A DNA stretch of 64,000 nt from Escherichia coli (lineage in GTDB: Bacteria > Pseudomonadota > Gammaproteobacteria > Enterobacterales > Enterobacteriaceae). The translations under genes and the position numbers were made by a program. Below the pieces are notes generated by a model, which worked only from the letters and a program-made list of their open reading frames with translations, had not been told where the DNA came from and ran no database searches. Shown piece after piece: positions 1-64,000 of the stretch (positions are counted from its first letter, which is position 1; every line of letters begins with the position of its first letter). Location: NCBI RefSeq assembly GCF_050920415.1, contig NZ_CP169309.1; one strand, 5' to 3'.

Positions 1-110
1 AAGGGTTAGTTGTGGCATCCTGCGGTTGATACAGCTTCATTGCCGCGATGTCCCCAGTGTCGGCCACTACGGTGGTGTACTGACGAAGGGAGGTCAATTT
101 GTCCGTCATG
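1..110 (-). CDS. talB: transaldolase B, N-terminal 36 codons only (gene continues beyond window start)
   Basis: Reverse complement of 1-110 translates [36 protein letters not shown], the TalB N-terminus as I recall it; position next to yaaJ matches K-12 synteny. Confidence 0.85.
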
Positions 111-387
111 ATAGTATTTCTCTTTAAACAGCTTGTTAGGGGGATGTAACCGGTCTGCCCTGATGATATCACGACGCAACGTCAGCGCAACCGCCGACAA
201 GACGGTTATCGCCTGGCGAGACTGTTTCGGATTTCTGACACTGCGTTGATATCGCCCGCCATTTTTATACAAAACCTCATGTATGCTACGCAGAAGTTAT
301 CAACTACCTCGTAGCGTATATACTTCTTAAACAATTGGTAACGTTTACACAGGAAAGTCATCGCGACCGGCAATAAGAGGGATATGC

Positions 388-1818
388 ATGCCAGATTTTT
401 TCTCCTTTATTAACAGCGTCCTTTGGGGATCGGTAATGATTTACCTGCTCTTCGGCGCAGGTTGTTGGTTCACTTTTCGCACCGGATTTGTGCAGTTTCG
501 CTACATCCGCCAGTTTGGCAAAAGTCTTAAAAATAGCATTCATCCACAGCCAGGCGGTTTAACCTCATTTCAGTCATTGTGTACCAGTCTTGCGGCGCGC
601 GTGGGTAGCGGCAACCTGGCTGGCGTTGCGCTGGCTATTACCGCCGGTGGACCAGGTGCCGTCTTCTGGATGTGGGTTGCCGCGTTTATCGGCATGGCGA
701 CCTCGTTTGCCGAATGTTCCCTTGCACAACTTTATAAAGAACGTGACGTTAATGGGCAGTTTCGTGGCGGACCGGCATGGTATATGGCGCGCGGGCTGGG
801 GATGCGCTGGATGGGCGTTCTGTTCGCCCTCTTTTTGCTCATCGCCTACGGCATAATTTTCAGCGGAGTTCAGGCGAACGCCGTTGCCCGAGCCCTGAGT
901 TTTTCTTTTGATTTTCCCCCGCTGGTGACAGGCATTATTCTTGCTGTCTTTGCTCTGCTGGCAATCACTCGCGGTCTTCATGGCGTCGCCCGGCTCATGC
1001 AGGGGTTTGTCCCGTTGATGGCGATAATCTGGGTACTGACCAGCCTGGTAATTTGCGTAATGAATATCGGGCAACTTCCCCACGTCATTTGGTCTATTTT
1101 TGAGAGTGCTTTTGGCTGGCAGGAAGCGGCAGGCGGCGCGGCGGGATATACCTTAAGCCAGGCGATTACTAACGGTTTTCAGCGCAGTATGTTTTCCAAT
1201 GAGGCGGGAATGGGGTCGACGCCAAACGCGGCAGCGGCAGCTGCGTCCTGGCCTCCGCATCCCGCAGCGCAAGGGATTGTCCAGATGATTGGCATTTTTA
1301 TCGACACCCTGGTCATCTGTACGGCAAGCGCCATGCTGATATTACTGGCGGGTAACGGCACAACCTACATGCCGCTGGAAGGTATTCAGCTTATCCAGAA
1401 GGCGATGCGGGTGCTAATGGGCTCCTGGGGTGCGGAGTTTGTTACCCTCGTGGTTATTCTGTTTGCCTTCAGCTCCATCGTTGCCAACTACATTTATGCC
1501 GAAAACAATCTCTTCTTCTTACGCCTGAACAACCCTAAAGCGATCTGGTGTCTGCGAATCTGCACCTTCGCAACGGTCATCGGCGGCACCTTGCTAAGTC
1601 TTCCGCTGATGTGGCAACTGGCAGATATCATAATGGCCTGCATGGCTATTACCAATTTGACCGCCATATTACTGCTCTCGCCTGTGGTTCATACCATTGC
1701 CAGTGATTATCTACGCCAGCGTAAACTCGGCGTGCGCCCGGTGTTTGATCCGTTACGTTATCCGGATATTGGTCGCCAGCTTTCTCCGGACGCGTGGGAT
1801 GATGTTTCGCAGGAGTAA
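388..1818 (+). CDS. yaaJ: alanine/glycine:cation symporter family transporter
   Basis: 476-aa ORF; hydrophobic multi-pass protein matching K-12 YaaJ in sequence, length and position. Confidence 0.95.
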   Translation: MPDFFSFINSVLWGSVMIYLLFGAGCWFTFRTGFVQFRYIRQFGKSLKNSIHPQPGGLTSFQSLCTSLAARVGSGNLAGVALAITAGGPGAVFWMWVAAFIGMATSFAECSLAQLYKERDVNGQFRGGPAWYMARGLGMRWMGVLFALFLLIAYGIIFSGVQANAVARALSFSFDFPPLVTGIILAVFALLAITRGLHGVARLMQGFVPLMAIIWVLTSLVICVMNIGQLPHVIWSIFESAFGWQEAAGGAAGYTLSQAITNGFQRSMFSNEAGMGSTPNAAAAAASWPPHPAAQGIVQMIGIFIDTLVICTASAMLILLAGNGTTYMPLEGIQLIQKAMRVLMGSWGAEFVTLVVILFAFSSIVANYIYAENNLFFLRLNNPKAIWCLRICTFATVIGGTLLSLPLMWQLADIIMACMAITNLTAILLLSPVVHTIASDYLRQRKLGVRPVFDPLRYPDIGRQLSPDAWDDVSQE

Positions 1819-1887
1819 TCACAACTATCGATCAACTCATTCCCTTTTTTTGCTAAAGTCGGCATAAATTTCCTGCAAGGACTGGAT

Positions 1888-2664
1888 ATGCTGATTCTTA
1901 TTTCACCTGCGAAAACGCTTGATTACCAAAGCCCGTTGACCACCACGCGCTATACGCTGCCGGAGCTGTTAGACAACTCCCAGCAGCTGATCCATGAAGC
2001 GCGGAAACTGACGCCTCCGCAGATTAGCACGCTGATGCGCATCAGCGACAAACTGGCGGGCATCAACGCCGCTCGCTTTCATGACTGGCAGCCAGATTTC
2101 ACGCCAGAGAATGCCCGACAGGCGATTCTGGCGTTTAAAGGTGATGTCTACACCGGCTTGCAGGCCGAAACCTTCAGCGAAGACGATTTCGATTTTGCCC
2201 AACAACATTTGCGAATGCTTTCCGGCTTGTATGGCGTACTGCGCCCGCTCGATTTAATGCAGCCTTATCGTCTGGAAATGGGGATCCGTCTTGAGAATGC
2301 CCGAGGGAAAGATCTGTATCAATTCTGGGGAGATATCATCACCAACAAGCTGAACGAGGCGCTCGCAGCACAAGGCGATAATGTGGTGATTAATCTGGCG
2401 TCAGATGAGTATTTTAAATCGGTGAAGCCGAAGAAATTGAATGCCGAGATTATCAAGCCAGTGTTCCTCGATGAGAAGAACGGCAAATTTAAGATAATCA
2501 GCTTCTACGCTAAGAAAGCACGCGGTCTGATGAGTCGTTTCATTATTGAAAATCGGCTGACCAAACCAGAGCAACTGACTGGTTTTAATAGCGAAGGTTA
2601 CTTCTTTGATGAAGCTTCCTCCAGCAACGGCGAACTGGTGTTTAAACGCTACGAGCAGCGTTAA
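1888..2664 (+). CDS. yaaA: peroxide stress resistance protein YaaA (UPF0246/DUF328)
   Basis: 258-aa ORF matching K-12 YaaA; synteny with yaaJ. Confidence 0.95.
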
Positions 2665-2677
2665 GTTTGCAGTAAAT

Positions 2678-2711
2678 GCCGGATGCGGCATGAACGCCTT
2701 ATCCGGCCTAC
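2678..2711. repeat. REP (repetitive extragenic palindrome) downstream of yaaA
   Basis: gccggatgcggcatgaacgccttatccggcctac; imperfect palindrome of the GCCGGATG...CATCCGGC REP type. Confidence 0.6.
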
Positions 2712-2745
2712 AAAAGCATGCAGATTCAATATATTGCAGAATTAA

Positions 2746-4062
<1,317 letters not shown>

Positions 4063-4094
4063 TGAATGCCGGATTGTTACCCGGCATTTGTCAT

Positions 4095-4391
4095 TTAGCG
4101 GTGATGTTTGCCTGGACCATGACCGCCGTGATGATCATGAGGAGCTTTCTTATGGTGGCGCGGCGGTGGCGGTGGTCCGTGTGGGTGCCAGCGATTGCCT
4201 CGCCATTCATAATGTTGTTTCCACCAGCCGTGGTCGCGCCAGTGACCGCCATCCCAGTAATAGCCACGATTATCACGATCGCCTATCTGTAATTTTACTG
4301 ACGGGACTAACGTAATTTCCGCAGCCTGTGCTGCCATGGGAGCGACCAGAACCAGGGAAAGTGCGAGTACGATAGATTGCATCTTTTTCAC
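4095..4391 (-). CDS. yaaX: DUF2502 family putative periplasmic protein YaaX
   Basis: 98-aa ORF with signal peptide and His/Gly/Pro/Trp-rich C-terminus, matching K-12 YaaX; synteny next to thrC. Confidence 0.9.
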
Positions 4392-4548
4392 AGGTTACTC
4401 CTTTTATCATTGCCCGTTATGGGTCGATATCCGGAGATTACGCGATGAGAACGGCGGTTGTTATTCTCCGCAATCCTAATCTCTAAGTTACCGCATTTAT
4501 TGAGAATTCCTCCTTTTTTCCTGTCGTTTTTCTCCATATTTTCTTCAT

Positions 4549-4581
4549 AAAAAAGCCGGGCTGTATAAAAGCAAACCCGGC
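4549..4581 (-). terminator. intrinsic terminator downstream of thrC (thr operon terminator)
   Basis: On the minus strand a GC-rich hairpin (aggccgggtttgc...gcccggct) followed by a T run, just after the thrC stop. Confidence 0.6.
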
Positions 4582-4604
4582 CTGATTGAGATAATGAATA
4601 GATG

Positions 4605-5891
4605 TTACTGATGATTCATCATCAATTTACGCAACGCAGCAAAATCGGCGGGCAGATTATGCGAAAGCAAGGGTAAATCAGCACGTTCTGCCAGCTCTTT
4701 TGGCAGATCCAATGTTTCACCGAGAATCGCCTCCACGCTCTCTTTAAATTTCGCCGGATGCGCGGTGCCGAGGAACAGGCCATATTCGCCTGGATGCAAC
4801 TGGTCGCGCAGCGCACGATAAGCTACGGCAGCGTGCGGCTCCGAGGTATAGCCCAGCGCTTTTAACTCACGCATTGTCTGTTGCGTGGTTTCATCATCCA
4901 CGGCTGCATAGCCCAGCTCTTTCAGTTGCCAGATTTTGCGGCGGAATAACTCCTCCACACGCGGCCAGTTGTTCGGCTGACTCACGTCCATCGCATTGGA
5001 TAATGTCGCCTGAGTCGCTTTAGGGGACCACTGCCCGTCGTGCAAGAAACGCGGCACGGTATCGTTCACGTTAGTGGCAGCGATAAAACGCTTCACCGGC
5101 AGGCCAAGAGATTTCGCCAGCAGGCCCGCAGTCAAATCGCCGAAGTTACCGCTCGGCACCGAGACAACCAGCTGGTTGCGCGCTTCCTGCGGCAGCTGCG
5201 CAACAGCTTCAAAGTAGTAGCAAATCTGCGCCAGTAAACGACTGATGTTAATGGAGTTAGCAGAGTTCAGCCCCAAAGCCACTTTCAGTTCTTCATCATC
5301 AAACGCCTGCTTTACCAGCGCCTGACAGGCATCAAAATCGCCGTCAATGGCAATAGTTTCAATATTGCCACCCAACGTACAGAACAGTTTTTCTTGCAGT
5401 GGACTGATTTTGCCTCGTGGATAGAGGATAACCACTTTCACATTCGGTAAACCGTAGAAAGCATGAGCCACTGCCGCTCCAGTATCACCGGAGGTCGCGG
5501 TCAGAATGGTCACTGGCTTATCGCCCGCAATATGGGTCAGCATTTGTGCCATAAAGCGACCGCCGAAATCTTTAAATGCCAGCGTTGGCCCGTGAAACAA
5601 CTCCAGACAACCGACATCGCTTTCAACATTGGCGACCGGAGCCGGGAAGGCAAACGCCGCGCATACGCGCTCTTCCAGTATTTCCTGCGGGATTTCATCA
5701 CCAATAAACGCCGAGAGGATCTTCGCACTGCGGGTGACAAAATCCAGCTTCAGCATCTCATCAATTTCAGTCAGGCTGAATTCCGGTAGGTCGTGCGGAA
5801 AAAACAGCCCCTGATTTTTGCCCAACCCCTGAGTTACGGCTTGCGCAAAGCTGACCTGTTCGTTGTGATCTTTCAGATTGTAGAGTTTCAT
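4605..5891 (-). CDS. thrC: threonine synthase
   Basis: 428-aa ORF matching K-12 ThrC. Confidence 0.97.
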   Translation of the reverse strand: MKLYNLKDHNEQVSFAQAVTQGLGKNQGLFFPHDLPEFSLTEIDEMLKLDFVTRSAKILSAFIGDEIPQEILEERVCAAFAFPAPVANVESDVGCLELFHGPTLAFKDFGGRFMAQMLTHIAGDKPVTILTATSGDTGAAVAHAFYGLPNVKVVILYPRGKISPLQEKLFCTLGGNIETIAIDGDFDACQALVKQAFDDEELKVALGLNSANSINISRLLAQICYYFEAVAQLPQEARNQLVVSVPSGNFGDLTAGLLAKSLGLPVKRFIAATNVNDTVPRFLHDGQWSPKATQATLSNAMDVSQPNNWPRVEELFRRKIWQLKELGYAAVDDETTQQTMRELKALGYTSEPHAAVAYRALRDQLHPGEYGLFLGTAHPAKFKESVEAILGETLDLPKELAERADLPLLSHNLPADFAALRKLMMNHQ

Positions 5892-6824
5892 TTAGTTTTC
5901 CAGTACTCGTGCGCCCGCCGTATCCAGCCGGCAAATATGAACAAAACCTTCCTGATTTTGCAGGTAGTTCTTACCCAACCAGTCGGCAACGCGCTGGGCG
6001 GTATCCGGCTTGTCACACAGAGCGAACAAAGTCGGGCCGGAGCCGGAGATACCGCTCGCTACCGCGCCGATTTCCGCGACCGCCTGCCGCGCCTGCCGGA
6101 AGCCTGGCAGTAACCGTTCACGGTAGGGTTCAGCGATAACATCTTTCATCAGCTTCGCGGCAAGCTCAGGCTGACGGGAATAGCAGGCGTGAATGAAGCC
6201 TGCCAGATGTCGCCCGTGCGCAATGCAATCCTGGCGACGATACTGTGCCGGTAAAATAGCCCGGGCTTCTGCCGTCGAGACTTTAATCCCCGGATATGCC
6301 AGCACCCACAGCCACTCATCAAACCCCGGCACTTGCTGGCTGATGATGTCGTTTTCTTCGATCATCAACTGCATACCACCAAGAAAACACGGTGCCACGT
6401 TGTCGTAATGAATGCTGCCGGAGATACGCCCTTCCAGCTCGCCCATCAAAGCCAGCAAACGGGTGTCATTAAGCGGCTTGCCGCAATGTTCATTCATCGC
6501 CATCAGCGCCGCCACCACCGAACAAGCGCTGGAGCCTAAACCCGAACCGATCGGCATATTCTTTTCCAGCGTCATTGCCACTGGAATTTGCTTGCCCAGC
6601 TCCTGGCAAAAACGCTCCCAGCACTGATAAACGATATTTTCCCGTGGTTCTGACGGCAGCTTATCGGCAAAACGTCCGAGATTGTTGAGACTGAATGTCT
6701 CTGCCGCCTCAACCGTTACTACATCTCCGAGCAATGCACCATCAACAGGTGTCACCGCCGCCCCGAGCACATCAAACCCGACGCTCATATTGGCACTGGA
6801 AGCCGGGGCATAAACTTTAACCAT
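5892..6824 (-). CDS. thrB: homoserine kinase
   Basis: 310-aa ORF matching K-12 ThrB; directly follows thrA. Confidence 0.97.
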
Positions 6825-6825
6825 G

Positions 6826-9288
6826 TCAGACTCCTAACTTCCATGAGAGGGTACGTAGCAGATCGGCAAAGACACCAGCAGCTGTAACGTCATTGCCCGC
6901 GCCATATCCGCGCAGAACCAACGGCAGCGGCTGATAATAGTGGCTATAGAAGGCCAGGGCGTTTTCGCCATTTTTCACTTTGAACAGCGGATCATTGCCA
7001 TCCACTTCGGCAATCTTCACGCGGCAGATGCCATCTTCATCAATATTGCCAACATAGCGCAAAACTTTGCCCTCATCACGAGCCTTCGCCACGCGTGCGG
7101 CAAAGAGATCGTCGAGCTGTGAAAGATTCGCCATAAAAGCTGCAACATCACCCTCTGCGTTAAACTCTGCGGGCAGCACAGGTTCAATTTCAATATCCGC
7201 CAGTTCCAGTTCACGTCCCGTTTCACGGGCGAGGATCAATAGCTTACGCGCCACATCCATACCAGAAAGATCATCTCGCGGGTCCGGTTCGGTATAACCC
7301 ATTTCCCGCGCCAGCGTGGTCGCCTCGGAGAAACTCATGCCTTCGTCTAACTTGCCGAAGATATAAGAAAGCGAACCGGAAAGAATGCCGGAGAACTTCA
7401 TTAATTCATCACCTGCGTTGAGCAGATTTTGCAGGTTCTCAATAACCGGTAATCCAGCCCCAACGTTAGTGTCATAGAGGAATTTACGCCGCGATTTTTC
7501 CGCCGCATAACGCAACTGATGGTAGTAATCCATCGACGAGGTGTTGGCCTTTTTGTTTGGCGTAACCACGTGGAAACCTTCGCGCAGGAAGTCAGCATAC
7601 TGATCCGCCACCGCCTGGCTGGAGGTACAGTCGACAATCACCGGATTCAGCAAATGATATTCTTTCACCAGGCGAATTAAGCGCCCGAGGTTAAACGGCT
7701 CTTTGGCTTGCGCCAGTTCTTCCTGCCAGTTCTCCAGATTAAGGCCATGCACATTGGTGAGCAGAGCCTTTGAGTTGGCAACGCCGCAGACACGTAAGTC
7801 GATATGTTTATTCTTCAGCCAGCTTTGCTGACGCTTCAGTTGCTCCAGCAGCGCACCGCCAACGCCACCGACACCAATTACAAACACTTCGATAACCTGA
7901 TCGGTATTGAACAGCATCTGATGAGTAACGCGCACACCAGTGGTCGCATCATCGTTATTTACCACGACAGAGATTGAGCGTTCAGAAGATCCCTGAGCAA
8001 TGGCGACAATGTTGATATTGGCGCGGGCCAGCGCGGCAAAGAATTTCGCCGAGATCCCACGCAAGGTGCGCATACCATCACCTACCACCGAGATAATGGC
8101 TAGCCGTTCCGTCACCGCCAGCGGCTCCAGCAAGCCTTCCTTCAGTTCAAGATAGAACTCTTCCTGCATCGCCCGTTCAGCTCGCACACAGTCGCTTTGT
8201 GGAACGCAGAAACTGATACTGTATTCAGAAGACGATTGCGTAATCAGCACCACTGAAATGCGAGCGCGTGACATCGCTGCAAAGACGCGCGCCGCCATGC
8301 CGACCATTCCTTTCATCCCCGGGCCGGAAACACTGAACATTGCCATATTATTCAGATTGGAAATGCCCTTGACCGGTAATTCGTCTTCATCACGGCTGGC
8401 GCCAATGAGCGTACCTGGTGCTTGAGGATTTCCGGTGTTTTTAATCAGGCAAGGGATCTGGAACTGAGCGATGGGGGTAATGGTGCGGGGGTGAAGAACT
8501 TTAGCGCCGAAGTAGGAAAGCTCCATCGCTTCCTGATAGGACATCGACTTCAACAACCTCGCATCGGGCACCTGACGCGGGTCGCAGGTATAGACCCCGT
8601 CAACGTCCGTCCAGATCTCGCAACAATCGGCGCGTAAACAGGCAGCCAGTACCGCGGCGGAGTAGTCGGAACCGTTACGTCCAAGCACCACCAGTTCGCC
8701 TTTTTCATTACCGGCGGTGAAACCTGCCATCAGCACCATGTGGTCAGCCGGAATGCGGCTTGCCGCAATACGGCGGGTGGACTCAGCAATATCGACGGTA
8801 GATTCGAGGTAATGACCGACTGCCAGCAGTTTTTCGACCGGATCGATTACGGTAACGTTGTGACCACGCGCTTCTAACACGCCGGCCATAATGGCGATCG
8901 ACATTTTCTCGCCACGGCAAATCAGTGCCGCGTTGATGCTATCCGGGCACTGCCCTAACAAACTAATACCATGCAGGACATGTTTAATTTGGGCAAATTC
9001 CTGGTCGACGAAAGTTTTCAGCTGCGCCAGCGGGAATCCCGGCTGAGCGGCGGCGAGTCCCGTCAGAAGTTCGGCAAAAATACGTTCGGCATCGCTGATA
9101 TTGGGTAAAGCATCCTGGCCGCTAATGGTTTTTTCAATCATCGCCACCAGGTGGTTGGTGATTTTGGCGGGGGCAGAGAGGACGGTGGCCACCTGCCCCT
9201 GCCTGGCATTGCTTTCCAGAATATCGGCAACCCGCAGAAAACGTTCTGCATTTGCCACTGATGTACCGCCGAACTTCAACACTCGCAT
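6826..9288 (-). CDS. thrA: bifunctional aspartokinase I / homoserine dehydrogenase I
   Basis: ORF 6826-9330 contains the 820-aa ThrA starting [20 protein letters not shown] at the ATG at 9288; the upstream 14 codons of the ORF-track call run through the attenuator and are not coding. Confidence 0.97.
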
Positions 9289-9314
9289 GGTTGTTACCTC
9301 GTTACCTTTGGTCG

Positions 9315-9350
9315 AAAAAAAAGCCCGCACTGTCAGGTGCGGGCTTTTTT
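9315..9350 (-). terminator. thr operon attenuator (leader terminator)
   Basis: Minus strand reads aaaaaagcccgcacctgacagtgcgggc followed by an 8-T run, immediately downstream of thrL and upstream of thrA. Confidence 0.85.
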
Positions 9351-9368
9351 CTGTGTTTCCTGTACGCG

Positions 9369-9437
<69 letters not shown>

Positions 9438-9647
9438 TGTTGTGTACTCTGTAATTTTTATCTGTCTGTGCGCTATGCCTATATTGGTTAAAGTATTTAG
9501 TGACCTAAGTCAATAAAATTTTAATTTACTCACGGCAGGTAACCAGTTCAGAAGCTGCTGTCAGAGACACTTTTTTTAATCCACACAGAGACATATTGCC
9601 CGTTGCAGTCAGAATGAAAAGCTGAAAAATACTTACTAAGGCGTTTT

Positions 9648-10334
9648 TTATTTGGTGATATTTTTTTCAATATCATGCAGCAAACGATGCAACATTGCCG
9701 TGTCTCGTTGCTCTAAAAGCCCCAGCCGTTGTTGTAACCAGTCGACCAGTTTTGTGTCATCTGCCACTGCCAGGGTCGTCAGCAATGACATGGCTCGTTC
9801 GCGTAAAGCTTGCAGTTGATGTTGGTCTGCCGTTGTGTCACTTTTGGCCGGTTGTTGTATTAATGTTGCTAATTGATAGCAATAAACCATCACCGCCTGC
9901 CCCAGATTGAGCGAAGGATAATCTGCCACCATCGGCACACCAGTAAGAACGTCAGCCAAGGCTAACTCTTCGTTAGTCAGCCCGGAATCTTCGCGACCAA
10001 ACACCAGCGCTGCATGGCTCATCCACGAGGATTTTTCCTCTAACAGCGGCACCAGTTCCACCGGAGTGGCGTAGTAATGATATTTCGCCCGACTGCGTGC
10101 AGTGGTGGCGACAGTGAAGTCGACATCGTGTAACGATTCAGCCAGAGTTGGGAAAACTTTAATATTATCAATAATATCACCAGATCCATGTGCGACCCAG
10201 CGGGTAGCTGGCTCCAGGTGTGCCTGACTATCGACAATTCGCAGCTCGCTAAACCCCATCGTTTTCATTGCCCGCGCCGCTGCCCCAATATTTTCTGCTC
10301 TGGCGGGTGCGACCAGAATAATCGTTATACGCAT
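9648..10334 (-). CDS. lasT: SpoU-family RNA 2'-O-methyltransferase LasT (YjtD)
   Basis: 228-aa ORF matching K-12 YjtD/LasT; last gene before the K-12 coordinate origin. Confidence 0.9.
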   Translation of the reverse strand: MRITIILVAPARAENIGAAARAMKTMGFSELRIVDSQAHLEPATRWVAHGSGDIIDNIKVFPTLAESLHDVDFTVATTARSRAKYHYYATPVELVPLLEEKSSWMSHAALVFGREDSGLTNEELALADVLTGVPMVADYPSLNLGQAVMVYCYQLATLIQQPAKSDTTADQHQLQALRERAMSLLTTLAVADDTKLVDWLQQRLGLLEQRDTAMLHRLLHDIEKNITK

Positions 10335-10733
10335 ATTGCCACTCTTCTTGACCTAATAACCGCGCACAGGGTGATCATTGTCAACTTATTACGCGGATCG
10401 AATTTACAAACTCTTAACGTAAGTCGCAGAAAAAGCCCTTCACTTAGCTTAAAAAAGACTAAACTATTTCCTGACTGTACTAATGGTTGAATTGTTAAAA
10501 AATGCTACATATCCTTCTGTTTACTTAGGATAATTTTATAAAAAATAAATCTCGACAATTGGATTCACCACGTTTATTAGTTGTATGATGCAACTAGTTG
10601 GATTATTAAAATAATGTGACGAAAGCTAGCATTTAGATACGATGATTTCATCAAACTGTTAACGTGCTACAATTGAACTTGATATATGTCAACGAAGCGT
10701 AGTTTTATTGGGTGTCCGGCCCCTCTTAGCCTG

Positions 10734-10874
10734 TTATGTTGCTGTTAAAATGGTTAGGATGACAGCCGTTTTTGACACTGTCGGGTCCTGAGGGAAAGTA
10801 CCCACGACCAAGCTAATGATGTTGTTGACGTTGATGGAAAGTGCATCAAGAACGCAATTACGTACTTTAGTCAT
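10734..10874 (-). CDS. yjjY: small protein YjjY
   Basis: Reverse complement encodes MTKVRNCVLDALSINVNNIISLVVGTFPQDPTVSKTAVILTILTAT (46 aa), matching my recollection of K-12 YjjY between arcA and lasT; below the ORF-track cutoff. Confidence 0.6.
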   Translation of the reverse strand: MTKVRNCVLDALSINVNNIISLVVGTFPQDPTVSKTAVILTILTAT

Positions 10875-10969
10875 GTTACGCCGATCATGTTAATTTGCAG
10901 CATGCATCAGGCAGGTCAGGGACTTTTGTACTTCCTGTTTCGATTTAGTTGGCAATTTAGGTAGCAAAC

Positions 10970-11686
10970 ATGCAGACCCCGCACATTCTTATCGTTGAAG
11001 ACGAGTTGGTAACACGCAACACGTTGAAAAGTATTTTCGAAGCGGAAGGCTATGATGTTTTCGAAGCGACAGATGGCGCGGAAATGCATCAGATCCTCTC
11101 TGAATATGACATCAACCTGGTGATCATGGATATCAATCTGCCGGGTAAGAACGGTCTTCTGTTAGCGCGTGAACTGCGCGAGCAGGCGAATGTTGCGTTG
11201 ATGTTCCTGACTGGCCGTGACAACGAAGTCGATAAAATTCTCGGCCTCGAAATCGGTGCAGATGACTACATCACCAAACCGTTCAACCCGCGTGAACTGA
11301 CTATTCGTGCACGCAACCTGCTGTCTCGTACCATGAATCTGGGTACTGTCAGCGAAGAACGTCGTAGCGTTGAAAGCTACAAGTTCAATGGTTGGGAACT
11401 GGACATCAACAGCCGTTCGCTGATCGGCCCTGATGGCGAGCAGTACAAGCTGCCGCGCAGCGAGTTCCGCGCCATGCTTCACTTCTGTGAAAACCCAGGC
11501 AAAATTCAGTCCCGTGCTGAACTGCTGAAGAAAATGACCGGCCGTGAGCTGAAACCGCACGACCGTACTGTAGACGTGACGATCCGCCGTATTCGTAAAC
11601 ATTTCGAATCTACGCCGGATACGCCGGAAATCATCGCCACCATTCACGGTGAAGGTTATCGCTTCTGCGGTGATCTGGAAGATTAA
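10970..11686 (+). CDS. arcA: aerobic respiration control response regulator ArcA
   Basis: 238-aa OmpR-family response regulator matching K-12 ArcA. Confidence 0.97.
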
Positions 11687-11745
11687 TCGGCTTTACCACC
11701 GTCAAAAAAAACGGCGCTTTTTAGCGCCGTTTTTATTTTTCAACC

Positions 11746-13098
11746 TTATTTCCAGATACGTAACTCATCGTCCGTTGTAACTTCTTTACTGGCTTTCATT
11801 TTCGGCAGTGAAAACGCATACCAGTCGATATTACGGGTCACAAACATCATGCCGGCCAGCGCCACCACCAGCACACTGGTTCCCAACAACAGCGCGCTAT
11901 CGGCAGAGTTGAGCAGTCCCCACATCACACCATCCAGCAACAACAGCGCGAGGGTAAACAACATGCTGTTGCGCCAGCCTTTCAATACCGCCTGCAAATA
12001 AATACCGTTCATTAACGCCCCAATCAGACTGGCGATTATCCATGCCACGGTAAAACCGGTATGTTCAGAAAGCGCCAGCAAGAGCAAATAAAACATCACC
12101 AATGAAAGCCCCACCAGCAAATATTGCATTGGGTGTAAACGTTGCGCGGTGAGCGTTTCAAAAACAAAGAACGCCATAAAAGTCAGTGCAATCAGCAAAA
12201 TAGCGTACTTAGTCGCCCGATCCGTTAATTGGTATTGATCGGCTGGCGTCGTCACTGCGACGCTAAACGCCGGGAAGTTTTCCCAGCCGGTATCATTACC
12301 TGAAGCAAAACGCTCACCGAGATTATTAGCAAACCAGCTGCTTTGCCATTGCGCCTGAAAACCAGACTCGCTGACTTCCCGTTTGGCTGGCAGAAAATCA
12401 CCTAAAAAACTGGGATGCGGCCAGTTGCTGGTTAAGGTCATTTCGCTATTACGCCCGGCAGGCACCACAGAAAGATTGCCGGTACCGCTTAAATTCAGCG
12501 CCATATTCAGCTTCAGGTTCTGCTTCCGCCAGTCCCCTTCGGGTAAAGGGATATGCACGCCCTGCCCGCCTTGATCTAACCCGGTACCGGGTTCAATGGT
12601 CAGCGCCGTTCCGTTAACGTCAGGTGCTTTCACCACACCTATACCACGCGCATCCCCGACGCCAATCACAATAAATGGCTTGCCTAAGGTGATATTTGGC
12701 GCATTGAGTTTGCTAAGACGCGAAACATCAAAATCGGCTTTTAGCGTTAAATCACTATGCCAGACCTGACCGGTATAAATCCCAATCTTGCGTTCTTCCA
12801 CGTTCTGATTGCCATCAACCATCAATGACTCAGGTAACCAAAAATGGATAAAACTTCGTTTCCGCTCCACGGTTTTATCCTCTTCCTGCACCGTATAAAG
12901 CTCGGTCACAGGAATAGCGATGAGCGGTCCAACAAGTTTCTGCGGCCCGCTGGTACTTTGCCGAATCGCATCTTCCACATCGCTACGATAATCGGCACGT
13001 TCGACAATCACCTGCCGAATCAGCATTATCGGAATCAACAACAGCAATACTGCAGCAAACAGGGTGGTCATTTTCCAGAACAGGGGGGATTTCAACAT
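11746..13098 (-). CDS. creD: inner membrane protein CreD
   Basis: 450-aa membrane protein matching K-12 CreD; end of the creABCD operon. Confidence 0.95.
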   Translation of the reverse strand: MLKSPLFWKMTTLFAAVLLLLIPIMLIRQVIVERADYRSDVEDAIRQSTSGPQKLVGPLIAIPVTELYTVQEEDKTVERKRSFIHFWLPESLMVDGNQNVEERKIGIYTGQVWHSDLTLKADFDVSRLSKLNAPNITLGKPFIVIGVGDARGIGVVKAPDVNGTALTIEPGTGLDQGGQGVHIPLPEGDWRKQNLKLNMALNLSGTGNLSVVPAGRNSEMTLTSNWPHPSFLGDFLPAKREVSESGFQAQWQSSWFANNLGERFASGNDTGWENFPAFSVAVTTPADQYQLTDRATKYAILLIALTFMAFFVFETLTAQRLHPMQYLLVGLSLVMFYLLLLALSEHTGFTVAWIIASLIGALMNGIYLQAVLKGWRNSMLFTLALLLLDGVMWGLLNSADSALLLGTSVLVVALAGMMFVTRNIDWYAFSLPKMKASKEVTTDDELRIWK

Positions 13099-13155
13099 AG
13101 TCTTCTCCTTTGCAATGACCGCAGGTTACAAAGGCTATGTGGGAAGAATTTGAAG

Positions 13156-14580
13156 CTATGTGAAGTGACGGTGAAGTCGAAGCGAAGCCAGCACACCGCC
13201 TTGTGGCACGTTACACAGTGTGACTTCGCCATTAAGCAAACGGGCAACCTCACTGACGAACGCCAACCCCAGACCACTACTTTTTTGCCCATTCGCACGC
13301 GGCAAAGAGTAAAAGCGTTCAAAAATACGTGAAAGCGCGTAGTCAGGAATACCACTACCGGTATCCAGCACCTTAAGCGTGACGTGTTTCTGCTCCACTT
13401 CGGCGCTTAGCGTTATACGACCGCTCTCGGGGGTAAAATCGATGGCGTTATCCAGTAAATTCCCCAGCGCCTGCTCCAGTAACGTCGGTTCAGCAGCAAC
13501 ATTAACCTCGGTGGGCATAACATGTAGAGTGATGTTTTTTTCCGCCAACTGCACGGTGCGCGCTTCGCTGACGCGGCGAAATAATGCCGCCACATCAACA
13601 GCAGTCAAAACGACTTCCTGACGATTCTCCAGTCTTGCCTGGCGTAGTAACGTTTCCACCAGTGCCTGCATTCGCGCATTTTGCGTCAGAATGTTGTCGG
13701 TAAAACGAGCCACCACTTCCGGCGGCGGACCTTCGCGTAAAATTTCCGCCGCTCCACGAATCGCCGCCAGTGGGCTTTTTAGCTCATGAGTTAACGCATA
13801 AACATACTGCTCAATATAGTTTTTCCCTTCCAGCTTCACGCGCATACTTTCCAGCGCCTGCGCGAGTTTACGCAGCTCGCTACTACCGAGATCGGGGAGA
13901 GGAACGGGCTTATTGTCAGTGACAGAATCAGCATAGCGAGTGAGCCGGGCAATGGAGCGGTTGATCCACCAAACCATGCCTGCGCCAATCACCAGTGCAA
14001 TCCCCAACAAAATGGCGCTGGCCCATAAAATTCGCCGCTCGCTGCGCTTAATGACCGGAGCCATCGCCGCGTTCGGTTTGCCTACGCTCAAAACGCCAAT
14101 AAGCCGCGAGCCGTCCATAATTGGCGCGGCAACATACATCACAGAACTTTCGGGATCGTCAGGATTTTGCAATGTGCTGCGCGCACCATACTGACCACGC
14201 AACGTTAGCCAGACGTCATTCCAGCGCGAGTAATCCTGTCCAACGGCTTTATTTGCCGAATCGAACAATACTTTGCCCTGCGCATCGGTCATATAGACAT
14301 GATATTCATTGCGCACTTTGTTAATGCCACCGATATTGGCGCGAAACGGGCGATGTTGTAGCTGATTAAACGCCTGCGCCAGTTGCCCATGCGTTGGGTC
14401 CCCAGAGAGCAAATCGGGACGCGCCAGCTCCGCCAGCAACGTTGCGGTGTCGATCAACGTCCCCTCCGTTGCTCTTCGCACGCCCGGTTTAACTTCTTTG
14501 ACAAAAATAGCCAGTACGAACCAGGCCGCCACCGCCACCAGTAAAAAATAGCCCAGCAACAACCGCATGCCGATACGCAT
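13156..14580 (-). CDS. creC: sensor histidine kinase CreC
   Basis: 474-aa ORF with HisKA/HATPase motifs, matching K-12 CreC. Confidence 0.95.
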   Translation of the reverse strand: MRIGMRLLLGYFLLVAVAAWFVLAIFVKEVKPGVRRATEGTLIDTATLLAELARPDLLSGDPTHGQLAQAFNQLQHRPFRANIGGINKVRNEYHVYMTDAQGKVLFDSANKAVGQDYSRWNDVWLTLRGQYGARSTLQNPDDPESSVMYVAAPIMDGSRLIGVLSVGKPNAAMAPVIKRSERRILWASAILLGIALVIGAGMVWWINRSIARLTRYADSVTDNKPVPLPDLGSSELRKLAQALESMRVKLEGKNYIEQYVYALTHELKSPLAAIRGAAEILREGPPPEVVARFTDNILTQNARMQALVETLLRQARLENRQEVVLTAVDVAALFRRVSEARTVQLAEKNITLHVMPTEVNVAAEPTLLEQALGNLLDNAIDFTPESGRITLSAEVEQKHVTLKVLDTGSGIPDYALSRIFERFYSLPRANGQKSSGLGLAFVSEVARLLNGEVTLCNVPQGGVLASLRLHRHFT

Positions 14581-15269
14581 TACAGGCCCCTCAGGCTATA
14601 TCCCATGCCGCGATGAGTATTAATCGGTGAAAGATCGGGGTTGATGGCGCGCAGCTTGGCACGCAGCGTTTTAATGTGGGTATCGACGGTGCGATCGTAG
14701 GTGTCCTGCGCATCTTCCCACACGCTATCCATCAGTTGCTGGCGGGACCAGACGCGGCCCGGCGACTTGAGTAATGTTTTCAGCAGCAAAAACTCATACC
14801 GCGTCAGCGTTAATGGCGTGTCAAACCAGCTGATCTGCGCCGCAGGTTCATTCAATTCAAAATGACCAATACGGATAACGGGAGACGGCGTCGAGAACTT
14901 CCTCACCCGACGCAGTAAGGTGCGCACTCTGGCGCACACTTCGCGAGGTGAAAACGGTTTAGCCACGTAGTCGTCAGCGCCAATTTCCAGCCCAAGCAGG
15001 CGATCGACCTCTTCACTTCGGGCCGTCAGGAACAGTACAGGTAACGCCGGATGGAGCGCCAGTAACTGGCGGCACAATTCAAAGCCGCTGATATCAGGCA
15101 AACCAACATCGAGAATCATGACATCGGGAACCTGCTGGCGAGCTTTATCCAGCACCGGCAAGCCTCGCTCAAAGACCTCGACGTCAAAACCTTCCTGTTG
15201 CAACATGTAGACCAGCGTGTCGGCTATCCCTTGCTCATCTTCCACTAACCAGACCGTTTCCCGTTGCAT
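14580..15269 (-). CDS. creB: response regulator CreB
   Basis: 229-aa OmpR-family regulator matching K-12 CreB; 1-nt overlap with creC. Confidence 0.95.
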   Translation of the reverse strand: MQRETVWLVEDEQGIADTLVYMLQQEGFDVEVFERGLPVLDKARQQVPDVMILDVGLPDISGFELCRQLLALHPALPVLFLTARSEEVDRLLGLEIGADDYVAKPFSPREVCARVRTLLRRVRKFSTPSPVIRIGHFELNEPAAQISWFDTPLTLTRYEFLLLKTLLKSPGRVWSRQQLMDSVWEDAQDTYDRTVDTHIKTLRAKLRAINPDLSPINTHRGMGYSLRGL

Positions 15270-15281
15270 AAATCGCCTCTG

Positions 15282-15755
15282 TTATTGCCGCCACGGCATG
15301 ACAGGAACCGCGCTAATCGCGTTTTTCGGCGAACCTTCTACAACTTTGTCGGAGTAAGCCAGATAAGCGAGCGCGTTGCGTTTGGCGTCATAAAAGCGCA
15401 CGACCTGTAACGACTTAAAGACCAGGGACGTGCGTTTTTTGAATACTACCTCGCCCTGAGCTTTGCCGTTTTTAATACGATCCGACAGTTCAATCGGCCC
15501 GACTTGCTGACAAGAAATGGCCGCATCGGAGGTATCTTCTGCCAGGCCCAATCCCCCTTTAATACCGCCGGTTTTCGCCCGGCTCACATAGCAGGTGACA
15601 TTTTTCACATCGGGATCGTCAAAGGCTTCTACGACAATTTTGTGATCAGGACCGATCATTTTAAATACAGTGTCGACCGAACCAATCTCTTCTGCATGAG
15701 CCAACGGCCCCAGCATTATCAGGCTTAAGGACAGAATCAAATGCTTGTATTTCAT
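15282..15755 (-). CDS. creA: periplasmic protein CreA
   Basis: 157-aa ORF with signal peptide, matching K-12 CreA. Confidence 0.9.
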
Positions 15756-15965
15756 ATTGTTACCATTTTTATCTATGACATGAGCAATTAGTTCACCACG
15801 ATAAATAACATATTGATTAAGAACAAAATCTCAATACTTTTATTTCCGTCAAGACCTAAAACATACTCGACTAAGAAAAAAACACTGAATGCTAAAACAG
15901 CAAAAAATGCTATTATCCAATTACCTGATGTCAGGTGCTCGTTGTTGAAAGGATGAGGATATTTT

Positions 15966-16835
15966 ATGGATCAGGCCGGCATTATTCGCGACCTTTTAAT
16001 CTGGCTGGAAGGTCATCTGGATCAGCCCCTGTCGCTCGACAATGTAGCGGCGAAAGCAGGTTATTCCAAGTGGCACTTACAGAGAATGTTTAAAGATGTC
16101 ACTGGTCATGCTATTGGCGCGTATATTCGTGCTCGTCGTTTGTCGAAATCGGCGGTCGCACTACGCCTGACTGCGCGTCCAATTCTGGATATCGCGCTGC
16201 AATACCGCTTCGACTCTCAACAGACATTTACTCGCGCATTCAAGAAGCAGTTTGCCCAGACTCCTGCTCTTTACCGCCGTTCTCCTGAATGGAGCGCCTT
16301 TGGTATTCGCCCGCCGCTGCGTCTGGGTGAATTCACCATGCCAGAGCACAAATTTGTCACCCAGGAAGATACGCCGCTGATTGGTGTTACCCAGAGTTAC
16401 TCCTGTTCGCTGGAACAAATCTCTGATTTCCGCCATGAAATGCGTTATCAGTTCTGGCACGATTTTCTTGGCAACGCGCCGACCATTCCGCCTGTGCTCT
16501 ACGGCTTGAATGAAACGCGTCCGAGCCAGGATAAAGACGACGAGCAAGAGGTCTTCTATACCACCGCATTAGCCCAGGATCAGGCAGATGGCTATGTATT
16601 GACCGGGCATCCTGTGATGCTGCAAGGCGGTGAATATGTGATGTTTACCTATGAAGGTCTGGGAACAGGCGTGCAGGAGTTTATCCTGACGGTATACGGA
16701 ACGTGCATGCCAATGCTTAACCTGACGCGCCGTAAAGGTCAGGATATTGAGCGATACTACCCGGCAGAAGATGCCAAAGCGGGAGATCGCCCAATTAATC
16801 TGCGCTGTGAACTGCTGATTCCGATCCGTCGTTAA
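15966..16835 (+). CDS. rob: AraC-family transcriptional activator Rob
   Basis: 289-aa ORF matching K-12 Rob (N-terminal AraC-type HTH, C-terminal GyrI-like domain). Confidence 0.95.
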   Translation: MDQAGIIRDLLIWLEGHLDQPLSLDNVAAKAGYSKWHLQRMFKDVTGHAIGAYIRARRLSKSAVALRLTARPILDIALQYRFDSQQTFTRAFKKQFAQTPALYRRSPEWSAFGIRPPLRLGEFTMPEHKFVTQEDTPLIGVTQSYSCSLEQISDFRHEMRYQFWHDFLGNAPTIPPVLYGLNETRPSQDKDDEQEVFYTTALAQDQADGYVLTGHPVMLQGGEYVMFTYEGLGTGVQEFILTVYGTCMPMLNLTRRKGQDIERYYPAEDAKAGDRPINLRCELLIPIRR

Positions 16836-17479
16836 CGCTGCAGCTCATCTAATGCAGGGGCGTCCAGATGCGAGATGTCCCCTGCGGTTTCAACCACCCA
16901 GCCAGACGCCAGCCACAAGCTTTCCTGATAATCCACGCGCGAAATAGAACAGTTACGCAGACGTAAGCGACGCTCTGCCCATGCTGGTAATCCGAGAATC
17001 GTACTCACCAGGCATCCCAGTGCAATACCGTGGCTCACCAGCAGCGGTCGGCTTCCCTGCGGTAATTCCCGGCAAGATTCCAGTGCCGCATTGACACGAT
17101 CACTGAGCTCCTGCATAGACTCGCCTTCAGGAATACGTCCGTCGACAGTGCCATTGACCAGCTGGCGACGCCAGTTTTCTTCTTCTTCGGTGAGTGAATC
17201 GATATTTCTTGTTTCCAGTACACCCATATTTAATTCACGCAGGCGAGAATCAAAGATGATGTCACAGCCGCAGGCCTGGGCGATGATTTCCGCCGTGCGG
17301 CGGGTGCGCCCTAAATCGCTACTGATGATATGCGTAATGCCAAGCTCTTTGGCACGGGTCGCCACCTGCATCGCCTGTTGCTCACCTTTGGCAGTCAGCG
17401 GGCTATCAGACTGGCCCTGAATACGTCGCTCGGCGTTCCACTGCGTTTCACCGTGGCGGACTAGGTATACCTGTAACAT
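16832..17479 (-). CDS. gpmB: probable phosphoglycerate mutase GpmB
   Basis: 215-aa histidine phosphatase starting MLQVYLVRHGETQWN, matching K-12 GpmB. Confidence 0.95.
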   Translation of the reverse strand: MLQVYLVRHGETQWNAERRIQGQSDSPLTAKGEQQAMQVATRAKELGITHIISSDLGRTRRTAEIIAQACGCDIIFDSRLRELNMGVLETRNIDSLTEEEENWRRQLVNGTVDGRIPEGESMQELSDRVNAALESCRELPQGSRPLLVSHGIALGCLVSTILGLPAWAERRLRLRNCSISRVDYQESLWLASGWVVETAGDISHLDAPALDELQR

Positions 17480-17518
17480 GCTTTTTTTCCGTATACTGCT
17501 GTAACGTTAATTTTCTGA

Positions 17519-18381
<863 letters not shown>

Positions 18382-18413
18382 TTAGCGGGGGAAGCAAAAT
18401 GCCTCCCCCGGTT

Positions 18414-18431
18414 GTACTCGCTAAAGAGTAC
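18414..18431 (-). promoter_or_regulatory. putative TrpR autoregulatory operator in the trpR promoter
   Basis: Palindrome GTACTC-N6-GAGTAC (gtactctttagcgagtac on the minus strand) about 50 bp upstream of the trpR ATG, resembling the trp operator half-sites. Confidence 0.5.
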
Positions 18432-18455
18432 GATAGCATATCATAAACGTGCGGA

Positions 18456-20393
18456 TCAGTAACGACGTCCCCATTCCGTGGCGCTCATCAACGTTGGTTT
18501 ATCCCCCATGAAATAGCGGTAGTAAGCGTCATAAGCCAGCACGTTCTTCACATAACCGCGCGTCTCAGAGAACGGAATACTCTCGACAAATGCCACTGCG
18601 TCGATTCGACCAGCGCTGTTGCCAAGCCAGGTGCGCACTCGTCCAGGTCCGGCGTTATAAGCTGCTGAGGCGAAAATACGGTTATTGCCAAACTGCTGAT
18701 AAACATATTGCAGGTAACTGGTGCCGATGTTGATGTTCGTTTCCGGATCCAGCAATTGCCCAGGGCTGCTGTAGCCAGGAATAGAGAACATCTTCACCGT
18801 ATGGGTCGCCGTACCAGGCATAATCTGCATCAGCCCGCTGGCCCCTACCGGTGACTTCACTTTCGGATTCCAGGCGCTCTCCTGACGGGCAATCGCCATC
18901 GCATAGCTTTGCGGGATCTCCTTACCGCTGGTGTAACGTTTGAAAAGATCGTTGTAGGCCAGCGGGAATCGCTCTTCCAGATGATCCCACAACTTCCCGG
19001 CGATCGTCGCCTGAACGCTGAGATCCCACCATTGGTTGTTGAAAGCATACCGTGCCAGCTGTGCCTGCTCTGTTTTTGACTTGCTCTTCACCAGATTGGC
19101 CCACTCGCTACGCGCGGTGTTATCGAGATTCCAGTACATCAACTCGCGCACGCGCGCCATCTCCGGCCCCTGAGTCAGGGTGCTGTCAACATTCTGCGGC
19201 GCTTTATCAATCTTCAGCTCATACTCTTCGCCGATGCGCTGTGCAGCAACCATCGGGTAGAAACCACGCTGTTGCATGAGTTGATGCAGAATCTCTTTCG
19301 CTTCAGCTTCGCGTCCGCGTTCCAGCAATAAATCGGCCTGCCAGTAACGCCATTCATCTTTCTCTTTCGCTTCCATCGGCAAACGCGCCAGCCAGGTATT
19401 CAGGCCACGCCGATCGCCAGTACCAAGCGCCATCCGTACTCGGCGTTCAATCAACGAGGTGGATTGCGAGCGCATAATGGCGTCATCGCGCCATTTCGCC
19501 TGCTCGTCGGTGACATCGTTGCCCATCAAACGCCAGGCGACGATATCGCGCAGTTCCTGAATCTGATCTTCATTAAGCTGCTGTGCCTGAGCAAGCGATG
19601 GGATCATCAGCCGTGCATTTTCAGCATCCTGCCGCGCCACACTGGCAAACGCCACCGCCGCCATTTGACGGGTAAAATCGGTCGCTCCGGTTGTACGCGC
19701 GAAGGTCAGTACCGTATTAGGGTTGTTCGCCAGTGAAATGATTGCCGAGGCGATAGTCTGGTAATCGGCAGGCATCTGCCCTGCCAGCACTGTCACCAGG
19801 CCTGTGTTACCCGCTTTCATCGCCAGACGGATACGCTCCAGATACGCCAGCGGATCTTGTTTGCCTGACGCACGCCAGACGCTAAATAACTTGTCACAGG
19901 CGTTAGGCTGGCTCTTGCCGGTTAGCCACAGCTCTTTCGCCCCTTGCCAGGCTTCTTCACTCTGCCCGGTATTCCATTTCGCATAGTAGTAATTACATTG
20001 CGCTTCGGTAGTTCCTGGCTTTTCCGGGCTAAAGGCTAACAAACCACGCCAGTCTTCACGCCGCGCCAGTTCATTGACGAAACGAGATTGTAGCGTGCGA
20101 GCGGGAGGAAGCGTGGGGTTAGCGCGAACAAAGTTAGTGACCGTCACCGCCGGTTGATTCATCAGATCATCGGTGATCTGGCGGTATTCCAGATAGGGAT
20201 AAAGTGGATAATCCTTCAGTCCAGGCATCATTTGTTCGACCACATCCATTTGTCGATTATCCCAGGCCTGCTTAATTTGCGCGTAACGGCTACGCTGCTC
20301 ATCCAGTGAGTCGGCTCGCGCCACGCTGCTGACCGTCAGCAGACAGACACCGACAGCCAACAGCCGCCAGGTAACGTGTTTGGCTTTTTCCAC
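18456..20393 (-). CDS. slt: soluble lytic murein transglycosylase
   Basis: 645-aa ORF with signal peptide, matching K-12 Slt70. Confidence 0.95.
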   Translation of the reverse strand: MEKAKHVTWRLLAVGVCLLTVSSVARADSLDEQRSRYAQIKQAWDNRQMDVVEQMMPGLKDYPLYPYLEYRQITDDLMNQPAVTVTNFVRANPTLPPARTLQSRFVNELARREDWRGLLAFSPEKPGTTEAQCNYYYAKWNTGQSEEAWQGAKELWLTGKSQPNACDKLFSVWRASGKQDPLAYLERIRLAMKAGNTGLVTVLAGQMPADYQTIASAIISLANNPNTVLTFARTTGATDFTRQMAAVAFASVARQDAENARLMIPSLAQAQQLNEDQIQELRDIVAWRLMGNDVTDEQAKWRDDAIMRSQSTSLIERRVRMALGTGDRRGLNTWLARLPMEAKEKDEWRYWQADLLLERGREAEAKEILHQLMQQRGFYPMVAAQRIGEEYELKIDKAPQNVDSTLTQGPEMARVRELMYWNLDNTARSEWANLVKSKSKTEQAQLARYAFNNQWWDLSVQATIAGKLWDHLEERFPLAYNDLFKRYTSGKEIPQSYAMAIARQESAWNPKVKSPVGASGLMQIMPGTATHTVKMFSIPGYSSPGQLLDPETNINIGTSYLQYVYQQFGNNRIFASAAYNAGPGRVRTWLGNSAGRIDAVAFVESIPFSETRGYVKNVLAYDAYYRYFMGDKPTLMSATEWGRRY

Positions 20394-20603
20394 AAGCGCA
20401 TCCTCTAAGTGTCAATACATCAATGCAGCGTCATGCCGCGTAATAGATTTATGCTAACCAGTCATTGCCGTTTACGCCACGTTACGGACACTTTTTTACT
20501 TTTACTGCGAGGGTGATCGACCGGCTGGGATTAGATAAGGAAACAGGCTACACTTCGCCTTTGAAAACTCATCATCACGATAAACATAGAGGCGAAGTCC
20601 AAC

Positions 20604-22271
20604 GTGGCTCAATTCGTTTATACCATGCATCGTGTCGGCAAAGTTGTTCCGCCGAAACGTCATATTTTGAAAAACATCTCTCTGAGTTTCTTCCCTGGGG
20701 CAAAAATTGGTGTCCTGGGTCTGAACGGCGCGGGTAAGTCTACCCTGCTGCGCATTATGGCGGGCATTGATAAAGACATCGAAGGTGAAGCGCGTCCGCA
20801 ACCGGATATCAAGATTGGTTACCTGCCGCAGGAACCTCAGCTGAACCCGGAACACACCGTGCGTGAGTCCATTGAAGAAGCGGTTTCTGAAGTGGTTAAC
20901 GCTCTGAAACGTCTGGATGAAGTGTATGCGCTGTACGCCGATCCGGATGCCGATTTTGACAAGCTGGCCGCTGAACAAGGCCGTCTGGAAGAGATCATTC
21001 AGGCTCATGACGGTCATAACCTGAACGTTCAGCTGGAGCGTGCGGCTGATGCGCTGCGTCTGCCGGACTGGGACGCGAAAATCGCTAACCTTTCCGGTGG
21101 TGAGCGTCGTCGCGTGGCGTTGTGCCGCCTGCTGTTGGAAAAACCAGACATGCTGCTGCTCGACGAACCGACCAACCACCTGGATGCCGAATCCGTAGCG
21201 TGGCTGGAACGCTTCCTGCACGACTTCGAGGGCACCGTGGTGGCGATTACCCACGACCGTTACTTCCTCGATAACGTTGCAGGCTGGATCCTCGAACTTG
21301 ACCGCGGTGAAGGTATTCCGTGGGAAGGTAACTACTCCTCCTGGCTGGAGCAGAAAGATCAGCGTCTGGCGCAGGAAGCTTCACAAGAAGCAGCGCGTCG
21401 TAAGTCGATCGAGAAAGAGCTGGAGTGGGTACGTCAGGGAACTAAAGGCCGTCAGTCGAAAGGTAAAGCACGTCTGGCGCGCTTTGAAGAGCTGAACAGC
21501 ACCGAATATCAGAAACGTAACGAAACCAACGAACTGTTTATTCCGCCAGGACCGCGTCTGGGCGATAAAGTGCTGGAAGTCAGCAACCTGCGTAAATCTT
21601 ACGGCGATCGCCTGCTGATTGACTCCCTGAGCTTCTCGATCCCTAAAGGGGCGATCGTCGGGATCATCGGTCCGAACGGCGCGGGCAAATCAACACTGTT
21701 CCGTATGATCTCTGGTCAGGAACAACCAGACAGCGGCACCATCACTTTAGGTGAAACGGTGAAACTGGCATCTGTCGATCAGTTCCGTGACTCAATGGAT
21801 AACAGCAAAACCGTTTGGGAAGAAGTTTCCGGCGGGCTGGATATCATGAAGATCGGTAACACCGAGATGCCAAGCCGCGCCTACGTTGGCCGCTTCAACT
21901 TTAAAGGGGTTGATCAGGGTAAACGCGTTGGTGAACTCTCCGGTGGTGAGCGTGGTCGTCTGCATCTGGCGAAGCTGCTGCAGGTTGGCGGCAACATGCT
22001 GCTGCTCGACGAACCGACCAACGACCTGGATATCGAAACCCTGCGTGCGCTGGAAAACGCCCTGCTGGAGTTCCCGGGCTGCGCGATGGTTATCTCGCAC
22101 GACCGTTGGTTCCTCGACCGTATCGCCACACACATTCTGGATTACCAGGATGAAGGTAAAGTTGAGTTCTTTGAAGGTAACTTTACCGAGTACGAAGAGT
22201 ACAAGAAACGCACGCTGGGCGCAGACGCGCTGGAGCCGAAGCGTATCAAGTACAAGCGTATTGCGAAGTAA
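20604..22271 (+). CDS. ettA: ABC-F family energy-dependent translational throttle protein EttA
   Basis: 555-aa ORF with two ABC ATPase cassettes, matching K-12 EttA (YjjK). Confidence 0.95.
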   Translation: MAQFVYTMHRVGKVVPPKRHILKNISLSFFPGAKIGVLGLNGAGKSTLLRIMAGIDKDIEGEARPQPDIKIGYLPQEPQLNPEHTVRESIEEAVSEVVNALKRLDEVYALYADPDADFDKLAAEQGRLEEIIQAHDGHNLNVQLERAADALRLPDWDAKIANLSGGERRRVALCRLLLEKPDMLLLDEPTNHLDAESVAWLERFLHDFEGTVVAITHDRYFLDNVAGWILELDRGEGIPWEGNYSSWLEQKDQRLAQEASQEAARRKSIEKELEWVRQGTKGRQSKGKARLARFEELNSTEYQKRNETNELFIPPGPRLGDKVLEVSNLRKSYGDRLLIDSLSFSIPKGAIVGIIGPNGAGKSTLFRMISGQEQPDSGTITLGETVKLASVDQFRDSMDNSKTVWEEVSGGLDIMKIGNTEMPSRAYVGRFNFKGVDQGKRVGELSGGERGRLHLAKLLQVGGNMLLLDEPTNDLDIETLRALENALLEFPGCAMVISHDRWFLDRIATHILDYQDEGKVEFFEGNFTEYEEYKKRTLGADALEPKRIKYKRIAK

Positions 22272-22282
22272 TGCGTAAAATG

Positions 22283-22313
22283 CCGGATGCGGCGCGCCAG
22301 CATCGCATCCGGT
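22283..22313. terminator. REP-like hairpin between the convergent ettA gene and the toxin-antitoxin operon
   Basis: gccggatgcg...cgcatccggt inverted repeat directly after the ettA stop codon. Confidence 0.5.
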
Positions 22314-22326
22314 AATAGTTAAATGA

Positions 22327-22611
22327 TTAATGGGAGGCAAGTTCCCGGAAAAAGGCAGGATTTTCTTTAATTGTGGCAAGTACTTTTGCAGCCAATCCCG
22401 TAGGATTTCTTCGCTTCGATTCCCAGCTTTTAATGGTATCCACACTGGTTCCCAGAGCTTTTGCCATCTCACTTTGCGAAACGTTGAGTTGCTCACGAAT
22501 AGCTTTAACATCCGCAATTTCGTAGCGGGTCACCCGTGCAGGTTCTTTTAAACCTTGTTTAATCTCGACAGCCTCTTCCAGAGAGGTTTTCAACTCATCA
22601 AAAAAACTCAT
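22327..22611 (-). CDS. XRE-family HTH antitoxin (HigA-like) of a type II toxin-antitoxin pair
   Basis: 94 aa from the ATG at 22611 (MSFFDELKTSLEEAV...); helix-turn-helix segment NVSQSEMAKALGTSVDTIKSWE; GAGG ribosome-binding site; start codon 1 nt after the toxin stop; absent from K-12 at this position. Confidence 0.7.
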   Translation of the reverse strand: MSFFDELKTSLEEAVEIKQGLKEPARVTRYEIADVKAIREQLNVSQSEMAKALGTSVDTIKSWESKRRNPTGLAAKVLATIKENPAFFRELASH

Positions 22612-22612
22612 T

Positions 22613-22944
22613 TTATACCTCACCTTTGAGCAGTTTCGTCAACTTCTTTAGTTGAGCTTTTTCCGTATCTGTCAGACTGTCTTTGGCATTCTTCGGATAG
22701 GCCATAATCAAATAAATAATCTCTTCCGTCGCCAGAAAGTAAATTATTCTGACACTACCACTTTTTCCCTGTGAACCCGCAGCCATTCGGACTTTACGCA
22801 ATCCACCAGTCTGCTGAATGAGATCACCTTTATCGGGAGTTCCGATGAGTTCTTTTTGCAATTCCTTTAATTCATCATCGGTTGCAATCTGCTTGATCTG
22901 ACGCGTAAACATTGGCGTCTCTATAAATATTATCGCCTTGCCCA
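22613..22944 (-). CDS. RelE/ParE-superfamily toxin (HigB-like) of a type II toxin-antitoxin pair
   Basis: 110 aa from the ATG at 22944 (MGKAIIFIETPMFTRQIK...RIIYFLATEEIIYLIMAYPKNAKDSLT...); small basic protein encoded immediately upstream of an HTH gene in a 2-gene operon; the ORF-track call 22613-23023 has a 26-codon upstream extension that I do not accept. Confidence 0.7.
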
Positions 22945-23036
22945 TTACCCTTCCCTGGCAGGTACATTGTACACCAAAATGGAGTACTAAGTACACTTTT
23001 GAATCAGTAATATCACTCAACATCTTATAAAGATGA

Positions 23037-24269
23037 TTATCCCTGCTCCCCCATCATCTCCCGCACCAACTCCACGCAGCGCAGGAAACGGCTGTCGTAA
23101 TCGTCCTCTTCAACCCGCACAAATTCGATATTGTTCTCTTCCAGCATTTCCACCAGCAAGTTCTGGAACTCTTTGCGATCCACCGAACTGCCGAGACTGC
23201 GTAAACCATCCGCCACCCACGGCGTGTTGTTCTCCAGCAGAATCACCAGATCAAAACGGTATTCATCGATCAGCGCCTGTACGAACGGATGCTCGCGCCC
23301 TTCGTACTTTTTGCAGAACGCCTGAGTTGTCACAAAATCGGTGTCGATAAACGCCACTTTATTGGCATATTTTACTGCAAAATCAATATATTGAGCGTGT
23401 CCAAGTGCGATTTTATCGTAGTCGGAATACTGCAATGCGATCTCATCGCCGCCAAGATGTGAAAAGACATAATCGCGACCATATTCCCATGCACTGGTAG
23501 TGTTGAAGATATTGGCAAGTTTGTTTACCAGGGTGGATTTACCGCTCGATTCGCCGCCGAGGATCGCCACGGTGCGCACAAAGAACGGCTTCACTTCGGT
23601 AGGAATATATTCCCAGTAGCGGAACGGATTTTCGCGGATCTGCGCACCACTGATACTCATAAAAGTACGTTTCGGATCGACCAATACCGTTTCGATCCCC
23701 AGATGTTCCATATACTGCGGCGCGTCGGCTTCTTCCGAGGTGTAGATCAGATCCGGCTGGATCCCTTTTTCAGCCATAAACTTTTTGATGCCGTTGCTCC
23801 ACACATCCCAGCCATGCGGATACGGCTCCATGCCCTCTTCGTTGAATGCATGAATGCGAATATTTTTCTGATATTTAAAAGTTTGCAATAACCAGCGCAG
23901 ACGATCCGGCACCGTGGGCTGCTGCGACATGGCGCTGTCTTCGAACAACGCGCGGTCGCGGGTAGCGTCAAAGCCCATAATGATATGCAGCTCGTCAACC
24001 TGACTACAGGCACGCTGGATAAGGTAGATATGTCCGGTATGCAGCGGGTAAAACTTACCGAATACAACACCAATAGTTTTCTTCTGCCGGGGAAATTCAA
24101 GTCCCAAATAACGGTGCAACGCCTCCAGCTTTTGCGCGCTGGGGCTTTTAATTTTGGCATTCAGTAACTGGCTTAAATACCCTTTGGTCATACCGCTGGC
24201 ATCAGCCACCTGCTGTAGCGTACAGCCCTGTTGCTTGATGGCAGTTTTCAGATAATCAAATGACGACAT
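23037..24269 (-). CDS. nadR: trifunctional NAD biosynthesis/regulator protein NadR
   Basis: ORF 23037-24290 contains the K-12 NadR sequence starting MSSFDYLKTAIKQQG at the ATG at 24269 (410 aa). Confidence 0.95.
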   Translation of the reverse strand: MSSFDYLKTAIKQQGCTLQQVADASGMTKGYLSQLLNAKIKSPSAQKLEALHRYLGLEFPRQKKTIGVVFGKFYPLHTGHIYLIQRACSQVDELHIIMGFDATRDRALFEDSAMSQQPTVPDRLRWLLQTFKYQKNIRIHAFNEEGMEPYPHGWDVWSNGIKKFMAEKGIQPDLIYTSEEADAPQYMEHLGIETVLVDPKRTFMSISGAQIRENPFRYWEYIPTEVKPFFVRTVAILGGESSGKSTLVNKLANIFNTTSAWEYGRDYVFSHLGGDEIALQYSDYDKIALGHAQYIDFAVKYANKVAFIDTDFVTTQAFCKKYEGREHPFVQALIDEYRFDLVILLENNTPWVADGLRSLGSSVDRKEFQNLLVEMLEENNIEFVRVEEDDYDSRFLRCVELVREMMGEQG

Positions 24270-24289
24270 ATCTCCCTCCCTATCTCTCA

Positions 24290-25672
24290 TTATAAGTCGT
24301 CGAACACGCTAAGCGCGTCGGAGAGTTTTTTAACGCCAAAAATCTGCATCCCTTCCGGCGCTTTTTTCGGCACGTTGGCTGCCGGAACAATCGCCCGCCG
24401 AAAACCGTGTTTCGCCGCTTCAGAGATTCGTTCCTGGCCACTGGGCACTGGACGGATCTCACCTGCCAGCCCGACTTCACCAAACACCACCAGATCCTGC
24501 GGCAGCGGTCTGTCACGCAGGCTGGAAACCATCGCCAGCAGTAATGCTAAATCGGCACTGGTTTCGGTTACCTTCACGCCACCGACCACGTTCACAAACA
24601 CATCCTGATCGGCCATTTGCAGGCCACCGTGACGGTGAAGCACCGCCAGCAGGATTGCCAGACGGTTTTGCTCCAGCCCTACTGCGACGCGGCGTGGATT
24701 CGCCATCATCGAGTGATCGACCAGCGCCTGGATCTCCACCAGCAGCGGACGCGTTCCTTCCCACACCACCATCACTGAGCTGCCGGAGGTCACTTCATCG
24801 CCGCGACTTAAGAAGATGGCGGAAGGGTTGCTAACTTCACGCAGTCCCTGTTCAGTCATCGCGAAGACGCCCAGCTCATTCACCGCGCCGAAACGGTTTT
24901 TATGACTGCGTAAGGTGCGGAAACGGGAGTCGGCATCGCCGTCCAGAAGCACCGAACAGTCGATACAGTGTTCCAGCACTTTAGGGCCAGCCAGCGAACC
25001 ATCTTTGGTTACGTGCCCCACCATGACAATCGCCACACCGCGCGTTTTGGCGAAGCGCGTCAGATAAGCCGCCGTTTCACGCACCTGTGCCACGCTGCCA
25101 GGCGATGACTGAACATCCGCCATATGCATCACCTGGATGGAGTCAATGACCATCAGCTTCGGTTGCTCTTCTTCGGCAATCAGGCAGATCTGTTCGATGC
25201 TGGTTTCCGACAACATATTGAGATTGTCAGTCGGCAGGCCGAGGCGATGAGCGCGCATTGCCACCTGTTGCAGCGACTCTTCGCCAGTGACATATAGCGT
25301 TTTCATCTGCTGCGCCAGTTTGCACAGCGTTTGCAGTAGCAGCGTGGATTTCCCCGCGCCTGGGTTACCGCCAATCAGAATAGCGCTTCCTGGCACTACG
25401 CCGCCGCCTAATACGCGGTCGAACTCTTTAAATCCGGTGGAAAAACGCGGCAACTCCTCAAGGCTGATATCGGAGAGTTTCTGGACTTTTGCTACCCCGG
25501 CGCTACCGGCATAGCCACTGAGACGCTCGTTACGCGCCACCGTTGGCGACGCAGCAAGACGCACCTCGGTGATGGTGTTCCAGGCATGGCAGGCGCTGCA
25601 CTGCCCCTGCCAGCGCGGATAATCGGCCCCGCATTCATTACAAACAAAGGCGCGTTTTGGAGCTTTTGCCAC
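24290..25672 (-). CDS. radA: DNA repair protein RadA (Sms)
   Basis: ORF 24290-25720 contains RadA starting at the GTG at 25672 (V-AKAPKRAFVCNECGADY; 460 aa) with zinc finger, Walker A and Lon-like C-terminus. Confidence 0.95.
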   Translation of the reverse strand: MAKAPKRAFVCNECGADYPRWQGQCSACHAWNTITEVRLAASPTVARNERLSGYAGSAGVAKVQKLSDISLEELPRFSTGFKEFDRVLGGGVVPGSAILIGGNPGAGKSTLLLQTLCKLAQQMKTLYVTGEESLQQVAMRAHRLGLPTDNLNMLSETSIEQICLIAEEEQPKLMVIDSIQVMHMADVQSSPGSVAQVRETAAYLTRFAKTRGVAIVMVGHVTKDGSLAGPKVLEHCIDCSVLLDGDADSRFRTLRSHKNRFGAVNELGVFAMTEQGLREVSNPSAIFLSRGDEVTSGSSVMVVWEGTRPLLVEIQALVDHSMMANPRRVAVGLEQNRLAILLAVLHRHGGLQMADQDVFVNVVGGVKVTETSADLALLLAMVSSLRDRPLPQDLVVFGEVGLAGEIRPVPSGQERISEAAKHGFRRAIVPAANVPKKAPEGMQIFGVKKLSDALSVFDDL

Positions 25673-25720
25673 GGTGTACCTCGTTAATGCTGTGCCGCCC
25701 GCAGGATGACGGGCGGGCAA

Positions 25721-26689
25721 TTACTTCTGATTCAGGCTGCCAGAGAGGATGCAGAATACCCCCATCAGGTCAGCGTGACGGATGGTGACTTCCGTCTTTT
25801 CATTCACTTTTGGCTTGGCATGGTAGGCAATCCCCAGACCTGCCGCTTTGATCATCGGCAGGTCGTTGGCACCATCGCCAATCGCCACGGTTTGCGCCAG
25901 CGGGATTTCATACTCCTGCGCCAGGCGGGTCAGGGTTTTCGCTTTATACTGAGCGTCTACAATGTCGCCAATCACATTACCGGTAAATTTACCGTCCATG
26001 ATCTCCAGTTCATTGGCTACTACGGCGGTCAGGCGCAGCTTATCGCGCAGGTATTCGGCAAAGAAGGTAAAACCGCCGGAGGCAATCGCCACTTTCCAGC
26101 CCAGCGTTTCCAGCTTGAGTACCAGTTGCGTTAAGCCTGGCATCAGCGGCAGATTTTCACGCACCTGTTGCAGAATATTGGCGTCAGCGCCTTTCAGCGT
26201 TGCCACTCGACTGCGCAAGCTGGCAGCAAAATCGAGTTCGCCGCGCATCGCCCGCTCGGTTACTTCCGCCACCATCTCGCCCGTTCCGGCCAGTTTGGCA
26301 ATTTCGTCAATACATTCAATCTGAATGGCGGTGGAATCCATGTCCATCACCAGCAGACCTGGCGTGCGCAGATGCGGAATTTTCCCCAGCGGCGCGACAT
26401 CCAGTTGTGCTTCATGGGCCAGGCGCGTAGCCCGGGCGGTAAGCGAACCTGCCAGACGAATCACCTGATAATCTTCCACGCACCAGGCGGCAACAATCAC
26501 CATCGCCGCGCCCAGTTTGCTCTGGTATTGGGTCAGACGTTGTTTATCCAGCCCACGACCATACAGCAGCCAGCCGCTACGACCTGCGTGGTAATCCAGT
26601 GGCATCACTTCATCACCACTTAATGAAAGAGGCAGACCAGGCCATAAAGAGACATCTTCAGGCAGGTCGCACCAGGTAATGTTAGGCAT
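25721..26689 (-). CDS. serB: phosphoserine phosphatase
   Basis: ORF 25721-26827 contains the K-12 SerB sequence starting MPNITWCDLPEDVSLWPGLPL at the ATG at 26689 (322 aa). Confidence 0.95.
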   Translation of the reverse strand: MPNITWCDLPEDVSLWPGLPLSLSGDEVMPLDYHAGRSGWLLYGRGLDKQRLTQYQSKLGAAMVIVAAWCVEDYQVIRLAGSLTARATRLAHEAQLDVAPLGKIPHLRTPGLLVMDMDSTAIQIECIDEIAKLAGTGEMVAEVTERAMRGELDFAASLRSRVATLKGADANILQQVRENLPLMPGLTQLVLKLETLGWKVAIASGGFTFFAEYLRDKLRLTAVVANELEIMDGKFTGNVIGDIVDAQYKAKTLTRLAQEYEIPLAQTVAIGDGANDLPMIKAAGLGIAYHAKPKVNEKTEVTIRHADLMGVFCILSGSLNQK

Positions 26690-26794
26690 TAAGGCTCCTG
26701 TAAAATCGTTCGAAGCAGGGAAAATAACGCATGAGGCTACCTTGTATCCATTGCTTCTGGCAACATTAAGTCTCAAATTTTCAAAGGGTGGAAG

Positions 26795-27439
26795 ATGGCT
26801 CGCACAAAACTGAAATTCCGGCTGCATCGGGCAGTGATTGTCCTGTTCTGTCTTGCCTTGTTAGTGGCGCTGATGCAGGGGGCATCATGGTTTAGTCAAA
26901 ACCACCAGCGACAGCGTAATCCGCAGCTGGAAGAACTGGCCCGCACCCTGGCGCGGCAGGTGACGCTGAACGTTGCGCCGCTGATGCGTACCGACTCGCC
27001 GGATGAAAAACGTATTCAGGCGATCCTCGATCAGTTAACGGATGAAAGCCGCATCCTCGACGCGGGCGTGTATGACGAACAAGGCGATCTTATCGCCCGT
27101 TCTGGCGAAAGCGTCGAAGTGCGTGACCGGCTGGCGCTCGACGGTAAAAAAGCGGGCGGCTATTTTAACCAGCAGATTGTCGAACCCATTGCAGGGAAAA
27201 ATGGTCCGCTTGGCTATCTGCGCCTGACGCTCGACACCCATACGCTCGCCACCGAAGCTCAACAGGTGGATAACACCACTAACATTTTACGCCTGATGTT
27301 GTTGCTCTCGCTGGCAATCGGCGTAGTGCTGACCCGCACGCTGCTACAGGGTAAACGCACCCGCTGGCAGCAATCCCCCTTCCTGTTAACCGCCAGCAAA
27401 CCGGTGCCGGAAGAGGAAGAAAGCGAGAAAAAAGAGTGA
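26795..27439 (+). CDS. ytjB: inner membrane protein YtjB (Smp)
   Basis: 214-aa ORF matching K-12 YtjB/Smp. Confidence 0.9.
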   Translation: MARTKLKFRLHRAVIVLFCLALLVALMQGASWFSQNHQRQRNPQLEELARTLARQVTLNVAPLMRTDSPDEKRIQAILDQLTDESRILDAGVYDEQGDLIARSGESVEVRDRLALDGKKAGGYFNQQIVEPIAGKNGPLGYLRLTLDTHTLATEAQQVDNTTNILRLMLLLSLAIGVVLTRTLLQGKRTRWQQSPFLLTASKPVPEEEESEKKE

Positions 27440-27466
27440 CCCATTACTACAAGAAAGGAAATCGTT

Positions 27467-28483
27467 ATGTCCACATTACGCCTGCTCATCTCTGACTCTT
27501 ACGACCCGTGGTTTAACCTGGCGGTAGAGGAGTGTATTTTTCGCCAGATGCCCGCCACGCAGCGCGTTTTGTTTCTCTGGCGCAATGCCGACACGGTAGT
27601 GATTGGTCGCGCGCAGAACCCGTGGAAAGAGTGTAATACCCGGCGGATGGAAGAAGATAACGTTCGCCTGGCACGGCGCAGTAGCGGTGGCGGCGCGGTG
27701 TTCCACGATCTCGGCAATACCTGTTTTACCTTCATGGCTGGCAAGCCGGAATACGATAAAACGATCTCCACCTCGATTGTGCTCAATGCACTGAACGCGC
27801 TCGGTGTCAGCGCCGAAGCGTCCGGACGTAACGATTTGGTGGTGAAAACCGCCGAAGGCGACCGTAAAGTCTCAGGCTCGGCCTATCGCGAAACCAAAGA
27901 TCGTGGCTTCCATCACGGCACCTTGCTACTCAATGCCGACCTTAGCCGCCTGGCAAACTATCTCAACCCGGATAAAAAGAAACTGGCGGCGAAAGGCATT
28001 ACGTCGGTACGTTCCCGCGTGACCAATCTGACCGAATTGCTGCCGGGAATTACCCATGAGCAGGTTTGCGAGGCCATATCCGAAGCCTTTTTCGCCCATT
28101 ATGGCGAGCGTGTAGAAGCGGAAATTATCTCCCCGGACAAAACGCCGGACTTGCCGAACTTCGCCGAAACCTTTGCCCGCCAGAGTAGCTGGGAATGGAA
28201 TTTCGGACAGGCTCCAGCGTTCTCGCATCTGCTGGATGAACGCTTTACCTGGGGCGGCGTAGAACTGCATTTCGACGTCGAAAAAGGCCATATCACCCGC
28301 GCCCAGGTGTTTACCGATAGCCTCAACCCCGCACCTCTGGAAGCTCTCGCCGGACGACTGCAAGGCTGCCTGTACCGCGCGGACATGCTGCAACAAGAGT
28401 GTGAAGCGCTGTTGGTTGACTTCCCTGAACAGGAAAAAGAGCTACGGGAGTTGTCGACGTGGATAGCGGGAGCGGTACGGTAA
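27467..28483 (+). CDS. lplA: lipoate-protein ligase A
   Basis: 338-aa ORF matching K-12 LplA. Confidence 0.95.
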
Positions 28484-28514
28484 CTCGCTGATTAAAATAT
28501 CCAGGGAAGGAAAT

Positions 28515-28778
28515 ATGATCGATCTGAAGAACCAGGAACGGGAGATTATCAATTTAATGTTCAGCCAGGGTATATCCTGGCTAACCGCCGTGCGTATCAG
28601 GCATAAACTATCACTTGCTGAAGTTAGTAAAATGTTGGGTATCTCGATTAATTCTCTAAAACAAATCGAAAAGACGGAACGGCTTAGTTCAAACATCAAA
28701 AACAAAATGGCAGGAATTTATGGTTGTCCGCCAGAGTTGCTGATATGCCCTTACTGGATGACGGCTGAACATAAATGA
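28515..28778 (+). CDS. hypothetical XRE-type HTH protein (87 aa), strain-specific
   Basis: ORF with a good ribosome-binding site (ggaaggaaatATG) directly after lplA; predicted HTH segment LSLAEVSKMLGISINSLKQIEK; lies in an AT-rich segment at the position where K-12 carries yjjJ on the opposite strand. Confidence 0.5.
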   Translation: MIDLKNQEREIINLMFSQGISWLTAVRIRHKLSLAEVSKMLGISINSLKQIEKTERLSSNIKNKMAGIYGCPPELLICPYWMTAEHK

Positions 28779-28787
28779 ATAGTTTCG

Positions 28788-28876
28788 TGAATAGATACTC
28801 GAATGGATTTAATTTTCTATCCATATGAAAAATAATAGTAAATCTATAAATCAGTCGCTATTGATGAATAGATACT
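28788..28876. repeat. two exact copies of the 12-mer TGAATAGATACT in an AT-rich spacer
   Basis: TGAATAGATACT at 28788-28799 and 28865-28876; a third partial copy TGAATAG at about 28775. Confidence 0.5.
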
Positions 28877-28906
28877 AAAAAGCCGGAGCGGTCTCCCGCT
28901 CCGGCT
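28877..28906 (-). terminator. intrinsic terminator downstream of deoD (end of the deo operon)
   Basis: agccggagcgg-tctc-ccgctccggct hairpin; on the minus strand it is followed by TTTT, 30 bp after the deoD stop. Confidence 0.7.
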
Positions 28907-28938
28907 TCACACGACAATCGCCTTTCAGCGAAACACAA

Positions 28939-29658
28939 TTACTCTTTATCGCCCAGCAGAACGGATTCCAGTGCGATTTTGATCATGTCGTTGAAGGTAG
29001 TCTGACGCTCAGCGGCAGTGGTCTGCTCGTGCGTGCGGATATGGTCAGATACGGTGCAGATGGTCAGGGCTTTCGCGCCGAATTCTGCAGCGACGCCGTA
29101 GATACCAGCCGCTTCCATTTCCACACCGAGGATGCCGTATTTTTCCATCACGTCGAACATTTCGCCGTCCGGAGAGTAGAACAGGTCAGCGGAGAACAGG
29201 TTACCAACGCGAGCATCAATGCCCAGTGCTTTAGCTGCATCCACTGCGTTACGCACCATGTCGAAGTCAGCGATAGCGGCAAAGTCATGGTCTTTAAAAC
29301 GGATGCGGTTAACTTTGGAATCGGTGCAGGCACCCATACCAATCACTACGTCACGCAGTTTTACGTGCGGCAGAACTGCACCACAGGAACCAACGCGAAT
29401 GATTTTCTTCACGCCGAAATCGGTGATCAGTTCTTTAGTGTAGATGGAGCAGGACGGGATACCCATACCGTGGCCCATTACAGAAATTTTGCGGCCTTTG
29501 TAAGTACCGGTGAAGCCCAGCATACCGCGAACGTTGTTCACTTCACGAGCATCTTCAAGGAAAGTTTCAGCAATATACTTCGCACGCAGCGGGTCGCCTG
29601 GCATCAAAACTACGTCAGCGAAATCGCCCATTTCTGCATTAATGTGTGGAGTAGCCAT
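28939..29658 (-). CDS. deoD: purine nucleoside phosphorylase DeoD
   Basis: ORF 28939-29715 contains the K-12 DeoD sequence starting [23 protein letters not shown] at the ATG at 29658 (239 aa). Confidence 0.95.
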
Positions 29659-29714
29659 CATTTTATCCTTTTTGTGACATATTAAAGGCGGAGTCACTGC
29701 TCCGCCCAAATCCA

Positions 29715-30959
<1,245 letters not shown>

Positions 30960-30989
30960 TCAAATTTAAATGATCAGATCAGTATACCG

Positions 30990-32312
30990 TTATTCGCTGA
31001 TACGGCGATAGACAGTTGGTGTGCTTTCCGGTGCTTTATCGGCAAGTTTAATTGCCGCTTTCACCGCTTTCGCCGCTTCCTGCCAGCTGTTTTCGTCTTT
31101 CGCGTGGATAACCGCCAGCGGACGCTGACCGTCTACCTGGTCGCCCAGACGCGCCATATCAGTAAAGCCGACGCTGTAATCGATGGTGTCAGATGCCTGA
31201 CGGCGACCGCCGCCCATTGCAACCACTGCCATTCCCAGCGCGCGGGTATCCATTTCACTGACAAAACCTTCGGTATCAGCATAGACTGCTTTCGTCAGCA
31301 TCGCTGTCGGCAGATACTTCGCGTAGTTCTCAACGAAGTCGGTCGGGCCTTTTTGTGCCGCTACCATACGACCAAAGACTTCTGCCGCTTTACCGTTGTC
31401 CAGTACCGCCTGCAATTTCGCGCGCGCTTCGGCGTCATCTTTCGCCAGTTTGCCGGAGATCAACATCTCCACGCACAGTGCCATCGTGACATCAAACAGA
31501 CGCGGGTTACGATACTCACCAGTCAGGAACTGCACCGCTTCACGAACTTCAACCGCGTTACCTGCACTGGAGGCCAGCACCTGATTCATATCGGTGAGCA
31601 GCGCGGTGGTGCGCACGCCAGCGCCGTTAGCCACGCCAACAATCGCTTCGGCAAGGGCTTCAGAGAGTTCGTAGGTCGGCATAAACGCGCCGCTACCGAC
31701 TTTCACGTCCATCACCAGCGCGTCCAGACCTTCCGCCAGTTTCTTCGCCAGGATCGAGGCAGTGATCAGCGGGATGGAATCCACGGTTGCGGTAATATCG
31801 CGGGTCGCATAGAAACGTTTATCCGCCGGAGCCAGTGAACTGGTCTGGCCAATAATCGCCACGCCAACATCTTTAATAATTTCGCGGAAACGGTTGTCAT
31901 CTGGGAAGATGTCGAAGCCAGGGATGGATTCCAGTTTGTCGAGCGTACCGCCAGTATGGCCGAGGCCGCGACCGGAGATCATCGGAATATAGCCGCCGCA
32001 GGCTGCGACCATTGGCCCCAACATCAGCGAAGTCACATCGCCGACGCCGCCGGTCGAGTGTTTATCAACAATCGGGCCATTCAGATGCAGGCTTTTCCAG
32101 TCGAGAACGGTTCCTGAATCTCGCATCGCCATCGTCAGCGAGACACGCTCCGGCATTGTCATATCGTGGAAGAAAATGGTCATCGCGAGGGCGGCAATCT
32201 GCCCTTCGGAGATAGTGTTGTCGCGAATACCGTTGATAAAGAAGCGAATTTCTTCATCGCTCAGCGCATGACCATCACGTTTTTTACGAATAATTTCTTG
32301 TGCGAGAAACAA
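30990..32312 (-). CDS. deoA: thymidine phosphorylase
   Basis: 440-aa ORF matching K-12 DeoA. Confidence 0.95.
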
Positions 32313-32417
32313 GGTAACCTCCCGTGGAATAAGTTTGAAGGCGTTGTTGCCAGATGGCGGATGTTGTTATTGCCTGATGCTGACCGCTTCTTATCCTGCC
32401 TACACGGCAATCGTCCC

Positions 32418-32452
32418 GTAGGCCGGATAAGGCGTTCGCGCCGCATCCGGCA
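32418..32452. repeat. REP element in the deoC-deoA intergenic region
   Basis: gtaggccggataaggcgttcgcgccgcatccggca, an imperfect REP palindrome. Confidence 0.6.
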
Positions 32453-32475
32453 TCCACCCTCTGGCAAAAGGCAGC

Positions 32476-33255
32476 TTAGTAGCTGCTGGCGCTCTTACCG
32501 TCGCCGTGGCCCAGCGCTTTCAGCAGGCTTGCCAGCAGGCTGGAAGCACCAAAGCGGTAGTGACGCGCATCAGCCCAGTCAGCACCGAACAGTTCATCTG
32601 CGATGGCAAGATATTTCTGCGCATCTTCCGCAGTACGCACGCCGCCCGCCGGTTTGAAACCAACGGTTTTTTCTACGCCCATGTCGCGAATCACTTCCAT
32701 CATGATGCGCGCGCTTTCCGGCGTCGCATTCACAGCCACTTTACCGGTAGAGGTTTTGATGAAATCAGCACCCGCTTTGATGGATATTTCAGACGCTTTG
32801 CGGATCAGCGCTTCGTCTTTCAGTTCGCCGGTTTCGATGATCACTTTCAGCAGTACATTCGCTGCCGCGCAAGCCTCTTTACAGGCTTTCACCAGGTCAA
32901 AACCTACCTGCTCGTTACCCGCCATCAGCGCACGGTACGGGAACACCACATCAACTTCATCGGCACCGTAGGCGATTGCCGCGCGGGTTTCGGCCAGCGC
33001 GATTTCGATATCGTCGTTACCGTGTGGGAAGTTGGTTACCGTAGCGATACGGATTTCCGGGGTACCCTGCTCTTTCAGCGTTTTGCGAGCAATTGGGATA
33101 AAGCGAGGATAGATACAGATAGCGGCGGTATTGCCGACCGGAGTTTTGGCCTGATGACACAGGGCGATCACTTTCTCGTCGGTGTCGTCGTCATTCAGGG
33201 TGGTCAGGTCCATCAATTTCAGTGCACGCAGGCTGCTTGCTTTCAGATCAGTCAT
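32476..33255 (-). CDS. deoC: deoxyribose-phosphate aldolase
   Basis: ORF 32476-33279 contains the K-12 DeoC sequence starting [29 protein letters not shown] at the ATG at 33255 (259 aa). Confidence 0.95.
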
Positions 33256-33299
33256 TTCATTCTCCTGGCTTGTCGCCAATAAAATTCACCTTGCGAGTT

Positions 33300-33315
33300 T
33301 GTTAGTATTCTAACA
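33300..33315 (-). promoter_or_regulatory. DeoR operator O2 at the proximal deo promoter (deoP2)
   Basis: 16-bp near-palindrome tgttagtattctaaca (TGTTAGAATACTAACA on the deoC strand) 45 bp upstream of the deoC ATG. Confidence 0.7.
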
Positions 33316-33513
33316 TCGACTCCGCAACACACTTCGATATACATCACAATTAAGGAAATCTACTTACAAAATTGCATTACTGTAATGCGATCTGGTTCAA
33401 ATAATTCACTTTCAAATGAATGCGTCAGTGGTGGCAAACGCATCAGGATCAAAGTGAACATCACGAAACTTCTTACAATGGCGCATCACCTTCGGCATAA
33501 AAAGGAACAGAAG

Positions 33514-35064
33514 ATGCCCACTTCTCATGAAAATGCACTGCAACAACGTTGCCAGCAAATTGTCACCAGCTCAGTACTTAGCCCGGAGCAGAAGCGCCAT
33601 TTTCTGGCGCTGGAAGCAGAAAACAATCTGCCTTACCCACAGCTTCCTGCCGAAGCCCGCCGCGCGCTGGATGAAGGTGTAATCTGCGATATGTTTGAAG
33701 GTCATGCGCCGTATAAACCGCGCTATGTCTTACCCGATTACGCCCGTTTTTTGGCCAACGGTTCCGAATGGCTGGAGCTGGAAGGCGCAAAAGATCTTGA
33801 TGACGCACTCTCTCTGCTGACCATTCTTTACCACCACGTTCCTTCGGTCACATCGATGCCGGTCTACCTGGGGCAACTGGATGCGTTGTTGCAACCGTAT
33901 GTTAGAATTCTAACACAAGACGAGATCGATATTCGAATAAAACGTTTCTGGCGTTACCTCGACAGAACCCTGCCAGACGCCTTTATGCACGCCAATATTG
34001 GCCCATCTGATTCACCCATTACCCGTGCGATTTTACGCGCAGACGCAGAGCTGAAGCAGGTTTCACCGAACCTGACTTTTATCTACGATCCTGAAATCAC
34101 CCCTGATGACCTGCTGCTGGAAGTGGCGAAAAACATCTGTGAATGTAGCAAACCGCACATCGCCAACGGTCCCGTGCATGATAAAATTTTCACAAAAGGG
34201 AGCTACGGGATTGTGAGCTGTTACAACTCACTGCCGTTAGCGGGTGGTGGCAGTACGCTGGTACGCCTCAACCTGAAAGCCATTGCCGAGCGCAGTGAAT
34301 CGCTGGATGACTTCTTTACGCGCACTCTACCGCACTACTGCCAGCAGCAAATCGCCATCATCGATGCGCGGTGTGAATTCCTCTATCAACAATCACACTT
34401 CTTTGAGAATAGCTTCCTGGTGAAAGAAGGGCTGATTAACCCTGAACGTTTTGTGCCAATGTTTGGCATGTATGGGCTGGCGGAAGCGGTTAACTTGCTG
34501 TGTGAAAAAGAAGGAATTGCCGCACGTTACGGTAAAGAAGCCGCCGCAAATGAAGTGGGTTATCGCATTAGCGCGCAACTGGCGGAGTTTGTCGCCAATA
34601 CCCCCGTGAAATATGGCTGGCAAAAACGCGCCATGTTACACGCACAGTCGGGGATAAGTTCCGATATCGGCACCACGCCGGGCGCGCGTTTGCCGTATGG
34701 CGATGAGCCAGATCCGATCACCCATCTGCAAACTGTCGCCCCGCATCATGCTTATTATTATTCCGGCATCAGCGACATTTTGACGCTCGACGAAACCATC
34801 AAACGTAATCCGCAGGCGCTGGTACAGCTTTGCCTCGGTGCCTTTAAAGCCGGAATGCGTGAATTTACCGCCAATGTCAGCGGTAACGATCTGGTTCGCG
34901 TTACCGGTTATATGGTGCGTTTGTCGGATTTAGAAAAATATCGTGCCGAAGGTTCACGTACCAATACCACCTGGCTGGGAGAAGAAGCCGCACGCAACAC
35001 TCGTATTCTGGAACGCCAGCCGCGCGTTATAAGCCATGAACAGCAGATGCGCTTTAGTCAGTAA
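33514..35064 (+). CDS. yjjI: glycyl-radical-enzyme-like protein YjjI (DUF3029)
   Basis: ORF 33385-35064 contains the K-12 YjjI sequence starting [17 protein letters not shown] at the ATG at 33514 (516 aa). Confidence 0.93.
33900..33915 (-). promoter_or_regulatory. DeoR operator O1 at the distal deo promoter (deoP1), located inside the yjjI coding sequence
   Basis: Perfect 16-bp palindrome TGTTAGAATTCTAACA exactly 600 bp upstream of O2, matching the roughly 600-bp O1-O2 spacing I recall for the deo operon. Confidence 0.7.
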
Positions 35065-35899
35065 GATTATCCCCTTCTCCTGCGTTGACGGGCCAGGCAG
35101 TCGTCTGGCTCTGTTTTTACAGGGCTGCAATCTGCGCTGCAAAAACTGTCACAATCCGTGGACGATGGGGCGCTGTAATGATTGCGGTAAGTGCGTGCCA
35201 CAGTGTCCGCATCAGGCGTTGCAGATTATTAACAGCAAAGTAGTGTGGAACGCAGCCGTCTGCGAGCAGTGTGATACCTGTCTGAAGATGTGTCCGCAAC
35301 ATGCCACGCCGATGGCGCAATCCATGAGCGTGGATGAGGTGCTTAGACATATCCGCAAAGCGGTGCTGTTTATCGAAGGGATAACGGTAAGCGGCGGCGA
35401 AGCCACGACCCAGCTGCCGTTTGTGGTGGCGCTGTTTACTGCCATCAAAAACGATCCGCAACTGTGCCATCTCACCTGTCTGGTGGACAGTAACGGCATG
35501 TTGAGCGAAACCGGCTGGGAAAAATTACTCCCAGTGTGCGACGGCGCGATGCTCGACCTCAAAGCGTGGGGTGGCGCGTGCCATCAACAGCTAACCGGAC
35601 GCGATAATCAGCAGATCAAGCGCAGCATTAGTCTGCTTGCCGAGCGCGGCAAACTGGCAGAACTGCGTTTGCTGGTAATCCCAGGCCACGTGGATTATTT
35701 GCAGCATATCGATGAGCTGGCGGCGTTTATCAAGGGTCTTGGCGATGTTCCGGTACGCCTGAACGCGTTTCATGCTCACGGCGTGTATGGCGAGGCGCAA
35801 AGCTGGGCGAGCGCCACGCCGGAAGACGTTGAGCAATTGGCTGATGCGTTACGGGAGCACGGGGTGAGCCGATTAATATTTCCGGCGCTGTATTTGTGA
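35036..35899 (+). CDS. yjjW: glycyl-radical enzyme activating protein (radical SAM) YjjW
   Basis: 287-aa ORF with CxxxCxxC radical-SAM and ferredoxin-like Cys clusters, matching K-12 YjjW; overlaps the yjjI 3' end. Confidence 0.93.
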
Positions 35900-35915
35900 C
35901 ATGGCGGATGCAGCC

Positions 35916-36114
35916 TACGGTTCGGCACAGACCTGTAGGCATGATAAGACGCGTCAGCGTCGCATCAGGCATTGTGCGTCGACTGCCGGATGCGGTGTGA
36001 CGCCTTATCCGGCTTACGGTTCGGCACAGACTTGTAGGCATGATAAGACGCGTCAGCGTCGCATCAGGCATTGTGCGTCGACTGCCGGATGCGGTGTGAA
36101 CGCCTTATCCGGCT
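35916..36114. repeat. BIME: tandem duplication of an approximately 99-bp unit, each unit containing two REP-type palindromes
   Basis: Unit tacggttcggcacagacctgtaggcatgataagacgcgtcagcgtcgcatcaggcattgtgcgtcgactgccggatgcggtgtgacgccttatccggct at 35916-36014, repeated at 36015-36114 with 2 differences. Confidence 0.8.
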
Positions 36115-36127
36115 TACGAAGGGCAGA

Positions 36128-36910
36128 CTACCCACGAACGTTAAACACCGCATACGTGTTATTAAGCAACACTTCGGCAATCTCATCCGCGGGTTCCGGG
36201 CGTAACTCGCACAGCACGGCAAACACACGGGCGGCCTGTTCAGGGCGATTAGGCTGCCCCTGAAAACCATTGAGCGGCATATCTGGTGCGTCGGTCTCCA
36301 GCAACATCGATGCCAGCGGCAGCTTTGCGATGACATCGCGGGTTTTACTGGCGCGTGGATAGGTGATAGTACCGCCTACGCCAATTTTGTAGCCCAGCTG
36401 CACAAACCGTTCGGCCTGTTGCAGGCTGCCAGAAAAACCATGAACCACACCAGTGCGTGGCAAATTTTGGCGTTTAAGATGCATCGCCAGTTTGTCGTGC
36501 GTGCGCCGTGAATGAAGGATCACCGGCAGATCGTAGCGTTTCGCCAGTTTCAGTTGTTCATCAAGCAACCACTGCTGCCTCTCAAATTGCGGATCGTCAC
36601 CAAAGAGATCCAGGCCGATCTCCCCCACCGCCACCACCTTCGTCGGACGTCTTCCCAACGCCTGCTGTAACTGATCCAGCGATGCATCGTTATGTTTTTC
36701 CAACATCCCCGGATGGAACCCTAAAGCGGCATACAGCGGTTGATAATTTTCCGCTAACGCCTGCACGCGGGCAAAATTTGCCGCCTCGGTGGCCGGAACA
36801 ATGATCTTGCCTACGCCCGCTTGTGCCGCGCGTTGCAGGCTGGCCTCTTCATCGCCACTAAACGGCGGGAAATCAAAATGGCAGTGGGTGTCGATAAAAC
36901 GGCAAATCAA
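36128..36910 (-). CDS. yjjV: TatD-family metal-dependent hydrolase/DNase YjjV
   Basis: 260-aa ORF matching K-12 YjjV. Confidence 0.92.
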   Translation of the reverse strand: MICRFIDTHCHFDFPPFSGDEEASLQRAAQAGVGKIIVPATEAANFARVQALAENYQPLYAALGFHPGMLEKHNDASLDQLQQALGRRPTKVVAVGEIGLDLFGDDPQFERQQWLLDEQLKLAKRYDLPVILHSRRTHDKLAMHLKRQNLPRTGVVHGFSGSLQQAERFVQLGYKIGVGGTITYPRASKTRDVIAKLPLASMLLETDAPDMPLNGFQGQPNRPEQAARVFAVLCELRPEPADEIAEVLLNNTYAVFNVRG

Positions 36911-37980
36911 GCCAAATCCTCATTGTTAAATGTCGGGTCGTTCGCCTGTGGAGCGTCTATCACCTCGGTAACCAGCGTATCGTTGGCGACGGGTGCAGGC
37001 GGAATAACGATCGACTCCGGCGTCACCACCGGCACCAGATGGCGGCTCAGCGGCGCTTTTTCAGTCAATAACTTACCGACCGTTGCCAGAAAATAACGCC
37101 CGCATAAACGCCCAAGTTTATAGTCTTCACGCAGCGCCGGAATCCGACTGCCGAGCGCGATACTATGTAATGGCTTCGGCGGATAAATTTCGAATATCCT
37201 CAACTGGCCCGGTGGTTTCTCAATAAATTGCTGAATCTCACGATAGCTGGTTTCATGATGCTGCACCAGATTGACCAGCGGCTGCAGGCTACTGTCACCC
37301 AGCCAGCGTTCCATGCGTTTGAACCACTGCGGCGTATAGTACATTTGTGACGGCACAGTGCGGATAACGACCAACGTTTTTGCGCCCTGCCTTGCCGCCT
37401 CTTTAACCGGGATCGCATCACTGATCCCGCCATCCAGGTAATTAATGCCTTCCAGCGACACTCCGCTACGATAAAAGCCAGGTATTGCACTGGAGGCGCG
37501 AATCACATCCAGCCAGTTTTGTTTGGTTGGTAAAAAGTAATTCGGCGCGTAGTCATCCTGACGACAGGCGCACATATAAAACGATTTGCCGCTGTCAAAT
37601 AGCCGCGCTGCGGTGTCCATTTGCAACGGCATCTGGCTTGCGGTGGCCTCCACCAGCCAGTCGAGATCGATAAGATTTCCTCCACGGACAAAGCGCAATG
37701 GATCGAAAAATTCGCGTTTTGTGGTATAGCGCATGATGACTTTGCGCGCGTAACCGGGCTGATTGCAGATATACGCCGAGAGGTTCTGCGCCCCGGCAGA
37801 TGTGCCGAGATAAAGATCGAAAGGATTAAACTGCGCGCGCATAAACTCATCCAGCACGCCAGCTGTGAAAATTCCACGCTGCCCGCCGCCTTCGCACACC
37901 AGAGCTATTCGTCCAGGCTGGAACGGCCTTAGCGACAACGGCGCAATATTACCAAGCGTTACAGGTATTCGCTGCCCCAC
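36907..37980 (-). CDS. yjjU: patatin-like phospholipase family protein YjjU
   Basis: ORF 36907-38016 contains the K-12 YjjU sequence from a GTG at 37980 (V-GQRIPVTLGNIAPL; 357 aa); GxSxG patatin motif GTSAG present. Confidence 0.88.
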   Translation of the reverse strand: MGQRIPVTLGNIAPLSLRPFQPGRIALVCEGGGQRGIFTAGVLDEFMRAQFNPFDLYLGTSAGAQNLSAYICNQPGYARKVIMRYTTKREFFDPLRFVRGGNLIDLDWLVEATASQMPLQMDTAARLFDSGKSFYMCACRQDDYAPNYFLPTKQNWLDVIRASSAIPGFYRSGVSLEGINYLDGGISDAIPVKEAARQGAKTLVVIRTVPSQMYYTPQWFKRMERWLGDSSLQPLVNLVQHHETSYREIQQFIEKPPGQLRIFEIYPPKPLHSIALGSRIPALREDYKLGRLCGRYFLATVGKLLTEKAPLSRHLVPVVTPESIVIPPAPVANDTLVTEVIDAPQANDPTFNNEDLA

Positions 37981-38101
37981 CTCTGCCTTCCTGTTTTTGT
38001 TGTGAAAGAATGACAAAGTAACGCAATTTATTATTCGCTAAAACCGCAAAAGCCAGTCCGCTGGACTGGCTTTGGATAAAATTTTCTTAATGGTCTGAAA
38101 T

Positions 38102-38263
38102 CTAGGGTCGTTTTCGGCCCATGAACAAACTCACCAGGAACAGAATAATCCCGACGACAAAGACAATTTTAGCTGCGCCTGCAGCAGTACCGGCCAGACC
38201 ACCAAACCCAAGTGCGGCGGCGATTAACGCGATAACCAGAAATATGATGCCCCAACGAAACAT
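38102..38263 (-). CDS. ytjA: UPF0391 small membrane protein YtjA
   Basis: ORF 38102-38320 contains the 53-aa sequence [53 protein letters not shown] from the ATG at 38263. Confidence 0.8.
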
Positions 38264-38391
38264 ATAAGCGTCTCCTTTACCATAGTTAATGTCACCGCTT
38301 GATATGAGCGTGAAAATCACTCAATGCGATATTTTTAGTGTGGTGCACATCGCGCCTCCCGACAAAGTTCGGGAGGACGAATTACGACGAA

Positions 38392-38997
38392 TTACTTAGT
38401 TTTCAGATCATTTTTAACGCTTTTCACACCATCTACCGCTTTGGCGATACTTTCAGCACGGTCACTTTGTGCCTGAGAATCTACGGTACCGGAGAGCTGA
38501 ACCACGCCATCGGTGGTTTCAACTTTCACTTTACGTGAAGGGACGATATCGTCCGCCAGCAGCTTAGCTTTGATTTCACTGGTGGTGGCGGTGTCACCCG
38601 CGTAGCCCTTCACAGAGCCTTCTTTAGCGTCGCGAACGTGCAGTTTGTCGCTGACAGAGGTCACGCCTTCAACGCCTTTCGCCACTTTCACTGCCTCTTC
38701 GGCCTGGGCCTGGCTTTCAACGAAACCGCTCAGGGTCACGACTTTTTGATCGGTTTTGACAGAGATATCGGTGCTCTTGATGTTGTCATGATCCACCAGG
38801 GCCGCCTTCACTTTCGCGGTGATAGCGCTGTCATCCATGAAATTACCGACTTTATTCATAGAGCTATCGACTTTTTGCCCTGCGCTTTCATTGGTTGTCT
38901 GCGCGTTGTTTTCTGCGTAGGCAGAGCCGGTCGCGACGGCAGAGGTCAACATTACAGCCAGCAGAGTTTTCGAAATCTTCAGTCTTGTCATAGTCAT
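38392..38997 (-). CDS. osmY: osmotically inducible periplasmic protein OsmY
   Basis: ORF 38392-39075 contains the K-12 OsmY sequence starting [28 protein letters not shown] at the ATG at 38997 (201 aa). Confidence 0.95.
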
Positions 38998-39389
38998 CGA
39001 TTTATTCCTGTATGTTTGCTCGTAATTTGAGCCTGGCAACACGAGGTTGCATTGCTGAATAGGGAGAGACTTCACCCTCTACAGAAGTCAACGGTCTCCA
39101 TCACAAAATCGATGGGTGATGAATAACGACCATTACAGCCTCTGAATCAGTTATTAATATCGGTAGAATGACAATCGACGGCTTTAGATACTGATATCTA
39201 CGCATTGAACGGTATTTAACGCCGTCAGAAATGTCATTACTTTGTTAAATATAGATCACAATTTTGAAACCGCTCGGGATATCAGCGAAAACATAAGCAA
39301 AAGTGAATGTTTTAAGAACATTCCGTAAGCGGCTAATAAGGAAGGGAAATTGACAGGGCGCAGCGGCTACCGCGCCCTGGAGGCAAGAA

Positions 39390-40976
39390 TTAATGCTCGC
39401 GAGTCTGGTGGAACTGAACGTCCGGATAACGTTCCTGTGCCAGGCGCAGGTTGACCATGCTGGTAGCGATGTAAGCGAGGTTATCGCCGCCATCAAGCGC
39501 CAGTTGGCTTTCGTTCTTACGCTTGAACTCTTCGAATTTCTTCGCGTCCGCACATTCTACCCAGCGTGCAGTGGCAACGTTGACTGACTCATACACTGCT
39601 TCAACGTTGTATTCGCTCTTCAGGCGCGCTACCACCACATCAAACTGCAGCACACCAACCGCACCAACGATCAGGTCGTTGTTGGAGATCGGACGGAACA
39701 CCTGCACCGCGCCCTCTTCGGAAAGCTGTACCAGCCCTTTGAGCAGCTGTTTTTGCTTCAGCGGATCTTTCAGGCGGATACGACGGAACAGTTCCGGCGC
39801 AAAGTTCGGGATACCGGTGAACTTCATCATCTCACCCTGGGTAAAGGTGTCGCCGATCTGAATAGTGCCGTGGTTGTGCAGACCAAGGATGTCGCCCGGA
39901 TACGCTTCTTCAACATGCGAACGGTCGCCCGCCATAAAGGTCAGCGCGTCGGAGATCACCACATCTTTCGCGGTGCGCACCTGGCGCAGCTTCATACCTT
40001 TTTCATATTTACCAGATACCACACGCATAAACGCCACGCGGTCGCGGTGTTTCGGGTCCATGTTGGCCTGAATTTTAAATACGAAGCCGGTAAATTTATC
40101 TTCGCTCGCCTCTACGATACGGGTATCAGTCTGACGCGGCATCGGCGCAGGTGCCCACTCTACCAGGCCATCCAGCATATGATCGACGCCGAAGTTACCC
40201 AGCGCAGTACCAAAGAACACTGGAGTAATTTCGCCCGCAAGGAACAATTCTTTGTCGAACTCGTTAGACGCGCCTTTCACCAGTTCCAGTTCGTCACGCA
40301 GCTGCTGTGCCAGATCTTCACCAACCGCAGCATCGAGATCCGGGTTATTCAGCCCTTTAACAATACGGACTTCCTGAATGGTGTGACCTTTACCGCTCTG
40401 ATAGAGATAGGTTTCGTCTTTATAAAGGTGGTAAACGCCTTTAAACAGCTTGCCGCAGCCAATCGGCCAGGTGATCGGCGCACAGCCGATTTTCAGCTCG
40501 TTCTCAACTTCATCGAGCAGCTCCATCGGATCGCGGATATCACGGTCAAGTTTGTTCATAAAGGTGAGGATCGGCGTATCGCGCAGACGGGTAACTTCCA
40601 TCAGCTTACGGGTACGATCTTCAACACCTTTTGCGGCGTCGATAACCATCAGGCAGCAGTCCACCGCCGTCAGGGTACGATAGGTATCTTCCGAGAAGTC
40701 TTCGTGCCCGGGGGTGTCGAGCAGGTTAACCAGGCAGTCGTGATACGGAAACTGCATCACAGACGTGGTAATGGAGATCCCACGCTGCTTTTCCATCTCC
40801 ATCCAGTCCGACTTAGCGTGCTGGTTGGAACCACGGCCTTTTACTGTACCGGCAGTCTGAATGGCCTGTCCGAACAGCAGCACCTTCTCGGTGATGGTCG
40901 TTTTACCGGCGTCCGGGTGAGAAATAATTGCAAAGGTTCTTCTTTTCGCTACCTCTGCGGCCAAAAGGCTTGTCAT
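39390..40976 (-). CDS. prfC: peptide chain release factor 3, with a non-K-12 N-terminus
   Basis: 528 aa from the ATG at 40976 ([27 protein letters not shown]...); from residue 9 onward it matches K-12 RF3 as I recall it (K-12 begins MTLSPYLQEVAKRR). Confidence 0.93.
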
Positions 40977-41162
40977 AATTGTTGTCTCTTTGATTATGTA
41001 CAATCATATGTACAAAGAAAAATTCATGCCGCTGATTGTACATTTTGGAGGTATCAGAGCATAGCAGAACATGATCAGTAGGTGTATTTGTAGCCAAAGA
41101 ACATTTGTACATGCAGCAATCTTTACTCTATTGACACTGTTTATTCATACAGTAAAAAATAG

Positions 41163-41182
41163 TGCTGTATACAAATACAGTA
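41163..41182 (+). promoter_or_regulatory. LexA (SOS) box upstream of the dinI-like gene
   Basis: tgCTGTatacaaatACAGta matches the CTGT-N8-ACAG LexA consensus, 14 bp upstream of the dinI-like ATG. Confidence 0.75.
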
Positions 41183-41195
41183 TAGAGGGATTTTT

Positions 41196-41444
41196 ATGCG
41201 TATTGAGATCTGCATAGCCAAAGAGAAAATGACTAAAATGCCAAGCGGTGCTGTTGATGCGTTAAAGGAAGAATTAACTCGGCGCATCAGTAAGCGTTAT
41301 GACGATGTAGAAGTAATCGTAAAAGCCACCAGCAATGACGGGCTTTCTGTTACACGCACCGCAGATAAGGATTCTGCAAAAACATTTGTTCAGGAGACTC
41401 TGAAAGATACTTGGGAGTCTGCTGACGAGTGGTTTGTTCACTAA
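41196..41444 (+). CDS. DinI-family protein (prophage-encoded)
   Basis: 82-aa [14 protein letters not shown]...[15 protein letters not shown] resembling E. coli DinI in size and C-terminal motif; GAGGGA ribosome-binding site. Confidence 0.85.
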
Positions 41445-41694
41445 TAGACACGTAAAATCGGTAACGGCTGGAAATAATTCAATACTCGCACTATCGGAAG
41501 TTCACCAGCCAGCCGCAGCACGTTCTTGCATACGACGTGCCTGCGGTTTCAACTCCCGCCAGCTCCACCACTTTTGATAGGACTGCAACCGGACAGCGGC
41601 AATAAAAACAGCCACTTACGGACACTGACCAGACAGTAAGCGGACTTAAAAAAGACAAAAATATACACGCAAAATGCACGTGCATTTCAAAAAA

Positions 41695-41728
41695 GCCTCT
41701 GATTGTGAAGTCAGAGGCTTTTCTATTT
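41695..41728 (+). terminator. intrinsic terminator on the plus strand
   Basis: gcctctga-ttgtgaag-tcagaggc hairpin followed by ttttctattt. Confidence 0.6.
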
Positions 41729-41768
41729 GTAACTAAGAGTAACAATTCAACATAACGCAACCTACCAA

Positions 41769-42341
41769 TTACGTCACGTCAAACGCTCTGATTGAACGCA
41801 AATCATCCAGATTATTCAGTTGTTCCTTCATCTCGCGCTGGCGTTCGTGGATTTTAAAGCCCTCCGCCACCATGGCCACCATCATGGCATCGTTCAGCGC
41901 AATAAGTTTCTCCCTGGTCAGTATGACGTTGTTATTATCCGCATCAGTCCAGAAAAAACCATCCGGAAGCAGCCCGGCCTGCGCTGTTGCAACCACGGGC
42001 GCAAGGCGTGACTGCGAGGTTTTTCCGCCATCAAAACGACGGCCATCAAACGTGAAAATAAACTCAACGTTTTCCTGACTGTCGCGCCATGCCTCAATTT
42101 CCCGCCTTTTGGCATCCTTTGCCGCTGCAATAAGTTCCGGCGTGACGGTGAACGGGGCGATTTCGCCCCATTTCCCGCTTTGCAGCTCCTGCCAGACATG
42201 CTGGCCTGTCGGGGCCATATCATCCTGTATGGCGGTATACAGGACGAACTCCGTTTCACCTTCAAATAACACCTCGCAGTCAACCGCACCATTTTCAAGA
42301 TAATGCGCGTTTCTGATGCCTTTCACCGCTCTGATTTTCAT
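41769..42341 (-). CDS. putative tail fibre assembly / chaperone protein
   Basis: 190-aa ORF immediately downstream of the side tail fibre gene, the position occupied by tfa in lambda; assignment is by position and size, sequence is not lambda Tfa-like. Confidence 0.55.
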   Translation of the reverse strand: MKIRAVKGIRNAHYLENGAVDCEVLFEGETEFVLYTAIQDDMAPTGQHVWQELQSGKWGEIAPFTVTPELIAAAKDAKRREIEAWRDSQENVEFIFTFDGRRFDGGKTSQSRLAPVVATAQAGLLPDGFFWTDADNNNVILTREKLIALNDAMMVAMVAEGFKIHERQREMKEQLNNLDDLRSIRAFDVT

Positions 42342-42355
42342 GTCTTATTTCCTTA

Positions 42356-44446
42356 TTACTCAATGCGTACAAAAAGACCGATATAGCCACGCGTTGTATC
42401 GTGACTAATGCGGGTCCCCGAAAGCGCCGTGTAACGACCGGGGAAGTTGTATTCACCAGCACCGCCAATCACAACCTGCGGTGAGGATGCGTATGTCCCT
42501 GTATCGCTAACCCGTGCACTCATAGCCAGAGGGCCAAGACGGGAACCCGGCACAATATCACCGAGCCCCAGAGACGCATCTGCACCAAAACTCTCCCCCT
42601 GATATGCCGCCATAATCGGCACACCAACGGCCGGGTATTTATAATATGAGCCTGAGCCCGCCATCCTGGACAGCAGGTACGCCAGTGAATCTCCGTCGTA
42701 TACAACTACCCGCGATGACATGTTCCAGCTGTTATCGCTGTCGTTGTACCGGTACTGCATATAGTGAATACAGTGTTCACCCTGATAATACTGGTTGTAG
42801 CACATCAGGGTTTTAAATTTGCGGACTGTGTCGGATTCACTGTTGGCGTACGGTGACCACATCACATCAATAATGCCGTTAAATTGCGTGGTACCGGTAA
42901 GCAGTTGCGAGGAGTCTGTAATACTGACCGCATACCGCCCCGGCGTGACTTTCTTCAACCACTCAACGAAATCAGACAGCCCCTCAAACGCCAGAGCGTC
43001 AGTGCTGGTGAATGCCTGTCCAAACCCATACATCCCGGACAGGGCCAGCCTGCCCGGTGTGCGGTCACGGATATCACTCTGGGGTTCCATCGTCGCAGCC
43101 GCGTTCAGCTCAAGCTCCGTGCGCATGGCTTCAGCCGTGTCATGCGCCAGTAATGCGCGGCCCTTCTCTGACAGCAGAGACAGTGAGGCATTCCCGTCTG
43201 TATTGAAGTACAGAAGATTATCTGCCCGTTGCGTCAGTGCGCTGATTGCCGTTAAGACGTCATTAAGCGGTTGTTTGCCTGCCAGCGCGTTTGTGATTGT
43301 CGTCGCAAAGTTCGGGTCATTGCCCAGCGCCGCAGCCAGTTCGTTCAGGGTGTCCAGAACTTCCGGTGACGAATCAACCAGCGCAGCAAGCAGTTTGCGC
43401 ACAAACGCCGCGTTCGCTGCTTCCAGACCGGCGGCATCATCCTGTGGGGTTGGGGTGGTTGGGGTGCCGGTGAAGGCCGGGCTGTCCAGTGGCGCTTTTG
43501 TTTTCGTCTCCTCCATGACGGTTTTGACAGCCTTTGGCGTGGCAGCCAGTTCCTCGCTGTCGTTATCCGTGTCACTACAGAGTTGCACCAGACCTTTTTC
43601 TGTCGTGGAGGCATTTGTTGCATTCAGGTCATCAACTATCTGCTGCGTCTCATCCCTGTACTGTTTCGCTTCCTGCGCATTGTCTGCACCTGCATCCTGG
43701 CTGGCTTTAGCCTGTCGGGCGTATTCGGCGGCACTGTTTTTGTGCCCCAGCGCCGCATTTGCCGACAGTTCTGAACTGGTCGCTGCTGATGATGCGGCAT
43801 TATGATAAAGGCGGGCGCGTTCGGCGGCATCGACTGATTCGTCCCGCGCTGTGCCTGATGACTGTGCGCTGTTTTCTGCCTCACCCGCAAAACGTTCCGC
43901 ATCATCACGGGCCGTTGCGGTTGTCGTCACATCCTGTGCCGTCTGCTGTGCGTTTCCGGCTGCAGCTTCGGCGCTCTGCTGTGTCTGATTTTTTAGCTCT
44001 TCTGCCTCATCCTTACTAACCGCCGCAGATGTTGCTGCATTGATTGCATCATCAGCAGCTGTTTCTGCTCTCTCCCTGTCACTGACCACCTGCTCAGACA
44101 AGCGAACAACGGTATTTACCATTTCCTCAAAACGCTTCATTACCTCAGGGCGTAAATCACCCTCCTTTGGTGCATCCAGAAAAGCATTCAGCGTATCCGG
44201 CTCATCTGTCGGTGCAACATAAATTTCCCCCGCCTTTACAGGAGGATGCCCTGAGCGGGACAAAAATACATCATAAAATCCCGGCTCAGCATTAATAGTA
44301 TACCCGCCATCACTTCCCGTAAGACAGGTTGCCACAATATTAACCACAACTGTCGGACTGGTTCTTCTGGCTCGCAATTCAATCGCACAGTTTACGACAG
44401 GCTCACCTGCTCCGTCCTTCAGGACACCTGAAATCTTTACTGCCAT
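42356..44446 (-). CDS. stf: side tail fibre protein (Stf-like)
   Basis: ATG at 44446 gives MAVKISGVLKDGAGEPV..., the conserved N-terminus of lambdoid side tail fibres; long Ala/Ser/Thr/Gln-rich shaft; about 696 aa. Confidence 0.85.
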   Translation of the reverse strand: MAVKISGVLKDGAGEPVVNCAIELRARRTSPTVVVNIVATCLTGSDGGYTINAEPGFYDVFLSRSGHPPVKAGEIYVAPTDEPDTLNAFLDAPKEGDLRPEVMKRFEEMVNTVVRLSEQVVSDRERAETAADDAINAATSAAVSKDEAEELKNQTQQSAEAAAGNAQQTAQDVTTTATARDDAERFAGEAENSAQSSGTARDESVDAAERARLYHNAASSAATSSELSANAALGHKNSAAEYARQAKASQDAGADNAQEAKQYRDETQQIVDDLNATNASTTEKGLVQLCSDTDNDSEELAATPKAVKTVMEETKTKAPLDSPAFTGTPTTPTPQDDAAGLEAANAAFVRKLLAALVDSSPEVLDTLNELAAALGNDPNFATTITNALAGKQPLNDVLTAISALTQRADNLLYFNTDGNASLSLLSEKGRALLAHDTAEAMRTELELNAAATMEPQSDIRDRTPGRLALSGMYGFGQAFTSTDALAFEGLSDFVEWLKKVTPGRYAVSITDSSQLLTGTTQFNGIIDVMWSPYANSESDTVRKFKTLMCYNQYYQGEHCIHYMQYRYNDSDNSWNMSSRVVVYDGDSLAYLLSRMAGSGSYYKYPAVGVPIMAAYQGESFGADASLGLGDIVPGSRLGPLAMSARVSDTGTYASSPQVVIGGAGEYNFPGRYTALSGTRISHDTTRGYIGLFVRIE

Positions 44447-44511
44447 ATTCACCCCACAAAAAAGCCCGCCTGAACCCGGCGGGCTGTCATAACACTGTGT
44501 TACCTGGCTAA

Positions 44512-45111
44512 TCAGAACTTATAACCGACACCCACGATGAAACCGTCAGTGCGCCAGTCGCCACTGCCGGAGCCTTCATAAGCAATATCAATAGCCACGG
44601 ATTCGGTCGGGTTAAACTGCACGCCAGCTCCCCACGCCAGAGACGTGTTGCTGTGGCGACCGTCATCACTTCCGGTCAGCACATCGTGCGTTTTCCCCTT
44701 ATTGTCAGTTACGCGGAGATAATCCCCGGAGAAAGTCGACACACGGCTGTAAGCCACACCCGCCATCGCATACGCGCTGAACCATTCATTCACGCGCACA
44801 GACGGCCCCGCCATTACGCTGAACCAGCGGTTACGAACGGAATCTTCATGCCAGCGGGTATCGCTGTAACGGGTCAGCTGGCGATTCTTGTCTCCTGCAT
44901 AGCTGAATGACGTCACCATACCCAGTGTGTCCGTAAACTCATAACGGTATTTCACGTTAATCCCGTTCAGATCATCGCTGCCGGGAACGTTCGTCGAGAC
45001 ATGAAGATACCCCGCGCTCAGCGTGGACTGATGTTCAGACGCCCATGCAGGCGCACCGGATAAGGCCAGACAAATGGCTGCGGACAAAATGGCGGCATAA
45101 AGTTTACGCAT
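44512..45111 (-). CDS. lom: Lom/Ail-family outer membrane beta-barrel protein
   Basis: 199-aa ORF with signal peptide and C-terminal ...GYKF, between J and stf as in lambda. Confidence 0.88.
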   Translation of the reverse strand: MRKLYAAILSAAICLALSGAPAWASEHQSTLSAGYLHVSTNVPGSDDLNGINVKYRYEFTDTLGMVTSFSYAGDKNRQLTRYSDTRWHEDSVRNRWFSVMAGPSVRVNEWFSAYAMAGVAYSRVSTFSGDYLRVTDNKGKTHDVLTGSDDGRHSNTSLAWGAGVQFNPTESVAIDIAYEGSGSGDWRTDGFIVGVGYKF

Positions 45112-45177
45112 AATTACCTCTCGCTTTTCTGCAATAAAAAAGGCGTCATTTCTGACGCCCGTTATGGGTTATAAAAT

Positions 45178-48100
45178 TCAGCTGATACTGATACCTGCTG
45201 TGGATTTCTTCATCACCACAACCAGCAGATCGCTGATACTGGTTGTTGGTGTCCAGTTATTCGCTCCTGATGAAGATACGGTGAATGTCAGTGTCAGCGT
45301 CCCCTGTCCGGCAGGCATATCTATAACTGAGGAAAATACGCCCTGAGCATCCGTCGTGGACTGATTAAAAATCTCCTGACCATTGCGGGTCACTCTTAAC
45401 CGGCAGGTTGAATACCAGTATGACTGTTGGTTATTACTGTTGAAATTCTCATGCTTACCACCACGGAACAACACTGGCGGTATCATGACCTGCCGGTCAA
45501 ATTTCTGATCATCACTGATTCTTACCGTGATGGTGCCACTGGCATAACTGTTCGTGCGGGGGAAAGACTTGCTGACCGTTTTGACAATATCGCCTTCAAT
45601 CTGGTTGGCTGACAGTTTCCCCTTAATCTGACAGTTCTCATTTATCGTGACGTTGTTGAGCGTCCCGGAGTTCGCATTCACGTTACCGCTGATATCGGCA
45701 TTTTTAGCGGTCAGCTTTCCGTCCGGTGTCAGGGAAAATGCAGGAGGATTACCGCCGCTGGTAATGGTGGGAGCCGTCAGATATTTCAGGAACACTTCAT
45801 TCATGAATATCTGATCACCCTGACCAACAAACATCGGTTTTGTGTTGCCATTTGCAGGATTAATCATCGCAATCCTGTCTGCCGCCAGCAGCACCTGACT
45901 CTGCATGCCGTCGGGGGTGTTCTCAATACCGGCACCGATACCCGCAATATAAAGGCGACCATCCTGCATCTGCTGCAGTTTCACGGCCCACATACTGTTC
46001 AGGTTATTACTGGTGTCCGTCTGAACCTTTTGTATCTGCTGGATGGTGGCCTCCTGATCTCCCAGCTTCTGGTCCGTTGTCGTCATGATTTCACTGCTTT
46101 TTTGATCCACATACTGGCGAACCTGCGCTATCTGGCGTGCATTCTCCTCATTACTCTGACTGACCGTCTGCGTGAGTTCGCTGCTGACGTTATCCACTCT
46201 CTGGCTCACCTGTGATATACCCAGTGACAGCTCATCATTTTTTTTCGCAACCAGCTGTGTGAGGCTGTTTTCTGTCTCCCCGATTTTTTGGGTCACTTCA
46301 GCAATATCACTCTCTATCTGCTGATTGATCTCATCCTCCAGTTGCTCAACTTCACTGCGCAATGCCGAGGCATTAATACGATCGTTCAGCTCCTGCCCCA
46401 GCAGGGTGCTGTTTATTTTCCCTTCAAAAAAATTGAGATACACCTCAGCATCATTAACCGGCTGGCCAACAGCTTCCACAAACGCTGATTTACCGACGAT
46501 GTTCACACTGCGGATATAAAAGTAATAATCATGGCCCGGCCTGATATTAATACTGGCAGCTGTCCAGTACATCGCCGTACCAAGATAGCGGGCTGTGGTT
46601 TCAACCTGCCGGATATCCGTAATCTGATTTTCCGAGAACCAGAACTCAAACTGCACCGTCGGGTCATACACCGCAAGACGCGGGACTGCCGTTATCTGAA
46701 AATACCCCGGTATCAGTTCAATCTGTGACGGCGCTGCCGGGGCGTTAATCCGGAATGAGGTGGTGGCGGGTTCCCCCTGCTGGCCATAACTGTTTATCGC
46801 CCGCACCGTCAGGGTGTATTCCCCCAGTGGCAGACCACTGAAACGGTGCGCCGTGTCTGCAGTGATGGCGTTGGTCACCAGACGGCTGTCTTCACCGCTT
46901 CCACGGTTCAGGCGCAGACTGAAGCGCACACCCTTCACCACCCGCGGCGTGTCCCATTTCGCCTGCGCCAGATACTGGCCATCATCCGCGCTCACCTCCA
47001 CCGTGAGGTGCTGCACTGCCGGAGGAGTGACGCTGTTCAGGGAGCCGGACAGCGGCTCAAAGGTGGCCCCGTTATCCACAATGGCTTCTTTTTCCGGTAC
47101 GTGCTGCACCGCCGTGATGGCAAAGGTGCCGTCCGTGTTTTCCCGGATGGCCACACAGCGGAACAGGCGACGTCGAAGGCCGGGAATTTTCAGCCCCCAT
47201 ACCCCGTATGTCGCCACGCCATCAGGCAGGGCGCTGACCTGTATCCGGTCAGGAGCAGGCTGTGCCGTGATGTCCACACTCACCGGCTTACCGCTGCCAT
47301 TAATCAGGTTCACCGTGGCGGTACCGGTCTCCGGAAGCGTCACCTCCCGGTCCAGCGTCAGGGTGAGACTGGCGGCATCGATGTTCAGAATGCGCCCGCC
47401 GGTCAGGGTCCCGGCGTAGTCGTTATCACAGACTTCAATGATGTCACCGGGCGTGTGGCGCAGCCCCTGTGATCCGAGCGTGAAATCCACCGTCTGCGTT
47501 TCCAGCAGTTCGGTCTTTATCACCCACAGTCCGGCACGGTGAGCCTGACCGCGACTGGTACAGCCGAACGCATCCATCTTCAGCAGATTACGTCCGTAGC
47601 GCAGTATGGCTTCCGGGTCTTCCACCAGTTCAGTGGAGGTCTGCCAACCGTTCTGCGGGTCGGTGTAATTCACCTCCACCGCCGTGTGCCGGTCCTTCAG
47701 GGCGCTGAAGCTGTAGCGGAAGCCCACACCGTTATCATCCACCACCACATCGCTGTTGGTGTAGGGCCACACCACATCCGACGGGCGGTCCTGCACGAAC
47801 GTCAGCGTCTGCCCGTTCCATACCGGCATACAGCGCATCGCCGAGCAGAAATCACTGAGCACATCCCACGCCTTACGCTGTTGTGACAGGTACGCATTAA
47901 ACGTCATCCGCGGTTCGGTCCCCCCGAAGCCATCCGGCACCGGCTGGTCGCAGTACTGCGCAATGGCATACAGAGCCCATTTGTCCACGTCTGCGGCCCC
48001 CAGACGTTTCCCCATCCCGTAGCGCGGGTGGGTCAGCATGTCCCACAGGCACCAGGCCGGGTTGTTGCTCCAGGCCGGTTTCATACACCCGTCCCAGATA

Positions 48101-48873
48101 CCGCTGTAAGTACGTTTTTCCGGGTCATAGTTTGACGGCACCTGAATGATGCGACCGCGGATATGGTAGTTCACAGTTATCTGCTGACCGCCAAACTGCT
48201 CCGCATCCACCTGCAGGCCCACAATGGCCGTGTTCGGGTAGCACTGTTCCACATCGATGATTTCGGTGTATGACGACCACAGCGTTCTGTTCTGCAGCTG
48301 GTCCGTGGTGCTGTCAGCCGTCTCCCTGACCATCCGGATGTTAAAGGGGCGCTCAGGCAGATTATTCAGAATCACCGACGTCAGGTACTGCGAGGTGGTC
48401 TTACCGTTAATGGTGACATCCTTTTCCGTCACCCAGCTACCGTTACGCTGCAGCTGAATCAGCAGACGAACAGAAGCCGGATTACGGTCGCCCCTGGAGG
48501 TGGTCTCCACCAGTGACTGTACCCCGAAGGTGACCCGCAGGCGGTCAATGTTCGCGGACGTGATGGTACGCGTCACCGGCTTTGCCTTCGTCACTTCCAC
48601 ACCCAGCGCAGTTTCAGCCCCGGAGGACTCAAAACCTTCCGGCGGGGTCTGCTCCTGCTCCCCGGCGCGCCAGACGGCGGTCACACCGTGTATCACGGGA
48701 TTGCCGTCCGTGTCCGTCAGCGGGGTTTTATTCACCAGGATACTCTGCAGTCCCTTCACCGGGCCTTCTATCGGTCCCTCTCCAATCGCATCAATCACGC
48801 TCATCATCTGCGTGGACTTAAGATTGTCCTTTGCCTCAACTGGCGTGTGCGCCTTGCCGCCACCTTTTCCCAT
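45178..48873 (-). CDS. J: tail tip host-specificity protein J
   Basis: ORF 45178-48909; ATG at 48873 gives [37 protein letters not shown], lambda gpJ-like N-terminus; 1231 aa. Confidence 0.93.
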
Positions 48874-49116
48874 TGCCTCACCCTTTACTGTGATAACTGT
48901 TACGCACAAAAGAACAGGCCCCCCGGGGATGCCTGTATCATAATGACTGAATAAAAATTCTGAGTTTATTCACATTTCCGGAAACTGACGGTTGCAGGAA
49001 TAACTCCACATTTTTACAGTTCTTCAGCCTGATAAAGGCAATTGGTCAAAACTTAACTAATCAAGGTGACTATTCATTTCTCCCGTAATATTCGTGAGTA
49101 TTACGGGAGATTTTTT

Positions 49117-49761
49117 TTATCCTCTGCCGATAACCACCACTTTCCCGTCACCACCTTCATCACGGGTACTGATGTCCTGGGATATCCGTCGGGAACCAAC
49201 CAGCATTTCACCGTATGGCACCGGCACCGGATTACCCTGAGCAATCATATTGTCCAGCGAGGAAAAGTAGGTGTTCTGTCTGCCGTTATCCGTTGTCCGG
49301 TAATCCGGTGTTTTTGCCTTCGGGGCCAGCATCTGTGCCACCCCACCCAGCGCCATTGCAGTCCCCATGGCAAACATAATATTGCTGGCTGCAATACCGA
49401 TACCCGGCATCCAGATAGCTGCCGCAGCCAGCGCAACGCCAAGAACCGCCTGAAACACACCCCCACTTTTGGCTCCTTCAGTCCGGGGTACCAGATGAAT
49501 GACATCCCCCGGGCTCAGTGGCTCATGCAGTCGGGTCGATATCTGGTCCGGCGCAGTATCCTCACCGGCAATACGTACCCGGTACCAGCCTTCGGTCATC
49601 TGACGGCGGAATCCCGGCAGCTGCAGAGACAGCGCCCGGATGGCTTCCGCTGCCGTGTTCACATACAGGCTGAGGCGGCGGCCAAATCGTTGTAAATCCC
49701 CGTGAAGGCAGATGCGGACCAGTGGCGGTGATGCCAGACAGAATGCGTTCGTCGTTGCCAT
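49117..49761 (-). CDS. I: tail assembly protein I
   Basis: 214-aa ORF; ...ICLHGDLQRFGRR... and ...NTYFSSLDNM..QGN..PV.YGEM.VGSR resemble lambda gpI. Confidence 0.88.
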   Translation of the reverse strand: MATTNAFCLASPPLVRICLHGDLQRFGRRLSLYVNTAAEAIRALSLQLPGFRRQMTEGWYRVRIAGEDTAPDQISTRLHEPLSPGDVIHLVPRTEGAKSGGVFQAVLGVALAAAAIWMPGIGIAASNIMFAMGTAMALGGVAQMLAPKAKTPDYRTTDNGRQNTYFSSLDNMIAQGNPVPVPYGEMLVGSRRISQDISTRDEGGDGKVVVIGRG

Positions 49762-50402
49762 TTTTCAGAATACCTCTCCCGTTTACTCAGTTGTTCAGGT
49801 ATATGGTGAAGCAGTTCACCGTTACCGCAGTAAATGGCGGCGTGATTGGCCACCGATGCGCCAAAGCAGCACAGCAGGATATCGCCCGGCTGTGCAGAGG
49901 GCAGGGGCACCCGGTAAAAGCCCGTGGCCTCCATATTGTCCAGGTACAGGTTCTGGCCGTTGCGCCACCACTCATCCTCGCGCGCAAAATCCGGCAGCGT
50001 TATCCCTGCCAGATGGTATGCATCCCGGAACAGGGTGTAACAGTCCGTCACACCATGTTCAAAGCGCCGTCCGGTCAGGTGCGGCACACAGCGGAACTTG
50101 TGAATCGCCCCCCGGCAGACCAGCCACCAGGACAGGGCACTTTTCACCTGCAGCCGCCGGTCCGCCTCGCTCAGCCAGGGCAGACCACCGGGATGACTGT
50201 GGACCAGTGCCACAATCTCCCCCTGCATCTCTGCCCGCAGCCAGTCCTCCGGTGCAATACGAAAATATGCCTCAGGCTCTGCGGAGGTATTCACGCAGGG
50301 AAGATACCTGTCTCCCTCCGGCGTTCTCACCACGAAGCCGCACGACTCCGCAGGCGCACACCGCCGGGCATGCGCCAGAATCGCTGATTCAGTCTGTGTC
50401 AT
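49659..50402 (-). CDS. K: tail assembly protein K (Mov34/NlpC-P60-type)
   Basis: ORF 49659-50663 contains a K-like protein from the ATG at 50402 (MTQTESAILAHARRCAPAESCGF...HSHPGG...); 247 aa; overlaps the start of I by about 100 nt. Confidence 0.8.
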   Translation of the reverse strand: MTQTESAILAHARRCAPAESCGFVVRTPEGDRYLPCVNTSAEPEAYFRIAPEDWLRAEMQGEIVALVHSHPGGLPWLSEADRRLQVKSALSWWLVCRGAIHKFRCVPHLTGRRFEHGVTDCYTLFRDAYHLAGITLPDFAREDEWWRNGQNLYLDNMEATGFYRVPLPSAQPGDILLCCFGASVANHAAIYCGNGELLHHIPEQLSKRERYSEKWQRRTHSVWHHRHWSASAFTGIYNDLAAASACM

Positions 50403-50412
50403 AAAATGGGAT

Positions 50413-51111
50413 TTACTGCGAAAGTTTATTAATGGAAAGGAAACCGCCAAAATTAGCGACCATGCCGCGCATCTCACACCCGCGCATGCACTTGCTGCAT
50501 TTGTCCTTACGGATATCTGTGGTGGGTTTATCGAACTCATCCGCCACTGCCGGACCGTTATACCCGCATTCATCTCCCCGGTAATCCCACATACAGGTAT
50601 TCGCCAGCATAATGCGACCGGGAAACAACGCCCCGTCCGTCTCGGTCGGAGTGGCCAGCACAAACGAGGCCGTCATGGCCGTCAGCTCTGACATCTGCTC
50701 CACCACCCAGCGGTCGCTCAGCTCCTGCTCCGGGTCCGCCTCCGGATTGCCCGCAACGAAATTCACCGCATCCAGAAAACGCGCATACACCCGGCGGCGG
50801 ACCACCGTTGCCCCCACCAGACTCTGCAGGTCCTCCGCCATCCCGGTGACAAGGCCAAACAGATTGGACACCGTCAGCGACGGTCTGGCACTGCTGCCCT
50901 TCCCGTTCATCTCAAAGCCGCTGCCGTCAATCGGGTATGCCTGATATTCCCGCCCCTGCCAGGTCACCGGCTCCCCTTTTTCATTCAGCTCATTGCAGAA
51001 AAAATACCGCTCACCGCCCTGCACCGTCAGGTCGATTTCCCAGAGTACCACCCGCGGTGACTGCTCTGATTTAACCGACTCGTTAAGACTTTCTTCGTGG
51101 ATATCCTGCAT
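50413..51111 (-). CDS. L: tail tip assembly protein L
   Basis: 232-aa ORF, same length as lambda gpL, with conserved C-terminal Cys cluster. Confidence 0.9.
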   Translation of the reverse strand: MQDIHEESLNESVKSEQSPRVVLWEIDLTVQGGERYFFCNELNEKGEPVTWQGREYQAYPIDGSGFEMNGKGSSARPSLTVSNLFGLVTGMAEDLQSLVGATVVRRRVYARFLDAVNFVAGNPEADPEQELSDRWVVEQMSELTAMTASFVLATPTETDGALFPGRIMLANTCMWDYRGDECGYNGPAVADEFDKPTTDIRKDKCSKCMRGCEMRGMVANFGGFLSINKLSQ

Positions 51112-51440
51112 CAGTTCACCACCTGCTTAAACTCCGCGCTGAACTCAACGCGCAACATCCCGACCCGCGCAGACCACCCGGCACAGGTCACCTTTATCTG
51201 CCGGTATGCATAAGGCGGTGTCCACAGAAACGCCTTCCAGCCACCGTGCTCTGCCAGGAACGCCTCCAGATGCCGGGCCTCCTCCCGGGTCACGGAAAGC
51301 ATCACCCTGTATGTTTTCAGGTCAGCATTCAGTCCCGCCGCCATGCGCTGCGAATACCCGTCACCAAAACGCACTTCACGCACCGATGACTGCGAGTTCA
51401 CCTCCATATCCGGCTTCACTTTCCAGTGAAATGTTTTCAT
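51111..51440 (-). CDS. M: minor tail protein M
   Basis: 109-aa ORF, same length and position as lambda gpM. Confidence 0.9.
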   Translation of the reverse strand: MKTFHWKVKPDMEVNSQSSVREVRFGDGYSQRMAAGLNADLKTYRVMLSVTREEARHLEAFLAEHGGWKAFLWTPPYAYRQIKVTCAGWSARVGMLRVEFSAEFKQVVN

Positions 51441-53947
51441 CGCCCGCTCCCTGATAACATACCGCCATCACGTAACTGCAGCCGGAGCTCATCCTGCGCC
51501 CCCTTACGGGCCATGTCATACACCGCTTTCATCAGCTGCGGCCCCGCCTGTCCGTTGATACCGTCGTTCTGAATCACCACGTGATTGTTCTGATTAAAAT
51601 TAATGCCTTCCACCCGCCGCATCTGCGCCGGACTTCCGGCACCACCCACATAACCACCTTCCGCATAGCCATGCATCAGGCGGTACAGGTTGCCGACGCC
51701 AATCCGGCTGGTCGCCTCCTTCGTGAAGACAAACTCCCCGCGGTGAACAATCCCCGCAGGCTCGTATTTGCCGCCAGTACCTGTAAAACCACCACCGGCA
51801 AACCCAATGGCACTACCGATACTCCCGACAATCCCCACCATTGCCTGCTTAAGCAGAATTTCTGTCATCATGGACAGCACGGAGCGGGTGAAGCTGCGCC
51901 AGTTCTGTTCACTGCCGGTCAGCATCGCCGCCATATTCTGCGCAATACCATCAAAGGTCTGCGTGGCCGCGCTTTTAACCTGCGAAAAACTGTCCATGGC
52001 ACTTTCCGCCCACTCACCCCAGCCGGATTTCAGCCCGACCATCCAGCTTCCACGAAGCTGCTCCTCCGCAGACCAGGTGTTCTTCAGTGCAGATGTGGCC
52101 TTCGCCAGCGCATCCGGATTATCACCGTACACGTCACGAAGGCGCTGCTCTTCCGACTCCCGCTGCGCCTGACGGTCGGTGAGGCCGCGGGCTTTTGCGC
52201 TGATGGCGGCCTGCTTCGCGCTCTGCTGCTGTTCAAACCGCGCCGCCTGCTGTGCCAGCTCATTCAGCCGTTTCTGGTGTTCAACCTTGTCGCCCAGGTC
52301 AGCCAGCTGGCGTTTGTACTCCAGCGTCTCTTTCTCATGGGCCAGCAGCGATTTTTCCTGCCCGGATAACTGCCGTTTCGTGGCGGCCTCTTTCAGGACC
52401 GCATACTGATTTTCCGCTTTCCATAAATCACGGCGCTGCTGGCTGATTTTCTCATTCGCACCGGCATGCTTCTCCAGCGTCCTGAGCTCAGTTTCAAGCG
52501 CCAGCATGGCTGCATGCGCCCGGTCTTCCTGACGCTCCCCGGCTGACACTTTGACACCTGACGACTTCGGTTTTTTCAGCGTCGATTCATAATCCTTTTT
52601 CGCCGCCGCCATCAGCGTGTTGTAATCCGCCTGCAGGATTTTCCCGTCTTTCAGGGCATTATTCAGCTCTTCCTGCCGGTCAGTATATTTCTCCAGTGGC
52701 GTCAGCAGGCGCTCATACGCCTTCTGCGCCTCTCCGGTATACTTCAGCTGTGACGCCTCACGCTCAGCCCGGTCCCTTGCCACCAGTTCACCGGCTTTTT
52801 CCATATCCGACTGCAGCGTGGCTGCCGCCAGCCCCAGACGGGCATTTTCACGGTCATCCCATGCACCCTGAAGGTTGGCACGGAAAGAGGAGGTCTTTCC
52901 CCGGCGCTGACTCCGGCTCTGGTACCACTGCCATTTTTTATCCGCCTCATCAAATGCCTTCTGCGCACTGGCGAGCATATCCGCTGAGGATTCAGGACGA
53001 CCGATATCCAGGATGGCATCCCACATCAATTTGAATGCCTTCCCGGTTTTATCCGCCCAGGTTTCCAGCGTCCCCATGTTTTCTTTCAGGCGACGGGTCT
53101 GCTCATCAAAGCCTTTTGTGGCGATATCGTTCGCCGCCTGTAAGGCCCCTGCCTCATCACCCGAACGCTGCAGCTGCGTAACATACGCAATCTGCTCTGC
53201 CGTCACGTTACGGAACTGGCGCGCCATAGCCATCAGTCCCGACGTCGGGTCGGTGGTCAGCTTTCCAAAAGCCTCTGCAACCTTGTCCACTTCCACACCG
53301 GATGCAGAAGCAAAACGCGCCACACTCTGGTTGATGGCATCAAACTGTTCACCACCACGCACACCGGCATTCACCAGGGCTGCCAGTGACTCACTCGCCT
53401 GGTTAAACGTCAGCCCTGCTGCCTGTCCGGCTCTGGAGAGCGTCAGCATGCGAGCGGCAGTCAGTCCGGACTGATTACCGGAAAGAACCAGGGTTTTATT
53501 AAACGCTGAAAGCATGGAATCCCCCTGGTACCAGGCATACGCCAGCGCACCTGTCGCCACCGCCAGCGAGGTGACCCCGACCATCGGCAGGGTGATCGCA
53601 CCGGCAAGCCCCCTGAACATGGGGAGCATCCCGCCGAAGGCGTCCTTCACCTGACCGCCCTGTTGCAGCAGAATAAGCCAGGGATTCTGACCACCGGCAA
53701 GCTGCGTGGCGATATCCGTAAACTGTGCAGGCAGGGTACGCATGGCCGCTTTATACTGCCCGACGGAAATCCCGGCTTTTTGTGCAGCCAGCGCCTGACG
53801 GCTCAGGCCCTGTTCAACAGCACTGGCGGTTTTTCTGGCGTCGGTATCCAGTCCTGAAAAATGACGCCTTACCCGGCTTATCTGCTCATCGAAACGGACC
53901 GCATCCAGACTCAGGTCAATAACAAGATCACCAACCGGCTGGGACAT
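51437..53947 (-). CDS. H: tail tape measure protein H
   Basis: 836-aa ORF closely resembling lambda gpH along its length. Confidence 0.93.
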   Translation of the reverse strand: MSQPVGDLVIDLSLDAVRFDEQISRVRRHFSGLDTDARKTASAVEQGLSRQALAAQKAGISVGQYKAAMRTLPAQFTDIATQLAGGQNPWLILLQQGGQVKDAFGGMLPMFRGLAGAITLPMVGVTSLAVATGALAYAWYQGDSMLSAFNKTLVLSGNQSGLTAARMLTLSRAGQAAGLTFNQASESLAALVNAGVRGGEQFDAINQSVARFASASGVEVDKVAEAFGKLTTDPTSGLMAMARQFRNVTAEQIAYVTQLQRSGDEAGALQAANDIATKGFDEQTRRLKENMGTLETWADKTGKAFKLMWDAILDIGRPESSADMLASAQKAFDEADKKWQWYQSRSQRRGKTSSFRANLQGAWDDRENARLGLAAATLQSDMEKAGELVARDRAEREASQLKYTGEAQKAYERLLTPLEKYTDRQEELNNALKDGKILQADYNTLMAAAKKDYESTLKKPKSSGVKVSAGERQEDRAHAAMLALETELRTLEKHAGANEKISQQRRDLWKAENQYAVLKEAATKRQLSGQEKSLLAHEKETLEYKRQLADLGDKVEHQKRLNELAQQAARFEQQQSAKQAAISAKARGLTDRQAQRESEEQRLRDVYGDNPDALAKATSALKNTWSAEEQLRGSWMVGLKSGWGEWAESAMDSFSQVKSAATQTFDGIAQNMAAMLTGSEQNWRSFTRSVLSMMTEILLKQAMVGIVGSIGSAIGFAGGGFTGTGGKYEPAGIVHRGEFVFTKEATSRIGVGNLYRLMHGYAEGGYVGGAGSPAQMRRVEGINFNQNNHVVIQNDGINGQAGPQLMKAVYDMARKGAQDELRLQLRDGGMLSGSGR

Positions 53948-54799
53948 ATCTCACACCTCCAGGAATCCCCGCTGAAGCCATCATTAATGCGACATCATCC
54001 TCACTGACATCCACCACATCCGCAGAAGGTGAAATATCGCCCCCTCCTTCCCCACCAAACCGGATGCCTCCGGCAAGTCCTGCCGCTTTCTGCATCAGCA
54101 TTTTTTCCTCATCCGCCATCTCCGTCTGCTCTTCCTCACGCCGGGGGGCAAGCAGACTGAAGTCCGAGGGATACATATCCGGATCGCAAAAAAACAGGCT
54201 GAGTACGGTGTACGTCAGCCCGGAAAAATGCATATCCAGTTGGGTATCGTGAAAATAATGCGTGCGGTAAAAATGTCGCCAGTCGGCATATTCGGTGGAT
54301 GTCATCCCGGCAAGCATGGCGCGCCAGTCAGGCCTCCCCATCTCACGCGCCAGTCTGAGGGCAAAATTCAGCTCGCCGTCGAAGACTTTCCCGCAGAAAA
54401 ATCATCATCAGTAAGCGCATTATTTTTCTCCACTTCGGTGATATCCGTATCCACATGAACAGGCTCACTCATCCCGGACAGACGCAACACCACGTCTTCC
54501 GCCCGGGCAATGGCATCAGCAGGCCAGGTGGTCAGGACTTCCTGCTCAATCTGCATCACAGCCTCATTCATTGACGGTGACTCCGTTTTCTGCGGATGGT
54601 TATGCCACAGGGACATCGCCACCAGAAACGCCCCGGTTCTGACAAGGTCTTCCACGCTCACCTGCAGGTTGCCGCTGGCTTCAGACTCTTCTGCCCGCCG
54701 TTTCAGGAGGGCAAGATGCTCTATACGCTGCAGCGCAGACAGTTCGGAAAGGGTGACGGACACACCGTTATATTCAAATTCTTCTGTTTTCAGAAACAT
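53928..54799 (-). CDS. GT: tail assembly chaperone G-T fusion, made by programmed -1 ribosomal frameshift
   Basis: T reading frame (ORF 53928-54341) is open upstream to the G GGA AAG slippery heptamer near the end of G; shifting -1 there reads ...GKVFDGELNFALRLAREMGRPDWRAM... into the T frame. Confidence 0.8.
54368..54799 (-). CDS. G: tail assembly chaperone G
   Basis: 143-aa ORF between V and H as in lambda. Confidence 0.88.
   Translation of the reverse strand: MFLKTEEFEYNGVSVTLSELSALQRIEHLALLKRRAEESEASGNLQVSVEDLVRTGAFLVAMSLWHNHPQKTESPSMNEAVMQIEQEVLTTWPADAIARAEDVVLRLSGMSEPVHVDTDITEVEKNNALTDDDFSAGKSSTAS
54386..54392 (-). promoter_or_regulatory. programmed -1 frameshift slippery site G GGA AAG (G to G-T)
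   Basis: Plus-strand ctttccc; on the minus strand gcG GGA AAG in the zero frame of G, 6 codons before the G stop. Confidence 0.8.
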
Positions 54800-54812
54800 G
54801 TATTACCTCCGT

Positions 54813-55565
54813 TTACCCTGCAGCGCCCGCTTCAGTAACGGTGACTTCAGCTACCGTGGCAAACTGACCATTACCGGAAATCACGGGGATACTCACTTTT
54901 CCAGCCTTAACCCCCGTCACAGTGATCACCATATCTTTCACAGCAATGGTTCCCGTTGACGGATCGGCGGAAACCGCTCTGAACGTCTTGTCGGTTGCAC
55001 TTTCCGGCTCAAAAGAAACAGTCAGGGTGGTTGCTTTCCCTTTTTCCACAGTACCGGATGTCGGCGTCACCTTAATTGCAGTGACCGGCGTAATTTCGCT
55101 GCGTTCTTCCGCCACGGAGGGTTTGCCCACGTTGGTAACTTTCACTGTTCGGGTGATCACTTCTTTCGCCGTCACGGCCTTACCGATACTGCTGACCCAG
55201 CCACGAAACACATCCACCGTGCCATTCGGAAAACGGATTTTATAGGCCCGGACATCGCCGCTTTCAAACCAGCCTATAAGCCCTTTCTGGCCTTCCTCTC
55301 CCGGTTTCCAGGCCAGCGTAAAACTGGTATCACCCGCAGATTTCTGTCCCTGCCCGGTCGCGGTCCAGTCCGCGTCTTCATCATCCAGGTAGTTATCATC
55401 GTAGGATTCTGCCGTCATCTCGCCGGGTGTCAGATCCTTCACCTTAGCCAGTCGCTGCCAGTCATCGTCTGACAACGGGTTTGCATAAGCATCACCCGTG
55501 CCGGTGTAAACCCACAGTGTGGTACCGGCACCTTTTACCGGCGCCAGGGGATTTGGTGTTGCCAT
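54813..55565 (-). CDS. V: major tail protein V
   Basis: 250-aa ORF; N-terminal tail tube domain plus C-terminal Ig-like region, lambda gpV-like. Confidence 0.92.
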
Positions 55566-55572
55566 ATCGTCC

Positions 55573-55968
55573 TCACATCTCGTATGTAATGGAATAAGTC
55601 AGATCTGCAGAACTCCACAATGCCATATCGTCATCACGACGATAGTCATAGCCCTGCGTAACCATCGTGGTAATCATGCCTGCCAGTGCAGGGATCGCCG
55701 CCATCGCCGGGTAAATCCGGCTTTCCATCCACTGATCAAGCTCTGAATCCGGTACCTGTGCCGGTAAAAACACCTCAATATGCAGTGTGGCCCGCCAGGT
55801 ATCTGCATCCAGCTCTTCACCGGTATACTCTGCATCCGTCAGATAAACCGCGACCGCGGGAAAATCCTCTTCGTCAAAAACAACGGGGCGACCATCAAAC
55901 AGCGTCGCCCCGTGTTCATGCTGCTCCAGTGCATCCAGCACTGCCCCGCGGATATCAGTATGTTTCAT
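55573..55968 (-). CDS. U: tail terminator protein U
   Basis: 131-aa ORF, same length and position as lambda gpU. Confidence 0.9.
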
Positions 55969-56498
55969 CGTTTTATCGCAATCCTCAGTTGTTGTTTCAG
56001 CGCGTATGCCAGTTCTTCTGGCAGGCGTTCACGCCGGATACGGTCAACGTTCTCATCAAACGCCTGTTTCAGCGGGGCCGCCATCGGGATTTTCACCACA
56101 TCAATGGGGTAACGGTTTTTCCCGGCCACACGCTGCATGACATGCCAGCGACCGTTTTTTAATCGCTGGATAAATGCCCGCTGATACCGATGCTGACCAG
56201 CTTTAAGTATGCTGTTCGGACGACGGCCCAGCCTCCTGATCCCCAGCTTAATCACAGGAAGATCACCGCGGTTAACGATAATTTTTGCATTCGGATTTCT
56301 GACCGTCGCCCTTTTCAGCCTGGCCCTTTCCTTTACCAGTTTCCGGCGTACCTTTGTCTCACGGGCAACCTGTGACGCCGACTGATTTATTGCCGTTGTG
56401 GCCACACGGTTAATGGCCATTGCTGAAGCAGCAGGAATGGCGTTTTTACGAACCCGGCTCAGATTATCAATCGCCTGATCAAGCCCTTTTATCGCCAT
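55965..56498 (-). CDS. Z: tail completion protein Z
   Basis: 177-aa ORF at the lambda gpZ position. Confidence 0.85.
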   Translation of the reverse strand: MAIKGLDQAIDNLSRVRKNAIPAASAMAINRVATTAINQSASQVARETKVRRKLVKERARLKRATVRNPNAKIIVNRGDLPVIKLGIRRLGRRPNSILKAGQHRYQRAFIQRLKNGRWHVMQRVAGKNRYPIDVVKIPMAAPLKQAFDENVDRIRRERLPEELAYALKQQLRIAIKR

Positions 56499-56513
56499 AA
56501 TTTCACCCTGCGT

Positions 56514-56867
56514 TTATCGTCGCCGGTTAACTGCGGGTGGTTGCCCACGGTTGAGCCAGATATAACAGCTGCCCCCGTCATCCGGAGAAACACGATCCGC
56601 CCAGAACATCTCGCCGTTAATGGTCAGCGTGTCTCCACGCCGCAGTTGCCGCACATCATCAGTCCGGACAAACAGGGACGGGCTGGAGCCTTCAACGCGC
56701 ACGCCCTGTCCGGCATAGCTGATATTTTCAGGGTCATCAAAAACACCACGTATCACAGCACCGGACTGCTCACCGGATGTCATGGTGGCTGACGTTCCCA
56801 TGTACCCGCGTATCGTTTCATCGGCGCGGGCAATGGCAGCATCGAACAGGTTATCGAAATCAGCCAC
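56514..56867 (-). CDS. FII: head-tail joining protein FII
   Basis: 117-aa ORF, same length and position as lambda gpFII. Confidence 0.88.
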   Translation of the reverse strand: MADFDNLFDAAIARADETIRGYMGTSATMTSGEQSGAVIRGVFDDPENISYAGQGVRVEGSSPSLFVRTDDVRQLRRGDTLTINGEMFWADRVSPDDGGSCYIWLNRGQPPAVNRRR

Positions 56868-56878
56868 AGTGCCTCCCG

Positions 56879-57277
56879 TTATTGCATTCTGGCCAGGCCA
56901 CGTTCTGTCATTTCGGCTGCCACACCGGCAGAGACACGAAACGCCGTTCCCGGCAGCACAAATGCCACAGGTTCATCCCGCGTGGCGTGAAGTGCATCGG
57001 TATGCAGCGTCACCAGTGCCACAACCGTGACCAGAGCAGCCGTATCCTGAATCACGGTATCCGGCTGCGCTGATACCACCTCATTTTCATGCCCGGTCAG
57101 CGCATTTTCCGGGCTGACAGACGTGTCCTGACCGGCTGCGTCATCCGTGTCATCAAGCTCCTCTTCCAGCTCTGCCACACGGAGCGCCAGTTCTTCTTTC
57201 GTCCCCGTCAGGCTGACATCACGGTTCAGTTGCTCACCCAGCGACCGGAGACGGGCAATCAGTTCATCTTTCGTCAT
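56879..57277 (-). CDS. FI: DNA packaging protein FI
   Basis: ORF 56879-57316; ATG at 57277 gives MTKDELIARLRSLGEQLNRDVSLTGTKEELALRVAELEEE..., lambda gpFI-like; 132 aa. Confidence 0.9.
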   Translation of the reverse strand: MTKDELIARLRSLGEQLNRDVSLTGTKEELALRVAELEEELDDTDDAAGQDTSVSPENALTGHENEVVSAQPDTVIQDTAALVTVVALVTLHTDALHATRDEPVAFVLPGTAFRVSAGVAAEMTERGLARMQ

Positions 57278-57318
57278 GGACTCCTCCACAGAGAGAAAAT
57301 GGCCCCGAAGGGCCATGA

Positions 57319-58344
57319 TTACGCCAGTTGAACGGATACGAACTCATCAGGATCAGCCAGCAGCATCAGCGGTGCTGACTGAATCATGGTGAACTCTCGC
57401 GCCGGATCGCCGGATGTCTTCCAGTTTTTCGGATAACGGGGAGACGCATTAATACCCTCACTCAATGCATCCGCATCCTGAATACAGCCATAGGTGCGCA
57501 GACCGCGTGCATGAGTGTTACCCAGCACCATCGTGTTGTCCGGCAGGAAGTTCTTTTTGACGCCGTTTTCCACGTACTGTCCGGAATACACGACGATGGC
57601 CACATCGCCATACATTCCCTTATAAGACACCGCTTTGCCCAGGTCTTTTACCGCTGTCTCCAGTTCGGAATGAGAGCCGCGACGGGTATCCAGCTTCTCC
57701 CTGACGGCTTTGAAGGAACGGAACTGCGCCCAGCCTTTCGGATCAAACACGATGATATTCACCACACCGCTGGCGTTCAGCGCGTAGGCTTCGATATCGT
57801 CGGTCGGGTCATATGTGGACTTGTCACGCTTGCTCCACTCCGTGCCGCCGGACTGCGTGATGTTGTTCGCCGCACTGCGGCCCATATCCACCTCAACCGG
57901 ATCGAAGGCTTCACCGGTCATGGTGTATTTGCCCTTGAGCACGGCAGAAACGGCCTGCATCTCTTCGACCTGAGCAATGGCCAGCTCTTCGTCTCGCATG
58001 TTCTGCATGATGATGCGACGGCGGCGGTAAGCCGGGTCCGCCAGATTCTGCGGATCTTCATCCGGCAGGCGACGCAGGGTCATCTGCGGATTCACCTCAT
58101 GCTTGGGCTTGACATATCCCGGTGTAAATTCAGAGGTGGAGCCGCCACGGGAGCGGATAACCTCACCGGAAACAATCGGCGAAACGTACAGCGCCATGTT
58201 TACCAGTCCCGGAATTTGTGAGAGATAGACTTTCTCCGTGGTGAAGGGATAGCTCTCACGGAAAAAGAGACGCAGAAACAGCGGATCAAACTTAAATTTC
58301 TGCTCATTTGCCGCCAGCAGTTGGGCGGTTGTGTACATCGACAT
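57319..58344 (-). CDS. E: major capsid protein E
   Basis: 341-aa ORF (MSMYTTAQLLAANEQKFKFDPLFLRLFFRESYPF...), same length as lambda gpE and near-identical as I recall it. Confidence 0.95.
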   Translation of the reverse strand: MSMYTTAQLLAANEQKFKFDPLFLRLFFRESYPFTTEKVYLSQIPGLVNMALYVSPIVSGEVIRSRGGSTSEFTPGYVKPKHEVNPQMTLRRLPDEDPQNLADPAYRRRRIIMQNMRDEELAIAQVEEMQAVSAVLKGKYTMTGEAFDPVEVDMGRSAANNITQSGGTEWSKRDKSTYDPTDDIEAYALNASGVVNIIVFDPKGWAQFRSFKAVREKLDTRRGSHSELETAVKDLGKAVSYKGMYGDVAIVVYSGQYVENGVKKNFLPDNTMVLGNTHARGLRTYGCIQDADALSEGINASPRYPKNWKTSGDPAREFTMIQSAPLMLLADPDEFVSVQLA

Positions 58345-58398
58345 AAAAAAATCCCGTAAAAAAGCCGCACAGGCGGCCTTTAGTGATGAAGGGTCAGG

Positions 58399-58731
58399 TT
58401 AAACGATGCTGATTGCCGTTCTGGCAAACGCGGTCCGTTTTTTCGTCTCGTCGCTGGCAGCCTCCGGCCAGAGCACATCCTCATAACGGAACGTGCCGGA
58501 CTTGTAGAACGTCAGTGTGGTGCTGGTCTGGTCAGCAGCAACCGCAAGAATGCCAACGGCAGCACCGTCGGTGGTGCCATCCCACGCAACCAGTTTACGG
58601 GTGGAGGTGTCCAGCATCAGCGGGGTCATTGCAGGCGCTTTCGCACTCAATCCGCCGGGCGCGGTTGCGGTATGAGCCGGGTCACTGTTGCCCAGCGGCT
58701 GGTAATGGGTAAAGGTTTCTTTGCTCGTCAT
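58399..58731 (-). CDS. D: capsid decoration protein D
   Basis: ORF 58399-58737; ATG at 58731 gives [40 protein letters not shown]..., lambda gpD-like; 110 aa. Confidence 0.93.
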
Positions 58732-58740
58732 AAACATCCC

Positions 58741-60040
58741 TTACACTGGTGTGTTCAGCAAATCGTTAACGGCATCAGATGCCGGGTTACCTGCAGCCAG
58801 CGGTGCCGGTGCCCCCTGCATCAGACGATCCAGCGCAGTGTCACTGCGCGCCTGTGCACTCTGTGGTGCTGCGGCCAGAATGCGGCGGGCCGTTTCCACG
58901 GTCATACCGGGGGTTTCTGCCAGCACGCGAGCCTGTTCTTCGCGTCCGTGAGCCTCCTCACAGTTGAGGATCCCCATAATGCGGCTGTTTTCTGCCGCAA
59001 CCGCTGCGGTGATCTGCGCGTTCACGTCCGGCTGCGCCGCGCTGGCGTTCTCGCCCTCCTTCGCTGGCTCCACGCTGGTGATGTCAGCCTGCGAAGCAGT
59101 GGCTGAAACAGTTGTTGATTGAGTCTCTTTGGTCATTCGCCCTCCTGAGAGACGGGATTTACGTGCATCCAGTGCATCACGCATGACGGTGATCGCATCG
59201 GTGCTGTTAACAAGTTCATCAGCCAGTCCGGCATCAATGGCCTCCTGACCGCTGTACACTGCAGCCTCGGTATCCAGCACAGCCTGCACGGACAGGCCGG
59301 TATATGCCGACACCTTCTGTGCAAACATCCGGCGGGTTGCATCCATCCGGGACTGCAGTGTTTCCCGGACATCATCCGGTAGATGGCTGTAGGGGTTGCC
59401 ATCCACCTTATGGCTGCCGCTGTAAATCAGCGTGATTTCCACGCCCTGTTTCTCCAGCGCAGCGCCGTAATTACTGTGAGCCATCATGACGCCGATGGAG
59501 CCTGTCCGGGCGGTCTGCGTGACCAGACGTCGGGAGGCGGCGCTGGCAAGCAACTGACCTGCACTGCAGTTCATGTCGTTGGCCAGCGCCCATACCGGCT
59601 TTATGTCACGCACACGGGCGATGATGTCAGCGCAGTCAAATGCCCCTGCCACCATCCCGCCTGGCGTATCCATATCGAGCAGAATGCCGGCCACCATCGG
59701 GTCGCTGGCAGCCTGTTGCAGACGGGCGATAATGCCGTTGTAACCGGTCATCCCCGAATACGGCTGCAGCGCCCGCGTCCGGCTGACCAGCGTGCCGGAC
59801 ACCGGCAGCACGGCGATGCCGTTCATGACCTGATAACTGCGGGCCTGTCGTGGTCCGTCATCATCACCGGATAACGCCAGCGTCGCGGGTGCCTCTCCGG
59901 CAGCCAGGCTGTCACCGGACACCGCATCCGTCAGGCGGCTGATCCCAAGCTGGCCAGCAAGCGCACAAAAGAAAACCCGCGCATAGGCGGGTTCAAGCAT
60001 CAGCGGCTCATTAAAGGCCATGCTGGCAATATGCGGGAGA

Positions 60041-60060
<20 letters not shown>
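58741..60060 (-). CDS. C: head protease / scaffold protein C (ClpP/S49-like)
   Basis: ORF 58741-60207 contains a lambda gpC-like protein from the GTG at 60060 (V-TAELRNLPHIASMAFNEPLMLEPAYARVFF...); 439 aa. Confidence 0.9.
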
Positions 60061-63741
<3,681 letters not shown>

Positions 63742-63767
<26 letters not shown>

Positions 63768-64000
63768 TCAGCAACCCCGGTATCAGTTCATCCAGCGCAG
63801 CTGCTTTGTTCATGGCTTTGATGATATCCCGTTTCAGGAAATCAACATGTCGGTTTTCCAGTTCCGGAAAACGCCGCTGCAACGACAGGGGGATCCCGTC
63901 GAGAATACTGGCAATTTCACCTGCGATCCGCGACAGCACGAAAGTACAGAATGCGGTTTCCACCACTTCAGCGGAGTCTCTGGCATTCTTCAGTTCCTGT
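63742..64000 (-). CDS. nu1: terminase small subunit Nu1, C-terminal part (N-terminus beyond window end)
   Basis: Frame open to the window edge; C-terminus ...VVETAFCTFVLSRIAGEIASILDGIPLSLQRRFPELENRHVDFLKRDIIKAMNKAAALDELIPGLLSEYIEQSG matches lambda Nu1; 26-nt overlap with A as in lambda. Confidence 0.9.

Follow-up and report, generated by a model that had tools for sequence, protein, structure and literature searches.

The DNA analysed here, called the window below, is a stretch of 64,000 nucleotides from Escherichia coli, and the locus of interest lies at the end of an integrated element. This element is a lambda-like (lambdoid) prophage integrated in prfC. In a three-way alignment of the window, K-12 prfC and phage cdtI, the sequence is phage-like up to a 14-mer at 40915..40928 and K-12-like after it; this 14-mer, which reads GGGTGAGAAATAAT on the plus strand and ATTATTTCTCACCC in prfC sense, is the attR core. 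Next to it, codons 1-16 of prfC are replaced by phage sequence on the minus strand (40929..40976; the equivalent stretch in cdtI is annotated as orf31), and the replacement prfC promoter region is found further upstream, within 40977-41130. In strain GB089, the displaced original 5' fragment of prfC is retained at the other prophage end. A P' arm (40997..41111) carries four TTGTACA heptamers, two on the minus strand (40997-41003 and 41009-41015) and two on the plus strand (41036-41042 and 41105-41111). Four of the five TTGTACA occurrences in the 64-kb window fall within these 115 bp, and they are probably binding sites of the recombinase or of an accessory protein.

The dinI-like gene and its flanking control elements, which we refer to as the cassette, are located about 200 bp inside the attR end. 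The cassette points away from prfC and is convergent with a tail-fibre assembly gene (41769-42341) and a tail-fibre gene (42356-44452), both on the minus strand. The original prediction had placed the gene at a prophage end and on the strand opposite to the structural genes, and both statements are correct. The immunity region of the prophage falls outside the window. A mosaic relative in strain GB089, which has the same dinI-prfC junction, encodes the S24 LexA-family repressor YmfK; the two prophages are only partly alike.

The coding sequence itself (41196..41444, plus strand, ATG start) encodes a protein of 82 aa, and its earlier description as an ORF of the DinI family is borne out by Pfam, PHROG, PDB and BLASTP matches. 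The protein matches the Pfam DinI profile PF06183 over positions 1-63 of 63 (70.5 bits against a cut-off of 24.2, E = 1.5e-19) as well as PHROG 189, "RecA filament binding protein DinI" (E = 6e-31), and its residues 1-81 align to residues 1-79 of the solved DinI structures 1GHH/7YWA (E = 3e-13). The alignment with E. coli DinI that had been suggested as a check runs end to end with 1GHH and gives 46% identity to the K-12 protein. Six of the C-terminal 25 residues are acidic, and the motif TWESAD-WFV is identical to that of DinI, in which the negatively charged C-terminal helix is the RecA-contacting surface. In the NCBIfam DinI equivalog model NF007893, the protein reaches 73.2 bits and stays under the 111-bit cut-off; RefSeq names it "DinI-like family protein". 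By these comparisons the protein is classified as a DinI-family paralogue and not as an orthologue of chromosomal dinI. With 46% identity to DinI and a score under the equivalog cut-off, its binding to RecA is inferred. The coding sequence is under purifying selection: among 29 unique sequences, pN/pS is 0.024 at a pS of 0.15, with 2/1/28 segregating sites at the three codon positions, values drawn from the 80 loci best by protein identity, so that pN is biased downwards.

Upstream of the gene, the promoter scan detected a sigma-70 promoter on the plus strand with 10 of 12 matches (TTGACA/18 nt/AAAAAT). The -35 hexamer (41131..41136), a perfect TTGACA, is at the same time the left edge of the portable cassette, and the -10 hexamer AAAAAT (41155..41160) follows after an 18-nt spacer. 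An identical promoter is annotated independently in the record of phage mEp460. The -10 of the window copy is weak; most other copies carry TAAAAA at 17 nt or AAAAAT at 18 nt. Two predicted LexA operators, both on the plus strand, bracket the -10 hexamer. Operator 1 (CACTGTTTATTCATACAGTA, 41135..41154, core 41137-41152) is an exact CTGT-N8-ACAG match that fills the spacer between -35 and -10, while operator 2 (TGCTGTATACAAATACAGTA, 41163..41182, core 41165-41180) lies over the predicted transcription start, its core beginning 4 nt past the -10. The spacing of 28 bp from centre to centre shows no obvious helical phasing for cooperativity. A ribosome-binding site, AGAGGG (41184..41189, plus strand), is positioned 6 nt before the ATG and is conserved among copies.

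The consensus SOS box reported in the original prediction is indeed found at 41165-41180, where CTGTATACAAATACAG represents a near-consensus LexA box; its distance to the ATG had been given as 14 bp and has to be corrected to 15 nt from the 16-mer core (13 nt after the 20-mer). The accompanying claim that the gene has its own LexA control region stands as far as sequence can tell, and the region is stronger than described, with two operators instead of one. The span assigned at that time, 41163-41444, was too short: it omits the second box (41137-41152), the promoter (41131-41160) and the 3'UTR with its terminator (41445-41551).

Both operators were scored by the heterology index (HI), where lower values are closer to the LexA consensus. 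The matrix is based on a set of 29 E. coli LexA sites; absolute HI values are approximate, the ranking is robust. The best site is 41135-41154 with an HI of 3.6, followed by 41163-41182, the site originally put forward for such scoring, with 4.0-4.6; these are the top two of 127,962 positions. The next-best site in the window has an HI of 8.4, and the sites of recA, sulA and K-12 dinI range from 3.4 to 4.5 on the same matrix. Exact CTGT-N8-ACAG matches occur four times in the 64-kb window against 0.6 expected, a count that no shuffle reached, and two of them fall within 44 bp at the dinI-like promoter. The other two (43198, inside the tail-fibre ORF, and 51862) are located in the structural-gene region and outside the best 15 PWM sites, and we regard them as chance matches. 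LexA control of prfC was considered as well and rejected, since the prfC start is over 150 bp away from the boxes, which lie upstream of it and beyond the divergent dinI -35.

The operators are strongly conserved. Both strict boxes are present in 59 out of 60 cassette copies, the remaining copy having CTGG in box 1. Among 35 unique cassettes, CTGT and ACAG of box 2 are invariant, as is ACAG of box 1, where a single CTGG was seen; all further variation within the boxes is confined to positions outside these cores. Even among divergent phage dinI genes (37-70% identity), six out of seven carry a LexA box with an HI of 0.9-7.8 that ends 13-19 nt before the ATG. With low-HI operators that overlap the promoter and are conserved among homologues, the dinI-like gene has the sequence hallmarks of a member of the LexA regulon.

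On the other side of the gene, the stop codon is followed by a 3'UTR of about 107 nt, whereas in K-12 dinI the terminator follows after about 10 nt. Its conserved 5' part (41451..41511, plus strand) has the layout GTAAAATC...GGCTGG...CCAGCC, and a terminator hairpin of -20 kcal/mol (41511..41551, plus strand) forms the right edge of the cassette. The stem of this hairpin is maintained by compensatory changes among copies. In the window copy just TTT follows the stem, where other copies have TTTTTCTTTTT, and the terminator scan made no call on it. Further downstream, a strong two-way terminator (41691..41722) has a 14-bp stem flanked by T runs on either side; it also serves the convergent tail-fibre assembly gene and likely stops read-through from dinI. 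The sole plus-strand ORF in this region (41434-41577, TTG start, 47 aa) matched no family, PHROGs included, and most copies close it by TAA at codon 5, TAATTAAC replacing TAATAGAC.

Promoter, two operators, ribosome-binding site, dinI, conserved 3'UTR and terminator hairpin together make up a portable cassette of about 420 bp (41131-41551). Homology among the 60 copies begins at the -35 and stops after the hairpin, and the copies have five different contexts on their upstream side and up to about 23 on their downstream side. The cassette travels as a block between phage contexts. Having its own promoter and terminator, lying between unrelated phage genes and showing homology breaks at its edges, it corresponds in sequence to a moron. 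In 52 of the 60 copies it is situated directly downstream of an integrase gene and co-oriented with it; the window cassette instead diverges from the att site. Two rare variants distinguish the window copy, namely the A at 41154 and the terminator without a U-tract. Part of the 831-bp query matches about half of the complete E. coli genomes, at up to seven places per genome.

The same cassette is present in phages cdtI, mEp460, 2H10 and PhiR63_1 and in many Stx phages (Stx1a/Stx2a/Stx2c), where the gene is usually annotated as DinI. The proteins cdtI orf30 (YP_001272543), mEp460_021 ("DinI-like protein"), VT1-Sakai H0001 and that of 2H10 are 95-99% identical to the window protein, and these copies share promoter, operators and 3'UTR with the window cassette. 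In cdtI, the cassette is likewise placed beside a prfC-type attP and the integrase. LexA operators are unannotated in the phage records inspected.

LexA-regulated dinI genes of prophages have been published for Gifsy-1, -2 and -3 (PMC3121763, PMC8072944), where dinI, an antirepressor gene and irsA form a LexA-controlled operon (Lemire et al. 2011, PMC3121763). Nalidixic acid raises the expression of these dinI homologues 4.6- to 23-fold (PMC8072944), and mitomycin C treatment leads to their accumulation (PMC3121763). Besides Gifsy, the dinI gene of Klebsiella is the one other precedent for LexA-dependent derepression of this kind. The window gene resembles the Gifsy genes in coding for a prophage-borne DinI paralogue, in its sigma-70 promoter and in a strong LexA box that closely precedes the ATG. 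It differs in its protein sequence (42% identity), in having two boxes instead of one, in its position at the att end instead of after the replication genes, and in the absence of antirepressor and irsA downstream. With chromosomal dinI (b1061), the gene shares the full-length fold family, the C-terminal TWESAD(D/E)WFV and the organisation as a single LexA-repressed gene that ends in a terminator of its own; unlike b1061, it is a mobile paralogue and has a second operator. Other LexA-controlled phage genes with a DinI-like domain are tum of coliphage 186 and the split tum of PSP3/Fels-2 (PMC3121763). Tum comprises 146 aa including an N-terminal antirepressor half, whereas the window protein corresponds to the DinI half only: it matches just positions 71-149 of 151 of PHROG 189 and has no Tum-like N-terminal half. 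The arrangement at the locus is real, yet common and of an already known kind, and the finding alone matters little.

Our preferred reading, which we hold to be quite probable, is a self-contained LexA-repressed dinI moron at the attR end of a lambdoid prophage in prfC. As long as the lysogen is undamaged, both operators would be occupied by LexA dimers and the promoter kept shut, independently of the phage repressor. Upon DNA damage, RecA-stimulated cleavage of LexA would open it. With two operators of apparently recA- or sulA-like strength, a deep depletion of LexA should be needed, and expression is expected at a middle to late stage of SOS. The protein would then bind RecA filaments as E. 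coli DinI does, via its acidic C-terminal helix, in which TWESADEWF is conserved. At a moderate level, the filament would be stabilised and UmuD cleavage, and with it polymerase V mutagenesis, held back, while the cleavage of LexA and CI-type repressors would continue. At a high dose, as from several prophage copies or a replicating prophage, the co-protease activity of RecA would be damped generally. For DinI itself, filament stabilisation, UmuD-selective inhibition and inhibition at excess were reportedly described by Yasuda (1998 and 2001), Voloshin (2001) and Lusetti (2004), works cited in PMC3121763. The original prediction also suggested that the gene possibly tunes RecA-dependent repressor cleavage; this part of it gained no support. 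The idea is not new, since the LexA-regulated dinI genes of Gifsy and a similar speculation on dinI in Stx2a phages (PMC8456039) have already been published, and the Gifsy deletions, in which induction did not change significantly when dinI was lost (PMC3121763), speak against an effect.

The same gene under the same LexA control may also act as a brake. An extra dose of DinI would then stop the RecA co-protease, limit the induction of its own or of co-resident prophages and end the SOS response. Such an effect could be a benefit to the lysogen, or an edge for one prophage over its rivals. The dose would fit this reading, given up to seven query matches per genome and a further increase from a replicating prophage, and two strong operators predict a late burst. 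The reported biochemistry points both ways: over-produced DinI is said to inhibit cleavage of LexA and UmuD (Yasuda in 1998), whereas stoichiometric DinI reportedly stabilises filaments and spares LexA cleavage (Lusetti in 2004). The sequence gives no hint of the direction of the effect. The literature on Stx2a phages takes the same view as the brake reading (PMC8456039), but non-polar deletions of the Gifsy dinI genes had no significant effect on induction (PMC3121763). We regard a brake as a tentative possibility, somewhat on the unlikely side.

Another explanation shifts the emphasis from the protein to the RNA. The 3'UTR (41451-41551) would be set free, as an sRNA of the Hfq type, from the dinI mRNA that the SOS response induces, and would be a major product of the unit or even the main one. 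A precedent exists in Klebsiella pneumoniae, where the sRNA DinR derives from dinI (Ruhland et al. 2024, PMC10907235); as far as the arrangement is concerned, that gene is likewise LexA-controlled and has an extra stretch before its Rho-independent terminator. In the cassette, the length of the 3'UTR and its conservation speak for such a role: nucleotide diversity in 41451..41511 is 0.040 against 0.089 at codon position 3, and over the first 61 nt diversity is 2-4 times lower than at synonymous sites of the same cassettes. The whole 3'UTR folds as two hairpins with a z-score of -2.7, and other copies provide a proper U-tail. Copies of the element are also found where dinI is missing: lambda has one between ea31 and ea47, the K-12 prophage Qin has one at its end, and both begin at the same GTAAAATC boundary.

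Several observations argue against an RNA-centred unit. The window copy is devoid of the U-tail needed by Hfq sRNAs, and the divergent cassettes of PhiR12_5 and BP-4795 do without the element despite having the same promoter. A search of the plus strand in and after the cassette matched no Rfam family; the sole Rfam match is a sub-threshold, hairpin-driven hit to CssrB on the minus strand (25.7 bits against a gathering score of 76), and nothing relevant was found in the literature on CssrB. Covariation was not seen in the first stem of the 3'UTR, as the sequences are too similar. Complementarity of at least 12 nt to the 3'UTR is absent from the window and from the GB089 prophage. In contrast to DinR, the element shows no complementarity to ftsZ beyond that of random sequences: the duplex with the ftsZ start has an energy of -35.9 compared with a shuffle mean of -35.2, and 41% of the shuffles equal it, which led us to reject DinR-style targeting. 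In nearly all E. coli, the ecpE-ykgJ interval holds the element beside a dead 3' remnant of dinI. There, no extra constraint on the element is seen, with 87% identity compared with 83% for the adjacent dead coding sequence. The ykgJ neighbourhood of some prophages had raised the idea that the element is an att site, which was rejected: flanking sequences vary over about 23 contexts, and the chromosomal copy, with its dinI remnant, is a relic. A literature search for an sRNA near ykgJ led to EcsR2 alone, which lies on the other side of ykgJ and is not relevant. On balance, we consider it improbable that an sRNA is a major or the main product of the unit. It is equally doubtful that the roughly 100 nt after dinI (41451-41551) form an RNA module with a function of its own in lambdoid phages, which could take the form of an SOS-inducible 3'-end-derived sRNA or of a structured element reused as terminator or recombination linker. 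Nevertheless, the separable 3'UTR element is the only part of the locus that could yield something new.

It is very unlikely that the cassette is an inert passenger, i.e., a decaying, functionless remnant carried along beside the attachment site. Decayed versions do exist, such as the dinI remnant between ecpE and ykgJ and the 3'UTR-only remnants in lambda and Qin. In the window, however, the ORF is intact and belongs to a family under purifying selection, the operator cores are invariant, and the cassette as a whole is kept in five upstream and many downstream contexts. Least credible of all, with hardly any chance of being right, is a Gifsy-type switch in which dinI would be the first gene of a LexA-controlled operon delivering a small antirepressor against the prophage repressor: co-oriented ORFs do follow dinI in Gifsy-2, PHB10 and Kp4882-1, as in the published Gifsy arrangement, but here the conserved cassette stops at the terminator hairpin about 107 nt past the stop codon, the 47-aa TTG ORF is neither conserved nor related to any PHROG, the gene that comes next, for tail-fibre assembly, is convergent, and the protein itself has no Tum-like antirepressor half.

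Under the preferred reading of a LexA-repressed moron, the SOS regulon of E. coli strains extends into their prophages by way of a portable dinI cassette that is very common. In the literature, what exactly DinI does is still described as elusive, and a strongly conserved mobile paralogue offers a natural handle on this question. Multi-prophage strains can hold several copies of the cassette, each with two strong LexA operators, and the dose of DinI after damage may differ much between strains. This could carry over to how RecA filaments behave, how UmuD is processed and perhaps when Stx phages are induced.

The gene at 41196-41444 (+ strand; 82 codons, ATG start, RBS AGAGGG six bases upstream) encodes a DinI-family protein, as had been proposed originally. 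The 82-aa product matches the Pfam family DinI (PF06183) across its full profile with 70.5 bits (cut-off 24.2) and PHROG 189, "RecA filament binding protein DinI", with E=6e-31. Residues 1 to 81 align practically end to end with solved E. coli DinI (1GHH; RecA complex 7YWA; E=3e-13), and the identity to K-12 DinI is 46%, the C-terminal motif TWESAD(D/E)WFV being retained. As the protein reaches 73 bits in the NCBI equivalog model for chromosomal dinI and thus stays below the cut-off of 111, we regard it as a DinI paralogue; RefSeq names it "DinI-like family protein".

The window contains four copies of the motif CTGT-N8-ACAG, with 0.6 expected, and none of 100 shuffles gave four. Two of the four sites are located just 5' of the dinI-like gene, 28 bp apart (41137-41152 and 41165-41180). 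Sites were ranked by the heterology index (HI), where lower values are nearer to the LexA consensus; the underlying matrix holds 29 E. coli LexA sites, and absolute HI values are approximate. On this matrix, the predicted operators box 1 (41135-41154, HI 3.6) and box 2 (41163-41182, HI 4.0-4.6) fall into the range of the recA, sulA and K-12 dinI sites and are the top two of 127,962 window positions, the third having an HI of 8.4. The SOS box postulated upstream of dinI is hence real, but the original prediction saw only box 2 and overlooked box 1. Its distance to the start codon, given there as 14 bp, is 15 nt when measured from the 16-mer core and 13 nt when measured from the 20-mer. The remaining exact matches, 43198 (within the tail-fibre ORF) and 51862, lie in the prophage structural-gene region and score poorly. 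The two LexA-like 20-mers that rank next in the window are probably chance or weak sites: CACTGAATGCTAAAACAGCA (15883-15902, HI 9.1) between two divergent ORFs, one of 289 and one of 157 aa, which we take to be rob and creA from their size and map order, and AACTGTTTATTCCGCCAGGA (21532-21551, HI 8.4) within a 555-aa ORF, on the same grounds presumably ettA.

A promoter scan placed a perfect -35 hexamer TTGACA at 41131-41136 and, after an 18-nt spacer, the -10 hexamer AAAAAT at 41155-41160 (both + strand). The identical promoter was annotated by the depositors of phage mEp460. Given these predicted positions, box 1 fills the -35/-10 spacer, while box 2 starts four bases past the -10 hexamer and covers the expected start site.

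To its left, the dinI-like gene is flanked by prfC (39390-40976, - strand). Aligned three ways with K-12 prfC and phage cdtI, the window equals the phage up to the 14-mer ATTATTTCTCACCC (40915-40928, within the prfC 5' end) and equals K-12 beyond it, which defines the att core about 200 bp from the dinI promoter. To the right follow a convergent DUF4376 tail-fibre assembly gene and the tail-fibre gene. The core, the phage/K-12 junction and the convergent tail genes together place the dinI-like gene at the attR end of a lambdoid prophage, in good agreement with the predicted location at a prophage end and on the strand opposite to the structural genes. Phage DNA replaces the first 16 codons of prfC plus its promoter and upstream region, and RF3 expression has therefore become dependent on phage DNA. 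Strain GB089 has the displaced 5' fragment of the original prfC at the opposite prophage end, beside yjjG. The 200 bp separating the att core from the dinI promoter harbour four of the window's five TTGTACA heptamers, two per strand, within 115 bp (40997-41111). Their total in the window is not above chance and only the clustering stands out; they are probably arm sites of attR for an integrase/recombinase or an accessory protein. The prophage immunity region lies outside the window. The GB089 prophage, a mosaic relative that has the same junction and only parts in common with the window prophage, carries an S24 LexA-family repressor, YmfK. At its end opposite to dinI, in a part outside the window, an "anti-phage dCTP deaminase" gene adjoins the integrase (4799-6394 of the fetched GB089 sequence, L090).

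The gene is part of a conserved and portable cassette of about 420 bp (41131-41551, + strand), which comprises promoter, both LexA operators, RBS, CDS, 3'UTR and a terminal hairpin. Of 5426 complete E. coli genomes, 2726 match an 831-bp stretch around the gene at least in part, in up to seven places per genome, and the cassette is carried by phages cdtI, 2H10, PhiR63_1 and mEp460 as well as many Stx1a, Stx2a and Stx2c phages. We compared the best 80 IMG/VR loci by protein identity together with annotated phages. The left limit of homology among the copies is exactly the -35 hexamer and the right limit lies just past the hairpin, about 107 nt 3' of the stop codon, with five different upstream sequences and up to about 23 downstream ones. 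An integrase gene directly precedes the cassette in 52 of 60 copies, the prfC-type arrangement of the window being a minority. Both strict boxes are present in 59 of the 60 (CTGG in box 1 of the remaining copy), and among 35 unique cassettes the boxes vary outside the CTGT and ACAG cores. Segregating sites in the CDS number 2, 1 and 28 at codon positions 1, 2 and 3, and pN/pS is 0.024 at a pS of 0.15, with pN lowered by the choice of loci as best by protein identity. The hairpin is kept by compensatory changes, e.g., CCGCAGCACGT/ACGTGCCTGCGG, CCGTGGCACGT/ACGTGCTACGG and GCGGTACGT/ATGTACCGC; some copies have a wholly different upper stem, and every version folds at -13 to -22 kcal/mol. The cassette brings its own promoter and terminator, has neighbours that vary between copies and carries an intact gene under selection, which together fit the definition of a moron.

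Upstream regions of seven phage dinI homologues with 37-70% identity were scored for LexA boxes as well. Six of them (PhiR12_5, BP-4795, Klebsiella P18-100, Klebsiella Kp4882-1, Gifsy-2 and PHB10) have a box with an HI of 0.9-7.8 that ends 13-19 nt 5' of the ATG, which makes LexA control a trait conserved among phage dinI genes. The exception is Yersinia YeP1, whose dinI lies closely behind another gene. Gifsy-2, Kp4882-1 and PHB10 have a single box, and the two-box layout is limited to the E. coli lambdoid cassette clade, i.e., the window and PhiR12_5, with a degraded form in BP-4795; judged from these sequences, the double operator belongs to this cassette in particular. Annotated co-oriented ORFs 3' of dinI occur in Gifsy-2 and PHB10. 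Compared with window 41131-41444, PhiR12_5 (190-548 of L092) has a near-identical two-box promoter and does not differ in the first 16 codons. Beyond codon 16 its dinI is about 60-70% identical, resembles BP-4795 and ends in a different short terminator, which points to a recombination joint within dinI.

As long as the lysogen is undamaged, LexA on both predicted operators would block the dinI promoter without involvement of the phage's own repressor; the cassette is located outside the immunity and late operons, in opposite orientation. DNA damage would open the promoter via RecA-stimulated LexA cleavage, and as two strong operators predict a need for deep LexA depletion, expression would fall into the middle to late response. 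The protein would then, by analogy to E. coli DinI, bind RecA filaments via its acidic C-terminal helix. According to Yasuda (1998/2001), Voloshin (2001) and Lusetti (2004), cited in PMC3121763, E. coli DinI at moderate levels reportedly stabilises filaments and selectively restrains UmuD cleavage, and a large excess is reported to inhibit co-protease activity generally. For the phage, the net outcome may be a longer-lasting inducing signal, fewer mutations in replicating phage DNA, or a brake on induction; that phage dinI limits Stx-phage induction is an idea already voiced (PMC8456039).

In Gifsy prophages, dinI is likewise prophage-borne with a LexA box and heads a LexA-controlled operon, followed by an induction-triggering antirepressor and irsA (PMC3121763). 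In contrast, the window cassette has neither gene: nothing comparable lies 3' of dinI, where the conserved unit stops at the terminator. The sole + strand ORF there (41434-41577; 47 aa from a TTG start) matches no family and, in most copies, is closed by a TAA at codon 5. A Tum-type fusion was dismissed, as the 82-aa protein matches no more of the PHROG profile than its DinI half. The LexA-boxed dinI genes of Gifsy-1, -2 and -3 are induced 4.6- to 23-fold by nalidixic acid (PMC8072944). Gifsy-2 DinI protein builds up after mitomycin C, and non-polar dinI deletions in Gifsy-1 and Gifsy-3 caused no significant change in induction (PMC3121763). Many phage records contain a dinI annotation; our literature search found no description or test of the E. 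coli cassette's two-operator promoter.

Several observations suggest the 3'UTR with its hairpin (41451-41551, + strand, here with intact dinI) as a unit of its own. The distance from stop codon to terminator is about 107 nt in the cassette versus about 10 nt in K-12 dinI. The first 61 nt of the 3'UTR (GTAAAATC...GGCTGG...CCAGCC) show a diversity 2-4 times lower than that of synonymous sites in the same cassettes (pi 0.040 vs 0.089 at position 3, pS 0.15), and of 200 shuffles, 198 fold less well than the complete 3'UTR. Copies without dinI occur in the lambda b region between ea31 and ea47 (1501-1595 of L086) and at the K-12 prophage Qin end (2501-2607 of L088), their starts lying no more than two bases from the same GTAAAATC boundary. 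A core-genome copy between ecpE and ykgJ, upstream of ykgJ, retains a decayed dinI 3' remnant (2436-2597 of L089). Of 5426 complete E. coli genomes, 5408 contain the element (median three copies, up to 11), and the ecpE-ykgJ copy with its dead remnant is likewise present in 5408. PhiR12_5 and BP-4795, with their near-identical and degraded two-box promoters, both do without it. Candidate roles of this stretch are an RNA element, a recombination linker and a terminator that recombination has reused; we consider an RNA module quite unlikely. Processing of the 3' end of Klebsiella dinI mRNA yields the Hfq-bound sRNA DinR, a repressor of ftsZ (PMC10907235). This analogy found no support for the cassette: the 3'UTR complementarity to ftsZ does not exceed that of shuffles, the search of Rfam yielded no family on the + strand, the element exhibits no covariation and no local target by complementarity (12 nt or more, in the window or the GB089 prophage), and in the chromosomal relic it is conserved no better than the adjoining dead CDS.

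In the window copy, the hairpin is followed by TTTCAAC (41549-41556; only TTT) versus TTTTTCTTTTT in many other copies, and the terminator scan made no call at this hairpin. The cassette terminator of this copy is probably leaky, with transcription ending at 41691-41722, where a strong two-way terminator (both strands) would catch the read-through. A weak Rfam match to CssrB lies on the - strand (41514-41687; 25.7 bits vs a gathering score of 76). Between the hairpin and the tail-fibre assembly gene's terminator we observe an unannotated 39-codon ORF (41549-41668, - strand; GTG start, ...RKWLFLLPLSGCSPIKSGGAGGS, lipobox-like LSGC) without a Pfam-like family match. Another version of the spacer (L025/L043 type) carries an ORF of the same length and about 40% identity, and read-through from dinI would run antisense to the ORF of the window.

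Follow-up and report, generated by a model that had tools for sequence, protein, structure and literature searches.

The 64,000-nt stretch of DNA analysed here (the window) contains a lambda-like prophage that adjoins prfC in an Escherichia coli chromosome. The window ends inside nu1, and the host-recognition genes of the prophage, namely J, a lom-like gene, stf and a gene encoding a DUF4376 protein, all lie on the minus strand. These four genes are full-length open frames whose lengths equal those of annotated homologues, and the whole arrangement is already annotated in RefSeq. With lambda proteins as tblastn queries and the window as target, every head and tail gene from nu1 to J gave a full-length match, and the head and packaging proteins were close to their lambda counterparts (A 99.4%, W 98.5%, B 99.4%, C 97.0%, D 97.3%, E 96.8%, and FI/FII 91% identity). 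By contrast, the tail proteins Z to I showed only 61-86% identity, J 72.7% over aa 1-854 and 54% over aa 840-1128, and Lom 45%. Stf resembled lambda orf401 (~40%) in its N-terminal part only, the match to lambda orf314 was confined to aa 1-54, and lambda Tfa had no match in the window. A first-pass annotation had described the head and packaging proteins as near-identical to lambda, which is borne out (91-99%) for the head genes alone and not for the tail genes. It had also called the module a mosaic with a longer J, a non-lambda distal Stf and an assembly protein unlike Tfa, and on each of these points it was right: none of J, the Stf tip and the assembly gene is of the lambda type.

The stf gene (42356..44446, minus strand) most likely starts at the ATG at 44446, which begins the protein with MAVKISG as in lambda and yields 696 aa, the length at which RefSeq annotates Stf homologues; an alternative upstream GTG at 44452 would give 698 aa. 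An exact-sequence look-up returned no entry matching the 696-aa protein. Stf is assigned to PHROG 2636 and matches two Pfam families, phage_tail_N (PF08400; aa 3-136, E=1.2e-40) and Phage_fiber_2, while its N-terminal 92 aa match the Stf collar of Ur-lambda (PDB 9e7m, E=4e-21). The collar contacts reported in Ur-lambda involve gpM K2, W6 and R80 and gpV E63 (PMC12617516), and all four residues are conserved in the proteins of the window. Stf would dock on the tail through this lambda-type N-terminal collar domain, at the gpV-gpM junction. Similarity to lambda Stf is limited to the proximal half, and the fibre is predicted to end in a beta-rich knob unrelated to the lambda tip. This knob, the presumed receptor-binding tip, spans about 220 aa (~aa 478-696; 42359..43015, minus strand). 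It belongs to no Pfam family and lacks a solved relative, and Pfam finds no gp37 or Collar domain in Stf; a structural model of the knob was moderately confident (pLDDT 73 overall) and had no informative structural neighbour. The same fibre tip occurs on fibre scaffolds of two kinds, one of siphoviruses (PF08400) and one of myoviruses (PF12571).

The DUF4376 gene (41769..42341, minus strand) begins ~14-15 nt past the stf stop, and a hairpin with a 14-bp stem (41691..41722, no strand assigned) closes the stf-DUF4376 unit. The first-pass annotation had placed this gene within 42356-48873, whereas it lies just outside that interval. Its 190-aa product, present in the database by exact-sequence look-up, has a single Pfam match, to PF14301 (aa 73-178, 69.9 bits against a gathering cutoff of 25), and belongs to PHROG 1141. 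Comparisons with lambda Tfa revealed no relationship by BLASTP (E=0.15) or by hhalign with a 52-sequence profile (8% probability), and a search of the PDB with the DUF4376 profile recovered no Tfa chain. The Tfa proteins of lambda and of phage Chlobot both match PF02413, whereas the 190-aa protein does not. Many relatives share only aa 65-189 with it, as would be expected if the N-terminal domain varies and the C-terminal one is conserved, and at all related loci the DUF4376 homologue is encoded immediately after a related fibre tip.

DUF4376 proteins are demonstrated tail-fibre chaperones in Alteromonas phage V22 and Campylobacter CJIE1 (PMC7289586, PMC10579305, PMC7882524). By analogy with this work and that on Alteromonas A5, the protein encoded here is probably the cognate intermolecular chaperone of the Stf knob: it would trimerise via long helices and, with beta-strands at its N-terminus pairing with the knob, would drive or cap fibre trimerisation. 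Alternatively, it might remain on the tip, either capping it or serving as the adhesin proper, and co-determine the receptor, like gp38 of T2-type phages. PHROG 1141 is indeed labelled 'tail fiber protein', transient 'caps' have been proposed and heterohexameric fibre-chaperone complexes predicted (PMC10579305), and the gene is exchanged along with the knob. Nevertheless, this role seems to us unlikely, as DUF4376 proteins are not known as virion components and the AF2 model (pLDDT 97) shows a helical, prefoldin-like fold that is not adhesin-like.

Exchange of the knob with its presumed chaperone is apparent from comparison with the prophages of other E. coli genomes. The window is 99-100% identical to its nearest relative, the prophage of MFDS1022581 at the same prfC site, except at 43000-41800, where identity falls to 60-93%; in that interval it matches E. 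coli 06-00048 at 100% identity. The only segment swapped between the two same-site prophages is thus the Stf knob and DUF4376 cassette, and the pair probably travels as a single unit by recombination between prophages. Near the fibre tip, a search for an invertible segment, a shufflon or diversity-generating repeats found short repeats at chance level only and no tandem DNA repeats. The first-pass annotation had regarded the host-range genes as the part of the prophage most likely to be strain-specific. The fibre tip is indeed the most variable part, being the sole difference from the closest same-site prophage, but to call the arrangement strain-specific overstates the case: among 5,426 complete E. 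coli genomes ~14-19 have it, and several assemblies carry modules identical or 99.9% identical to that of the window.

The comparison with 06-00048 also revealed a 28-nt remnant of the 3' end of ssrA (tmRNA; 41543..41570, plus strand). Window positions 42400-41543 are 99.5% identical to 06-00048, in which the same stretch continues into an intact ssrA, and the remnant marks a former prophage end. A search for tRNA or tmRNA genes at the prophage end found none anywhere in the window, and an Rfam search gave only a sub-threshold CssrB match. An 89-aa ORF at 41491-41760 was rejected as a gene: it has no family match, runs across both the terminator and the ssrA remnant, and is unannotated in RefSeq relatives.

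Such a trace of past rearrangement could be taken to indicate that the module is a decaying remnant, currently without host-recognition function. Defective lambdoid prophages are numerous in E. coli genomes, and in two related genomes (L006 and L012) stf is interrupted by an IS66 element or split, the second having a split J as well. We think this improbable for the prophage described here, given the full-length frames of J, lom, stf and the DUF4376 gene and the full-length matches from nu1 to J.

J itself (45178..48873, minus strand) runs from an ATG at 48873 to a stop at 45178 (3696 nt) and encodes 1231 aa, compared with 1132 aa in lambda. It scores 2315 bits against the NCBIfam model lambda_TipJ (NF049904), above the curated cutoff of 1950, and contains six Pfam domains in the lambda order: FNIII-A_GpJ, Phage-tail_3, Ig_J, Ig_J_second, Phage_Tail_Tip and Ig_GpJ_C. 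Like its lambda counterpart, J would make up the hub of the tail tip together with the trimeric central fibre. The two proteins align along their full length except for an insertion in the shaft: a MAFFT alignment with the J proteins of lambda and Chlobot opens a gap of ~101 aa against lambda at aa 834-937. Self-alignment of J peaked at an offset of 29 residues with a score of 61 (shuffled sequences, 34 +/- 5.6, maximum 55), and aa 852-967 comprise four 29-residue repeats, compared with a single one in lambda. The shaft also includes a 135-residue stretch without proline. In lambda the alpha-helical shaft occupies residues 809-861 (PMC11101478), and the extra 99 aa of J are accounted for by expansion of this element (45973..46374, minus strand), from one repeat to four. 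If fully helical, the longer shaft would lengthen the central fibre by roughly 13-15 nm.

Following J, a terminator-like hairpin (45141..45160, minus strand; 8-bp stem, then a T-run) separates it from the lom-like gene (44512..45111, minus strand), which is itself followed by a second such hairpin (44463..44485, minus strand; 8-bp stem with 7 GC pairs, then a T-run). The lom-like product, an outer-membrane beta-barrel of 199 aa, matches the Ail/Lom profile (PF06316) over its full length (1-199 of 199, E=1.5e-119). The gene is a moron, a passenger rather than a virion component.

The receptor-binding end of J consists of the beta-prism bottom of the fibre and an Ig-like receptor-binding domain (aa 1065-1231; 45181..45681, minus strand). 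These last 167 aa are identical at all 167 positions to 'A8 gpJ 713' in PDB 9wca/9wcb, and are also identical to the J of phage Chlobot. A8 is a chimeric lambda gpJ whose delivery of DNA succeeds in lamB-deleted cells and depends on OmpC; it was tested on 23 OmpC variants and is active on most of them (10.1101/2022.09.30.509847; PMC11338833). We equated the 'A8 gpJ' of the PDB with the A8 of Brodel et al. (Nature 2024) by the shared name and the chimeric layout, with lambda sequence up to the junction; literature searches found no publication describing 9wca and nothing on phage Chlobot. Because this end is identical to that of the OmpC-using A8, the receptor of the central fibre is most likely OmpC and not LamB, and the 'A8'-type Ig-like domain of J would bind this porin as it does in the lambda-A8 chimera. 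The first-pass annotation had predicted a receptor different from LamB and OmpC; the shift away from LamB stands, but not that away from OmpC. The target of the Stf knob should then differ, because J already uses OmpC, and is most likely another surface molecule, for example LPS or O-antigen.

Taken together, we consider it probable that the module is a mosaic, lambda-like host-recognition module with an OmpC-type J end, an Stf that joins a lambda collar to a foreign knob, a DUF4376 chaperone, a passenger lom and exchangeable cassettes. We conclude that the module represents ordinary lambdoid mosaicism, its host-recognition end being assembled from such cassettes. A more elaborate version, in which knob and retained DUF4376 protein form a two-protein adhesin for a receptor new to coliphages while the long J shaft reaches OmpC through a thick O-antigen or capsule, is in our view quite improbable. 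It is very unlikely that J keeps LamB or uses another porin such as OmpF: its end does belong to the lambda Ig_GpJ_C family (124 bits in Pfam), the last 131 aa are ~41% identical to lambda, and point mutations can move lambda J to OmpF (discussed in PMC11101478), but the receptor-binding domain differs from lambda by three indels, and A8 gpJ, with the same 167-aa end, was selected on a lamB-deleted recipient and needs OmpC.

The locus places in a natural genomic setting the OmpC-binding 'A8' gpJ domain, which is already in use for retargeting lambda-based DNA delivery particles and is found here in nature with a much longer helical shaft. The OmpC data for A8 come from the short shaft of lambda; that of the window J is much longer. 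Once its receptor is identified, the Stf knob with its DUF4376 chaperone would be a compact, naturally exchanged cassette of ~1.3 kb suitable for transfer to the Stf scaffolds of lambda. These practical uses are of modest value, and the locus is a further clear case of cassette exchange in lambdoid host range rather than a new principle.

Among known systems, lambda gpJ belongs to the same family as the window J and has the same domain order, but the body of the window J is only 73% identical and its shaft ~100 aa longer; A8 gpJ has in common with it the last 167 aa. Ur-lambda Stf shares with the window Stf the N-terminal collar, a coiled-coil shaft and a hinge motif that is conserved (SPEVLDTLNELAAALGNDPNFATT), but ends in a T4 gp37-like, OmpC-binding tip to which the ~220-aa knob is unrelated, with no match past aa 54 of orf314. 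Lambda Tfa (Caudo_TAP, PF02413) is similar to the DUF4376 protein in size (194 aa versus 190 aa) and in its position directly after stf, but belongs to another Pfam family than PF14301 and has no sequence or profile similarity to it. A DUF4376 protein of ~190-240 aa encoded after a fibre gene recurs in V22 (gp26/gp27), A5 (gp8/gp9) and CJIE1 (H-fibre and downstream gene), where the chaperone fold combines a helical body with beta-strands that pair with the fibre knob; the DUF4376 protein is required for an active fibre in V22 and CJIE1 but dispensable in A5. These systems differ from the window in host and fibre scaffold, and the similarity is limited to the DUF4376 domain. Closer to home, related tip and DUF4376 genes co-occur, as in the window, in phiP27, Rac-SA53, SerU-LTIIb, pPE4 and Av-05, and those of phiP27, Rac-SA53, SerU-LTIIb, P-EibA (orf-191) and Av-05 are distant alleles lying side by side in the same order, with 30-38% identity in the tips and 36-54% in the DUF4376 proteins.

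A tblastn search of the window with all lambda structural proteins showed that identity to lambda falls along a clear gradient across the structural genes. Identity is 97-99% for Nu1, A, W, B, C, D, and E, 91% for FI and FII, and 61-86% for the tail proteins Z to I; the near-identity to lambda that the first-pass annotation proposed for the head proteins thus holds, and is limited to the head genes. J reaches 73% in aa 1-854 and 54% in aa 840-1128, Lom 45%, and the N-terminal part of Stf (side tail fibre) ~40%; lambda orf314 matches through its first 54 residues alone, and lambda Tfa has no match anywhere in the window. The accompanying claim that J, the Stf tip, and the adjoining 190-aa gene are unlike lambda is therefore borne out.

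All relevant genes of this region lie on the minus strand. J runs from an ATG at 48873, preceded by a good ribosome-binding site, to a stop at 45178 (1231 aa) and is followed by a terminator-like hairpin (45141-45160), a lom-like gene (44512-45111, 199 aa), and a second hairpin (44463-44485). Stf occupies 42356-44446 and has 696 residues counted from the lambda-like start MAVKISG, or 698 from the GTG two codons upstream chosen by the ORF finder. The 190-aa gene (41769-42341) follows across a gap of 14 nt, just outside the 42356-48873 interval first assigned to the module, and a hairpin with a 14-bp stem (41691-41722) closes the unit. Downstream are a dinI-like gene on the plus strand (41196-41444) and chromosomal prfC (39390-41003). 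RefSeq already annotates the four products as gpJ, Ail/Lom, prophage tail fiber N-terminal domain-containing protein, and DUF4376 domain-containing protein. An 89-aa minus-strand ORF with a TTG start (41491-41760) is probably no gene: it has no family match, is unannotated in relatives, and overlaps the terminator hairpin and an ssrA remnant; Rfam gave only a sub-threshold CssrB match there (25.7 bits; gathering score 76). The I-J gap (48874-49116) measures 243 nt versus 60 nt in lambda and contains a perfect palindrome with a 14-bp stem (hairpin 49079-49110) between an A-run and a T-run; in E. coli 06-00048, an IS21-family ISEc10 element sits inside this gap. In the chromosomal flank, secondary BLAST alignments revealed two adjacent ~104-nt copies with 98% mutual identity in the yjjV-yjjW region (35913-36118).

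By its NCBIfam NF049904 score (2315 bits against a cutoff of 1950), J is a full lambda TipJ family member, and all six Pfam domains come in the lambda order. Alignment with lambda J and the 1160-aa J of phage Chlobot confines its extra length to aa 834-937, between the second Ig/FNIII domain and the Phage_Tail_Tip beta-prism. The corresponding lambda residues 809-861 form an alpha-helical shaft that flips upon LamB binding, releasing the FNIII domains (PMC11101478). The inserted sequence has no proline, and aa 852-967 comprise four 29-residue repeats with the pattern I-x-Q-V-x-Q-x-V-D-x-x-S-S-E-L-T-Q (self-alignment score 61, shuffles 34 +/- 5.6), whereas lambda J retains only the last of the four. 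No tandem repeat was found in J at the DNA level, which argues for an old duplication. As a continuous helix, the ~90-100 extra shaft residues would lengthen the fibre by ~13-15 nm.

The last 131 residues of J are an Ig_GpJ_C domain (124 bits) that is only ~41% identical to lambda, with three indels, and 100% identical to Chlobot J. A PDB sequence search showed that aa 1065-1231 are identical to the 'A8 gpJ 713' chains of 9wca/9wcb (E=3.7e-167), which carry lambda sequence before a junction and non-lambda sequence beyond it. This layout is that of the chimeric variants of Brodel et al., who grafted C-terminal parts of gpJ variants from natural E. coli prophages onto lambda gpJ and screened the fusions on a recipient lacking lamB. 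A8 recognises OmpC of MG1655 and EDL933 and, jointly with variant 1A2, covers 21 of 23 OmpC variants (10.1101/2022.09.30.509847; PMC11338833). We take the PDB entry to be the published A8 on the shared name and architecture. Since the J end is identical to A8 gpJ, OmpC is the best-supported candidate receptor of the central fibre. A receptor other than LamB or OmpC had been proposed; the departure from LamB stands, but the central fibre would have turned to OmpC.

In its first 92 residues, Stf corresponds to the collar domain of Ur-lambda Stf (PDB 9e7m, E=4e-21; Pfam PF08400). Twelve such domains encircle the Ur-lambda tail as a collar where gpV meets gpM, contacting gpV E63 and gpM K2, W6, and R80 (PMC12617516). 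The V and M of the window conserve all four, so Stf should mount on the prophage's own tail. An alanine- and glutamine-rich shaft with one Phage_fiber_2 repeat follows, then the widely shared hinge motif SPEVLDTLNELAAALGNDPNFATT, the sole part of Stf matching lambda orf314 and other PDB fibres. The distal knob (~aa 478-696) is also found joined to myovirus-type (PF12571) fibre N-termini. Many partial knob copies (our protein matches P0011, P0016, P0026, P0036, and others) bear the NCBI name 'shikimate transporter', which looks like a propagated annotation error.

The 190-aa protein belongs to PF14301 (DUF4376; 69.9 bits, cutoff 25) and PHROG 1141, whereas lambda and Chlobot Tfa are Caudo_TAP proteins. 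Direct BLASTP against lambda Tfa gave E=0.15 and hhalign with a profile of 52 relatives a probability of 8%, in agreement with the initial view that it does not resemble Tfa. DUF4376 has been equated with the C-terminal part conserved in Tfa proteins of the Mu/lambda type (PMC7882524), a correspondence not reproduced by this hhalign comparison or by a DUF4376 profile, which matched no Tfa chain in PDB. Experiments on DUF4376 proteins encoded directly 3' of fibre genes showed V22 gp27 to be essential for an active fibre and A5 gp9 to be dispensable; in CJIE1, the gene after the H-fibre is required (PMC7289586, PMC10579305, PMC7882524). An exhaustive HMMER search yielded 373 representative relatives, many matched over aa 65-189 only, which fits a variable fibre-specific N-terminal domain and a conserved C-terminal one. 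Related tips and DUF4376 genes are always paired in sequenced phages (phiP27, Rac-SA53, SerU-LTIIb, pPE4, Av-05, and the P-Eib phages).

Two related prophages were compared with the window. That of MFDS1022581, at prfC, shows 99-100% identity in two stretches, one spanning I, J, lom, and the proximal part of Stf, the other reaching from the ssrA remnant into prfC. Between them, over precisely 43000-41800, where the knob and DUF4376 gene lie, identity falls to 60-93%. That of 06-00048, adjoining ssrA, reaches just 65-87% across the first two-thirds of J, rising to 99.5-100% from the shaft insertion (~46400) to the end at 41543. Knob and helper thus behave as a single exchangeable cassette of ~1.3 kb. 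Between the fibre module and dinI/prfC, 28 nt (41543-41570) reproduce the 3' end of ssrA (tmRNA) except for one mismatch, and MFDS1022581 has them too. In 06-00048 the module continues straight into intact ssrA; the fibre end of the window prophage thus bears an att-like scar left by a relative that had integrated at ssrA. In addition to its prfC prophage, AP025741.1 has a second, identical DUF4376 gene next to ssrA (positions 5707-8573 of locus L011, 3380715-3397287) behind a 759-aa PF08400 Stf. This Stf comes immediately after a set of P2-like baseplate genes with its own PF12571 fibre/Caudo_TAP pair, so that two fibre and helper systems are juxtaposed.

The module had been thought the part of the prophage most likely to be strain-specific, which goes too far: four assemblies (GL872047.1, AP025751.1, AP025741.1, and AEZI02000002.1) share the arrangement at 99.9-100% identity over the 16.6 kb compared, with stf called in pieces in GL872047.1 and both stf and J in AEZI02000002.1; in a fifth, AP025747.1, an IS66 element interrupts stf. 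In a set of 5,426 complete E. coli genomes, at least 80% of the 8-kb module is present in 19, the knob-chaperone allele in 19, and this J 3' end with its long shaft in 14, making the module uncommon without being unique.

Host-range mosaicism, as first read, is broadly correct. Every component falls in a described family, and the J receptor-binding domain is already characterised in function and structure. Compared with lambda, the central fibre has most likely exchanged LamB for OmpC, and the side fibre, served by a DUF4376-type helper in place of Tfa, has moved away from OmpC.

Follow-up and report, generated by a model that had tools for sequence, protein, structure and literature searches.

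Within the 64-kb stretch of E. coli DNA analysed here (the window), the tail genes I and J of a lambdoid prophage both lie on the minus strand, and the gap of 243 bp between them that the preliminary description had reported is found at 48874-49116. The gap and its flanks contain the following features.

45178..48873, minus strand: tail tip / host-specificity gene J, with its ATG at 48873-48871 (MGKGGGK...); annotated as gpJ in near-identical E. coli records
48874..49116, no strand: I-J intergenic gap, non-coding, 243 nt between the J ATG and the I stop
48876..48884, minus strand: J ribosome-binding site (AGGGTGAGG), read from the sequence and conserved in alignments
48903..48936, minus strand: terminator-like hairpin (ACAGGC...GCCTGT, 48936-48914) and T-rich tract (48913-48903), ~30 nt upstream of the J ribosome-binding site
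48959..48974, plus strand: CRP-like palindrome TCTGA-GTTTAT-TCACA with its centre at 48966.5, which lies ~60 nt before the predicted start
48992..49020, plus strand: candidate sigma-70 promoter read from the sequence, TTGCAG (48992-48997), 17-nt spacer, TACAGT (49015-49020)
49026..49118, plus strand: predicted sRNA of the PasB/EcOnc22 family, diverged class 2, ~92 nt, its 5' end aligned to the published PasB 5' end
49065..49078, plus strand: putative seed GGUGACUAUUCAUU, a single-stranded stretch directly 5' of the terminator
49079..49118, plus strand: Rho-independent terminator of the predicted sRNA, with a 14-bp stem, a 4-nt loop and U8, overlapping the I stop codon by 2 nt
49117..49665, minus strand: tail assembly gene I, with its stop TAA at 49119-49117; the 182-aa product matches the entire length of I homologues

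The gap is larger than its lambda counterpart. I and J had been described as adjacent in lambda, which is not the case: they are 60 nt apart (15445-15504), with nothing but a hairpin and a ribosome-binding site in between. The window's additional ~185 nt are therefore an insertion. A gap of ~240 nt, as in the window, is the commonest form (80 related IMG/VR loci), and alignments show the window gap to be homologous to those of its relatives over its whole length. In related prophages the junction is not the simple spacer that would have counted against the earlier proposal; the relatives share a promoter block that has been conserved and a terminator in which changes compensate each other. Divergence is much higher in the sRNA half of the gap (59% identity) than in the flanking sequence (~85%). 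Rfam returned no family match in the I-J gap, either at the gathering threshold over the whole window or at a permissive threshold on 48000-50000, nor did it at the permissive threshold in any I-J gap of 13 related loci. A match to mir-2041 (E 0.21) was rejected, as it represents merely the hairpin.

A plus-strand terminator abuts the stop codon of I

The hairpin and T8 run noted earlier on the plus strand at 49079-49118, overlapping the I stop, are called by a terminator scan. All 14 pairs of the stem (49079-49110) are perfect, the loop has 4 nt, and the T8 occupies 49111-49118. The terminator folds at -19.6 kcal/mol (z = -7.0), a stability reached by none of 200 shuffles. Its core stem is common to the PasB/EcOnc22-24 family, and two pairs differ from the class-1 alleles of that family by compensatory changes (CG->UA and GC->AU). 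The proposal that this hairpin would terminate antisense transcription is supported and can be made specific: the transcript would be that of a predicted sRNA gene of the PasB/EcOnc22 family, which points against the tail genes and has this hairpin as its terminator.

Homologues in the same slot are expressed and Hfq-dependent

PasB (pathogenicity-associated sRNA B) of EPEC O127:H6 E2348/69 is a northern-validated, Hfq-dependent sRNA of 83 nt (Pearl Mizrahi et al. 2021, PMC8550237). Its position is NC_011601.1 1466343-1466261, minus strand, and the northern probe is also given (PMC8550237 Table S6). We found that these coordinates fall in the I-J gap of prophage PP6, between the end of I at 1466255 and the start of gpJ at 1466496; PasB runs opposite to the tail genes, and 6 nt separate its U-run from the I stop. 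One comparison in Table S2, probably that of the hfq deletion with wild type, shows PasB RNA down by log2 6.8. RIL-seq assigns PasB 37 partners, mostly CDS or 5'UTR, with PasB as the second RNA in the chimeras. The PasB seed has been placed at the position equivalent to 49065-49078 (Zhu, Shabalina and Storz 2026, bioRxiv 10.64898/2026.05.13.724894).

A second set of homologues comes from EHEC O157:H7 Sakai, in which EcOnc22, EcOnc23 and EcOnc24 were found as Hfq-CRAC peaks, migrate at ~85 nt on northern blots and are destabilised in an hfq deletion (Tree et al. 2014, PMC4104026 Table S2). The older Sakai coordinates were calibrated with AgvB, which gave a shift of +137 to +146. After this calibration the Hfq peak coincides with the predicted sRNA. 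EcOnc22, EcOnc23 and EcOnc24 map to the I-J gaps of prophages Sp15, Sp14 and Sp11, respectively, again antisense to the tail genes. EcOnc22-24 are the same module as PasB and the window locus, the link to PasB resting on the AgvB coordinate calibration. In the literature found on either set, no statement of this link was encountered. A discrete small transcript, for which a strand-specific search had been suggested, is thus on record from the I-J slot of two other strains, where it measures ~83-85 nt and depends on Hfq (PMC8550237 Table S6; PMC4104026 Table S2).

The predicted window RNA is a diverged member of this family

The window locus shares with PasB its place in the I-J slot of a lambdoid prophage, its antisense orientation, a terminator abutting the I stop, and a homologous upstream block (TCTGA-N6-TCACA followed by TAnnnT). 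The two RNAs have the same layout, with an A-rich 5' part, a seed, a CCCG...CGGG terminator and a U-tail. They differ in length, the window RNA being ~10 nt longer; in their seeds, GGUGACUAUUC in the window and GUUAAUCUUC in PasB; and in the terminator stem, which has 14 bp in the window and 7 bp in PasB, with two compensatory changes. EcOnc22/23/24 likewise occupy I-J gaps antisense to the tail genes, as does the window module, but are class-1 alleles (TGCCTGAAAAATAACTCCATAACGTTAATCTTCAT...). Global identity of the window RNA is 59% to PasB and likewise 59% to EcOnc22/23/24.

To compare the window RNA with the family at this distance we used a covariance model, R1, built from 27 alleles with the window type (class 2) left out. 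Its top match in the 64-kb window was 49038-49115 on the plus strand, over the full model length, at 30.7 bits and an E-value of ~3e-4 that is modest and roughly calibrated. Other class-2 units scored 27-31 bits, and members used in building the model or their close relatives 57-88 bits; lambda gave no R1 match. The sRNA at 49026-49118 folds with z = -4.8, and its putative seed is unpaired in the minimum-free-energy fold except for a weak 5' helix.

By contrast, BLAST searches of the window found nothing at the locus, either with EcOnc22 or with PasB as query, the latter at word sizes of 28, 11 and 7. The published survey of Zhu et al. used blastn at word size 28 with >=75% coverage, and a survey of that type would miss the window copy. 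Given this lack of a BLAST match, the 59% identity and the differing seeds, the window copy is, by its sequence, a separate seed class within the family and not a PasB variant as Zhu et al. use the term. A full-text literature search with the seed and terminator sequences yielded no relevant paper. Within the window, the best complement to the seed is 11 nt long, at 28773-28783, where ~1.4 such matches are expected by chance; it does not lie at a gene start, and we rejected it as an in-window target.

A conserved promoter block includes a CRP-like palindrome

The candidate sigma-70 promoter matches 8 of 12 consensus positions, and a consensus promoter scan of the window called nothing. The T, A and last T of its -10 element, TAnnnT, are kept in 19/19 cluster representatives, and the element is intact in the window. 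The palindrome matches 9 of 10 CRP core positions. In 54 of 56 distinct units its half-sites, TCTGA and TCACA, are invariant, the 6 nt between them being variable, and the spacing to the 5' end of the RNA is constant: the palindrome centre lies 59.5 nt, and TAnnnT 6 nt, upstream of the aligned 5' end, both in the window and in 47-54 of the 56 distinct units.

A class I CRP promoter has a site of approximately TGTGA-N6-TCACA centred near -61.5 (or -72.5, -82.5 or -92.5) together with a poor -35 element. Relative to the approximately known 5' end, the palindrome centre falls at -59.5 to -61.5. CRP motif statistics for the window alone are not significant, a core with one mismatch being expected ~2x by chance in 64 kb, and the basis for proposing that CRP may bind at 48959-48974 is the conservation of the half-sites across alleles. 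The start site, and hence the CRP geometry, is uncertain because E2348/69 carries a stronger promoter, TTCACA-16-TATAAT, 15 nt further upstream; the window box there reads AATAAC, with the last T lost. This alternative upstream promoter of some alleles would place the palindrome centre near -44.5. PasB is more abundant in overnight LB cultures than during exponential growth in DMEM, and the CRP-repressed Spf behaves the other way round; the condition dependence of PasB is equally compatible with RpoS or growth-phase control.

Seed classes and arrays across E. coli

The class-2 seed (GGUGACUAUUC) is present in 82 of 5,426 complete E. coli genomes. The window form of the allele is rare (15 of the 5,426; carriers include strains GB089, 08-00022 and MFDS1022581), and the same seed class recurs in 67 further genomes as unit 2 of four-unit arrays, at 79-82% identity with the seed and terminator arms conserved. 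Among the aligned loci, the class-2 seed is kept in the window, L002, L013, L005.u2 and L028.u1, its class-1 counterpart being GUUAAUCUUCAU. The I-J gaps of relatives hold tandem arrays of 2-4 diverged units. Four-unit arrays occur, for example, in O104:H21 94-3024 and O91:H21 FWSEC0008. The four-unit array was identified from motif positions and the covariance model; Tandem Repeats Finder reported nothing on it, the units being too diverged. In the closest relatives of the window a half-site is mutated to TATGA, and one of them has a pseudogenised J, so this lineage may be decaying.

A coding-strand hairpin precedes J

On the minus strand, the GC-rich hairpin described earlier just before the J ribosome-binding site is present at 48936-48914 and is followed by TCTTTTGTG. 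Its stem, however, is interrupted and folds no better than chance (z = -1.0), and the terminator scan of the window does not call it. The version in relatives has a clean 9-10-bp GC-rich stem followed by TGTTTTT, which the scan does call, and one stem pair covaries among alleles from C:G to T:A with a T:G intermediate. The hairpin is wholly absent from L026-type and L053-type gaps. Lambda and L014 have an analogous hairpin of different sequence in the same place before J. The one in lambda resembles that of the window in being GC-rich, on the coding strand, followed by a T-tract and directly upstream of the J ribosome-binding site, but its sequence (CCGCC-TGCG-GGCGG) is unrelated and there is no sRNA module beside it. 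We know of no function assigned to the hairpin at the lambda I-J junction.

Alternative explanations for the gap

The junction could be chiefly an attenuation or termination point, in which the coding-strand hairpin and T-tract restrict J to Q-antiterminated polymerase and the remainder is spacer. A terminator-like hairpin 30-45 nt upstream of J in most alleles, as well as in lambda and L014 with unrelated sequence, and the covarying stem pair speak for this. However, such an element would cover ~35 of the 243 nt and leave the promoter block, the plus-strand terminator and the antisense transcripts unexplained, and the window hairpin is degraded while L026 and L053 types have none. We regard attenuation as a doubtful account of the gap as a whole; as a side-function of the minus-strand hairpin, it is reasonable. 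It is less probable still, and in our judgement unlikely, that the RNA has its main role in cis. Being perfectly complementary to the I-J intercistronic late mRNA, it might provoke cleavage by RNase III or RNase E or prevent ribosome coupling, thereby tuning I and J of its own phage or of a superinfecting relative with the same allele; such a role would be compatible with additional targets in trans. Every copy of the gene is oriented against the tail operon and abuts the I stop, and the excess divergence of the sRNA half over its flanks would fit allele-specific interference. Yet PasB behaves as a typical trans-acting Hfq sRNA by its RIL-seq partners and its place in the chimeras, it is made in lysogens that have not been induced and thus contain no late mRNA, and the RNA overlaps just 2 nt of I and none of the J ribosome-binding site.

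The signs of decay raise a further alternative, namely that the window copy is a silent relic of a PasB-like gene, neither transcribed nor functional. The lost TATAAT-like box fits this, as do the mutated half-site and J pseudogene of the nearest relatives and the rarity of the allele; but a terminator with every stem pair and the U8 in place, an intact TAnnnT and palindrome, and a seed class maintained in the array units of 67 other genomes make it quite improbable. That the gap encodes a small protein is hardly credible. The earlier statement that no ORF exceeds 13 codons fails once GTG and TTG starts are allowed, which yields ORFs of 13-23 codons (for example 48938-49009 on the minus strand, 23 aa), and the class-1 coding strand reads GGGAG-N6-ATGAAGATTAA ('MKINV...'). 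None of these ORFs, however, keeps its frame or length across alleles (12-41 aa), the 'MKINV' ORF of the window has 6 codons, and the conserved nucleotides are accounted for by the seed and terminator arm of the sRNA on the opposite strand. AgvB and AsxR were also considered for the identity of the gap and rejected, as they are located at the PR' moron site and are unrelated in sequence.

A probable antisense sRNA gene in the tail operon

We consider it likely that the I-J gap holds a self-contained sRNA gene, antisense to the tail operon and a diverged relative of PasB and EcOnc22-24. Of the two readings in the preliminary description, that of a small-RNA locus is the one borne out, by the slot and orientation shared with PasB/EcOnc22-24, the covariance-model match, the conserved promoter block and the terminator. 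This kind of sRNA is already known, and the window copy only adds a member. The anatomy of the locus and its homology in position and sequence are established, as are the expression and Hfq-dependence of the homologues in other strains, and from these we infer how the window allele would work. The I-proximal two-thirds of the gap, ~48954-49118 on the plus strand, would be an inserted "moron" for a regulatory sRNA, arranged as a CRP-like site, a weak -35 (TTGCAG) and -10 (TACAGT), a start at ~49026-49028, the ~92-nt RNA, and the terminator on the I stop. If it behaves like PasB and EcOnc22, the RNA would be transcribed from the prophage in a lysogen that has not been induced, Hfq would bind its U-tail and stabilise it, and it would act in trans on mRNAs by seed pairing. 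Because the seed differs, its target set should differ from that of PasB. Transcription would probably be favoured at high cAMP-CRP, in the absence of glucose or in stationary phase. The J-proximal third (48874-48953) would be the ancestral junction, with the J ribosome-binding site and the coding-strand hairpin, which probably stops RNA polymerase lacking the Q antiterminator modification before it reaches J.

This arrangement has parallels in other phage-borne elements. Phage morons such as prophage sodC, lom and bor (Juhala et al. 2000, as cited in PMC4104026) are, like the window module, extra DNA between genes that are closer together in a relative (60 nt in lambda and 243 nt in the window). 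The module also has its own predicted promoter and strong terminator, and its homologues are expressed in the lysogen; it differs from these morons in that its cargo is a predicted non-coding RNA oriented against the operon. In other prophages, a sodC-like gene occupies the I-J junction. AgvB, AsxR, PasA/C/D and STnc100 resemble the module as prophage Hfq-dependent sRNAs in conserved lambdoid slots, in which the 5' or seed region varies and the 3' end is conserved, but their slot lies downstream of PR' beside the lysis genes rather than in the tail operon, and their sequences are unrelated.

More broadly, and tentatively, the lambdoid I-J junction may be a dedicated cassette slot for a diversifying sRNA family whose units share one, possibly CRP-wired, promoter, fall into three or more seed classes, and in some strains form arrays of as many as four different units. 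On this view the window copy would be an unrecognised class-2 paralogue with its own regulon, and diversification might be driven by new host targets or by antisense interference, specific to each allele, with late mRNA from competing phages.

With these results, a tail-operon gap that carried no annotation becomes a concrete sRNA gene that can be tested. They also tie together PasB of EPEC, EcOnc22-24 of EHEC and a diverged seed class missed by BLAST-based surveys, which have been kept apart in the literature found. The ~240-nt I-J gap of lambdoid prophages should be marked as an sRNA gene in annotation. Should the shared upstream palindrome prove to be a genuine CRP site, the prophage sRNA family would be linked to host carbon status. 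Differences in seed class and in arrays would imply that STEC lineages vary in a layer of Hfq-dependent regulation that is hidden from current annotation.

Layout and distribution of the I-J gap

The gap between prophage tail genes I and J measures 243 nt, as the preliminary description had it, and is laid out as follows.

Features of the I-J gap in the window
48873, minus strand: ATG start of gene J, whose protein opens MGKGGGK
48874-49116: non-coding I-J gap, 243 nt between the J ATG and the I TAA
48936-48914, minus strand: sense hairpin ACAGGC...GCCTGT, then TCTTTTGTG, read from the sequence
48959-48974, plus strand: CRP-like palindrome
48992-48997, plus strand: candidate -35 TTGCAG, then a 17-nt spacer
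49015-49020, plus strand: candidate -10 TACAGT
49079-49110, plus strand: hairpin of 14 perfect pairs with a 4-nt loop, called by the terminator scan
49111-49118, plus strand: T8 run 3' of the 14-bp hairpin, overlapping the I stop by 2 nt
49119-49117, minus strand: TAA stop of gene I, end of the I ORF

The plus-strand hairpin with its T8 run over the I stop (49079-49118), also described earlier, is stable (-19.6 kcal/mol, z = -7.0; 0 of 200 shuffles as stable). The minus-strand hairpin is present as sequence, but its stem is interrupted and weak; alone, it folds at chance level (z = -1.0) and was not called in the terminator scan. Two earlier statements need correcting: in lambda, I and J are separated by 60 nt rather than adjacent, and ORFs of 13-23 codons do exist in the gap once GTG and TTG starts are allowed, against a claimed maximum of 13.

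The prophage carrying these tail genes adjoins prfC in a segment of the E. coli chromosome, so the window spans the origin-of-numbering region. The window also holds the thr operon leader (9314-9433, minus strand; Rfam, 121 bits), two naRNA4/REP-type elements (35938-36114, minus strand) and prfC itself (~40000-41700).

By BLAST, many Stx1a-, Stx2a- and Stx2c-converting phages carry the J-proximal 130 nt of the gap at ~85% identity, as do 629 of 5,426 complete E. coli genomes; the full-length gap, at 98%, occurs in only 15 of the 5,426. No matching record annotates the gap, and its neighbours appear as "tail assembly protein" and "gpJ".

Known small RNAs occupy the same slot

PasB of EPEC E2348/69 is an 83-nt, northern-validated RNA (Table S6, Pearl Mizrahi et al., PMC8550237), located in prophage PP6 at NC_011601.1 1466343-1466261, minus strand, and drawn "(> <) >" between E2348C_1436 and E2348C_1437. 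The sequence of this region places the end of tail assembly gene I at 1466255 and the start of gpJ at 1466496. PasB therefore lies within an I-J gap of 240 nt and is read antisense to the tail genes. Only 6 nt separate the end of its U7 run from the I stop, and the hairpin at the PasB position is the one matched by the published northern probe.

EcOnc22, EcOnc23 and EcOnc24 of EHEC Sakai are Hfq-bound RNAs of ~85 nt that are destabilised in an hfq deletion (Tree et al., PMC4104026, Table S2). They sit on the antisense strand in the I-J gaps of prophages Sp15, Sp14 and Sp11. The coordinates of that paper are older, and we calibrated them with AgvB (Rfam 1941920-1941981 on NC_002695.2, against 1941783-1941835 in the paper), giving an offset of +137 to +146. 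The EcOnc22 peak then falls at ~2902851-2902920, overlying a predicted small RNA at 2902852-2902926 of NC_002695.2 (1651-1727 in locus L086). EcOnc22-24 (loci L086, L087 and L088) are class-1 members of the PasB family, an assignment that depends on the AgvB-calibrated offset. The link is absent from the EPEC paper (PMC8550237), a 2021 review (PMC7873438) and the 2026 preprint of Zhu et al.

For a wider comparison of the junction, we collected 80 IMG/VR loci via the I protein, extracted their I-J gaps and aligned the ~240-nt alleles in PasB orientation. A common plan emerged. From the J side, it comprises the hairpin ACAGGCAYCC-loop-GGRTGCCTGT; a highly conserved block GAATAAAAWTTCTGA-N6-TCACATTT; a poorly conserved -35 region; a -10 element TAnnnT (TACAGT, TACTTT or TAGTGT); an RNA body that is A-rich in its 5' part and has a conserved stretch directly 5' of the terminator; and a terminator CCCGnnn...nnnCGGG with a T-run adjoining the I stop. 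All of these elements are present in the window. The RNA part of the window copy shares just 59% identity with PasB or the Sakai allele, and BLAST of these alleles against the window gave no match at the locus at word sizes 28, 11 and 7. We built a covariance model from 27 alleles, leaving out the window type to avoid circularity. Across the 64 kb it matches best at 49038-49115, plus strand (30.7 bits, E ~3e-4, full model length); the sole other match (E 0.4) is the thr attenuator terminator. The core terminator stem of the window type differs from the others by two compensatory pairs, CG->UA and GC->AU. With PasB and EcOnc22-24 in the same slot and the window copy recovered by the model, the earlier small-RNA reading of the gap is supported.

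A CRP-like block upstream of the RNA

Of 56 distinct units, 54 keep the palindrome TCTGA-N6-TCACA unchanged and the other 2 have TATGA; the 6-nt spacer varies. The palindrome agrees with the CRP core TGTGA-N6-TCACA at 9 of 10 positions and has fitting AAA and TTT flanks; a CRP core with one mismatch is expected by chance ~2 times per 64 kb. In 47 of the 56 units, the palindrome is centred 59.5 nt upstream of the alignment column of the published PasB 5' end, which is itself approximate. Since the last base of the TAnnnT hexamer lies 6 nt before that 5' end, transcription probably begins 1-2 nt further downstream, placing the palindrome at about -60.5 to -61.5. This is the class I CRP geometry, as in lac-type promoters. 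We infer that CRP may control the promoter, and the window RNA would start at about 49026-49028 and be about 92 nt long.

PasB levels in overnight static LB exceed those in exponential DMEM, whereas CRP-repressed Spf behaves the other way round. This pattern fits CRP activation, and equally stationary-phase control. E2348/69 also carries an 11/12 sigma-70 consensus promoter, TTCACA-16-TATAAT (L004 1866-1893, minus strand), 15 nt upstream of the annotated PasB 5' end; PasB may start further upstream than published, or have two starts. In the window this TATAAT box reads AATAAC, a degraded -10.

Seed classes and proposed action

Units sort into at least three classes by the stretch immediately 5' of the terminator, where Zhu et al. 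(2026 preprint) place the PasB seed.

Seed classes by pre-terminator sequence
Class 1: AACUCCUUAACGUUAAUCUUCAU; PasB, EcOnc22-24
Class 2: CCUUAAGGUGACUAUUCGUUU; window, L002, L013, L028.u1, unit 2 of four-unit arrays
Class 3: AACGCCAACAGGUUAGUCAACAUCG; unit 3 of four-unit arrays

Class 2 has a longer terminator (CUCCCGU...ACGGGAG). Of 5,426 complete E. coli genomes, 82 contain this class, 15 with the window form (98-99% identity) and 67 as array unit 2 (82%). The reverse complement of the class-1 seed plus terminator arm, GGGAG-N6-AUGAAGAU, resembles a translation initiation region, which suggests that the family is aimed at ribosome-binding regions; the window counterpart is GGGAGAAAUGAAUAGUCACC.

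In the proposed scheme, the prophage of a lysogen would express the window RNA, with transcription stopping at the 14-bp/U8 terminator; Hfq would bind the product, and a seed at 49065-49078 would let it base-pair with mRNAs in trans. Hfq-bound trans action is documented for PasB, which has 37 RIL-seq partners, mostly as the second RNA in chimeras, and whose level drops by log2 6.8 in one of the Table S2 comparisons, probably that of an hfq deletion with the wild type (PMC8550237). Its extension to the window allele would be an extrapolation. A cis-antisense action on the late I-J mRNA is also possible.

The gaps most similar to that of the window (98%), L002 3001-3245 (GB089) and L013, carry the half-site TATGA, not TCTGA, and the annotation of GB089 gives gpJ as a truncated pseudogene; together these hint at decay in that lineage.

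The sense hairpin ahead of J

Most alleles carry a GC-rich stem of 9-10 bp then TGTTTTT on the coding strand, ~30-45 nt before the J start; the scan calls this a terminator in Sakai and E2348/69. There is one per gap, arrays included. The 60-nt lambda gap consists mostly of an analogous hairpin (CCGCC-TGCG-GGCGG + TTTTGTCATTT) and the ribosome-binding site; the hairpin is therefore ancestral, with the small-RNA module inserted between it and the I stop. Its likely role is halting polymerase without Q modification before J.

Gaps of ~340 nt (L026, L027, L031, L043, L045, L046, L056) hold a unit nearly identical to PasB, and have ~100 nt of unrelated sequence ahead of J without the ACAGGC hairpin. 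In L030, L005, L054, L062 and others like them, 2-4 copies of a 7-nt unit, TCAGACA, lie between the sense hairpin and the ribosome-binding site of J, in the 20-45 nt upstream of a GTG-start J; copy number differs among alleles that are near-identical in other respects.

Arrays and other gap contents

In some prophages the gap is 420-945 nt long and is a tandem array of 2-4 diverged PasB-like units of different seed classes, each with its own TCTGA-N6-TCACA block and terminator.

Tandem arrays
Four units: L007 2050-2800, minus strand (units 2050-2128, 2270-2349, 2494-2572, 2723-2800); also L005, L008-L010, L012, L016, L019, L059
Three units: L038
Two units: L018, L021, L022, L028, L034, L040, L044, L070

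At >=80% query coverage, the four-unit array occurs in 67 of 5,426 complete E. coli genomes (O91:H21, O104:H21, O113:H21 and others), at ~99-100% identity and unannotated among the records listed. Tandem Repeats Finder did not detect it, and the 2026 Pas survey (Zhu et al.) has no pasB copies closer than 28 kb.

A sodC-like ORF for a Cu,Zn superoxide dismutase lies antisense to the tail genes in the 851-nt gap of L053 2086-2936 (also L061, L078-L082, L084). A PasB-like RNA (2090-2173, minus strand, 57 bits), lacking the CRP-like block, lies ~100 nt downstream of its stop and may double as sodC 3'UTR and terminator. On the tail-gene strand, the 1150-nt gap of L014 2053-3202 has an ORF of 185 aa with unknown function; the gap also holds a short duplicated 5' fragment of J and, before J, a sense hairpin of the lambda type (CGCC-TTCG-GGCG + TTTTGTC).

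Relation to known small RNAs

The locus type is already known, through PasB (2021, 2026) and EcOnc22-24 (2014). We found no description of the window copy's seed class in the literature, full-text search included. Relative to the literature found, the seed classes and tandem arrays are new without bearing on the window, while the equivalence of EcOnc22-24 with PasB and the conserved CRP-like block are new and bear on it. The window copy is a new member of the family, of a seed class beyond the reach of the published BLAST survey.
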